Shown: one piece after another, positions 1 to 64,000 of the stretch | Numbering within the stretch: position 1 is the stretch's first letter | Layout: every line of letters starts with the position of its first letter | Source: Eledone cirrhosa | Taxonomy: Eukaryota | NCBI GenBank assembly: GCA_964016885.1 | Contig: CAXHJY010000593.1 | Location: 124,001-188,000, forward strand | DNA: 64,000 nt | Direction of reading: 5' to 3' | Made by a program: the position numbers and the translations under genes | Notes under the pieces: generated by a model | What the model saw: the letters and a program-made list of their open reading frames with translations, nothing else | What the model was told of the DNA's origin: nothing | Databases searched by the model: none

Positions 1-1330
1 AACTCCTATACGCAGATGATCTAACGCTCATAGCTGAATCAATGGCCGAGCTAGAGAAGAAATTCCAAACATGGAAGCACGGCCTAGAATCAAAAGGCCT
101 TAAAATTAACCTAGCTAAGACTAAAGTTCTAGTTTGTAAGAAAGAAAATAAGGCGGCGGTCCCCTCCGGGAAGTGGCCATGCGCAGAGTGTAGGAAAGGC
201 GTAGGTAGAAATTCCTTTTGTGTCCAAATGCAAAGTTTGGGTGCATAAAAGATGTAGTGGGATCACAGGTAAGCTAACTAAGAACATAGATTTTACATGT
301 GGCCGGTGTTCTGGGGATATAAGTAGCAGCAAGTGCCCACAAAATACTAGCTCTTTCAACTGCGCAGAGGGTTCTATAGAAATAGTGGACAGCTTCCGTT
401 ACCTGGGTGACAAAATCAGCAGTGGGGGAGGGTGCTCTGAAAGTACAGTAGCTAGAGTCAGAACTGGGTGGAAAAAGTTCAGAGAGCTTATACCACTATT
501 AGCCGCTAAAGGGTTCTCCCTAAAAATGAAAGGCAGGCTGTACGATGCCTGCATACGAACAGCAATGTTGCATGGCAGTGAGACCTGGGCATTGTGTGCA
601 GAGGATATACGCAGACTAGAGAGAAACGAAGCTTGCATGCTCCGCTGGATGTGTAATAGTAATATACGTGAACGACAAAGCATAAACGAACTAAGGAAAA
701 AATTAGAAATAAGAGGGATCAGATGTTGTTTACTAGAGAGAAGGCTACGTCGGTATGGTCACGTGATGCGCATGAAGGATGATAGCTGTATAACAAAGTG
801 CAGGGCAATAAAGATAGACGGTAGCCACGGAATAGGCAGACCCAGAAAAACCTGGGACGAGCTGATAAACACCGACCTCACACACTTACACCTCACCAAG
901 ACAATGTCACTGGACCGAGACCTTTGGCGGTACTCAGTAATAGAGAAGACCCGCCTTGCCAGTAGGCATCTCTAACAAAATACACCCCGTCCCACCACCA
1001 CAACCCCCACCCCATCCACACCACCCCGTTCTATGTAAAGTTATGTTGGTGCCGCGCCATCCAGGCTGAAACAAATGAGATCGTGTAGGTGTCACGACAA
1101 AAAAACACACAGTCCACGCTGTAATGTGGCCGTGTAGGCAACACGGTAAAAACCTCCCAGACCCACACTGTAAATGTGGTTGGTGTTAGGAAGGGCATCC
1201 AACTGTAGAAAACCTGCCAGACAGTCCTATGCGAGCGAGAAAATCACTCTTGCCTCAAGTGGGACTACCCCCGTCCAAACCCATGCAAGCGTGGAACACG
1301 GACGTTAAACGTTGATGATGATGATGATGA
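1..1330 (+). mobile_element. RTE-clade LINE, 3' part (RT YADD, PHD-like finger, C-terminus, 3'UTR, (GAT)n tail), frameshifted
   Basis: LLYADDL is encoded at 3-23 in frame with ORF 42-248. After a frameshift near 220, ORF 220-975 has FRYLG, MLHGSETW, RRLRRYGHVMRM and GRPRKTW, which are RTE C-terminal motifs. The (gat)n tail is at ~1313-1330. Confidence 0.93.
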
Positions 1331-1362
1331 TATATATGTATATATATATGTATATATATATG

Positions 1363-1413
<51 letters not shown>

Positions 1414-1428
1414 GTATATATATATATG

Positions 1429-1485
<57 letters not shown>

Positions 1486-1500
1486 GTATATATATATATG

Positions 1501-1569
<69 letters not shown>

Positions 1570-1578
1570 GTATATATG

Positions 1579-1610
<32 letters not shown>
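1331..1610. repeat. (TA)n microsatellite with TG interruptions
   Basis: Read directly from the sequence. Confidence 0.99.
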
Positions 1611-2058
1611 GTAATAATAATGAAATTGAAGACTAAAATCTAGAGAGGGCTCGATAAGGAAAATATATATCAAATATATAAGAACCGAAGAGCAAATATT
1701 TATTAAAATAACAGATTAAAGTTTAAGCAAAGAATCGCTGCTTTCACCCTTAACGGGATCTTCTGAAACTAACAAAGTCAATCTGTAAACGCAGAACTGG
1801 ATATTTCAAAAAACGTTGCAACCGGAGGAAGACAGGAAGACGATACTTTGGTTCATGGTGACGTTCGCTGGCAAAGAACGGGTGCCAGCGAACGTCACCA
1901 TGAACCAAGGTATCGTCTTCCTGTCTTCCTCCGGTTGCAACGTTTTTTGAAATATCCAGTTCTGCGTTTACAGATTGACTTTGTTAGTTTCAGAAGATCC
2001 CGTTAAGGGTGAAAGCAGCGATTCTTTGCTTAAACTTTAATCTGTTATTTTAATAAAT
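1611..2058. mobile_element. Penelope-like element terminus with inversion (176-bp inverted repeat arms)
   Basis: Arms 1698-1873 and 1883-2058 are reverse complements (one mismatch seen) with a 9-nt loop. It has a hammerhead-like fold followed by AATAAA and is flanked by (TA)n. Confidence 0.7.
1970..2045 (+). ncRNA. type I hammerhead ribozyme-like fold, non-canonical core CAGAAGA (mirror copy on - strand at 1711-1786)
   Basis: agttt-CAGAAGA(1991-1997)-tccc gttaa gggt-GAAA(2011-2014)-gca..tgc-T-T-aaact. Stem I is extended by acagattga/ttaatctgt. Confidence 0.6.
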
Positions 2059-2079
2059 GTATATATATATATGTATGTA

Positions 2080-2509
2080 TGAGAGATGACCCCTTAGCCT
2101 TTGTCAAGGCAGAATTCTAGGAGAAGGAAAACTCTGATATAACACCTGCAACCCTGATGGTATCCAATGATGTTGACTTGTTCTTCTTTTTGGTAAATAT
2201 CATCTTGGTTAATGGTAAATATCATCTTGGTTAAGAGAGTGGGACTGGCTTCGTGCAGTGCCTTTGCTCACTATAAAAGCTTCACAGCACAGGCATTGCT
2301 TTGTATCTGGAGATCTCTCTGCACTTGTCATCACATGGTACCATGGGCCCTGCACTATGTGTCAATAATGGTCACAAGTGTAGTCTTTGTACCAGAGTTT
2401 TCAAGTCGCTGGCTGGACTAAAAAGTCACATTCGTTCAGCGCATCGTAGGGGTTCTCCTACATGGATATAAAGTAGTGGCCGTACTCGAAAACGAGTTGG
2501 CAGCCACCA

Positions 2510-2510
<1 letters not shown>
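2080..2510 (+). mobile_element. internally deleted BovB-like RTE derivative (5'UTR-like segment joined to C-terminal C2H2 finger and 3' end)
   Basis: ctaggagaaggaaaactctga resembles RTE 5'UTRs. 2379-2446 encodes [22 protein letters not shown], a C2H2 finger like BovB-type RTE C-termini. Confidence 0.55.
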
Positions 2511-2926
<416 letters not shown>

Positions 2927-2978
2927 AAAATATTAAACAAATAATGAATAAACAATTCCTTATATTAAACAAAAAAAG

Positions 2979-3133
2979 TTCATTATTTAACGATCGTTTC
3001 TAGGATATATATGTGTTAAGAATTGGTATGCATATTCAACAGATCTATGTACAAAATTATACAAAATTATACAAATTATCAAGATTAAATATACATACCA
3101 ACACATATATACGCCGTCTTCAGAAATAATGAA
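2979..3133 (-). ncRNA. type I hammerhead ribozyme with very long stem II
   Basis: Minus strand reads ttcattattt-CTGAAGA-[116-nt hairpin]-GAAA-cgatcg-T-T-aaataatgaa. Stem I is a perfect 10 bp, the minimal stem III is palindromic, and the triplet is GUU. Confidence 0.8.
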
Positions 3134-3396
3134 GTATATTTATTGATAATAACAACAATTCAAAATTTCAGGTCCGTTTGGGAACAAAATTGACCAATGA
3201 AAACACAAAGGGTTAAATGCAGTTCGGTGTGTGTATATACATGTAAAACCCTTACACATATTTTACAAAATGTATGTATAATTTGTATACGCATACTAAA
3301 AGGATGGATGCACATCTCTTCTTTCCATGATATCCGGAATACATTGAGTTCTTCATACGGATTGGACACTACCGTAAACTCTTGTAGATTTATCTA

Positions 3397-5140
<1,744 letters not shown>

Positions 5141-5157
5141 AACAATTAAGTTAAAAA

Positions 5158-5844
5158 TGTGTGTTTACATACAGAATAGCTGGGCCGCTCACTGTAAAGC
5201 GACCAGTGAAAGGACTTGGTACACCTACATATGTATACGTGTGTGTATTCATATACACACTAGTATTTCAGTATGCATATGTAGATGTACATTTTTAACT
5301 TAATTGTTTAAGCGTCAGTCATACAAAAGTGAGTTACAAACGAAACGAAATTTAATTTCGTTTCGTTATTTGTTTTTATCGTCTCCGCTGAAACCGGTGC
5401 GTACTCACACTCTATGCAAATTAGTCTGCCCACTACTAATTTTCATAGAAAAAGCATATAACGATATGTGCTTTTACAATCCTCCAGAAAGGCCGGTAGA
5501 TAGGTAAATATTGCTGATGAGTTGTAACAACAACGAAACTAGTTCAAATATTCCTTGTCTGGCTTTTTGGAGAATAGGGGAAGGTGTTCCCCGAAAAACC
5601 AGTATGACTCTAAAAACCGGTTTGTCTGTGTGTTTACATACAGAATAGCTGGGCCGCTCACTGTAAAGCGACCAGTGGAAGACTTGGTACACCTACATAT
5701 GTATACGTGTGTGTATTCATATACACACTAGTATTTCAGTATGCATATGTAGATGTACATTTTTAACTTAATTGTTTAAGCGTCAGTCATACAAAAGTGA
5801 GTTACAAACGAAACAAAATTTAATTTCGTTTCGTTATTTGTTTT
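5158..5844 (+). mobile_element. Penelope-like pseudo-LTR or retrozyme-like unit: 218-bp direct repeats (5158-5375, 5627-5844; period 469 bp) around a hammerhead
   Basis: Near-identical direct repeats, a hammerhead core at 5514-5545, (TA)n on both sides, and no credible ORF. Confidence 0.7.
5482..5572 (+). ncRNA. type I hammerhead ribozyme, canonical core
   Basis: aatattg-CTGATGA(5514-5520)-gttg taacaa caac-GAAA(5535-5538)-ctag-TT-caaatatt. An outer stem is formed by ctccagaaaggcc/ggctttttggag. Confidence 0.8.
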
Positions 5845-5846
5845 CA

Positions 5847-5897
<51 letters not shown>

Positions 5898-5901
5898 GAC
5901 A

Positions 5902-5932
<31 letters not shown>

Positions 5933-5977
5933 CATATGTATATATATATATACATATATATATACATATATATATAT

Positions 5978-7766
5978 CATCATCATCATCATCATCATCA
6001 CCGTTTTTACGTCCGTTCTTCCACGCTAGCATGGGTTAGACGGGTTGTCCTGTTGTGGGCAGTGTCTGGTCGGCTGACCATTGCCTTGCTCATACAGGAA
6101 CTGACCTGGCTTGATTCTACAGCTGGATGCCCTTCCTAACACCAACCTCATTTACAGTGAGTGCTGGGTGCTTTTTCGTGGCGCCTACACGTCCACTTTA
6201 CAGTGTGGGCTGGGTGCTTTTTTGCCGTGGCACCTCCACGATCACCTTGCGGTGGGGGGGGGGGGCATATTGTTTATATGCTTCAGCATGTACCCATGGG
6301 AGGTCGGGGTACCCTGTATTACTGCGTGACGCCAGAAGTCACGGTCGTGTGTCATTGACTTTGAGAGTTGTAGTTGGGTAAGGTCGGCTTTTATCACCTC
6401 ATCCCAAGTCATCTTGGGTCTCCCCACTCCGCGTTTCCATCAACTTCTAGTGCTCTGCACCTTTTTATGCAGCTGTCATCCTTCATACGCATCACATGTC
6501 CACTTACCAGCGTAACCGCCTCTCCTGCACGCAGCATTTGATTCCTCTTATGCTCAGTCTCTCTCTCAATTCCTTTATACTTTGTCGTTCACCGTATATT
6601 ACTGTTACACATCCATCGGAGCATGCAGTCTTCGTTTCTCTCTAATCTACGTAAGTCTTCCACCTTCAGCGCCCAGGTCTCACTACCATGCATACATCGC
6701 TGTTCGGATACACGCATCATACAGTCTGCCTTTCATTCTGAGGGAGAAGCCTTTTGCAGCTAGCAGTGGTAGTAGTTCCCTAAACTTCTTCCATCCCGTT
6801 CTTACCCTAGTTATTGTACTTTCTGAGCACCCACCTCCGTTGCTAATTCGGTCACCTAGGTAGCAGAAGCTGTCTACTGTTTCTACAGGGCCCTCCCAGA
6901 GATTGGTGGTACTTGTTTCCTGTGGCTGTTTGCTTGCTGTTTCAGCACAGCTGCTGCATGTGAATCCTACATTCTTAATTAAGCTTCCTGAGATCCGCTA
7001 CATCTCTTGTGTACCCATTGTTTGCATTGGGGCAGAGAATGGAGTTCCTACCTACACCTTTCCTAAATACTGAGCAAGCCATTTCCCTGAGGGGATCTGG
7101 GTTCTGTTTTCTCTTCTACTTATAAGGACCTTAGTCTTTGTCATGTTGACTTTGAGGCCCTTTCTCTCTAGTCCCTGCTTCCAGGTTTGGAATTTATTCT
7201 CTAGTTCTACCATAGATTCAGCTATGAGTGCGAGGTCATCAGCATACAGGAGTTCCCATGGGCATCCGGTCTTAAACTCCTCCGTTATTGCCTGCAGGAC
7301 TATGATGAACAGGAGAGGGCTAAGAACAGAGCCCTGGTGGACCCCCAACCTGTACGCTAAATTCCTCGCTATACTCATTGCTAATCCTAACTTTGCTGAC
7401 TGCTCCCCTATACATGGCTTGTACCGCTTTCACAAGCCATTCATCTACTCCTAGTTTTCTAAGAGCCCACCAGATTACTGCACGTGGAAATCTGTCAAAG
7501 GCTTTCTCAAGGTCGACAAATGCCAAGTAGAGTGGCTTACTTTTAGCTAGGTACTTTTCCTGTAATTGCCTCACAAGGAAGAGGGCATCAGTGGTGCCTT
7601 TCCCTGGTACAAACCCAAATTGCATCTCGTCTATATTCACCCGGTCCCTAATCAGCTGTGCTATAACTCTTTCTGTTACTTTCATGACCTGGTCCATCAA
7701 CTTTATACCTCTATAGTTTCCTCTATCTAGTGCATCGCCTTTACCTTTGTAGCAGTTGACAATGAT
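5978..7766 (-). mobile_element. RTE-clade LINE, 5'-truncated, frameshifted
   Basis: Minus-strand peptides [53 protein letters not shown] and LLYADDL. The tail appears as (cat)n at 5978-6001. Confidence 0.95.
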
Positions 7767-8095
<329 letters not shown>

Positions 8096-8211
8096 CGGGA
8101 TTTAATCTGTTATTTTAATAAATATTTGCTCTACGGTTCATATATATTTGATATATATTTATCCTTATCGAGCCCTCTTTGGATTTTAGTCTTCAAATTT
8201 ATTATTATTAC
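8096..8211 (-). mobile_element. fragment of the 1611-family Penelope-like terminus
   Basis: Reverse complement of 10736-10851 and similar to 1611-1720. Confidence 0.75.
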
Positions 8212-8286
<75 letters not shown>

Positions 8287-8311
8287 GTATATATATATGT
8301 ATATATATATG

Positions 8312-8348
<37 letters not shown>

Positions 8349-8354
8349 GTATAT

Positions 8355-8410
<56 letters not shown>

Positions 8411-8412
<2 letters not shown>

Positions 8413-8699
8413 TCTCTTTTACTCTTTTACCTGTTTCAGCCATCCGGCTGAGGCCATGCTGGGGCACCGTCCTTGTTGCTACACATTTTATCTCCAGCCT
8501 GTATAGGTTCGCCACTGGTGTAGGAGGGAGTTTGTTGCTGCTGCCCTTAGGTTTCCCTCGTGTCTTGCTGTGGGCTCATCCGGGATCCTGGATAACAAGG
8601 TGTCGAGATGTTTCTTAAAGACATCCACCTCCACGTCATGCAAGTCTCGCAGATGCCTCGGCAGCCTGTAATCCCAGGCTATTGCAATACCTGCTCCTA
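8411..8699 (-). mobile_element. 3' end of a CR1/Jockey-group-like LINE (copy 1, 20-nt internal deletion)
   Basis: Encodes [43 protein letters not shown] with an aaaagagt-type tail. It is an inverted copy of 10361-10668. Confidence 0.75.
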
Positions 8700-10107
<1,408 letters not shown>

Positions 10108-10193
10108 AACCAGTAAGACCCCGACAGCTGAGCTCAAGCCGTTTCGACGGCTAATTCTGGACTATATATATATATATACGGCTAATTCTGGAC

Positions 10194-10347
<154 letters not shown>

Positions 10348-10360
10348 TATATATATATAT

Positions 10361-10666
10361 AGGAGCAGGTATTGCAATAGCCTGGGATTCAAGGGCCCTC
10401 AACTCTTCAACAGGCTGCCGAGGCATCTGCGAGACTTGCATGACGTGGAGGTGGATGTCTTTAAGAAACATCTCGACACCTTGTTATCCAGGATCCCGTA
10501 TGAGCCCACAGCAAGACACGAGGGAAACCTAAGGGCAGCAGCAACAAACTCCCTCCTACACCAGTGGCCAACCTATACAGGCTGGAGATAAAATGTGTAG
10601 CAACAAGGGCGGTGCCCCAGCATGGCCTCAGCCGGATGGCTGAAACAGGTAAAAGAGTAAAAGAGA

Positions 10667-10668
<2 letters not shown>
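10361..10668 (+). mobile_element. 3' end of a CR1/Jockey-group-like LINE (copy 2)
   Basis: [38 protein letters not shown] with a stop at 10591, a short 3'UTR and the tail ggtaaaagagtaaaagag. Confidence 0.75.
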
Positions 10669-10735
<67 letters not shown>

Positions 10736-10908
10736 GTAATAATAATAAATTTGAAGACTAAAATCCAAAGAGCGCTCGATAAGGATAAATATATATCAAA
10801 TATATATGAACCGTAGAGCAAATATCTATTAAAATAACAGATTAAATCCCGTTAAGGGTGAAAGCAGCGATTCTTTGCTTAAACTTTAATCTGTTATTTT
10901 AATAAATA
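10736..10908 (+). mobile_element. 1611-family Penelope-like terminus with short inversion, retaining only the 3' half of the hammerhead
   Basis: Same left part as 1611-1720, then tcccgttaagggtgaaagcagcg...aataaat identical to 1998-2058. Confidence 0.72.
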
Positions 10909-11046
10909 TATATATACATATATATATATACATATATATAGATTTTGAGTGAATTAACAACCCAGCAAGGAACTGGGCATATCAGAGTATTGACAATATC
11001 ATACACCTAAACAACATATGTACTTGTCTATACCATACTAATTCAA

Positions 11047-11101
11047 ACTGCCTGAAGAGGTCACAGCCAAAGATGGCTGTCACTGAAATATATATAACAG
11101 T
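11047..11101 (+). ncRNA. minimal type I hammerhead ribozyme in a Penelope-like 3' end (~10940-11150)
   Basis: actgc-CTGAAGA(11052-11058)-ggtcacagcca aaga tggctgtcact-GAAA(11085-11088)-tatata-T-A-acagt, followed by AATAAA. Confidence 0.72.
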
Positions 11102-11155
11102 AATAAACGAAGCTAAATTTTAATCATTTGACTTTTATTTAACTTTATTTTATTA

Positions 11156-11590
<435 letters not shown>

Positions 11591-12931
11591 CATCATCATC
11601 ATCATTATCACCGTTTTACGTCCGTTCTTCCACGTTAGCATGGGTTAGACAGGTTGTCCTGTTGTGGGCAGTAGCCAGTCGGCTGACCATGCCTTGCTCA
11701 TGCGGGAACTGATTTCTACAGCTGAATGTCCTTCCTAAGACCAACCTCATTTACAGTGAGTGCTGGGTGCTTTTTTCCATGGCACCTTCACGTCCACTTT
11801 ACAGTGGGAGGGTGTGGGGGCATATTGTCTATATGCTTCAGCTTAGGCTTGTACCCGTGGTGTGTCGGGTCTTCTGTATTACAGCGTGACGCCAGAGGTC
11901 ACGGTCATGTGTCATCGCCTTTGAGAGGTGCAATTGGGTAAGGTCGGCTTTTATCACCTCATCCCAGGTCTTCTTCGGTCTCCGCACTCCACGACTTCCA
12001 TCGACTTGTAGTGCTCAGCACTTTTTTATGCAGCTGTCATCCTTCATACGCACCACATGTCCATACCAACGCAACCACCTCTCCTGCACACAACATTTGA
12101 TTTCTCTTATGCTCAGTCTCTCTCTCAATTCCTTTATGCTTTGCCGTTCGCGTATATTACTATTACACATCCATCAGAGCATGCAGGCTTCGTTTCTTTC
12201 TAATCTATGCAAGTCTTCTACAGACAGCGCCCAGGTCTCATTACCATGTGACATTGCTGTTCGTATACACTCATCATACAGTCTGCCTTTCATTTTGAGG
12301 GCCTTTTGCAGCTAGCAGTGGCAGTAGCTCCCTAAACTTCTTCTATCCCGTTCTTACCCTAGTTATTGTACTTTCTGAACACCCACCTCCGCTGCTAATT
12401 CGGTCACCTAGATAGCAGAAGCTGTGTACTGTTGCTACAGAGCCCTCCCAGAGTTTGGTGGTGCTTGTTTCCTGTGGCTGTTTGCTGCTTGCTGTCCCAG
12501 CGCAGCTGCTACATGTGAAGCCTACATTCTTAGTTAAGCTTCCTGAGATCCCACTACATCTCTTGTGTACCCATTGTTTGCATTTTGGGGCAGAGAATGG
12601 AGTTCCTACCTACACCTTTCCTACATACTGAGCAAGGCCATTTCCCTGAGGGGATCTGGGTTCTGTTTTCTCATCTACTTACAAGGACCTTAGTCTTTGT
12701 CAGGTTGACTTTGAGACCCTTTCTTTCTAGTCCCTGCTTCCATGTTTGGAATTTCTTCTCTAGTTCTACCATAGATTCAGCTATAAGTGCGAGGTCATCT
12801 GAATACAGGAGTTCCCATGGGCATCCGGTTTTAAACTCCTCCGTTATTGCCTGAAAAACTATGATGAACAGAACCCTGGTGGACACCGACCTGTATGCTA
12901 AATTCCTCGCTATAGTCATTGCTAATCCTAA

Positions 12932-12934
<3 letters not shown>
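11591..12934 (-). mobile_element. RTE-clade LINE, 5'-truncated, degenerate (YSDD)
   Basis: KVRISNDYSEEFSIQVGVHQGSV and GCPWELLYSDDL. The (cat)n tail is at 11591. Homologous to 5978-7766. Confidence 0.93.
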
Positions 12935-13004
<70 letters not shown>

Positions 13005-13379
13005 TGTTGTTATTTGACGTTGTTGAAAAGAGCAGTGGCCTTTGACCCGGCAATAAAAACTGGAGACAAAATTCTTTCTGTACCCAAAACAAGGCACACA
13101 CACGTTTGTTTGTGTATGTATTTATCTATGTATATATATATATATAAGGGATACAGATATTGTTTGTTCACTGTCACCAAGCATTTCAATTCATTCGTTG
13201 CAACTTAGTTTGTGATCAAGGCACTTTATTTTGTAAGGTACTATTTTTCCCTTGAGTTTGTGATTCAAGAGAAAAGTAAGAATTTCTTCATATTTTGCAT
13301 CTTTTGTATTTTGACTTTACAGTTTGAATTGTAGAATTGTCTATCCACTCAAAATATTACATCTAACATTGAAACAGAG

Positions 13380-13552
13380 AATTTAAAAAAAAGGATTTTC
13401 GACTGAGATCAAATTGAGAACATTCACGTCTTGTTTTTTTAAAATATAGTAGTATATTGAAAAATGGAAAAATCGGATAGAGAGTGGGGGCGTTTCGTGA
13501 TTTTGAGGAGCAAAAGGTGGCATTTGGCCGAAATGGGTTGAGAACCTTTGGT
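13380..13552. mobile_element. hAT/Charlie-like DNA transposon end
   Basis: The terminus gttgagaacctttg resembles the reverse complement of CAGTGGTTCTCAAC-type TIRs. The partner end was not found. Confidence 0.35.
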
Positions 13553-14949
13553 CTAAATAATTGATTATGGTGATAATGTCCAAAATGAAAATAATGTTGG
13601 TGGTATGAGGAGGTTTTATGATGTTAACAATCTATAATGTTACTGGCAATGAGGGGCATTTGTAAAAGTGTTGTACTTGACCTATTTAGCCTCTCAACAT
13701 TACAACCCATTCTAACCCAGGGAAGGTAGACATTAAACAGTGATGCTGATGCTGATTGATAAGTGATAAGAATAAGTTGTGTGTGTCTCTCTGTGGCAGG
13801 GAAACAACTATTTATATATATCTATATTGGTACTTCTGTTTCATGTGAGAAATTGTTTAATATGTTAAGAGTTTTGTAGTGTTCTTATTAATTTTGAAGT
13901 TTATTCACCCAGCTTTACTGGTCTCAATCCATTGACTGTAGCTGTGCTGGTGTAACACCTTCAGAGGTTTCACACTATTACATCAACACCATTACTGTGT
14001 TTGCTAGTTATTTTATTGATCACTAATTATCAAATGGCTAAGTTCTTCTTTACCATAAAAGAGTGCAACTCACTTGAAATGAATGGTAGTTTTTGGTGTT
14101 GCTGGCCTTTGTCCATGGGAATGCTTTTGCGGCCTTGTCCGCAGGGCACAGCCCTAACACCACTGCGCCCTTAACCTAAAGCTCATCACCTTCCCCCTCC
14201 CATTCTTCTGTGACCCTAGAGTCCTTTCCCTTCCTTTTCTGATTTTAATTATTATTAAAGAACAATTATATAATTTAATAAATAGATAAATGCATATAAA
14301 TATCATAGTATTTTCATTCAATGCACTGATCTATCAGTAATCCATTACTGACAAATAAATACCACCTCTTGCTTCATCTCATCATCATCGTCACCACCAC
14401 CACCTTCTCCTCTTCCAATTTGTTTTTTATGCTGTCATAGGTTGGATGGGCCGTTGCAGACCAAGTTAACTAGATGGCTTAAAATATCTTGGCTGATCCT
14501 TGCTAGCAGAGAAAACAGACATTAAATGATGATGATGATTATGATGTCTCTCTTTTAATGACTATTACATTGTGGGATATGAAAACATAAATATAAAGTC
14601 ATATTATGTATTTGGTCTCACTGTGAAATTAGTTCCTTTGAGGGCCTCTTCAGCAGGTTAGGATGAAGATCAAACTGGTTAGTTTCAAGCAATTCATCAA
14701 CATCTACTTGGCTCTCTTTGCCAAGATACCAATCATAAGTAGCGGAAGACTACTTATTAAAACCTAAACAAGTATTTACCAAGGCCCTTTTTTAACATGT
14801 TTATTGTCCTAATAAAATAGAATTGATAATAACATACTAACATATTGTTACTTTATTTTATGATTAATCTAGAGTTGCACAAAAAATTATACATTTTTAA
14901 TGAAATGTGGATTCAAACACTGCTGATATATGAATTTCCGTTAAAAGTT

Positions 14950-15995
14950 AAACTCCTGTCAGCTTTAATTTCATATCGATAAAATAAAGTACCAGCTAAA
15001 TACTGAGGTCAGTGTAATCGACTTTTCTTTTTCTAAATTAGGAGCCATTATTATCAGTATTAAAGCAGAGGATTGGCAGAATTGTTATGTATAGAACCAT
15101 AACTCCTGAAGGAATTGACATATGGCATTTCTAAGGCATTTCTAACCCTGACAGAGCCCATCTTCTCTCCAGGTCTGAATATAGCAGATTTCTTCCAGAA
15201 AGAGATACTGGTACTTTTTTTATCGACCTTAAATGAATGGAAGGCAAAGTTGACTTTGGTGGAATTTGAACTTAAATAGTTCAGAGAGTCGGAACAAATA
15301 CTGCAAAGCATTCTATCTGACATTCTAATGACTCTGCCAGTATGTTGCCTTTTGAAAGTTTAGAAGTAGACAAACACATACGGCAGGTTTCCACAGAGTG
15401 ACCCATCTACCACATTTCATTTACAGGGCTGTGGTCAACCCAGAGCTATAGCTAATGACACCCTTGTGTAACACAAAGTGGGGACGAACTTGGGACCACA
15501 TGCTTTAGAAGCGACCTTCTAAACCACACAGCCTCATCTGCACCTACACAGAATTTTTAGAGCGTTGAATAAAATGCTTTGTTGTATTTCTTCTGGCTCT
15601 TTATGTTCTGAGTAGAAATCCTGTTGAGGTCAAATTTGCCTTTCATCCTTCCAGTGTCAATAAAATCAACTTCAAGTGAAATATTTTATGAGTCCCATAA
15701 CTCCTGAGAGAGTCATAGGGATGCTGTATTGACATACAGCATTTCTAGGGCATTTTTTACAAACCTGGTGGATCCCATCTCCTCTCCATGCCTTAATGCA
15801 GCAGATTTTTTCCAGAGGATAGAGAGAATGATAGAATGGAATTGAGAAAGAGATGTACAGGTAGAATCGATCCCAGTATTAAACTGGTACTTTTTTTTTA
15901 TCGACCTTGAATAGATGAAAGGCAAATAGTTAATGTAATAAACTTTCCCTTCCCACAAATTGCTGGCCTTGAACCTAAATTAGAAATTATTATTA
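14950..15995. mobile_element. cluster of nested degenerate tRNA-derived SINEs and a second short interspersed repeat
   Basis: Repeated tttgcctttcatcc..gataaaataaagtaccag core in both orientations, and a tRNA-like head on the - strand near 15545. 15098-15205 resembles 15695-15825. Confidence 0.7.
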
Positions 15996-16147
15996 TTATT
16001 ATAATGATTTCTAAATCAAAGGTAAGTGGGCTTATATGTTTGTTTTTCTATTTTTGCAAGATTTTAAGGAAACATTTTTAACAATATCAGCTGGTTTTAG
16101 TTTATGAAGGGGTTAAACCAAATTCATACCTCTGCTATTGATTTCAG

Positions 16148-16195
16148 CTTTTCATTGAACGAAACAAGGAGCAATTTTTAGAACTGTCTACTAGA
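16148..16195 (+). CDS. candidate 48-nt internal coding exon of an unidentified host gene (LFIERNKEQFLELSTR)
   Basis: tttcag acceptor, gtaaga donor, open in phase 0, in non-repetitive sequence. No protein family recognised. Confidence 0.4.
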
Positions 16196-16759
16196 GTAAG
16201 AGTTTGGTTTAAGGATTAGCACCTACTTGTCTTGTTTGTGTAATTGTAAAAACTATTTCTGAACATGCACTTGACTTGATTCATTTCTTAGCTGATTCTT
16301 TTCACCCTTTATTATACTTCTCCTCCTCATCCTCCTCTCGCATTTTTTTTCTCTATCATTTTAAGTGAGTTTAGATTATAACTGTATATTAAATGAAGAT
16401 ATAATTATATGATATTGAGAATGAGAGAGGAAAAGAGACTGACTGACTTTATGTTCTTATCATTTGTATTAGTGTACAAGGTAATTGGGTCAATAGTTTC
16501 ATGCTGGGCCTATATGTTTGTGCTAGTATTAACTTAATTGGGTCAGTGTTACATTATCAGTATCAACTCCAAAACAATACTAGTATTAGTTTCCATATGA
16601 AGATGTCTTAAGTGATTTTCTAATTTCAGCATATGCCGGCAATATTTGAAGGCTAAAAGCCTTCAAATATTGTTTTATGATATTTTAAAAAACTATTACT
16701 ACTCCTATCCTTTGATAGGATTCAGATTCAACTGGTATCACTTTACATCAATCCATAGT

Positions 16760-17050
16760 TGCTTTATGTCTAATTTCCATGTTTGCATGGGCTAGACAGG
16801 TTGTCACATTTGAAGCTAGACTATCAGTCTCTCACTCATATGTACCATCTGACATGGTTTCTCTATCACTAGATGCTCTTCCTAACACCAATCACTTTCC
16901 AGCATCTAACAGGTATGTTTTATCATGACACTAACACTACCACTTTACAAGGAGGACTGGGTGATTTTTATCATGACACCAACATTACCACTTTACTGTC
17001 TAGGCTGAGTGAATTTTATTGTGGAATCCACACCACCACATTACAACACA
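16760..17050 (-). mobile_element. RTE 3'UTR fragment with degenerate ~46-48-bp internal repeats
   Basis: gatgctcttcctaacacc and ttgcatggg motifs are shared with the RTE tails. Confidence 0.65.
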
Positions 17051-17329
17051 CACACATTTCACAACAATAACAAGTTGAAATTCATATTTTCAGTCAGTTG
17101 TTCACTGTGCCATAGATGTAGCAAAGTGTATTCCAGGGAGAATGGTATGCACGAAATAATTATCACTGCACACCTATACTATTGCCTACAGATGGGTTTA
17201 AATTAAAAATTAATTTTTCCCCTTTAACCAGTAACATCAGACAAATAAATAAATAAAAATAACCACAAAGTAATACAATAAGAGAACTTTGCTTGGTTCT
17301 CAAAAGTCATTATAGTGACTACAGAGTTA

Positions 17330-19170
17330 ATAATCTCTTCAGAGATTTTAACATAGTAAGAAACCATTATTTATCTTGAGACACTGCCTTGAGTTCTGCA
17401 GCCAAATATTGTATTGTGTTCTATAAAGCATTGTCGTTTGTTCTAGAATGATTCTAACTATTGGTAGAAATTTTATCTATTTCCATTGTCTTGAATTGTT
17501 TTCCTTCCAGCAATTAACATTGTCTTCTATGAAACCTTGTTATTCCAAGGTGACTTTAGCTATTGGTTGCATTTTAATCTAGTTCAATAGTTTTAAATGA
17601 GTTTTCTAACCACTTAACATAAGAGCTACAGAGTCTGCTCATCTAATGTAACTTTAGCAATTGTTGGGAGTTTGATTTCAACTAATATTAACTGCAAGTT
17701 TTAGGCCGGATATATTATTGTAGCTATGAAACCTTATTATTCTAGTGTAGCTTCAGCATCTGGTTATTTATACTTGCCTATTTTATTAAATTCTCAACTA
17801 CATATTATGTTAGTGATGTGTCACAATGTTGCTGTATGACAGTATGTCCTTTCCCCATTCTCAGAGAGGGCTCAGAATTCCCATTCCTCAGGTGCTCCCT
17901 AATCTTTTGTTATTGATAGCTGCTATAATGTCAGTTAAATTTGGCATACTGGAAAAAGAGAATTTTACTGTGTGTCTGTTAAACAGTCTGTGGTATTCAT
18001 GTGTTGGAGAGAAGCAGTTGTGTAAGGCCCTACACAGGTTCCAGGTATGTTGGTCTGGACAAGATTGTTGTGAGATCTCCCATTCTTTCCAATAAGGTTG
18101 GCGTTGGTGTACTGTACACCTGTAGAGCTTTCATTCAGGTTGTTGTTTCTAATATCTCTTTGATCATCATCTGCCGTAGGTGTGTGGGTCACTCCTATCA
18201 TTTGATCCATTTATGATGCCATGTCTCAAGGTATTGTGGTAACGATTTCTACACCTATTTCCTCTATTGTTATTCTTGGTGCCAAACCAACCATTATTAT
18301 GGCTGTTACGACTACTATTACAGTTGATTATGTCACTACTTATTGTGCTGTAGTGGGAGTAACTAATTCTGTTATAGCTGTTACTATACTCACTATTGCT
18401 GTTATTTTTATAGTTCCTACTGTCCATTTTCCTATCATTACCACTGCCACCTGGACCTTCATCCCCACTCACATCATTACCAATATTACTTTCATGGTTA
18501 TTGTTGTAGATGTAGCTAGTATCCCTGTAATTAGAGTTCCTATTGTCGCCCTTTTCACCATCTCTCGTATTACTACCAATGTTATTTTTGTTCTTGTTAT
18601 ATTGTTTACTCCTATTGATATCTTCGCACCCAGTACCATTGTTGGTGTTGTTTCAGTTATGCTTACTAATATTGCTGACCCCAACAATATCGATATTCGA
18701 GTTGGTCAGTCTGTTACTAATTAGGCTGGTCCTATTGTCAGGCTTAGTTTTCTTGTCACTGGTGGTTGTCAGATTGTGATTCCCTGTAACTGGGTACGTG
18801 GAATTGGTTTTAAAGACATTTAAGGCCTTACATCTGTTGAATTCTATAGTTTCAATGTAACCCACCATAGCTACTGCATTGTTATAGTATTTGTCATGCT
18901 GCTTGAATATTTCAGTGTTTTCCGACAGGGCTGATATCTTGTTGGATACACTTATAACAATCTAATTTAGTACTGAGTTAGGGCAGTTGGGATAATTGTT
19001 TACATAATGGAGACCCTCATTCGCCTTAATGGTGTGGTCAGTAAAAACCGGTGTCATATCAAGGAAGTTTGTTGTCCTCTCTGTTATTTCTATCATTACA
19101 TCAAGTCCAAAGTTTCTAAAAAAGTATCTTAGCTTTTTTCATTGTCTTTCTAGTTGGCTTGCATTGATAA
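17330..19170 (-). pseudogene. decayed Penelope-like retroelement ORF (RT C-terminal part and linker)
   Basis: Manual translation gives KKLRYFFRNFGLDVMIEI..NFLDMT..HYVNNYPNCPNSVL..SNKISALSENTEIF..YYNNAVAMVGY (19140-18850) and CFSPTHEYHRLFNRHTVKFSFSSMPNLTDIIAAINNKRL (~18020-17900). Multiple stops. Confidence 0.82.
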
Positions 19171-19621
19171 TTATATGTATATATAATATATTATATAATA
19201 TAGGTGGATTCTCGGTATATATAAATATTGGTTTTCGGAGCTAGTTGAAGAGAATCCATACAGCTCTGGCTGTAAATTACTCACTCAATGATATTATAGG
19301 ATTTGTACAATAGAAATACAAACTTATAACACATAGTTCACACATACATTAATCAGTAAGAAAAACGTGTGGGTAATGATATTTGTACATCTATCATATA
19401 AACTATGGCTGTCAACAGTCTCTCTGCTACTGTCTGATCATGATAGTTTCAACTGCAACTACTATTCACGGTAGTTAAGTAATATCTACAGACATATTTT
19501 CCGTCTTTAAGGGTCTTCATCCTATTTTATAAGCGATCTTTTAGCATCTCCACTCTTTAGCTCTCTTCCTGATTGAGCACTGTTTTCCTTTCTTATACCT
19601 ATGGTTATTTCTACATATGCT

Positions 19622-19657
<36 letters not shown>

Positions 19658-19696
19658 TGCACACACATATAAATATATATACACACACACACATAT

Positions 19697-19759
<63 letters not shown>

Positions 19760-19936
19760 CATATATATAAAGCAGTATAGTTTAGGAAAGGTTCGTGAGA
19801 ACTGAACACCCCGTTTTTCTACATTCATTTGAAAAGAAGTTATTTACCTTGAAATTCCATGAAGAAATATATTGGGTAAAAACACTATTTTGTTTCCACA
19901 TTTTACAGGCTTTCTGAATGCCTTATCATTTATTAC

Positions 19937-19987
<51 letters not shown>

Positions 19988-19994
19988 ATATATA

Positions 19995-20030
<36 letters not shown>

Positions 20031-20842
20031 AAGAAATTACCCATAGAGAAAATATGGTGAATAAAATCCATATTTGTTTATGTATTTATTTTAGACTTGA
20101 TTGGAAGAAGAGGAAATGTTTAATTGCATCTTAAGAGACTTCTATGCAAATGAAAATTACTTTCCTAGAGTTCCAGTAATGAGCGAACATCTTAATTAGA
20201 TCCTAAGAGAGTTTATGGTGAAAACTAAAAATTTTTTTAATGCATCTAAGAATCAAAAGAAAAAAATCTTGATTGTATTATGTAAGGCATATAGGATGAA
20301 AACCCAAGAATAATGAATGGAAATTATTTAATATATTTTCATGCTATTTTAACATAAACATGACGATTCCCTATAATGTAGCTAGATTACATTTGTAACT
20401 GCTAACAAAATTTGAACTCATTCCTATCCTAATAGAACCCTCAAGCTCTTTCATTCAACCATACTAGAATCATTGCCAACTCAATTTACTCGCAGTTCTT
20501 ATTGTTGTTTTTCTTCTTTTCCTCTTGTCCAATTTATTTCCATTTTACATTAATGTTTACCATTAGTTACATTCTTTCAACACTCATTCATCTGCATCTT
20601 TTTCACTATCTATCCATGTACAATGAATTATTATTTCTATTATTATTATTATTATTATTATTTTGTATATATACATATATCATTTGGGGGGGGGGGGTGA
20701 ATGGAGGCTGGTTTACGTTTAGACCTAATATTTATTTTTTCTATATATTCTTCCAGCTTTTCCAAAACCAACGTTTTAAAATATGCTGTATAATAGATTA
20801 ATCTAAGGTAATTTAAAAAAAAAATTGATATCACTTTGCTGA

Positions 20843-20876
<34 letters not shown>

Positions 20877-23800
20877 ATAATTATGATAAAAGAAATTATT
20901 ATTATAATTAAGTAATTGAAGTTGACATAGTAAAGACTGTAAAGTGTCAGATTAAATTCATTACTTTAATTTCATCCTTATCAGTGGCATCTTTCATCAT
21001 TTCAGGATTGAGGAAATTACTATTGGTAATATGCTAAGCATCATTTCATTCAATTATACACTTCTCTAACTAAAATTTTGACCTTATAAGAAATCATTAT
21101 TATTCTTAGTAGATAACTAGCCCTCCCAAGCAGATCTGCTATATTAGAGTATCTTAATCATGTGAAAGTATTGATTTCGAGTGATACAAATGAGAGAAAG
21201 CTTATTTGGTAAGAAAGAACTAAAGAAAGACATTAAAAAACAAACAAAAGGCAACCAACAACTTATAGAATCTTATTATTTAAAAAATAGTTGTCAATAA
21301 AATCTCCTTTCTTGGCATTAAATTCAGTTTTTTTTTTTAAAAAGACCCCTTTTATTTTTGACAAAATAATGTAAAATTGTTCATGAGGAAAGAAATTCTT
21401 TGTTAAGTAGAAACCCATTTTTTTTATTTTACCCTTGGTTTTTGTTTGCTGTCATTGCAAATTTAACTTCACTGAGAATTGCTTCAACTTCATCTATTTG
21501 AGGTTGATTCAAAATGCTATGTGATGAACAGTTTTGTGGTTGCCTGTCCATAATAATAGTATTCACTTTTAACAGAATTTCTCAAAAATTTGATTTTTGT
21601 CCAGTTTACTTGATGCAGGGGCTCTTTTTACTATCAAATGGCTTTGAAACATTTGAACATCTATCCTATTATCCAGAGATAAAAAAGAAGGTTCCCCTAT
21701 AGATATTATCATTGCATTCATATTTTTTTACAAACACCCATTTCTGTTTATTTAATGGTTCAATATGGCCACTTGATGGGTGTCACAAGGAGATGCTAGC
21801 CACAAAGGGGGTTCCAACAAATACACCTAATTTTTTAAAACATAACAATGGCTTAAAAAACAGTTAAGTGAAGAAAAATGACACCGAAACAAACAGTAAT
21901 AAACACAATCTCAATTTAACAAGTGAAAATGCAAACCGATATGACATTAACAAAAGCAATAACAGCAACAGCAAAGCATCTTTTACTTGTGTTGCAAGCC
22001 CAAAGGAATTATTGGATATCTGTCAACTCTAGCTGGGGAACCACTCCCTATAGAATCAAAGATGCTTGCAGGTAAATTCAGAGGAATCAGTTTGTAGAAG
22101 GTGATTTGGGGCAGCATATGGTTGGAGTGATGAAGAGGAGGGGAAAAATTATCCTCTTTTAGTGATGGGTTCTCACCCCTATGTAGGTGGATTACTCTTA
22201 TATTTATAGAATAATGAGAAAAACTCAATGCAAGAATAGCTGTTAACCCTTAGGGCACTAGTAATTTTTTTGAATTGTTTCCCCTGATACTGCATTATTT
22301 TGGCGGTAGCAAAAAATGTAAGCACTCTTTGTTTTTAAATTATTATAACTTTCTTTGTATTTTGCATACAGACTTGATTTTTTCTATGCTAAGTGATGCG
22401 TGAACAATATTTTGACATAATGCATTATGTTTTGTATGTATCTTTTAACATTGATAAACAAATAAAAAACACAAAAACAAAAGATTGCAAGGATGAGCAT
22501 ACCCAATCGGTACATTGCTTTCCAGAGCATCACTATCCTATTCTACTACTTCACCATCAACATCAACTTGCATAAATCCTAAAAATGTATCATCCGAATC
22601 AGAATCCATAAAATTTTCTTTCATAGTAGTCATTTTTAAAAATCAAAACAAACTTCTTCATCTACAACTGTTTACACACATGTGTTGAATGAAGAAAAAT
22701 TAAAACTGGCATTGGAAAATGAATGCTTAGCCTTGTCCTGAATCGAAAGTATACTGTTACCAGTTTAAAATACTGGAAATAACCTTTGACATAATATTTT
22801 TTAACAAAGGGTTTCCAAAGTGACAAAATGCACCTGCAGCTACAGGGAGAGATTACTCTATGGTGCCTGAAGTCGCCAATGACGTGCTCTAGATTAAAAC
22901 AGCAAAATGCCCTCAATGACAGCGTTGGGTAAAAATTACCTCAAAGGACAGAAATCAGTGTTATTTTTCTTCACTTAACTGATTTTTAAAAAAATTAGCG
23001 GGTGTATTTGCTTATATTTGTTTTGTGTACTAAATTTTTAGTCTTAATATATTGTATTATGTTTTTGTCCTACACCCCATCTATTGTGTGTGTGTATATA
23101 CATCCTAACATGATTTGTAACTCCCTCTTAATAGCACATTTTGTATTGTATATACGATTCTTAGTGGCCAATAAAGAAAGGATTATTATCATCATTATTC
23201 ATGGTTCAAATCCCGTCAAGGTTAGCTTTGCTTTTCATCCTTATGGGGTTGATAAAATAAAGTACCATTAACACATTCATATTGATTTAATCAACTTGAT
23301 TGACTCCCCCGCCACCCAATATTGTGCCTAAATCAGAAACTATTATTATTCATGGTGAATTATATTTCAGGTTGAAGCTGTTTTCAGCTTTATCTCTTGT
23401 AATCATACCTTAATATTTTTTTACAGCCTGTTTTGTAATTTCAACTTAGTAATAGGAGTAGAGGAAGATATATCAATCTAATCATTAGTTATTGTAATCC
23501 TGTATGTAACTTCAGCACCTAATTATCTATCCCTCTCATTCCAGGAACACCAGGATATGACATGTTCAACTGTTTCCAAAATTAACTGATCAGATTGGAT
23601 TTGTTAAGTCTGTAATATTGCTACTGATATGGAATGTAATAAACAGCTGTTGGCTTGCTTTTAAAATCAAATTGCATCAGTCATTTTGGCCACCCAGCTT
23701 TAAATGAATGGACATTTCAAAGTCTGCAATAAATGCAGATATTGCTATAATATTAAAGTCTGTAGCCTACAGCTATGCAAGTTTTCACATTAATATGTGA

Positions 23801-24498
23801 AATACATTATTCTAGTTGAGTTGGTATTCTATTAAATTCAGTGTAAATATAACTAGACCCTGTTCAAAATTACATTCAAATGTCATCACTGCCAGTTAGT
23901 GAACTAATTATATATCATTTGTCACATTTTATAATGAACTTTTGTTACAGGCCACATTGGTAAAATCACAACAGGTTAGGAATAAAGGAAAAATCTGTAT
24001 AGTTGCTTGATCTCCTGAAAATAGCAGCAAAATCTGACTCAAAATGACACCCTGCCATCTTAAAAAGGTAGATGCACATTGGATATTGTAGTCCTAATGA
24101 AATGTGTTTAGGAGAAATTCTGTAAGCTAAAATGCATGTTAGTCTAAAAAGGTGTACCTCAAACATGATAATAATGATGTAAAATATTTGAAACACTAGC
24201 ATTCCCCAAATATCCGTGTCAAATTCAAATGTGGATTCTACTCTGCTTAGGTTTCTCACCTCTTCTTTTGTTTATATCCATCTTCAGGTAAATAAAAACA
24301 ATATAAAGAAATAGTACATATATATAATACATATTCAATTTTGTTATTTGCACAGGTTTGAAGCTGTTTGATCATTAGGCTAGGGTAAATTGGTTTATAT
24401 ATATCTTTCAGATTAATTATCACTAGTTTAAGTTTTCTATAACATCTCTCTCTCTCCCTCTCTATGTTTCTCTCTCTCCCTCTCTCTCTTTCTCTCTC

Positions 24499-24532
<34 letters not shown>

Positions 24533-25614
24533 CTGCGGTGCTGACACCAGGGAGACCCCTAATCATGGGTGTACTCAAGGCATGGAGAGATGCAGAGTAG
24601 GTATAGAGATATGTTTGTATATTTATCTCCACTTCCAATTTACTTAGTGTTATATATTATTTGTTGTTTTTGTTTATTTATTTTTACTTAGGTTTCTAAT
24701 ATTTTTTTTTTGTTTGTTTCTTTTCTAATGAAAGGATTGGAAATTTCTATGAAATTGGGTATTTACTTGAATTCATAGAATAAATGTTTTTTTTTTAGTT
24801 GGATTCATTTCTTTGGAGAAGCAAAGATGGTACTCATGTTGATTAAAGTAAATGAGAATAATGTATCTTGCCTAAAGATATAACACAATGTCAGTTGACA
24901 AGATACACAAATTTACACAAGCACTCATACCTATATATACATATGCCAATACTACATACATACTGTATGTTTATATACACATACAGGTATTGTATCTTAT
25001 TCCTAATTAATTATTAATTTTAAAGAATGTCAAATAGATGTAAATATATACATGCATTTTCTATGAGAGAGCATATGTAAGAGAGAGACTCATTTACAAA
25101 TATTGTTGAACTAAGTTTTCTGTTGCATACCAATGGTATCTTCAGATATTGATCCAAGGCTCATGCATAGTTCAGTTTCTTTAATATCATGCCCACTAGC
25201 CTTGAGCTCTTCTAGCTATACCACAGGCTTTCATTAATAAGGTGGGAATAAGTTGTAATCTAAGCTCAAATAAATTCATATTTTATTCACCATCCTCGCG
25301 TAACGTCTATTTTTCCAAGCTAGTTTTAGAATACATTACATGTATAATTTGAATATATATCTAATGGCTATAATAGTCTTCAACTAAGGTAACACAGCAA
25401 GCTAGAAGACATGTTAAAGGATTTTCTATAGTCATTGCCAATTCATACGTTTTCAAAATCAACCTATGCTACTTTATTTATATAAAGTTATCAAATAAAC
25501 TACTTAAGATGCTGGTATTTTAATAATATATATATTTATTTATTTATTCAATGTACTGTGTCGTTTGTTTTCTTATTGCTGTTTATGTGTCTGTGTGTGT
25601 GTATATATATATAT

Positions 25615-25661
<47 letters not shown>

Positions 25662-26029
25662 TTATAGTATTATTCAGTTTCCGTTAGTGTAATCAATTAT
25701 TTTGATTATGTAATTAGAAATTGCAGCCATTTGGGAAATCCTTTTTTTTTCTTTTTTTCTGTTTTCTTTTTCCTTGAATTTTTGTTTGCCTTCTATGTAT
25801 CTTTATATGTGAAAAAGTTCTTAATCCACTTTGAAAATTTGTTGTGTCTACATATGATTTTTTAAGTGGTTGGATTTGATTTAATTTGATTGAAGGAGTC
25901 AAATATTAATGATCCTAGACTAATATGTAACACATAGAAAGGAACACATGTCAGTGTTATGCAATAAATGATATTCCCACTCTTCTCTGTATATGTGTGT
26001 ACATATATATATATATTATATATATATAT

Positions 26030-26062
<33 letters not shown>

Positions 26063-26339
26063 ATATATATATATATATATAGCAACACATTTAAGTTAAT
26101 TTGAGAAAATATATCATACAATAGTATAGGGTCAAGATGTATATAGCATTTACAGTTATATTAATAGCATGACAGAATGATGAACTTCTTGGTGTTATAT
26201 AAATGTAACAGGCCTTAAATGAATATCATTGCAGTGAAAGTTTATAAAAGTAATAGAAATTGTACTGTGAAAAGGTATGTAATATGTTAACCATCTAGTA
26301 AAGAAGTAAAGCATCTAAATGTGTCTCTGCCCAAATACT

Positions 26340-26705
26340 GTCTCAGAAATGGGGGGTTCCTCTGAAGGGTTTTGGGAGTAATGTTGGAGTGCTTAGCTCA
26401 GAGATCAGAGAGTCGCAGCAAGTAGAGCTGCAACTTCTCTGAATTGAAAGATCACAGCTCTGATAATTATGGGCATGTGGTTAGAATGTCTCAAGAAAGA
26501 ATTACTGGACAGATTTTTATGGGCAAGACCCAGGTGTAGATCCCTAGCAAGATGGTGGGATAACATTCATTATCTTGGCTGGTCTCGCTTGGGGATCCAG
26601 CCAGATCAGTTGGAGATGGCTGCTTCTGACAGGACCTGCTGGAAGGAGTGTTTGAGGACTCTGCCCCCAACAATCCTCTCAGGAATAAGTGGGTGAAGAA
26701 GAAGA
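26340..26705 (+). mobile_element. 3' end of an Expander-like RTE (related copies ~35605-35840 and ~49570-49800)
   Basis: YGHVVRM and RWWDNIHYLGWSRLGIQPDQLEMAASDRTCWKECLRTLPP. Confidence 0.75.
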
Positions 26706-27290
26706 TGCTGTTTATATTAAAATTATTAATGTGTATGGTAAGGTCCTGTAACTTTTGATGGAGGCATAGGAATGGCATAGTGACATATGGTGTTTCTTAG
26801 GCATTTTAAACCTGGCAACCCCATCCCCCTCAAGGTCTGAACACAGTAGATTTCTTCCAGAGAAGGATAGAAAGTGAGAGAGATAGGAAGAATGGGTGTG
26901 TGTGCATCTCAATAAATGTCTGAATGTATGCTGTATACTTTGTGACAACATTGTAGTGTAAAGTAGCTTTTTCCGGAAGTATTTTCTGAGAAAAAGAATA
27001 ACATTTAAATGAGCCAATCAACTACACATCTTCAGGGAAATATGAATTCATCAAAAAGCTTTTGACTTTCTGAAGTATTCAGAAAATTAGACATTGTTTC
27101 TTGAAAAAAAAAAAAATTTGTACAAAGTTAAAATTAAAATAAAAATGTCAGTCATAATTTTACTATTCTTCTTCATTGGCTGTCAGCTCTTTTCGATGGT
27201 ACTTTCACAATTTTTATATTGTTGCCACTTTAAAGACTTTTACATGTTGACCAATTTACTATCAGTGTCTATTTTTCCCCAGATGATATT

Positions 27291-27772
27291 TTAATCCTTT
27301 TGGTACCAAGCCACATGAAACCACCCTGGATTTATGATACAAAATTGCTCATTTTAAAATGTTTATCCCTATATTAAAACTTTCCATCATGATTTTATTT
27401 TAGAAAATTTTGTTATGAAATGTTATAATACCAGCTTGCTAATAAAAAAAATTGAGGTATTTTATCAACCCTCTAGTTACCAAGCCAGCTAAAACCAGCT
27501 TTGGTTCTTTGAAATAAAATATCAATTTTAAAGGTTTCCAATTTAAACTGAAATCTTCCAACACAATTTTATATAAGAACCTTAAATTAAGTTACAATCT
27601 TATTAATGAAATAATTGATTTTAGTAAATCCCTTGAAATTCTTCATAAATTAATTAAAATAGTGTTTTTCATTAGAAAGGGTTAAATTCTTCCAAAACTT
27701 TGGTTATTTTCAGAATTAATTGGAATACATAGGCAGTTTATTTCATTAGAAATATGGTCATATAAGGGTGAA
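27291..27772 (+). mobile_element. TTAA-flanked MITE with a same-family copy nested inside (~27467-27685)
   Basis: aaccct...aagggttaa-type ends. Homologous to 61608-61921. Confidence 0.55.
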
Positions 27773-28510
27773 AGATAATTCAATGTGTATTGAGCTTTTA
27801 ATTGATACTAGCTGACCCCATGGAAATTCAATGATTTAATTAGAAACAACCACCAAGTGTTAAAGAGCAATATGACATTTGAAATGTTTTTTTTTATATA
27901 ATTTATACATATATACACACAAATAATACATAATATACTTACATATATAAAACACAAAATATATCAAATAAATTTAACAAATGACTGAAACTACCAAAAT
28001 GGAATAATTTGATCATTTATAATTTGAGGATAAAGAATATTTTTTATAAAAGTAATTCCTCTTTCAACTCCACCTCTCTCTCTCTTCCAACTCCACCTCT
28101 CTCTATCTCTCTCCCTCTCTCTCAGTTTAACAAATGACTGAAACTACTAAAATGGAATATTTTGCTCATTTATAATTTGAGGATAAACAATATTTTTCTT
28201 AAAAGTAACTCCTAGTTTAGTACTCTCTCTCATCTCCCTCTCGTCCCTCCTCCTTCTCTTCCTCCTCCTCTCGTACGTAAATGATGATGACATATATATA
28301 CATACATACACACACACACATGTGTATGTATGTTTGTCTCGGTCTCTTCTCTGCATTCAATGTTGTTACCACAAGCAGGAATTTTTGTTCATGTTCCACA
28401 TAAACAGAGGTTTCACTGCTCAGCAATTAGATATGTGAAGATCTGTACTTTACTTCAAAACACAGGCATCAGGAAGAGCATTTATTCATAGAATTCTGTC
28501 TCAAAACTCT

Positions 28511-28553
<43 letters not shown>

Positions 28554-28804
28554 TATAATAAGGAAATACAAAGTTTAGATGATAAAGTCCTTTATTGATA
28601 AGGCTGTGATGTATATTTTGATGATGACCGTGGCCACGCGATTTGGCGTTTAACCCACTGCCATGCTCTCTTCAGACAGCATCTTACATAATAAGGTTAC
28701 AATCAAGGAGGTAATCCAAAATTGAAGTGACAAGGGAACGGTTAAACATCGATGTTCATGAATCAAATGCCCGAATATATAAATATATGTGTGTATGTGT
28801 GTGT

Positions 28805-28963
28805 GTGTAAATGTGGTTGGTGTTAGGCATCCAGCTGTAAAATCCTCGGCCAAATTTACAGTCTGTCAGAGCAAGGCCAATCCTGACCGAACTTGTCTCT
28901 CAACGCGGACGGCCTGTCTGACCCATGCAAGCATAGAAAAATGGGTGTTAAACGATGATGATG
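28805..28963 (+). mobile_element. RTE 3' tail fragment
   Basis: tggttggtgttaggcatccagctgta...acccatgcaagcat...(gat)n. Confidence 0.75.
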
Positions 28964-29610
28964 ATATATATATATTAGCTATAACATAAATCATGGGAAA
29001 TCTTTTTTAAATATAAATTATATGTAAAACAATTATGAATATGGACTAAGATAGAAAAAGAGAACAGATACTGTCATGGGAGCATATCCATGCACAAACA
29101 GACACACTCACCTAAATGATGAAACATTCTGTTATCAATTATTTACAGGCCAACATTTAATATATAATAATAGTTTATCTCTAAGATATACTACTATTAT
29201 AGAAAAACATAAAAACATGAAATACGGGTGGTTATATATACATGTGTGTGTGTCAGTGGGAATTGTAGAGAGAACTACTGAAAAATTATTACCCATGAAA
29301 TATTTATTAGGATAAATACACAAATAAAACATATTCAGCTGGCAAGTAACATTGCGTTACTATAAACTATTGAACTCTATCTAGCTTGTTAACATCTTTT
29401 TCACTTCATTATGTATTTGCTAGAATTGGACAGTTTGTTCAATTTATCTTTTACACAATGTATGTTTTAAGCAGAACACTAAAATTTATTTATTTATGTA
29501 AATCAGTTACTAGCTATTCTGTGTTGCTAAGATGTTCAACAATAGAAATAAATGCAATTTAAAAGCTCAAAATAAATGATAATACCAATTCAAAAAATTC
29601 TACTTGTATA

Positions 29611-30338
29611 TTACATTTTGAAACAGTTCACATACATCACATTTTGAAACAGTTCATATACACTACATTTTGAAACAGTTCACATACAATACATTTTGAA
29701 ACAGTTCACATACATTACATTTTGAAACAGTTCACATACATTACATTTTGAAACAGTTCACATACATTACATTTTGAAACAATTCACATACATTACATTT
29801 TGAAACAGTTTACATACACTACATTTTGAAACAGTTCACATACAATACATTTTGAAACAGTTCACATACATTACATTTTGAAACAGTTCACATACAATAC
29901 ATTTTGAAACAGTTCACATACATTACATTTTGAAACAGTTCACATACAATACATTTTGAAACAGTTCACATACATTACATTTTGAAACAGTTCACATACA
30001 CTACATTTTGAAACAGTTCACATACAATACATTTTGAAACAGTTCACATACATTACATTTTGAAACAGTTCACATACAATACATTTTGAAACAGTTCACA
30101 TACATTACATTTTGAAACAGTTCACATACATTACATTTTGAAACAGTTCACATACATTACATTTTGAAACAGTTCACATACAATACATTTTGAAACAGTT
30201 CACATACATTACCTTTTGAAACAGTTCACATACAATACATTTTGAAACAGTTCACATACAATACATTTTAAAACAGTTCATATACACTATATTTTGAAAC
30301 AGTTCATATACACTGCATTTTGAAACAGTTTATATACA
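29611..30338. repeat. minisatellite, 28 x 26 bp (HTACATTTTGAAACAGTTCACATACA)
   Basis: An exact 26-bp period from 29611 to 30338, with no spacers. Confidence 0.97.
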
Positions 30339-31115
30339 TTGTATTTCCAATTTCCAATAGAATGATTAGATTCTCAGTCTGAATGGTTATGCAAGAGAAA
30401 ATATGACATTTTGGGCATCTTTACATGGTGTTAATAAATTTGCAAAGTTTGCTTTTTAACAATGGGTACCATGCTTGTTTCAGTCTTTAACAATATTTTA
30501 TTGGTATGTAGCTTTGACACTTGGCTTATTTCAAACTATTTGCAGCTTGCAGTTTCATATTATTTAGGGGTTAGAATTTTAAATATTTGAAGGCTATGGT
30601 TTTAAATTAGAAGGAACCTTATTGATTTGTTCTTGTAAGTTATAGTTCTTTTATGAGTTATAGTTTGTAGGTTTCTTGTTTTCAAATTGTGCTAAGCATG
30701 CAGTAGTTTGTAGGAACTATTTTTTTTTTTTTTTTTTCATTTCAACTGAAGCAGCATTGGCAGTTAAGTCAGGTAGTATTTGTTAATGTTCTCTAGCTGT
30801 CATAACAAACTGTACCATTCTAACAAACCACATTGTTATAAAAATATATAAAATGTATTACTGGAATTATTTACTTATTTGTATTTTTTTGTTTTTTGTT
30901 TTTCTCTATTTATTCCCCCCCCCCCCCCCTCTCCGTTTTGTAACAAGATTGTGCAATGTTCTAGTGAACAGTAACAACAATGTCAGCATTGACAATCAGT
31001 CAATGAAATAGTGTATCTCTGTATTCTGCAGTGACAACATCTATCTTTTCATTCAGCAATTATGCTATATCTTGATTTCTTCAATAACAATTTTATTCAA
31101 CATTAAGGCTGCACA

Positions 31116-31149
<34 letters not shown>

Positions 31150-31180
31150 AAACATTGTAGGATTTAACAGTGATACTCTA

Positions 31181-31525
31181 CTCTCGGGTCTTGAATAATT
31201 GCTCCCCTTGCTTATTCATTTTTCAGATTTTTTCCAATGCCCTGCTCTTATCTCCCCCTGCTTATTAAATTTTGCTAATCTATCTCTGGCAAAATTTTAT
31301 TTTAAGTAATAACATTCTTGTGATAATTAATTTTCTTCAGACATTAATAAACATTATATATGACAAAAAAGAACATTACAAGAAATCCCACAAGTTATAA
31401 AATAAACAGGATGGTTTGAGGTTTCAATATGTAAATTAAATGGCTAATTCTGGTTTTTAAAAAAATGAACGGAGACAACTTAGAAAAATTATCGATCCCT
31501 CCTCCCATTATTTGCGATCCGAGAG
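31181..31525. mobile_element. MITE with ~19-bp imperfect TIRs and TA flanks (Tc1/mariner-type)
   Basis: ta|ctctcgggtcttgaataat ... attatttgcgatccgagag|ta. A second copy is at 58245-58573. Confidence 0.75.
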
Positions 31526-32442
31526 TACATCTCTCCATTTAGCAATGACACACCTCATCTTTCCATTCATCTGTGTCACACCACAACTCTCAACTCAATC
31601 ACATATTTTTGCCTCTCCTTCCTTAAATAACATTATCAAAAACAGTTTTTAACCTTGATATCTGCCAAAACATCAACTGTGTTTGGCATGAGAATATGCT
31701 GTCAAAGTTGTTTATCTGCAATCTCCACCTCAAACTAATCATTATATTTCACATCCTTCCATTGCAGTATGTGTCGACAGAACACAGTTTGATTCCTATT
31801 CTATCAATTTGATTCTACTCTATATCTCAGTCATTTCTTTGATACGTTTTAATAATAAATACCTAGATGCTAACAATACCTTGTCACCTCTCATTTTGTA
31901 TATATAGATGTCACACACAGTCTTCAAACCTACTATTAACTCTGTCTGTACCATACTTCTAATAACAAAACATTGCCTATTATTTTCAAAAATATTTTTA
32001 AATAGTAGGCAATGTTTTTGAAAATAATCAAGAATTTGGAAAAGATTTTGTAATATAACTAACTTTCTCATTATTTATCTGCATTTGGAGCATAACTTAA
32101 CATTTGGAGCATAACATTTCTTATCTGCATTTGGAGCATAACATTTCTTACATAAAATTCTGATAGAAAGGTTTTTAGATAAATATAAACACTTTGAAAG
32201 AACCAGAGGCAGTTTCGGGAGGTTTGGTATTAAAAAGATTAAGCTAACATGTTTAATGCATTACACACAAAACCTTCACCACTTGGTCACTTTAACTGTA
32301 TTATGTGTTTATATCTTCTGCTACTATTCTAGTAACCTCTGCTCTTCTGATTTTATTAGTGCTCATATATATATATAACATTTGATGTAATTCCTTCTCT
32401 TTTCTCTCAATTGTATACCACTTCATACATCATAAACTAAAC

Positions 32443-32862
32443 CAGGGGTGGCGAACCTTTTCATGTTGAAAGGCTGCATTAAGTTACTTGTAATATAATA
32501 AGGCTGCATTCAAGAAACCATAATTATATTTTCTAAAAATCTAATTAGTATGTATTAATTATCTAAAGCACAAAGTCAATCAGGAGTTTAATGTACATTC
32601 TAGAATCGTATTAGAACTAAAACATGAGCGTAGAAAGTGCTGAAGTGGCCCTTATGATCTAATTTTTTAATTCTGGCTGTCTGTGTGTATTATTTTACTC
32701 TTTGGTATTTAAAATATGTTCATCTTATGGTTTAAATTAAAATAAGAGATAAGATGAAAACATATTAATAAAAATTTAGAATTTGTTGGAAATTTTTTAT
32801 TCTTTCAAAAGGCTACATGGAAGGCTGCATGCAGCCTTAAGGCCACATGTTCCTCATCTCTG
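32443..32862. mobile_element. non-autonomous hAT (Charlie-like) element
   Basis: Ends caggggtggcgaac / gttcctcatctctg, with 8-bp flanks aactaaac / agctaaac (7 of 8 match, TSD). Confidence 0.8.
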
Positions 32863-33787
32863 AGCTAAACACTTTACCTAATCCTTCTGTTTGTATACAT
32901 ACCCACGTTTTCCCTCCAGTTATTGTTAGTATATAGCAATTCAAAATATTAGACGAATGAGTAAACAAACATTACAAACCCTTTATTAAACAATGATTTC
33001 TTTCTTAGGCACAAATTATACTTTGGAAGGATAAATAGCCAAACATGGCAGAGTTTGAATGCAGAATTTAATGGGAACATTTAGTCTGGTACTCTACCAT
33101 TTTCCCTCTTCCACTAGAAATAAAAGAGTATCACTGCATATGCAAATACAGTGGTTATAATGCCTAGTTAAAAATTTCCTTCTGGGTTTATTAAAATGAA
33201 GTACTAGTCAAGCACTGAAGTTAATTAAATCAACTATACCACCACTGCCAAATATATTGTGACCTCATGATAGTGTTAGAATTCAATGTTTGTAATGACT
33301 GCATTTCTGATGAAATGCACTCTAAAGCTTTTGGGAGACTTTTACAATTACACATGTCTTTTGCCAGTATGCAATCCTCAATCAGTTAAAAGAATAATTT
33401 CCAACTATGTTGAATGCCATATTAATTTAAAACTCATCAAAAACTATACAAAAGAGAAATTTTACCTTAAAGTGAGAGGGGAGGGGGTGAAAGAGAGAGA
33501 AATAAAATGAAAAATTTATTTTATTTAATCTTATTCAAATAAAGTTAAATTATTTTTTTATTTTCAAAATTCATTATTTTGTATAGGCACCATGAAATAG
33601 AAAAAAATAGTATTATTTTACCTTGTAACATTACCTCTTGTAACCCACATGCCAAATATACTCCCAAAATTACCCATCATATGACAGATGAATGAAAGGT
33701 TAATCTCAAATTCAGAAATAAAATGTACTGCACACTTCTTGGTCTTAATGTAGCCTAGTGTAGCCATGCCATTGAATCATTCTAGTA

Positions 33788-34121
33788 CAGTGGAACTTTG
33801 GTTCATAAACACCTCTTATCACAAACATCACAAACAATTTTTCCAAAAATAAGATGGCTTGGCTGATGAATGGTGTCTTGTGTAACAAACAGGCAAGCTG
33901 GCAGCAATGGTTGATAGCAAGCTGGAGTATCGGTGGAAAAGTGTCACTTGCTGTGTAGTTAGTTACTATGGTGATGTCTATCTGTCTTTCACACACAGTC
34001 TCTCTCTCACTATATTTCTCTCCCAATATTTTGTATGGGAAAAATAGTTTCAGTTTATGAACATTTCGGGTAATGAACGGCCTTCAGGCACGAATTAATT
34101 TCTGTAATTGGTGTTCCACTG
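33788..34121. mobile_element. Tigger/pogo-like MITE
   Basis: ta|cagtggaac ... gttccactg|ta. Confidence 0.75.
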
Positions 34122-34984
34122 TACTTTGAAACTAGTTTCTATTGGTGAGCATAGAAAGAATGTTGCTAGTAAGGTAGAACATCTGTGCTAGTTGGTTATA
34201 AGGTCTGGATTAGTGGTGGGTGTGGTATCAGGATGTGTGAATACAGCAGAGTTTGTTAACTAATGTTTTTATACATATTTATCTAAACACTCAAACACAT
34301 TGCTGTATGTTATGAAAGCTTGTTTTTAATACTAATACAACTAAAAAGCTTTTCTTGAAATTTTTGTTTATTTTATATAATCATCAACATCATTACAACT
34401 ACCATCACAGCAGTTAAATCACCATCATATTCTACTACATTAATTACTGTCTTTAAAAAGAATAATTTTAGATACGCTATATCTGAAAAAAAAGCTTTGT
34501 GGGGCTGACCTGAGTGCCAAATAGCAACCCTCAACTAAATCTTTCTCTATGTGTATCAGAATATATCATCATCAACAATGTCCTGTATGTTGTTTTACTC
34601 ATGCGAGCATCAATATGTTTATTTAATCAGTTTTGAGATTTTCCAACTCTTAATCAGTTTCAAATCCTATGTCTGAAATGGAATAAATTATTCTCAACTA
34701 CAGTATTTCAGACCTTTTGTGGCCCTTAAAAACTGGTAATGATCATCAGTGTTTCAAATGTAGAAAAGATGCCAATACATGAATGAAATATTGATTTTGA
34801 ACACAGACTAGATAAGTGGATGTACTCACTTATATTGACCCTCTCCTCTCCTCACTTATGTTGACTGATTCTAAAATCAATGTATAAATCAAATATAAGC
34901 ACATTAAATATCCTGCTGCTATTTAATATAGATCTCTGACATGAACCAATGTTGAAATAAGAGGACTTCTGTCATTGCTTGCAT

Positions 34985-35325
34985 CATCATAGTCCCCTTC
35001 CTTGGTCACGAATGACTATGGTTTTGCACCTGGAAGGTTTCCCTCCATAGCACAAACTTGGGCAATGTGTGTTTGTGGAAGACCAATAGTCGCCCATGCA
35101 TACCAGTCTCCCCTCTCCATGTCAGTAATGTTGTCCAAGGGAAAGGCAATGACCAATACAGCTTGGCATCATTGACATAACTCATTTCTACAGCTGAGTG
35201 AACTGGAGCAATGTGAAATAAAGTGTTTTACTCAAGAACACAATGCATCACTCGGTCTGGGATTTGAACTCACAACCTTACAATTGTGAGCTAAGTTCTC
35301 TAACCACTAAGCCACGTGCCTTCAT
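34985..35325 (-). mobile_element. tRNA-derived SINE (CORE-like central domain); related copy ~42370-42520
   Basis: The minus strand has box A tggcttagtgg and box B gagttcaaatcc, then gtgttcttgagtaaaacacttt. Confidence 0.8.
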
Positions 35326-36278
35326 AAAGTTAACATAAAAGTAAAATGGCTGAATAGATAAGATATTGAGTTCAAGTATAGTATCCATCAACAAGAAAGA
35401 CACCCAATTATTCGTACAATCAGGCCACTTAGCAAAGTTTCTATAATTTTAGTGACTGATATCTGTTTATAGGAAACTTTCTTAACTGAACTGAAACATC
35501 CTTTTAATTCATTTGATAATAGTAAATTCAGAACATCAACTTCTCAAGGAAACTGGACACATGTACTGGTTTCTTTCATAGTCATAAGATGGAATTTTGT
35601 AAGGAATGGTTATAGAATGTCTCAGGAAAAAAATCACCGGACAGATTTCATGGGCAAAACCAACTGGCAGGAGAACCAGTGGTAGACCCCAAGCAAGATG
35701 GTTGGATAACATCCATGAGCTCGGCTAGTCTTGCTTGGGGATCAAGCTGGATCAGTTGGAAATGGTTGCTTTTGACTGCTGGAAGGAGTGTTTGAGGACT
35801 CTGTCCCCATGGTCCTCTCAGGAATAAGTGGGCAAAGACAGTTATAGATAATTCAATGAACCCCAGTATGTTACCTCTACTTAATTTGTTGGACAGAGCT
35901 AGCCTCAGAAGGTGTGGGGCCCAGTTGGGTGTTACATTTATATTGCAGTATGTTGTTGTGTGTACTTGGCAAGCCAAGAGTAGATTACTCTAGTGCAGGA
36001 CCCTCCTTAGGTATAAGGTCCAATTGGCTTAAGTCTGGCCCTGATATTGGATCTAAAAAGAGAAATGATAAAGATGACTTTGGTGGGATTCAAATACAAC
36101 TTATGTAGTAGATATAAAGATGTTACCCATCTCTTTTTTTTTTCTAAATCAGCAATATGGAAATTCTTATCAATGAAGATTTGGGCCTGTAGTGTAAAAC
36201 CAAGTTCTTTGTTCAATCTAAAGTTCATCAACTAAGCACTTATAATTTTATGATTTAAATATACAGCCTACTTACTCC

Positions 36279-36309
<31 letters not shown>

Positions 36310-36457
36310 AGTTTTTTCTCCTCCCATTGCTCTCTCAATGTTTCCTCTCTTCCCACTTCTCTCACTCTCTCTCTCCTCTCTCTCCCAGTCTCAAATGTTT
36401 AATATATACATCTGTACTTCCTTCCATCTATTACCTCTGTCCTCCTTATACTTAAAG

Positions 36458-36563
36458 AACATTGATCTATCCCCTGCTCAATCTCAGCTGCCCTCCTACA
36501 GATAATATTTCCAGTACTGCTGCAGCAGTAGCAGCTGCAAATACTGCAACTAGGGAAGAATAA
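36458..36563 (+). CDS. candidate terminal coding exon (TLIYPLLNLSCPPTDNISSTAAAVAAANTATREE*)
   Basis: Polypyrimidine tract plus aag acceptor, an open frame to TAA at 36561-36563, then ~1.5 kb of T-rich, repeat-poor, 3'UTR-like sequence. Confidence 0.3.
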
Positions 36564-39500
36564 AAAATTATGACTGACAACAATTAGATTTTTGTATGCA
36601 ACGAATATTTTGTAGGAATTATAATTAGTTCTTTCAAACCCTTTACCCCTTTCACCGCATTTTTAACTTAGATCAATCTATTAGCCTCAGGTAACATTCT
36701 TGCCTCTATAATTTAATGGGAACTGTGCAATTATGTTCACTGTTCTTCTACTTACATTCAAAAGACAGTTTGGGCTCCTTCTGTGTGTGTATGTGTATGT
36801 GTGTATGAAAAAAGAGTTTTGTAAATTAAAGTCTTTTCACTTTTTGTATGTATATTATAATTCTTTTGGGTCTTTTTTTTTGTCTTGGAGAGTGTATATT
36901 TATGTTTTTTCTCTCTTCACTTTTAGTTCTCATCTGATGTAATTTAATTTAGGAGCTCATTCTAGTTGTTTATTCATGAAATATTTTAAATCAAATAATG
37001 CATTATTATTTACTTTTTGTTTTAAAATTATGACATTCTTTAATTTATATTTTTATTATTTACTTGCATGTCAGTATCTTAGTTTTTAGCCATTTTTATT
37101 TTATTTTTCTTCTTTAGGTTGCTATGCCAACTATTGTGAATGTACCTACTGTTAACTGAAATTTATTGTATTTATTTTTTTCCCAAATCAATATATCTAA
37201 TTGGAAAACTAAAAATTATTATTATTAGCATCAATAACAGTAGTAGTAGTAATTCATCATTTAAGTATACATAGTCTTCTAAAACCCTAAGATAAAATAG
37301 GTTAGTGGCTAAACATTTCTATTTTAAATTTTATTAATACACTATTTCCTGAGATTGTTCAATATATCTTAAGAGTAATAGCCCTTATTCTATTGCTTGG
37401 AACAAGACATCTGAATCAGTATACTATAATTGAAGATTCTATCATTTTGTGAACATGTCTAGACATTTGCCTTGTCTTTTTACTTTAGTGTATCAAAGAA
37501 TGACAATGTATGGAGAAACAACTTTTCTTTAGAAGGAATATTTACATCTTTGTTGTAAAGTTTCCTATGTAAATAACTATCTGTCATTTTTTATGATAGA
37601 GAAAATTTAGTTTCAATGTGGTAGAGGGTTTTCTCAGATATGCCATCCATTTGCTGCACAAGTTTATATCATGATTGGTTTAGAAGTACTGTTCCTCATT
37701 AGCAATTATTAAGCTTTCCATCTCTTCCTTTTAAATGTAATACTATCTTCTCAATTGATGTTTGTTTTTCTGTATACTTTGTTAGTATTTCTGTTTATGC
37801 TAAATATTTTCTTACTCTTATTTTCTAATGAGTGTAGAAACTTTAGTTTTATCATGTATTTTTTTTGCTTTTGTATATGTGGGGGGTCTTTAGTAACAAG
37901 ACTTGATTTCTTTTGTAACAAAATGTATAAAGCAACTGTGTAAAATCTCTGTTTATATTTTGTCTCTTGTTATTTTAATGCAATGTGTTTAGCATTTGAG
38001 TGATATAATCTGAATATTGTGTCATTGTTTTTCTGTCTATCTCTACCCTCCAGATATATAGCTTCCAATATATTACATTGAGGTCACTGGCTACTGCTGC
38101 GACTTACACACTGTTAATAACTTCCTTTCTTTTTTTTTAACTCTTATTTGCTGTTTAGAATTATTCTGAGCTGTCTGATGAAATGAATTCCTTTCAGATC
38201 ATCACTTTCTTTGTGACATATAATATTTGATCTTTGTTGATATTCAGAATATCTATAATTCAGATATTTATATATACTACACACCCTATATTTCCTTTTG
38301 TTCTTGTATTGTTTTCATTCTGCATTGAGCAGAAAGTTACCATTGCATATTTGTCAATACCAAACTCTAGAAATATATATATATATATCAGAGCTATAAA
38401 TATTTTCAAACTGTATTTCAGATATGTCATATATTGTGATATCATCCATGTAAAGTAACTTATCTAATGTATTTAGCTACTGTCTCTAAATTTTGACTGA
38501 ATTCCAGAGGGCCAAGCTGAATATAACAATATATCAATTTGTGAGAATCTCTTTGAAATGTTCTACTCTTGATGTTGCTGATTTCAATTGTTAATGTCAC
38601 TATACTCAACAATCAGTATAAACATCTTCAAATGGTTGAGGATTTATGAATGAGATATGTTACTCTCAATTTTGTTTTTTTATATAATCCCACCAAATTT
38701 TATTTTGATATGTTTTATTTATTATTGCTATTGTGGTATCAAAGGTGGTGAATTGGCAGAGTCATTAGAACTTAGGATAGAGAGCTCTGTGAGTTCAAAA
38801 CCCGCTGAGGTCAACTTTGTCTTTCATTCATTCAAGGTCATTAAAGAAGCACCAGTCAAGTACAGGGGCGATTCTTCCTCTATATCTCTTTCTCATTAAT
38901 AATCTCTCACTCTCTATCCTTCCCTGTAAGAAATCTGCTATATTCAGACCTGGAGGGGATTGTGCTCCACCAGGATTTAAAATGTCCTAGAAATGTCATA
39001 TGTGAATGCAACACCCCTATGACTTCCTCAAGAGTTAGAGGACCATGTATGTATGCATTGTGGTATCTAGTTATCAATAAAATCAATGAAAAAGTTACTG
39101 ATCAAGTACTAGACTTGGTACAATTGACTGTATTATGTATGTATCATCATTGACTGTATTATCATTGTTTTTCACTTAGTATGTCTTCTGCCATTTACGT
39201 TCAATCAGCTACTTAAAGGGACTAAAAAAAGGAACACTGACATCACATCACTGTCATTCCTTTCAACATTACTCTGTTGACTAAACAAGAGAAAAGACTT
39301 ACAGTTTTCTAATACAGTTTTATTTGAAGTCATATGGCATTTAATGGAACATATGAACAAGATGTGGTTGTCTGACATGTCCTGTCTCGGACTGTGATGG
39401 GTGACCTATCCAACCCATGCTGGCATAAAAAAAACAGACATATAATGATGAAAATGTAGCTCTGATGTGAATTTATTTACTTTTATATATATTGACAGAT

Positions 39501-40729
39501 TTTTTTAACTTATTAATTGGAAGAGTTGTTGGTGACTGAATGATTTATGGTACTTGTTCCAGCTGCCTATTCTATTTCAAATCCTGTTGGGGTTAACTTT
39601 GCCTTTCATGCTTTCAGGGTCAATAAATAAAGTACCAGTCTACTACTAGGGGTTGATTGTTCTCTTTTTCTCTGGAAGAGAAAAAATGGGCACTGCTCAG
39701 ACCTGGTGAAGGATGAGCTCTGCCAGGTTTAGATGCCTAAGGTGTGTGTGCCATATATCACAATGAAGCTTGTACGACTCAACTTCATTTGATGTTGAGG
39801 AACCAAGGCAAGACAGGGATAGGATTGACAGGAGGTAGAGAATCAAAAGTTGTGACCGGTCTGTAATTTGTGGAGTTTTGTTTTTTTTAATTTGATTTGC
39901 TAATATTAGAATATTTACAGTCTTTGTTAGCTTTTTCAGTATATTAGAGACTCTGTTTATTATCTTATTAAACCTTTGGGCAACATTAGCATGTAAGGAA
40001 TGTAGGCTTTTTATTCATATATTTAGTTATTTATTTATTTAATCTATTCCAGTTTCCAACTCACCCACGCCCATATCTACCACTTTCATGACTATATTAA
40101 CCTCCTCTGTGTAATGTTTGTCACAGTGTTGTTTATGATATTTGTTTTATTTTCTATTCCCTCACCCCCGCCCTGAAGTCTTTCTGTAAAATTATAATAT
40201 TTCTTATTCCATAAGAATTATTTTCTAATTGTATTGTTTATTTGACTATAGTGTCTTTTCAAGATGTTTCATTTTTTACCCTTCTATTCTATTCTCAAAC
40301 CACTTCACTCTTTTGTTTGACTTTGTCTTTATTCTATAGAATAAGATTTTCTTTTAAGTTCATATTCATCCTCAAGTTTTGTTTTATGTATAGTGATGCT
40401 TTTTTTTCTAATTATTTTTTTCTGGTGAATATTTATTCTAGATTTTCTATATAAATAGCTTTATCTTTTCTTGTTTTTATTGATTTCTTTAAAACTTTTT
40501 TCTTTCATAGCAGGTTCTATTTTTGTTTTTGTTGATTTCACCACCAGCTGATTCTGTTAATAAATATATTATTGCATAAATTAGTTGATTTACATTAGTT
40601 ATATTTGACATTTTTGCTTTATTATTCCTTTTCATGTTAGCATATTTCTTTAAAGTTTTATCTATCATATTGTTTGATACTTTCATACTGTGTATGTCTG
40701 GTTTAAAATAGGTTCACTGTATCTTTGCA

Positions 40730-41960
40730 TGTTGAAAAAGGTGACTAAAAGAGTTGGCACCAGGAAGGGCATCCAGCCATAAAACAATGCCTCGAAAAAG
40801 GACTTCATGACAAGTATAACAACATATGGGCATGGTGGGGAACCCAATCAAAACAAAGGAGGTGTTCACTTCATTTATGATGGCCAAATGCTTGATGTTC
40901 TTTGTAGAGACTGGCATATGAGGTTTGGGACATTGAATATTGGGACGATGACAGGGACATTAGGTGAAGATAAGAATAGTGAAAATGTTAGAAGAAAAAT
41001 GTTGGTGTCTTGATTTCTGTAAAGTTTACTGCGGGAGTTGTGGTACAACTTGGTGTTAAGAGCAGAGAATATTAATAGGTGGAAAGAATGCATATGTAAA
41101 GGTGAATGCTGGAATGCATATGTAAAGGTGAATACTGGAAAGACAGAGCTGATGACAAGATTTGGTGAACTGGAAAGAACAGGAAAGAGGCCATAGTCAG
41201 GATGTTGAAGTGAACTCCATTAAATATATGATATGCACTGGGTGGATATATAAAAAAATGTAGTGGTGTGAAGGAATTATTAAATCATATGGTAGTTATG
41301 TTTAAGTGTGTATAAAAGAAACTACAGATGGTGAGGATGTTGAGCTAGATCTTGGGAATGGTGTGATGGAAGATGTAAATATGTTTTTTGTGGGTTTTTT
41401 TGCCTTGAAGACATGTTGAATAGAGAGGGTTGATCAAACTCTGCGACAACATCTATAATGAGATGTGCATGAGGAAAGTACCAGGAACTGAGTGGTGTGA
41501 TAATGAAGAGGGCAGTGTTGCTGAAACTGAAGAGAAAGGTGTAGGCTACATGTATGAGAAGTGTCATGATTTATGGGAGTGAGGCATGGGTGAGGAACAT
41601 GGAACAACACAGAACAGAAATGAACAGAAATGAGAATGGTCTGGTGGATGAGGGGAGTATCACTGATAGAGAGGAAGGCAGACAATGAATTACAGAGGAT
41701 GATGGGAATAGGGCCAATGATGAATGTTGTGAACAGAAATGGAATAAGATGGTTGGGTCATGTGTTGGGGGAAGATAAAAGTGACTGGGTGAGAGGAGAA
41801 ATGGAAATGAATGTGTAAAGAAGTAGAGGAAGCGAAAGACCTAGCTAAAATTGATGGAGAAGGAATTGAAATCCAATTGAGTGGGGATGCAGAGAAGCTC
41901 GACATGCAACCATGCAACCCCCATAAGATTACCTTTTGCTTTATTAGGGAAAATGGCCTT
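40730..41960 (+). mobile_element. old, heavily deleted RTE (APE N-terminus plus C-terminal remnants)
   Basis: MRFGTLNIGTMTG (APE endonuclease start) at ~40918. MIYGSEAW and MRMVWWMRGVS..IRWLGHVL lie downstream. Confidence 0.75.
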
Positions 41961-42767
41961 AAACACTTGTTCTGTTGTATTATACTTTCCTTCTAGTTTT
42001 AAATATTATACATTTTCTTTGAATTTTAATTTTCTTTTGTGTGTATAGAAGACATACAGCCTCATATTTAATGTTATACAATAATTTCTCCTAAATATGT
42101 TTATACTTTTAATTATTGCCACATATCACTTTTCCTTCATAAACTCTTATTGTGGTTCTGTTTGGTTGTAATGTGATCATCATCATCATCATCATTTTAC
42201 GTCCACTTTTTCCCTGCTTGCAAGGGTGGGACAGGAACTGATTCTGGCTTGATTTCTACAGCTGGATGCCCTTCCTAACACCAACCTCATTTACAGTGAG
42301 TGCTGGGTGCTTTTTTGCCATGGCACCTCCGCAACCACTTTGCAGTGGAATGATATGGACCCCAGTCCTATCATCTCATTTCTACAGCTGAGTAAACTGG
42401 AGCAATTAGAAATAAAGTGTCTTGATCAAGGAAACAACACATCACCAGGTCTGAGAATTGAACTCACAACCTTTCGATTGCAAGGCCAATGCTCTAACCA
42501 CTAAGCCATGTGCCTCCATCTGTAATAGAATTATCTCATAGCAAACTATTAGACTACAAATATACAGCATAAATTGTATGCTTTCCCATAGTTTTAATGT
42601 TTAGTTTAGCAGTGAAGAATATTCCTGATAACATTGAAGTGCTTGAATTTTGCCTTGTTCTATCTAAAATCATTGATGTTGTTTATATATTTAACAGAAC
42701 TTGAGGATTTGCTTTTTTTTTGCTTTTTTCATTACTATAGTTGTCTCTCTTAGTTATTTATTTACAG

Positions 42768-44481
42768 CTGATGGACCAGGTCATGAAAGTAACAGAAAGA
42801 GTTATAGCACAGTTGATTAGGGACCGGGTGAAACTAGATGAGATGCAATTTGGGTTCATACCAGGAAGAGGGCACCACTGATGCCCTCTTCCTTGTGAGG
42901 CAGTTACAGGAAAAGTACCTAGCTAAAAGTAAGCCACTCTACCTGGCATTTTGTCGATCTTGAGAAAGCCTTTGACAGAGTTCCACGTGCTGTAATCTGG
43001 TAGGCTCTTAGAAAACTAGGAGTAGATGAATGGCTTGTGAAAGCTGTACAAGCCATGTATAGGGGAGCAGTCAGCAAAGTTAGGATTAGCAATGAGTATA
43101 GCGGGGAATTTAGCGTACAGGTTGGGGTCCACCAGGGTTCTGTTCTTAGCCCCTCCTGTTCATCATATTCCTACAGGCAATAACGGAGGAGTTTAAGACC
43201 GGATGCCCATGGGAACTCCTGTATGCTGATGACCTCGCACTTATAGCTGAATCTATGGTAGAACTAGAGAAGAAATTCCAAACTTGGAAGCAGGGACTAG
43301 AAAGAAAGGGTCTCAAAGTCAACATGACAAAGACTAAGGTCCTTGTAAGTAGACGAGAGGACAGAACCCAGATCCCCTCAGGGAAATGGCCTTGCTCAGT
43401 ATGTAGGAAAGGTGTAGGTAGGAACTCCATTCTCTGCCCCAAATGCAAACAATGGGTACACACGAGATGTAGCAGGATCTCAGAAAGCTTAATTAAGAAT
43501 GTAGGCTTCACATGCAGCAGCTGTGCTGGGACAGCAAGCAGCAAACAGCCACAGGAAACAAGTACCACCAATCTCTGGGAGGGCTCTGTAGAAACAGTAG
43601 ACAGCTTCTGCTACCTAGGTGACCGAATTAGCAGCGGAGGTGGGTGTTCAGAAAGTACAATAACTAGGGTAAGAACAGGATGGAAGAAGTTTAGGGAACT
43701 ACTACCACTGCTAGCTGCAAAAGGCTTCTCCCTCAAAATGAAAGGCAGACTGTATGATGTGTGTATCCGAACAGCGATGTTGCATGGTAGTGAGACCTGG
43801 GTGCTGAAGGTGGAAGACTTACGTAGATTGGAGAGAAACGAAGCCTGCATGCTCCGATGGATGTGTAATAGTAATATACGCGAACGACAAAGCATAAATG
43901 AATTGAGAGAGAGACTGAGCATAAGAGGAATCAAATGCTGTGTGCAGGAGAGGCGGTTGCGTTGGTATGGACATGTGATGCGTATGAAGGATGACAGCTG
44001 CATAAAAAGGTGCAGAGCACTATAAGTCGATGGAAACCACGGAGTGGGGAGACCCAAGATGACCTGGGATGAGGTGATAAAAGCCGACCTTACCCAATTA
44101 CACCTCAAAGGCGATGACACGCGACCATGACCTCTGGCGTCACGCAGTAATACAGAGTACCCGACCTCCCATGGGTACAAGCTGAAGCATATAGACAATA
44201 TGCCCCCACACCCCCCACTGACTGCAAGGTGGTCGTGGAAGTGCCACGGCAAAAAAGCACCCAGCCCACACTGTAAAGTGGACGTGTAGGCGCCACGAAA
44301 AAGCACCCAGCACTCACTGTAAATGAGGTTGGTGTTAGGAAGGGCATCCAGCTGTAGAAATCAAGCCAAATCAGTTCCTGTATGAGCAAGGCATGGTCAG
44401 CCGACCAGACACTGCCCACAACAGGACAACCCGTCTAACCCATGCTAACGTGGAAGAACGGACGTAAAACGGTGATGATGA
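42768..44481 (+). mobile_element. RTE-clade LINE, 5'-truncated, young (same subfamily as 5978-7766)
   Basis: [21 protein letters not shown] and YADDL, ORF 43255-44025, then a 3'UTR and (gat)n tail. Several frameshifts and stops. Confidence 0.95.
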
Positions 44482-44927
44482 TACTGTGTAAAGTGGTTGG
44501 TGATTGACATGTTTTCTATGGCTGGATGCCTTTCCTAACAAAAGGCCGGGAGGTCTCTTCAGCTGTGACAACCTCCCTAATGCTGGTGCCACAATAAAAT
44601 GCACTGAATAAAGCACAGGAACGTATGTGAGCTGCAGGCTCCACTTAAGTATTGACTTGGTCTGTGAAGACTTGTCTAACCATTGTTAGCTGGAAAGACA
44701 GATGATGATGATGATACTCTTTTACTGGTTTCTGTCATTAGATTGTGGTAGATATTAAAAATATCCCATTCAACATGCTTACCATCAAATTAAGGGTAAT
44801 ACAATGCTAAATGAGTCATAAAGATTATATTTCCTTGCTGTAGGGCTTCATATATGTAATATAATGAGTTGAAAAATGTGGATTAACTGAAATTTCTATG
44901 CAATTAATAGATTCCATCTATAGGTGT

Positions 44928-45339
44928 TCAACCATTTCAATACCAACCCACTTAAAACTGCCCTGGCTCTGTGATACAAACTGCCCATTTTAAAGGGGTC
45001 ATACTTATAAAGACTCCCATCATAATCATATTTAAAAAATTTATAAGTAATGTTCCATACATCATCACCAACATTCATAATCATTATTTTTACATCCATT
45101 TTTCCACGCTTGCATGGGTTGGACAGCATCTCCTCTGTGAATTTCAGCAATTTGATGTCAGCTCTCACAACCTCTGCCCAGATCTTTCTTAGTTTACCTT
45201 TACTGCAGCTTCCTGGCACTTCTTCACCATAAGTTTAATAATGAGAGAATTAGTTATTTTACTGAATTACTTCATATCTGATTATTAAAAAAATTCTTTG
45301 AAACATATTGGCAGCGTCTTTGGTAAGGAAAGGATTAAT
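44928..45339. mobile_element. TTAA-type MITE interrupted by a short RTE 3' fragment (~45075-45225, - strand)
   Basis: The MITE ends resemble the 61608 family. The insert encodes KLRKIWAEVVRADI and carries the RTE tail motif. Confidence 0.5.
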
Positions 45340-46300
45340 GTCTAAAAACAATAGAAATAACTCTAATAAAATCAATTAATTGAAATTTTTGACAGTATAG
45401 AAAATGCAAATTGGGGTGGGCAACAGATATGTTTCTTCTTTGTTAGACCACCTCAGTAAACCATATTCTACTTAGCTGGCAAGGCTAAGAATGATAAATA
45501 TATACAGAAATAGAGGCAATGGAGTGATACTGATTATGAATTTCAACAGTATGGCTTGGGAATAGTTGTTCTTTCTAGTCTATGAAAGATATTCAGAGTT
45601 TTTAAACTATTTATAAGATAAGAAAACAATGTTTCATAAACAATCTTAAAGTATATGGACTACGCACACACACATACATACATATATATAATGTACTTTA
45701 GTTCTCTGACTTAACGATATCTCCAAAGATTTTGAGTTTAATAATATAAAGGATTTACTCATAGAAGTTTTCCTTTGTTTCTCAGTATTGTTGTCTGCCA
45801 CCCAAGATCATGATGTAATTTGCTGCAGATGGCAATTTATTTAGTTTTGAAAATGATTTGTCTGTTCCTCATATACCTTATTTTTATAACATTTAAAAAA
45901 AAGATAATTGTTTTCTTTGTTATTTTGCTCTTCTAAATTGCTATGTGGTTATATAACTGAATCCTTGTAGTTTCTCTGCTAGACATATTGTCCAATCACT
46001 TAACTGGAACATCATGGGGGCCCCAGTTGTTTGTAATTATTTCTTTTCTTTTATTATTTTTCATTTGGGGGAGTCAGAGGAGGAATGTCTGCTTCTGAGA
46101 CATACTCCAAATGCTCACAATAGAGTGGGTTCAGCTAAACACACCCAATGACCAGGTAGTGATGTTAAACTGAGCAGCAGATTAAGTACTCCACTTTATA
46201 TAATCAATACTTTTGATAATGTCAAATAATCATATATCCACTCATGGTGTCTTGTACCTATAGAAGAAATCCTTATTATTAGTTATTATTACCTGGATTG

Positions 46301-46812
46301 GGCGGTGGATTGGCAGTATCGGTAGAAGGTCGGACGCCATGCTTTCCAGCATAGTTACGTCCCTTTACGATCTGAGTTCAAATCCCACCGAGGTTGACTT
46401 TGCCTTTCATCCTTACGGGGGTCGATAAAATAAAGTACCAGTAATGCACTGAGTAATTTGCTGGCCTTGTGCCTAAAGTAGAAACAATTATTACCTGGAT
46501 TGAGGGCAGTATCGGTAGAGCGTTGGACAACATGCTTTGTGGCATATAATTATGGCCCTTTATATTCTGAGTTCAAATCCCGCTGAGGTTAGCTTTGCTT
46601 TTCATCCTTACAGTGTCGATAAAATAAAGTACCAGTAATGCACTGGGGCTGATTTAATCAAATTTCCCTTTCCCAAAAAATTTTTGGCCTTGTGCTTAAA
46701 TCAGAACGCCAAGGTTAACTTTGCCTTTCATCCTTACGGGGGTCGATAAAATAAAGTACCAGTAATACACCGGGGTAATTGCTGGCCTTGTGCCAAAAGT
46801 AGAAACAATTAT
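46301..46812 (+). mobile_element. three adjacent tRNA-derived SINEs with a MetaSINE-like core
   Basis: Box A tggcagtatcgg (46311), box B gagttcaaatcc (46374) and core gttgactttgcctttcatcc..gtcgataaaataaagtaccag x3. A 16-bp TSD attattacctggattg is at 46285 and 46487. Confidence 0.85.
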
Positions 46813-47124
46813 TACCTACTAGTGGAACAGTACCATCAATAATGATGACAACAGCATTGAACATATTTTATATTTAGAGTCCAGAATTAGTATGCCATAT
46901 ATACCCTGGTTACTGAATATAGGAGCAATATACACACTGGGAAATCTGCGTTTTGATAAATTTATGATTAGCATGAGAGAAATCCAAGAGTTTGTGTTGA
47001 TTACTGACACATGGAAGTGATTAAAAATAAAAATGATATTTTAATAATTTATTTCTGTACAAATAACATACAGGATTATGAGAAACTTTGGAGAAATGAT
47101 TACTGTCCATAATTTGGAGAAATA

Positions 47125-47330
47125 ATTTAATGTCCATTTTTCCACACTAGTATGGGTTAGACGGGTTGTCCCATTTGAGGCAAGTTGGGTCAGGTGACCG
47201 TGTCTCTAGCTCATACAGAACTGTTTCTGGCTTGATTTCTATGACTGGATGCCCTTCCTAACACCAGCCACATTTACAGTGTATGCTGGGTGATTTTTGT
47301 CGTGATACCAATATAACTTTACCATGTAAG
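47125..47330 (-). mobile_element. RTE 3' tail fragment
   Basis: ctggatgcccttcctaacacc motif. Confidence 0.75.
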
Positions 47331-47754
47331 GGTAGTGTGGACAGAAGTGGGTGGGTAAAGAAACACAGGTTGCCATATTTTGATGGTTGATTGTTAGTGG
47401 TAGACAGCAAAATGAGTAAAATGGCAGACAAGATGCCAATAGTGAGATGGATTTATTTCACAGCAGTTCACACAAGATGATTATTAAAATCTTTTTCTTT
47501 TCAAATGAGAACTGGTTGTTAACTTTTTGTGAGACCCTGAAAAAGAAACCTGCTTAGGGTAACTTATGTCAATCATCTCACAATAAAATATATCACTCTG
47601 CCCACCCATGCTGACAATTCAGTTGCCCCTGTTAAATTAATCACTTTGTTTTATAAAATTTTCTATTTTAAAACAGAGTTCAGAAGATAAGTGAAGTTTA
47701 TTTCATAATAGTGAGTAAATGTACTTGAGTGTGTTATGTATTTGTGTATATATG

Positions 47755-48521
47755 GCAAAACGTGCCCAGCCCACACTGTAAAGTGGTCATATAGGTGTCA
47801 TGACAAAGAGCGCCCAGCCACACTGTAAAGTGGTCATATAGGTGTCATGACAAAGAGCGCCCAGCCCACACTGTAAAGTGGTCATATAGGTGTCACGACA
47901 AAGAGCGCCCAGCCCACACTGTAAAGTGGTCATATAGGTGTCACGACAAAGAGCGCCCAGCCCACACTGTAAAATGGTCATATAGGTGTCACGACAAAGA
48001 GCGCCCAGCCCACAGTGTAAAGTGGTCATATAGGTGTCACGGCAAAGAGCGCCCAGTCCACACTGTAAAGTGGTCATGTAGGTGTCACGACAAAGAGCGC
48101 CCAGTCCACACTGTAAAGTGGTCATATAGGTGTCACGACAAAGAGCGCCCAGCCCACACTGTAAAGTGGTCATATAGGTGTCACGACAAAGAGCGCCCAG
48201 TCCACACTGTAAAATGGTCATATAGGTGTCACGACAAAGAGCGCTCAGCCCACACTGTAAAGTGGTCATATAGGTGTCACGACAAAGAGCGCCCAGTCCA
48301 CACTGTAAAGTGGTCATGTAGGTGTCACGACAAAGAGCGCCCAGTCCACACTGTAAAGTGGTCATATAGGTGTCACGACAAAGAGCGCCCAGCCCACACT
48401 GTAAAGTGGTCATATAGGTGTCACGACAAAGAGCGCCCAGCCCACACTGTAAAGTGGTCATATAGGTGTCACGACAAAGAGCGCCCAGTCCAACTGTAAG
48501 GTGGTCGTGTAGGTGTCATGA
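47755..48521. repeat. tandem array, ~16 x 48 bp, derived from the RTE 3'UTR repeat; continues into an RTE tail to 48721
   Basis: Unit acaaagagcgcccagcccacactgtaaagtggtcatataggtgtcacg. Homologous to 44250-44330 and 1090-1180. Confidence 0.95.
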
Positions 48522-48948
48522 CAAAAAGTACCTAGTACCCTTTGTAAATGAGGTTGGCGTTAGGAAGGGCTTCCAGCTGTAGAAACCAACTCAAAATCAG
48601 TTTTGTATGAGCAAGACATGGTCACCTGACCTGGCATTGCCCACAACAGAACAACTCATCTAACCCATGCTAGCATGGAAAAATGGACATAAGATGGTGA
48701 TCATGATGATGATGATGATGACTCCTTGTGTGTATATCACTGTGAATGGGTATAATAGTGTGTTTGTATAAATTGGCCCTCTCTACCTGCTTTGTGTCTG
48801 CCATTATGCCATTAACCCCTTCCCTCTTCTCCAGAAAACTGCAACCTGTCATCATAACTATTTTTCTATTTGTAATTATTTGATGTATTGTATTATATAC
48901 TTTACTGTACCTACCCAGGAGGAAGTAAATAAAGAAAAACAGGACAGA

Positions 48949-49146
48949 AAGTTGAACAGGAAAGTAGATAGATATAGCCCTTAAATAACCACAAAAAGAT
49001 ACAGTTAAGGTGATAGCTTAAAGTATTTTGGGTAGTTTTTATTTTTTTTTTAAATAACCTCCCCAAAATACTTTAAGCTATCACCTTAACTGTATCTTTT
49101 TAGTGGTTATTTAAGAGCTGTATCTATCTACTTTCCTGTTCAACTT
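48949..49146. repeat. inverted repeat, ~84-bp arms (48949-49032 / 49062-49146), 29-nt spacer
   Basis: The arms are reverse complements with a few mismatches. Confidence 0.9.
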
Positions 49147-50394
49147 CCTGGCCCAATTTTTCATTCACCTTGCTTCTTTGACTTCTTCCCCTTTTACACC
49201 ACCCATTTTTCTTTAATAATTTCCTCCCCAAATCAGCCCTTTCTTCCTCACATTTGCTCACTCTCAGATGAAGAACCAGAACAATGAAATGTTATATTCT
49301 ACAGTTCTCATGACAAATAAACTTCACTAATATTTTCCAATTTAAATCATCACCAGTCCCCTCAGATTTCAAATTTTCACCTATTTTAATCTTTCATTAC
49401 TATATTTCTAATGAAAGAAACTGCTCCTGGTTTTCAAATCATTTTAAAAATAATCAATATCTTCAAGATATATAGTAATATAATTAACTTTCTCATTATT
49501 AAGCTGATGTTTGCTGCATAACTTAATAAGGGTTCATAAAATTATAATGGAAGGTTTATAAGCTACAATACTATGGGCATGTGGTTAGAATGTCTCAGGA
49601 AAGAATTGCTGGACAAATCCAACCAGTAAGAGACCCAGGGGTACCCTCCTAGCAAGATAGATAACATCCATGAGCTCACTTGGGGATCCAGCAGGATCAG
49701 TTGGAAATGGTTGTTTCTGACAGGACCCACTAGAAGGAGTGTTTGAGGACACTTCCCCCATGACCCTTTCAGGAATATAAGTGGGTGAAGAAGGGGGATC
49801 AGAAGATTTATAAAAATAAACACTTTAAAACAAGCAGCTTTGTATTGTGGAACCAGGGATGGTTTGGTATCAGAAGAGTTAATATATTATCAAGCTCTCA
49901 TAACAAAGCAATATTTTATAGTTTCTTTTTACTATTTGTGGTTAAAATGGTAGACTGAACATTTTCAAATATTTCAATTTGTCCCTTCTTACAGTTATCG
50001 TTATCATTGCCATCTGGTCAATAAAGTAAGAGCTGCAGTAAAATCTTAAATTTAGCAATAATTAATCAAAACAAGAGTTTGTAGAACGTCAAATAAATTC
50101 AGTCAGTTGTTGTGAGGAGTAAAAAGTCTAGACTGTTAAGTTCTTGCCCTTCAACAGAAAGTTGTAATAGATGAAAGTGTATTGGTGTGATTATAAGCAG
50201 AGAATGAAGACCGAAGAAGCATGTAATGGAGCATAATGCCAATGTAAGAAATAATAATAGTAATAATGATAATAATAATAATAATTATTATAAACAGGAT
50301 TTGAACTCAGACCGTAAAGGACTGTAACTCTATGCTGCAAAGCATGGTGTCCGACCCTCTACCGATACTGCCAATCCAATAATAAATTTGCATA

Positions 50395-50725
50395 ACAGTA
50401 GTGTTGGTTGTTCTGTTGGTTTTCTTTCCTAAACACCAAGCAACTGCTCATGTTCTCAGATATTCAGCACATATCTTAAAGGTTCTTACTGTATCAAGGA
50501 GTCAGGCTTTCTGAAGTGTTACAAGGTTTGTTAAGCTGATCATAGAAATCTATTTGGTGATATTTTCAGTGATCCTATTATAACAGGAATTACTTTTAAC
50601 TCTGGCAGTTCCACAGCCTTTTTAGTTCCCGATATTTATCTTCTTTTCTTTGCCTTTCACTCTGGTGTCAAATGGGCAAGCTACATCCATTATCTTACAA
50701 GTTCTTGTATCTTTATTATTATTAA
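50395..50725 (-). mobile_element. 3' fragment of a REL-endonuclease LINE (R4/NeSL-like)
   Basis: The minus strand encodes CKIMDVACPFDTRV..KE, VIPVIIGSL and LQKA*LLDTVRT, with frameshifts. Confidence 0.75.
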
Positions 50726-53700
50726 TTATTGTTGTTTATATATATACATAGCTCGTTTATGGAAATAATTTAACTGGAAATGAATTTTAATATATTCTGG
50801 AAACTGTTTAATGTCAATTTAAGTTGACTTTTAGTAGAATGTAGAGTATCTTTAATAGAATTTAAAGAATATGGCATGTTGCCTTGAAATACATTAACTA
50901 TTATATGCAAGTGCGCATGCTGACTCATGCATGCATATGTAAATCAGGTTAGCCTGTTCAAACCCATATATAGATGTGATATCTATGTGCATGTGAAGAA
51001 AGGTGAGGGTTTGTTTTGTCTTGGTTACATGGTGTTGCCATTTTGTATAGAAATATCCTCTGGCATCTCCTTTTTTTTCTTTATTATCTCACATATCACA
51101 TACATAAAACAAACATACATGCTAAAACACTCATGCACATGCACTCACTCACAGTTTTGAGATTTAAAAAATGTCTTCTTTTTTTAGTTAGTTAAAATTA
51201 ATAAATTGTTACATAGGCATATAGGTTTAGAAGAAATCAATCAATTGTAGCATAACAGCCTAAAAAGGTATACCATCTCATTGATTTAGTTCACTAAGAA
51301 CTTTAGTGATGTTACTGTGGTACATTCTTACTGAACATATAATACAAAGTGAAGTAACAAGAAGCTTTTGAAACTAGTGGTCGTGTGCTTCAGCAGACTA
51401 CAGTTCATAAAATTTGTAAAACAACTTCAGTAGATGTGTTGTGAGAAGTGGTAAGTCATGAATTTAAAAAAAGTAGAATGAGAACGTAAGTTGCTTTCAT
51501 AAAAGCATTAGCAGTGTAAATGAAGTGAATTATTTTCAACAGGAAACTGAAAGCAGCTATTTGGCTCATCTCAACTGGGAACTTTCCTTCTCTAACAACT
51601 AGCCTTCAAGAGTCTGTTCAAACCGAATATAATATGCATTAAACCTTGTCCAGTAAACAAGGCCTGGAAATGATCCAGATACTGCAGCTCCTCCTAAAAG
51701 TAAACACTTTATCATAATTAATTATATAATTAAATATAATTAATTTAGCTACATTATTAACATTAACAAAAAAAGAATGACATTTGAAAATGTTGTCTTC
51801 TGAACAAAAGAATTCAGATGGCTACAGAAAATTTCACCAATAGCAATTTACCGACCAGCAATTTACTAATTAACAAACTTACCTACAAGCAATTGGCTGA
51901 TTAACATATTTATGATGCCAAATTATTAATTAATATCATGATTTCAATAAATGTTTGAAAAAAATAAAATAAATACCTATTGCTCACAAAATTTATTTTA
52001 AAAATATGAAAATATTGATGAAACTTTGAAAGGATTTCTGAACTAAGAGATGAAGATGAAGATCCTTAAGTATAGGACAATAACCTTGTTAGGTTCACTT
52101 CAAGACTTTTATTCTTTCAGTTGTAATATTTTCAGTTGTTCAAATGAAGTTCTTGTTCATCAGTGAATTTTCGGTCAGCAAACTGCATCGAAGAATTGTG
52201 TTCAATGAATTGTTGCTACATTGGAGGGTTTTCCACACTTAATTTTAAATATTCACCCCACCTTTGGTCTCCATATGTTCATATTTTTATCTCTAATAAG
52301 AACTAAAAAAAAAAAAATTAAATAAATTGCAAGGTCATCATTTTATTTATATTTAGACATGATCTTGTTTCTTTTTTTTTCCTCATCACATTTTTAATGA
52401 TGAAAGTGTTAGCACAGATATCATGCATTTGACCTTTTATATAAAAAAAAATTCCTTTGTCTTCATAATTCTTCAAAGCAATTTCAATTCTTCCAGGTGA
52501 AGAACTTGGCTACATTTATCTCAGTTAATAATAGATCTTATTTTTCTATTACCTCTGTTTTTTCAGTGTTACTTGTCATGGGTCTTGCACATATATTAAT
52601 TGCAATTTTGGGATTGAATATACATTTTCTGTTTCTAGAGGCACAATAGTTCAGTGATTAATATGTGGACGCTATTATAGTTGCTGGTAAGATCATAACT
52701 CTAAATCATAAGTGTTTTACAAACAGGAGAAATCATATTATTTCTTTATTCAATGCCTGAAATCCATTTATTAATATATTTGCATCAGTGAAAACTCTAT
52801 TATATAGTCAAGTACTAAATTTGTCTGTTCATACATTATATTCTTGGTGTTGTGAGAGTTCAATTTTGCTTTTGGCAACTTGCTCTTTCTATCGCTCCAC
52901 CTAATTTTGAGCTTTACTACCCACAAATATTCCATCTGATGTCCTATTCAATCTAATATGTTTCTTCAGGCTACTTGGAAAACCTGCTAGCTACTGGTTG
53001 ACTCATAAATCAATTAGGTTTTATTCGTAAGCAAACCAATTTCAAGCATGGTCATAATTTGTTCTAAGTACATGTTCAGCAATTGAGAAGTGTGAGAATT
53101 ATGTTTGTGAAGAATTCCTATGGGAAATCTAGTTTGTCTTTAGTTCAGAGTTCTATAATCCATCTTTTATTTCACAATACTATCTCAGAAAGTCGTTTCT
53201 TCAAACTCTACAATTGATATTCTACTTTATATTTCTGTATAGACAAAAAAGACACTACTCAGTGAAGTTATCAGTATTTGATTGAGTATGAAGCTGAAAA
53301 ACAGCATTTAACAGTGATAATGTTTTTACTGTGGCATAAAACTGTGTGTGAGAGAGAAAGAGAACGCTAGCTCTATATTTACAAAGTTACACTTTAGTAT
53401 AATGTAATACCAAAATAGTGAGACACTGAGGAAAACATTTAGACCAAAAATATACTATCTTCACCCATCTCTACAATAATATGGCCTGAAATTATGAATG
53501 CATTTTTATTTCTTTGTGCTTTGAAAAGTTGTTGCTGCCATAAATTCTGACAGGAATTGCTTATATTAGAGAGGATGATGACAATATAAGTACCATTAGT
53601 ATTGATTCTTTCTTACTTAGGTTACAAAGCTATCAATTTTAGGAAGGTGTTACATTCATACCTTCCTTTAAGGTGTTAGTAATGTACATGATGTGTATTG

Positions 53701-54234
53701 GCTTCAAACATAATATTAAACCAGACAGTCAGTTTACATCACCACTTGCTTTACAACTTTTGCTACATATCTGCAATTAATATTAGAAGTTCCGGAATTA
53801 AGCTTGCCTTGGACCAGGATTAATGTGTAGGTGAGCTTGCCAATTGACTTCATACTAAGAAAGGCCAGAACATTGCAACTAAATTTTTTCCACTGCCCTA
53901 ATCCCTGTTCCTTATTACTAACGGTTATCTTTAGTTTCTCAAGATCAGTTGGTTCATTTTTAGGCAGGTTTTGAGACATACACGTAGTTTACATAGCAAC
54001 CATGAATGCTTCTTACAACTCACATGGCCATATAAAATATTCTAAAACTCCCTGGAAGTAAAAAGCGTACCAAATAAATTTATCTTGTTGATGGGGAGTT
54101 CAGCTAATGATGATCCAGCTATTATCCATTTCAAACCAGCACTAGATAAAATTGTACTCTCTCATATCTATTATTCAATGGTAGATATTGATACGATAAT
54201 CACATGTTCAATTGTGATTGGGAAATACAGTTGG

Positions 54235-54540
54235 CTTCTTCTTATTGAGTTGCTACACCACATCCATCCAGTGTTGCACACAGAACCTTGACTGGGGTGT
54301 TATGGTTTCAAGGTCGTTAAGTGTGCATGAAGCTTCAAGATAGGGGAAAACTAGAAGATGCTCCATAGTTTCTAATTGCCCACATTAGCAGTTGGAATCA
54401 TCATCGGTGGTATATTCCCATCTCTAAAGGTTGGCTTTACAGTGACCAACAACTGTTCGGAGGTGATTCAAGCAGAACCAAAAGGGTTAGGCATCACTGG
54501 AGCCAGTGGGGGAGGAATTCTGTAGGGTGAGACAAATGGC
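54235..54540 (-). mobile_element. 3' fragment of an Ingi/Vingi-like LINE
   Basis: WFCLNHLRTVVGHCKANL*RWEYTTDDDSNC*CGQLETMEHLL..CTLNDL..HWMDVV*. Confidence 0.8.
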
Positions 54541-55699
54541 TATAATGGATATATTGCTACTAATTGTGCAGTTTTAACTGACACAGAATTCAAAGCTAAG
54601 GAGAATCTTAAATAAATTCAAGGTATGGCTTCCCAATTTGGTCTTAATATCAATAATTACACAATCAAAATACTTTTTTTATGGATGATATTCCAGTCAA
54701 TGTCAACTTGTAAAATGTGTGTTCCATTAACCAAAGTATAATCCAAAGTTACTGGTTTATATGTAGGAAAGAAAATTGTTGCATCATTAAATATCAGAAG
54801 TAGTTCCTACAAGTTTACAATTCAAATAAAATGCTGCTATGAGTATAAAGAGTAAATGAAAGATAGTCTGGATGCTCATATTTTTATTCTCTCTCTCATA
54901 TTTTTATATCTGTGCAAATGCTGTATTTAAATGTACATTTGCCAATTCTTGTTTAACCACCAATAAATTTGATTTGAATAGTTTATAGGATTTTTTTACT
55001 ACATTTACTGTATACAGATTTTTTTATGCCTCCTAGCAAGTTTTTTTTTTTTATGGGGAATCAATTGAGTTAAGTTTGCTCTATCATTAATTTGTATTTT
55101 GTAAAAGTAAATTGAGCATTTGTGAAATTTGAACTCAGAAGCATGACTCTTCAAGCTCAATAGCATAAATTACATGGTCCTATGCTGTACTGGTTGCTGT
55201 AACACTTCTACTATATATTTACTAAATTAATAATGGGTGTGTAACTAAACCAGGAGTAAGAAACATTTATGAGGTGACTTGCCAAGTTATGAATTTTAAT
55301 GAGGTTGTGTGCTGAGAAGTCAGATTTCAACTGGCTGTAACACACTTCCATAAGTTCTCCACACTTCCTTATAATCATTTCAGAAATAAGTCATTTTATG
55401 ATAATTTGTCAAGCATATAAAATGTATCACGCACACATATATTTTCACTCACATATTCCCAATGAATAAACTAAAGCCATACAGAAAGACTAGAGGGTGT
55501 GTAGAAAATTGTATTATCTACTTGGTGTTACTAGTGTTTATATTATTTACTTCAGAAATATGAAGTGCAATGCCAATCCAGTCAAGATTTGACCTTTACA
55601 CCTTGAAAGTACCAAACTGCAGATGCTTTAATCCATCTAATTTTGCTTCTTATAAATTATATATGAATGCATCTGGTCCACCCTATAAGGCAGTCAGAC

Positions 55700-55972
55700 T
55701 AATGCCACTCTGTAAAGTGGTTGTGCTGGTGCCATGACAAAAAAAAAAATCAGTCTGCCATACTGATGCCATGACAATAAGCACCCAGTCCACATAGTAA
55801 TATGGTTGACATTAGGAAGGACATCCAGCTGTAGAAAACCAGTCCAAAAACAGATCATATGAACATGACGTCACCTGACTTGTCTGATATCATAATGTGA
55901 CAACCTGTCTAATCCATGCAAGCACGCAAAATAGACGTTAAACAGTGATGATGATGATGATGATGATCATGA
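55700..55972 (+). mobile_element. RTE 3' tail fragment (two more at ~60600-60860 and ~60865-61090)
   Basis: ttaggaaggacatccagctgtagaaa...ccatgcaagca...(gat)n. Confidence 0.75.
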
Positions 55973-57502
55973 TTTCTAACATTTCTCACATAGCCACAAA
56001 TATACAAGGATGAGGTGCAATCAATTAAATCTACACAAGTACTTAACTGCTACTTATATCAACCCTCAGAATGACGAAAAGCTTAGTCAATCCCAGCAGT
56101 AGCAATACTACTATCTACTACTCCAATAGTAATAATAACAATGATTTCTTGCATATTGAAAGGGAAATAGCAAGTTGCTAGTTTTTATATTTTCCCCTAA
56201 GTGTATTAGCAAAATAGACAAAGTACTAATTGAAATTGGAAACTTTTGACTAAGCATGAAGCTGACTTTTGAGGGAATGGCATAATAGAATGAATCAACC
56301 ACAGTGTATGACTGGTACTTAATTTGTTAAGTCTGGTGAGACTATCAGAATAGAACTGCTGTTTTGGCTCTACTCATAATGCCAAAATTAATTGTAAGAT
56401 TGTGTTATAAGTTAAAACTATGCAGAATTGATGATTATGATAATCCTGGTTCTAACTGCCACTATAGTCAATATAACTGTTGTCTTTTATCATCCTCATC
56501 GCCATTAATGCACTGGGTTATTGCTGGCCTTGTGCCAAAACTAGAAACAATTATTATGTCCCTCAGTACCATCTTCACCATTATTATTATACCTCTTACT
56601 ACCACTACCATAACCTTCATCATTTAGCTGAACAGTAAGCAGTTGTCTATGTATGGCTGTCTTTTGTTGAGAGTCCTATAGTGTTATTGATTTTTTTTCT
56701 CCTTTCCTATACTAACAACATCCGCTCAGCATGTGAAGCACACATGTGTACTTCTATATATCTATGCATTTCTATATATCACCCAACTCATGTCCCTTGA
56801 AATCTCATGATTTCACAATCTTGTTGAGATCTGTTTCAATATCTGAGATCCCACTGTGCAATTCCCATTATTGATTTTTATTTATACACAAGAAACATCC
56901 GCTGTATGTATCTATCCTACAAAAGCAGCAGTTCCAGGAATTTACTTTGTTGCCCACTGGTCAAGAAGGAAAATCTCTTATACTAGAAGTATGATGACTT
57001 AGTTAAAAATAGAACATAATAATAATTGAAGAATATACCTGTACATCCATGGTTTGTATCTGATTACGTATCTGTATTAGTCAGTTTAGAGACATACACT
57101 GTTTAGCTCTGTAGTAGCAGTAGTAGTTGCAATTTGATAATATAGTATGGTGGTAGATGTGTAATGTGCCATATTTGTAATTACAGAACTGGCTTTAATC
57201 GACAATTTCTTTTTGGAGTTATGGTCATATTTCTATTACTCTATTACGTGTTCCTGCCAACAGGCTGAGGCCATGCTGGAATACCACCATATCTGCAGAC
57301 TTTTCATAGAATTATGATCTAGGGGCAATGTATTCTCCATCCTGTTAGCCAGGACCTAGAGGCAGAGTGTAAGTTAGTTAGTGGAGGATACTCATTTGGA
57401 CGTCACACATTTACATATACTTCATATCAAATTATTACTCTACAATGAATAGCCTCATCAATAAGGTTGATCTATGGTCTTAACTGTAGTGTATTATACA
57501 CA

Positions 57503-57880
57503 TAATCTTAACTGTAGTGGCAAGGGGGCTTGTTTGTTCTGTAAATCCGAGAGAGCATTACCGTCTGGAGCTTTGCTCCTGGTAGGGCCACCGTAGGCAG
57601 AGCCAGTCTCTTGGGGAGGTTCCAGACCAACAGTGACCCGCAGTGTGTTGGCTCGCCACCAAAATGGCAACTCCATCATCTGGCTATTCTGCGAACAGCT
57701 AACAGTCCACCCTGAAGAACCATCATCCTGTTATGAAACTGACTAAAAGAAACCAGACTGCCCAACACTGGAACCGACCCCAGCATGCCCCCACCAACGA
57801 GAAATTGAGTGTCAGCTGTACACATGACAATGCATTGGGATCACTGGCTTAGGATGACCCCCAGCCTCATTGAGCAAGAA
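57503..57880 (+). mobile_element. 5'UTR of an Expander/Rex3-like RTE with a structured leader
   Basis: gtctggagctttgctcctggtagggccacc...ggggaggttccagac resembles RTE/Expander 5' ends as I recall them. GC-rich island. Confidence 0.6.
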
Positions 57881-58244
57881 AAAGAAGTGTTATGTAGTCA
57901 AGTTCTTTAACTGCTATGTAATGCAGTTATTACCTTAATTGTAGTGTCATGAAGTTGTGGCTATTCTCAAAAAGAAATTATTACTATATGTAACAATTTG
58001 CACAAGAATACAAATGTTGACTTGATAGCAGTACAAATCAATAATACAAAGTATTTACTCCAGGACTCTAATGTTTTCTGCCAGCTTCATATATATAATA
58101 ATAGTGATTTACTAAAAGTGGACAATTAATGCTACATTGTAAACTTCAAATTTTTCACTTTTTAAAAAATAACACTCATAATTTAGTTTACTATGTTTCA
58201 CTATTAGTTGTACAGATGAAGTTCTGAGTATGTGTAAGAGTGTA

Positions 58245-58573
58245 CTCTCAGATCTTGAACCCCCCCCCCCCCCCACACACACACACACACTCCTTGCTCT
58301 TATTCCATTTTGCTAATCTATCTCCGTTGAAATTTTATTTTAAGTGACAATTTTCTTGAGACATTAAAAAACACTATACATGACGGAAAAAAAAAAACGT
58401 ACATTTCCATACATCCCATACATTATAAAATAAATAGAATTGGTTGGGGTCTCAATATGCAAACTAAACAACTAATTCTGATTTTTTTTTAAATCATTGG
58501 AGACAACCAAGAAAAATTACCGATTTTCCAACCTCCCTGCTTATCCCATCCCTTATTATTTAGGACCTGAGAA
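58245..58573. mobile_element. MITE, same family as 31181-31525
   Basis: Shared termini and the internal ttttgctaatctatctc..aaattttattttaagt. Confidence 0.7.
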
Positions 58574-58899
58574 TATGAGATGTGTGCTTGTGTATTTGAG
58601 TATGTGTACACTTGATCAACATATCAGTGAACTTACTGCCTGTATAACAATGGGAGACAAAATTCTCCAAATGTTAATTTTTCTTTAAAACTATACTTTC
58701 ATTTCTTGTACTTTAAAGAACTTCTTAATGAAGAAAATTCATTTAAAATGTACTCTCCCAAATCTCAGTGATTTCATGTTTATATTTTACCTGGTTAAAA
58801 TTGTATTTTTAATTTAAGGCACAAGTTGTCAGTTCTTTCAAACCATTTTCTCTCTAGACTGGAGGGAAATTAGATGAATATAACCTGTTTTATGAAAGG

Positions 58900-59350
58900 C
58901 AAAACATTGGTTGCTTCCCTCGGCCTGGATACATTAAAGCTCTGACACCCACAAAAGTATTAATCATCTTTCCAACAACAACCCTAAGCACCTTTTTGAA
59001 TTCCATGTGTCTAACATCTGTGGAGATGCTTACAAAATCAGAAAACAGCACAGCTCCCATGACTTTCAAAAACATTTTTCATACTCTGAGTTGCTGGAAC
59101 AAACTACCTGCATCAGTTGTTAGCTGTCAAGACACTGCAGCCTTCAAAACTTCTATGTTTTTTTAAATTCGCCAACACTACACCTGATATTCCTCCTCCA
59201 TACACATGCACCCATATGTCTGTGTGTATATCATGATTCATATAGATCACTCTCCTGTCATTTGTACATTATTCTATGTACTATACATGCACCTTTGATG
59301 AGTTGTAGTGCACCTGAGCACTGTACACAATAGTTTTCATCATTTATTAT
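58900..59350 (+). mobile_element. CR1-type LINE 3' fragment
   Basis: AYKIRKQHSSHDFQKHF..WNKLPASVVSCQDTAAFKTSM, then a short 3'UTR. Confidence 0.75.
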
Positions 59351-59962
59351 CATACAAGACAAACAACTGCTCTGGTGTAGACATATTGATCCATACTAAG
59401 ATCAAATCTCAAGATGCTTGCCCTCACAGCCAAGAAAAATTGCAATATGTTCAACTACAACCCTATACAACCATTATTGGCATGGGAAAATGAACAGCAA
59501 AAAAAGTGCTGATTATAATAAAACCACAACTTTTGTTTTAGTGGCAGAAAGAGTAGTTTTGTAGATTGAATTCCTTGCAGTATTTAATTAATGTAGCAAA
59601 TGTAGCATTTGTTTTACAGTTGGATGTTCATACAGTCACTGACCACTCAAGTATGAAGTTAGAGTTGAACAATGTCAATCAGGCAAATTAAAGCAGACTG
59701 TGCTTTGCATATAGATCCATCATGATTGAATTGAGTTTGGGTCCGTGTGGTCAAATAGTCCAGCAAATTAATCTCACAGCTATTGTCAATCAATTGGTAA
59801 TAATATTTTATCAAAGCTTATGAGCTTCTAGAATCACATTCGCTATACTTGGTCAAATTTTCTCATATCCAACATTCCAAGCTTCAGAATATTTCTTCCA
59901 CTCTTATTCTACTTTCTTTCCAATGTTCTTCCTTATACCAGCCAACCCCCTCTCTCTCTCTT

Positions 59963-60016
<54 letters not shown>

Positions 60017-61607
60017 TCTGCCGGGACTGTCTTGGCTGTTTAAATAAAGCAAGAGACCTACAACTAAGCATCAGTTTTATGAATGAATAATATTGTGAGT
60101 TCAAATCCTCTGCTTCTGCAGCTATGATGTGCTTTTAGATAGAACACTTTATTCTACATTGCATTAGTTCACTTAGTTTTTAGGTATAAGGACCAGACCA
60201 TTTGGAAAGAATGTTATTTGTAATAGACTAGGAGATTTAACTTCCATCCAATTAAGTCCCTGAAACTAGAGCTTGGTACCAGTTCTTGAGAGTCTCTTGA
60301 GGATTGAGAGACATTTACATTGCTAGCCTTTTGTGAAGGAGTGGGGAAGGTGTAAGCTGCTCAGGGTCAACTTATATTGCTTTGTTGTTGCTGTTATTGT
60401 TATCATTGCCTTATCTCTATTACATCATTGACTGACCTATTTACCCATTTCTGTAACTTCTCACCTCATAATATAAATAGCCTTTTGCAAACATTGTTTA
60501 CAACAAAGCATGAACCAAGAAAATTATTATCTAAAAAGAAAAAAATATAAATAAAGTGTTCTCAATGTTCAGTCAGACAGACCTATAATCAAAGGTATTG
60601 AAATGTGGTAGTGCTGGTGCCACAATAAAATCTATCCATCCTACTCTGTGAAGTGGTACTGGGGGTTCAATAGAATATGAACCCAGCACATGCCATGAAG
60701 TTGTTGGTGTTAAGAAAGACATCCAGCCATAGAAGTCATCCCAGAATAGAACATATGAGTGAGACACAGTCATCTGACTTGCCTACCCACAGAACATGAC
60801 AACTTGTCTAACACATGCAAGCATAAAAAATAGATGTAAAATAGTAATGATGATGATGATATAAGGTGGTTGTTCTGGTGCCACAACAAAAAGCACCTAG
60901 GCCATGCTGTAAGGGTAAAATGCTCCCAGTATATTCTGTAAAGTAGTTAGTGTTAGAAAGGGCATCCAGCCATAAAAACCAAGCCAGAACAAAGCTTATA
61001 AGCAGGACCTAGTCACCTGACCAGTCTGGCTTCAGCACATGATTGCTATCAAACCCATCAAACATGGAAAATAGATGTTAAATAGTGAAATTATTTCATA
61101 AGGTAGTATAGTATATAGTAGCTTGACTGATCATTCAACTAAACAGATTGCTGGATTCTAGTTACATCCATTATCTCTAAGAATTCAAATTTTGCAAGGC
61201 TGATTTTTGTCTTTCATTCCTTTGGTGTAGATAAAATAAGTACCATTTATATACTGGTTAAATTTAATCGAATATACTTCTATAATTTTTGGTTTTATGC
61301 CAGTGTAAGAAATCATTCTTATTGGCTATCTTCACAATTATCTTCTATGAACTTTATTTTATTGAAATTATCAATCATCCCTACATGACCACAAATATCT
61401 ACCACCCAATTTAAATGTTTAGCTTTATTGTTTTGTGGTGAGATGCATTGTCCTTGTGCAAAGGACAAAGATACTGCTGTTTACAAATAACAATTGACCA
61501 GAGACCATTGCATGCTTTTCTTTTTAATCTCATTTTTATTTTTTTATGTTTTATTAATTGTTTAATCTTTTCTACAAATTAAGATGTATTTATCAAAATT
61601 TGTATAA

Positions 61608-61921
61608 CCCTTTAATTACCAACCTGGCCAAAACTGGCTTGGATTCTATGAAATAAAACCACCCATTTTAAAGGTTTCTAATTTAAATTAAAATCTTCCA
61701 GCATAATTTTATATTAAGTTATCTTAGAAATGAAATAATAAAATAATTTTAGTAAATCCCTTGAAATTCTTCATGAATTAATTAAAATAGAGTGTATTTC
61801 ATTAGAAATGTGGTCATGAAAGGACTATAATTAAAAGAGAGTATATTTCATTAGAAATGTGGTCGTGAAAGGGTTATAATTAAAATAGAGTGTATTCATT
61901 AGAAATGTGGTTGTGAAAGGG
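61608..61921 (+). mobile_element. TTAA-type MITE with a triplicated ~44-bp terminal segment
   Basis: ataa|cccttt ... aaaggg|ttaa, with cattagaaatgtggtYRtgaaagg x3. Confidence 0.7.
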
Positions 61922-64000
61922 TTAAAACATTTCTATCTATATTAGAAGTATGAAAAATAAAGAAAATATTCATGGTGATAATGAAGGAGAGTCAAAGTGC
62001 TTTTGTTCCTAGAGATCCTAGCCTGCTTTAAAATGATAGTAGCTCCATATTAAACTTTAGACTAATAGGCCTTGAAGACATTACTTCACAAGGTGTAACA
62101 TCAATAATTGAGATTTCTTATTATCACAAACACCTTATTATTGACATTCAATACTCTAAATTCCTTTCCCATCTGAAATAATTTCAGGTTGGATATTACA
62201 ACATCAAGATTTAATCACATATCTCCCACCTTTTAGGATAATTCTAGTATCATGAATTTAACCATTCAATGATGAGTTGAATGGTAGGGGAAATGAGTTT
62301 GTTATTGAAATGGAATAGATGGTCATAATAGTTGTAATTGTCTATCTAAAAGAATATGTTTTACCAACTATAGAATAAAGTTATTCTCTTCTGAATTGGA
62401 GATCAATTTAGATTATAGAAAATTGAATTCCTTACATAAAAATAAGATAGGTAATATCTGCCAAATTTTTTCTCAAACTGATACCATATGCAATTGTCAT
62501 AAGATTTGCAAAACTAGCTTTGTTGAAATTCATAAAAATATAAAACCAAAAGAGTTTGGAGGTGTCCAAAACATTCAACTTTTTCATTTGTCACAGCAAC
62601 TAAACTTATTGACACCTACAAACTCTCTATGTATTTTTACCACTAATTCTAATGCAGACCCTCAACATTTTTCCTAGATTTCAGACTTTACCATTTCAAA
62701 CAGATATAGTGTGAGTGAAGAAATGGGTAACTATTTTCACAAAGAAACCTGTTATAGTATTATTGTCGCCAATGGCAACTAAAAATAATCTTCAAAGTAC
62801 AGAAAAACTAACATCACTATCACCAAAATCTCCAATCAATCACTAAAACTACCTGAAAAATAAAAACCAGCAATTATATTATTCATTTTCATTTCCATTC
62901 CTTAAGTCTTACAGTGTCATGAAAAACTATAATAGTTACAACCTGCTATAGTTGCATTAAACTATAAAGGTAAACAGCTTCAAGATTTCATTTATAATAA
63001 CAATTTATACATATTTAATAATAATTCTCCTGCATACTTTCATCCAGGAAATAGGTAATACAGTCTAACAGTTTCTTTCCTCCACCCTAATTTTAATTGA
63101 AAGATTCAAGGTGACCTCTGTAGTAGTCACAGTTTCCTTATAATGTTACAAATCAATGAAGCCTGTAAGCAATACAAGGATCTCAACAGAGAAAATTAAC
63201 AAGGCAGATGGAAACTAGCTTCAAATTTACTGTATTGGAAAACTAAATATTATTAATTATAGCTGTGAAGTTGGTCCACTCTTAAAGTCTATAAAGTGTC
63301 GCTTGCAAACATGAAACAACTATGCATAAGGCTACTACAGTTTCAGAACAACTTAATTCATGATTTAAGGAAGATTTTTCTGGCCAAAAGAATGGCTGAG
63401 GGAAAATTGAAAATGCATTCTTGTAGAGTTAATCTAGAAAATGTGAGAAATAACAAGAGCTAAACCTAGATGAATCATAGTGGAAAATATCATTTTCTAA
63501 AGTAGACAATAATACTTCATTAAATAAAGAATGAAATATCATTTAAAATATTAAAGGTAAATACAGTATAAACCATCTGAAAATTGGATCAGATTTGTTA
63601 ACAAACACTCTCAAACATCAAATAGATGAAATAAAAAAGTGAAAATATGAGCAAGTGAGCACACTGCTATGTGGTCACTCAGTCTGTTAGAAATATCAGC
63701 CAAATCTCCCTCATATCACATCCTACCATCTTAAAAAGAGAAGAACATATTGGCTAGTGTTGTCCTCAATAGACTATGCCTGGAATTGTCTCAGCTGCAG
63801 TGCTTTTGATCATAGGTCTGTTCAATGATAGCCGATCTAAGACTAAACAACAATAACTAAACAAATGGTTAAATGTCTTCAGCTGCATCAAACAAATTAT
63901 TAAACATTAAGCAACCTCATTAATTATCTTAATTAACATTTTAATTGCCTCTGATCTTCCAAATATTCCTTCATTGACGGAACCTGTTATTAGGAAAGTA

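Follow-up and report, generated by a model that had tools for sequence, protein, structure and literature searches.

What does it mean when a short palindrome places a hammerhead-type fold on each of its strands, and when both copies of that fold break the same rule of the hammerhead core? This is the situation at positions 1611–2058 of a 64,000-nt stretch of Eledone cirrhosa DNA (the window), where two inverted arms carry the core CAGAAGA, with A at position 4 (A4), in place of CUGANGA. A sequence-only reading of this locus considered the core either a natural variant or a dead copy, and proposed that transcripts of the palindrome could form a long double-stranded RNA. Here, we describe the element from which the palindrome derives, the history of A4 in its family, and the readings of the motif that follow from them.

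An inverted insertion of a Penelope-like element

The two arms (1698–1873 and 1883–2058) are reverse complements over 176 bp, with complementarity at 175 of 176 positions (the single mismatch is 1847/1909), separated by a 9-nt spacer. The inverted repeat had thus been read correctly, while the supposed loop (1874–1882) is part of the left arm, which continues through it with nine more bases of the element. This arm also extends 87 bases outward to 1611, resulting in an asymmetric insertion of 1611–2058 that is flanked by (TA)n on both sides. The left and right arms are joined bluntly, without microhomology, and the right arm differs from the copy at locus L032 at one of its 176 positions. On either strand, the whole palindrome is predicted to fold into a single hairpin (about −320 kcal/mol). 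Its features are as follows, with distances counted from C3, the first base of the core.

1331–1610, no strand: (TA)n target tract left of the insertion
1611–1882, minus strand: left arm, a 5′-truncated copy of the element 3′ end (pLTR) that matches the L032 3′ region and tail; it includes the spacer 1874–1882 and stops at the long 3′ end of the element (about +156, counted from C3)
1611–1697, minus strand: one-sided 87-nt tail, spanning the short to the long 3′ end
1711–1786, minus strand: the same hammerhead fold as in the right arm, with C3 at 1765 and a predicted cut between 1725 and 1724
ending at 1868, minus strand: mirror of the splice acceptor remnant
1883–1888, plus strand: remnant 3′ splice acceptor (AG at 1887–1888) of a 717-nt intron, the GT–AG segment that is exactly missing from L061 and L108
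1883–2058, plus strand: right arm, a 5′-truncated copy running from −108 from C3 to the short 3′ end (+67 to +69)
1970–2045, plus strand: type I hammerhead fold with an A4 core, from the sequence and its predicted fold
1970–1978/2037–2045 and 1986–1990/2032–2036, plus strand: outer and inner stem I of this fold
1984–1989, plus strand: putative initiator-like transcription start, with A at 1986 (mirror at 1770, minus strand), at a family-wide hot spot of 5′ ends with an added G
1991–1997, plus strand: core, followed by the U·U pair 1998/2010, stem II (1999–2009) and GAAA (2011–2014)
2014–2030, plus strand: stem III, with a predicted cut after 2031
2059–2075, no strand: (TA)n target tract right of the insertion

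A first look across the 3.0-Gb genome gave 846 candidates for the arm, and the 42 matches reported are 99–100% identical to it. Longer loci place the arm at the 3′ end of a 3,259-bp unit, found in tandem and inverted arrangements, where it lies 3′ of a 709-aa open reading frame (ORF) and, in tandem copies, also 5′ of it. A non-LTR retrozyme (a non-coding tandem unit of a few hundred bases) is ruled out, as the arms are the ends of a coding 3.26-kb unit. The single ORF combines a reverse transcriptase (RT) with a C-terminal GIY-YIG endonuclease (YRDD at 346 and YIG at 598 of 709 aa) and contains the further motifs RLRWR (35), SDKT (114), CNCRNRADC (564), CDLC (662), and CKH (690). These correspond to the protein traits given for the Hydra clade in section 11 of PMC8557442, as excerpted: DKG changed to DKT, an RWK-type motif (here with R for K), CxCx5C, and CxxC and CxH replacing CCHH. 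Searches with the ORF returned no Pfam family at E 0.1 and no PDB sequence match, and 476 homologues at E 1e-20, the nearest database relatives being 40–56% identical. The likeness to the excerpted Hydra-1_Obim protein was judged by eye.

The element fits a Hydra-clade Penelope-like element (PLE), an assignment made by protein motifs and not by RT phylogeny. It shares with this clade the RT–GIY-YIG ORF, (TA)n targets, partial tandems, inverted 5′-truncated copies, a one-sided tail, and a pLTR hammerhead that often has a U10.1·U11.1 pair. The trait that is absent is the canonical form of that hammerhead, as the core reads CAGANGA in all subfamilies; the excerpts of PMC8557442 describe a canonical pLTR hammerhead as universal in the clade, but define the clade on the protein. 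Further differences from these descriptions lie in the length of the unit (3,259 bp, against generally less than 3 kb in the clade), the tail (87 nt, against 30–40 nt described for PLEs), and a 717-nt intron in the 3′ region. Since its hammerhead differs from that of Hydra-1_Obim, and since its stem II string was not found in the supplement of PMC8557442 as far as this was available, the present family is another one.

As a back-to-back insertion, the palindrome is ordinary; its layout is already known in kind and common in this genome. The sequence-only reading had recognized the hammerhead on both strands of a palindrome but missed that this is the standard inverted insertion of a PLE. Inverted 5′-truncated copies and one-sided tails are typical according to the excerpts of PMC8557442, which list Penelope-13_HM with an inverted 5′-truncated copy and a hammerhead on both strands; likewise, the PLE hammerheads in the available part of PMC4209133 include dual motifs on opposite strands, 100–700 bp apart. 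Among the first 100 exact matches listed here, 16 divergent pairs and one convergent pair lie within 5 kb, and three pairs are less than 300 nt apart, which extrapolates to roughly 500 similar short palindromes. Nine close divergent pairs retain both ends, and each of the nine combines an arm that stops at +68/69 with one that extends to +156 or further, the same two end points as in the present palindrome. Joins elsewhere in the family often use microhomology, unlike the blunt join here.

Such insertions could arise when the GIY-YIG domain cuts a TA tract and both DNA ends prime reverse transcription, each at one of two fixed positions, +69 and +156; the two copies would stop early and then be joined back to back. 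The Anolis Poseidon element PAc is comparable in this respect: according to the excerpts of PMC11167929, it cuts and extends both DNA strands, has uncut RNA as its main template, uses two internal RT start sites that define the tail, and inserts into AT-rich targets. It differs in having a canonical, protein-assisted hammerhead that overlaps the ORF start, whereas in the present family the ATG follows about 200 nt downstream of C3. In itself, the palindrome is of little importance; the point of interest is its A4 hammerhead.

Inversion junctions are also found within the motif. At about 900 loci (including L301–L320), the junction is centred exactly on core position 4, so that one strand reads a canonical CUGAAGA that lacks the 5′ strand of stem I. 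In a family with a canonical core (L026, L052), the join of back-to-back copies likewise lies close to where stem I begins.

A hammerhead fold with A at core position 4

Reading outward, both arms contain CAGAAGA, U, CCC-GUUAA-GGG, U, GAAA, stem III, CUU, and the 3′ strand of stem I. Three stems surround the core, with stem I open (5 + 9 bp in stem I, 3 bp in stem II, and 4 bp in stem III), and the GAAA, the C3–G8 pair, the A15.1–U16.1 pair, and the NUH triplet (CUU) are all present. The initial description of the core, the U·U pair at the base of stem II, and the CUU triplet holds in both arms (C3 at 1991 on the plus and 1765 on the minus strand); its stems and GAAA are in place as well, but it overlooked the outer 9-bp extension of stem I (1970–1978 with 2037–2045). 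Because position 4 is A, we file the motif as a variant of the hammerhead fold and not as a canonical type I member. The Rfam hammerhead model has no match at its gathering score in the window. Like the PLE hammerheads of PMC4209133 (as far as excerpted), which showed low activity in vitro, the motif folds as type I and lies within the pLTR in the same sense as the ORF; it differs from them in its core variant (U3–A8 there, A4 here) and in its full 4-bp stem III with a 9-nt loop, which is not the minimal dimer type.

In energy models, the hammerhead fold lies 2.8 kcal/mol above the predicted minimum-energy fold. The inner part of stem I has a predicted pairing probability of 0.05, and a natural copy with U at position 4 (U4) also reaches just 0.07. 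The models do separate the two in the mispairing of C3 with G12, predicted at 0.40 with A4 versus 0.02 in the U4 copy, and A4 is predicted to add a pair to a competing helix between UUUCA and UGAAA.

The core is best judged against those of the element's relatives. All 26 published Hydra rows (File S2 of PMC8557442, in the part available) have CUGA and G16.2, and 14 of the 26 have the U10.1·U11.1 pair. Among 77 metagenome loci with related proteins, many of them near-duplicates, a hammerhead was called at 58: 53 read CUGANGA, two UUGANAA, and one each CCGANGA, GUGANCA, and UAGANAA, the last being a threshold-scoring call inside an ORF and probably due to chance. The U·U pair occurs in 21 of these 58 calls and a G-U-H triplet in 56. 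An A4 core was found neither in the 26 available Hydra rows nor behind the ORFs of the 77 loci. The U·U pair noted in the arms is therefore real but normal for the clade, while A4 and the swap to a G15.2–C16.2 pair (CAGA with C16.2, against CUGA with G16.2 in the Hydra rows) are the departures of this lineage.

Known natural core variants are rare and of reduced activity (U4C in a viroid, A6C, and U15.1–A16.1 in the excerpted PMC3088659, where a U10.1–U11.1 mismatch is described as tolerated). A difference is that the excerpted text of that paper, figures aside, does not name U4A and reports no variant fixed in tens of thousands of copies. The texts of the literature searched, taken without figures, contain no report of this family or of a U4A hammerhead, so that an A4 hammerhead fold that is fixed and constrained in a very abundant family would be new as far as that literature extends. 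Other variant cores lie beside related metagenome ORFs, namely G3–C8 (L253:2602), U3–A8 (L292:1938), and U4C (L241:2168).

Within the genome, exact 30-mer counts give A at position 4 in 18,366 cases, T in 72, and C in 42, and four copies with intact ORFs of 708–709 aa carry CAGAAGA. CAGAAGA is thus the state of the family and not a private change against a CTGAAGA consensus. This bears out the earlier proposal that the change predates the inversion, and family-wide fixation excludes a dead copy in the sense of one that decayed privately.

A4 also predates the youngest copies. The young, middle, and old subfamily sets have median divergences of 2.5, 7.5, and 12.5%, and patterns that leave position 4 free found A in 29 of 31 and 88 of 93 matches to older subfamilies. 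Since the first old-subfamily patterns had the stems fixed, the test was repeated with arms picked on the 3′ tail alone (56 old arms, taken from two sets of 79 and 115 matches, the first 30 loci of each). Of these arms, 42 reach position 4, which is A in 36, T in five, and a gap in one; G15.2 is kept in 50 of 50 and C16.2 in 53 of 54. Among the 35 columns that are paired or in the core, one differs between old and young subfamilies, as opposed to 11 of the 21 columns in the bulge, the loops, and N7 (Fisher p 2e-5, a value that overstates independence because the subfamilies share ancestry; the 11 include one column of CpG decay and two or three noisy columns). N7 is the sole core position that changed; G5, A6, G8, and A9 stayed the same, as did stem III and the two parts of stem I, and the outer stem I with its internal bulge is conserved in the old subfamilies. 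A4 is fixed across three subfamily ages, and the pattern of constraint follows the hammerhead fold.

An ancestral U4 subfamily was looked for and rejected, as the 72 U4 copies come from a mixture of subfamily backgrounds, judging by the 27 loci viewed. A looser pattern with 972 U4 matches did not reveal a U4 lineage either: each of the 20 matches examined is an inversion junction with its centre at position 4, a site at which TTC-A-GAA pairs with its own complement. These 20 junctions mark the quasi-palindrome at position 4 as an inversion hot spot, and a flip at this site is a plausible origin of A4. With no U4 lineage found, the direction of the change, from U to A, is drawn solely from the outside relatives.

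Two other accounts of A4 were rejected. As a splice acceptor (TTTCAG), it should join recurrent element-derived exons, and none was present in the first 100 of 1,423 rows; the sole recurrent string upstream of TTTCAG belongs to a non-coding derivative, and the real acceptor lies at −103. As for further A4 families, a search for other A4 cores in the genome gave 1,901 matches versus 195 for a control, some of the listed strings being RT coding sequence; 20 loci were viewed, and each is either a junction or a lone copy from a canonical family.

Transcript anatomy and the fate of the A4 motif

The ends of truncated copies give a view of the RNA from which they were made. A non-T base six positions before C3 occurs in 2,210 matches, and a hand count of the first 100 gives 53 G, 24 A, and 23 C, some of the C being an old-subfamily allele. 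Of 49 unbiased arms, four have a non-T base at this position, all of them truncated there with a G. This makes it likely that a capped transcript starts at the first base of inner stem I, five bases before C3. The start-site context, TTAGTT (TCAGTT in old subfamilies), is presumably initiator-like. An internal, TATA-less promoter is known for Penelope itself (excerpts of PMC2377424). Start-site ends are found in 8 of 29 U4 copies versus 12% (p 0.018), a comparison in which the copies are non-independent and some are junction artefacts.

Besides this start, the element contains a 717-nt GT–AG segment in its 3′ region (L032:6046–6762) that ends at −103. It behaves as an intron: L061 and L108 lack exactly this segment, while the 67 arms examined keep the acceptor unspliced. 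The two copies imply that spliced RNA running through the uncut motif is also copied.

How well such a motif cuts can be anticipated from mutagenesis. A full pairwise scan of a type III hammerhead found low activity in every single or double mutant of the CUGA turn apart from the C–G swap (PMC9901934); together with the predicted C3–G12 mispairing, this leads us to expect weak activity. Weak hammerheads can nevertheless be used: the excerpts of PMC3088659 describe U4C as weak in vitro yet able to support a viroid, and those of PMC11167929 describe a PAc hammerhead that cuts only with protein present.

In the genome, apparent 5′ junctions at the predicted cut number 136, versus 54 at a control position two bases away, of 28,860 arms, and 13 of 30 examined cut-site junctions share 2–4 nt of microhomology with the inverted partner. 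A control family with a canonical core has 11 comparable rows (hand count, 83 rows) versus 1,710 copies. The resulting rates, about 0.6% in the control and 0.5% in the present family, do not separate the two, and a separate hand count (8 of 100 rows, with the positions on either side of the cut taken together) agrees.

We give an even chance to the reading that the A4 motif is a selected but down-tuned ribozyme, cutting slowly or only with help of the element's protein. A4 would weaken the uridine turn and is predicted to favour the competing helix, so that most RNA would escape cutting and could serve as template; selection on the fold would be maintained by residual cutting or by cutting that the protein assists. 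The viroid U4C and the protein-dependent PAc hammerhead are its precedents. Against it, roles other than catalysis could account for the constraint: the competing helix is by itself predicted to hold C3, A4, U11.1, G12, A13, and A14, and the motif begins at the putative transcription start. Cut-site 5′ junctions are rare in the family, though no rarer than in the canonical-core control. In addition, selection for cleavage need not exist at all, since hammerhead-dead PAc mutants did not lower insertion in vitro (PMC11167929, as excerpted).

A close rival, with a tentative but substantial claim, keeps the same element and layout and takes the motif as catalytically dead, retained as a structural RNA or DNA signal: a 5′ leader fold at the start, a protein-binding site, or a promoter, with loss of cleavage harmless or even helpful. 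It would account for the position of the motif right at the putative start, for spliced copies made from RNA that passed through it uncut, and for a competing helix, created by A4, that is predicted to bury the GAAA. The low activity of CUGA-turn mutants, which second changes do not rescue (PMC9901934), points the same way, as do the unaffected insertion of PAc hammerhead mutants and the Naiads, which thrive without canonical hammerheads in the excerpted descriptions. A purely structural role, in turn, poorly predicts that G5, A6, G8, A9, stem III, and stem I stay constant while N7 and the loops change. The bases at +28 to +32 from the putative start do not match what we take to be the DPE consensus, which counts against this rival.

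Further towards activity lies the more doubtful idea of an active A4 hammerhead with a swapped 15.2–16.2 pair, selected through several waves of expansion, in which A4 would form an off-switch helix that the element's protein undoes. Were this true, the active A4 variant would extend the allowed hammerhead core and directly test the purpose of Penelope hammerheads. Full activity of the motif, with A4 compensated by the G15.2–C16.2 swap, the U·U pair, or contacts between loop II and the bulge, is improbable. A4 and a CUU triplet with G15.2–C16.2 do co-occur and persist here, against G16.2 in 26 of 26 available Hydra rows and 56 of 58 metagenome calls, and the outer stem I with its bulge is kept. 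The pairwise mutagenesis of PMC9901934, on a different (type III) scaffold, shows no rescue of the CUGA turn, and an efficient ribozyme should leave few uncut templates, whereas tens of thousands of copies span the site. We regard it as very improbable that the motif is a neutral relic, killed by A4 long ago with too little time for visible decay: few subfamily generations were sampled, and they go back to a single common ancestor, but change at 11 of 21 free versus one of 35 constrained positions, in copies picked without regard to the core, largely refutes it.

We give almost no credence to a function of this particular palindrome as long double-stranded RNA, whether as ADAR or Dicer substrate or as a ribozyme switch. 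A read-through transcript would form the 176-bp hairpin, but it would have to come from outside, since the putative starts at 1986 (plus strand) and 1770 (minus strand) appear to face outward and would give single-arm RNAs. No arm hyper-edited from A to G is present among 338 arm alignments. The palindrome is also very young, with its single mismatch between the arms, and is one of hundreds of by-products (three pairs less than 300 nt apart per 100 listed matches, and about 900 more inversions at position 4).

The role of hammerheads in endonuclease-bearing PLEs is stated to be unclear in the excerpts of PMC8557442. The present family is a natural experiment on this question: it is young and abundant, has intact ORFs, and breaks a core rule, kept in all the published Hydra rows available, while retaining the fold across subfamilies. 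Natural copies with U4 (L087) and C4 (L107) are ready controls. If the A4 motif cuts, descriptor searches that require CUGANGA miss a high-copy class; if it does not, the fold would prove to be kept for a non-catalytic job.

Several related sequences accompany the family. A second abundant Hydra-like family (L032:7914–8507 on the minus strand, and L126–L155) shares about 40–55% protein identity in blocks, and its motif UUGAGAA is the known U3–A8 core with a poor stem I. A non-coding derivative with tandem units of about 170 bp and a truncated core (GGTAGAAGA) is present at L194 and L216–L220 and makes up 5 of 100 rows among the matches listed. At L025 and L033, an insertion of the present family lies beside a 310-bp tandem array whose hammerheads have the canonical core CUGAUGA. 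GCTC...GAGC hairpins lie just past both 3′ ends of the element (L032:3677–3720 and 3767–3782; 1645–1690 of the window, minus strand), each beginning with a similar TTTG(G)CTC(C)TTCGGTT string. Within the window, positions 1–976 hold the frameshifted 3′ end of a LINE-type reverse transcriptase, which we take to be RTE-like, and a repeat at about 1100–1330 ends in (GAT)n directly before the TA tract. Another short inverted insertion of the same Penelope-like family, with an older tail type, occupies 10726–10909, and fragments at 8096–8221 and 3620–3677 share its junction and look like local duplicates.
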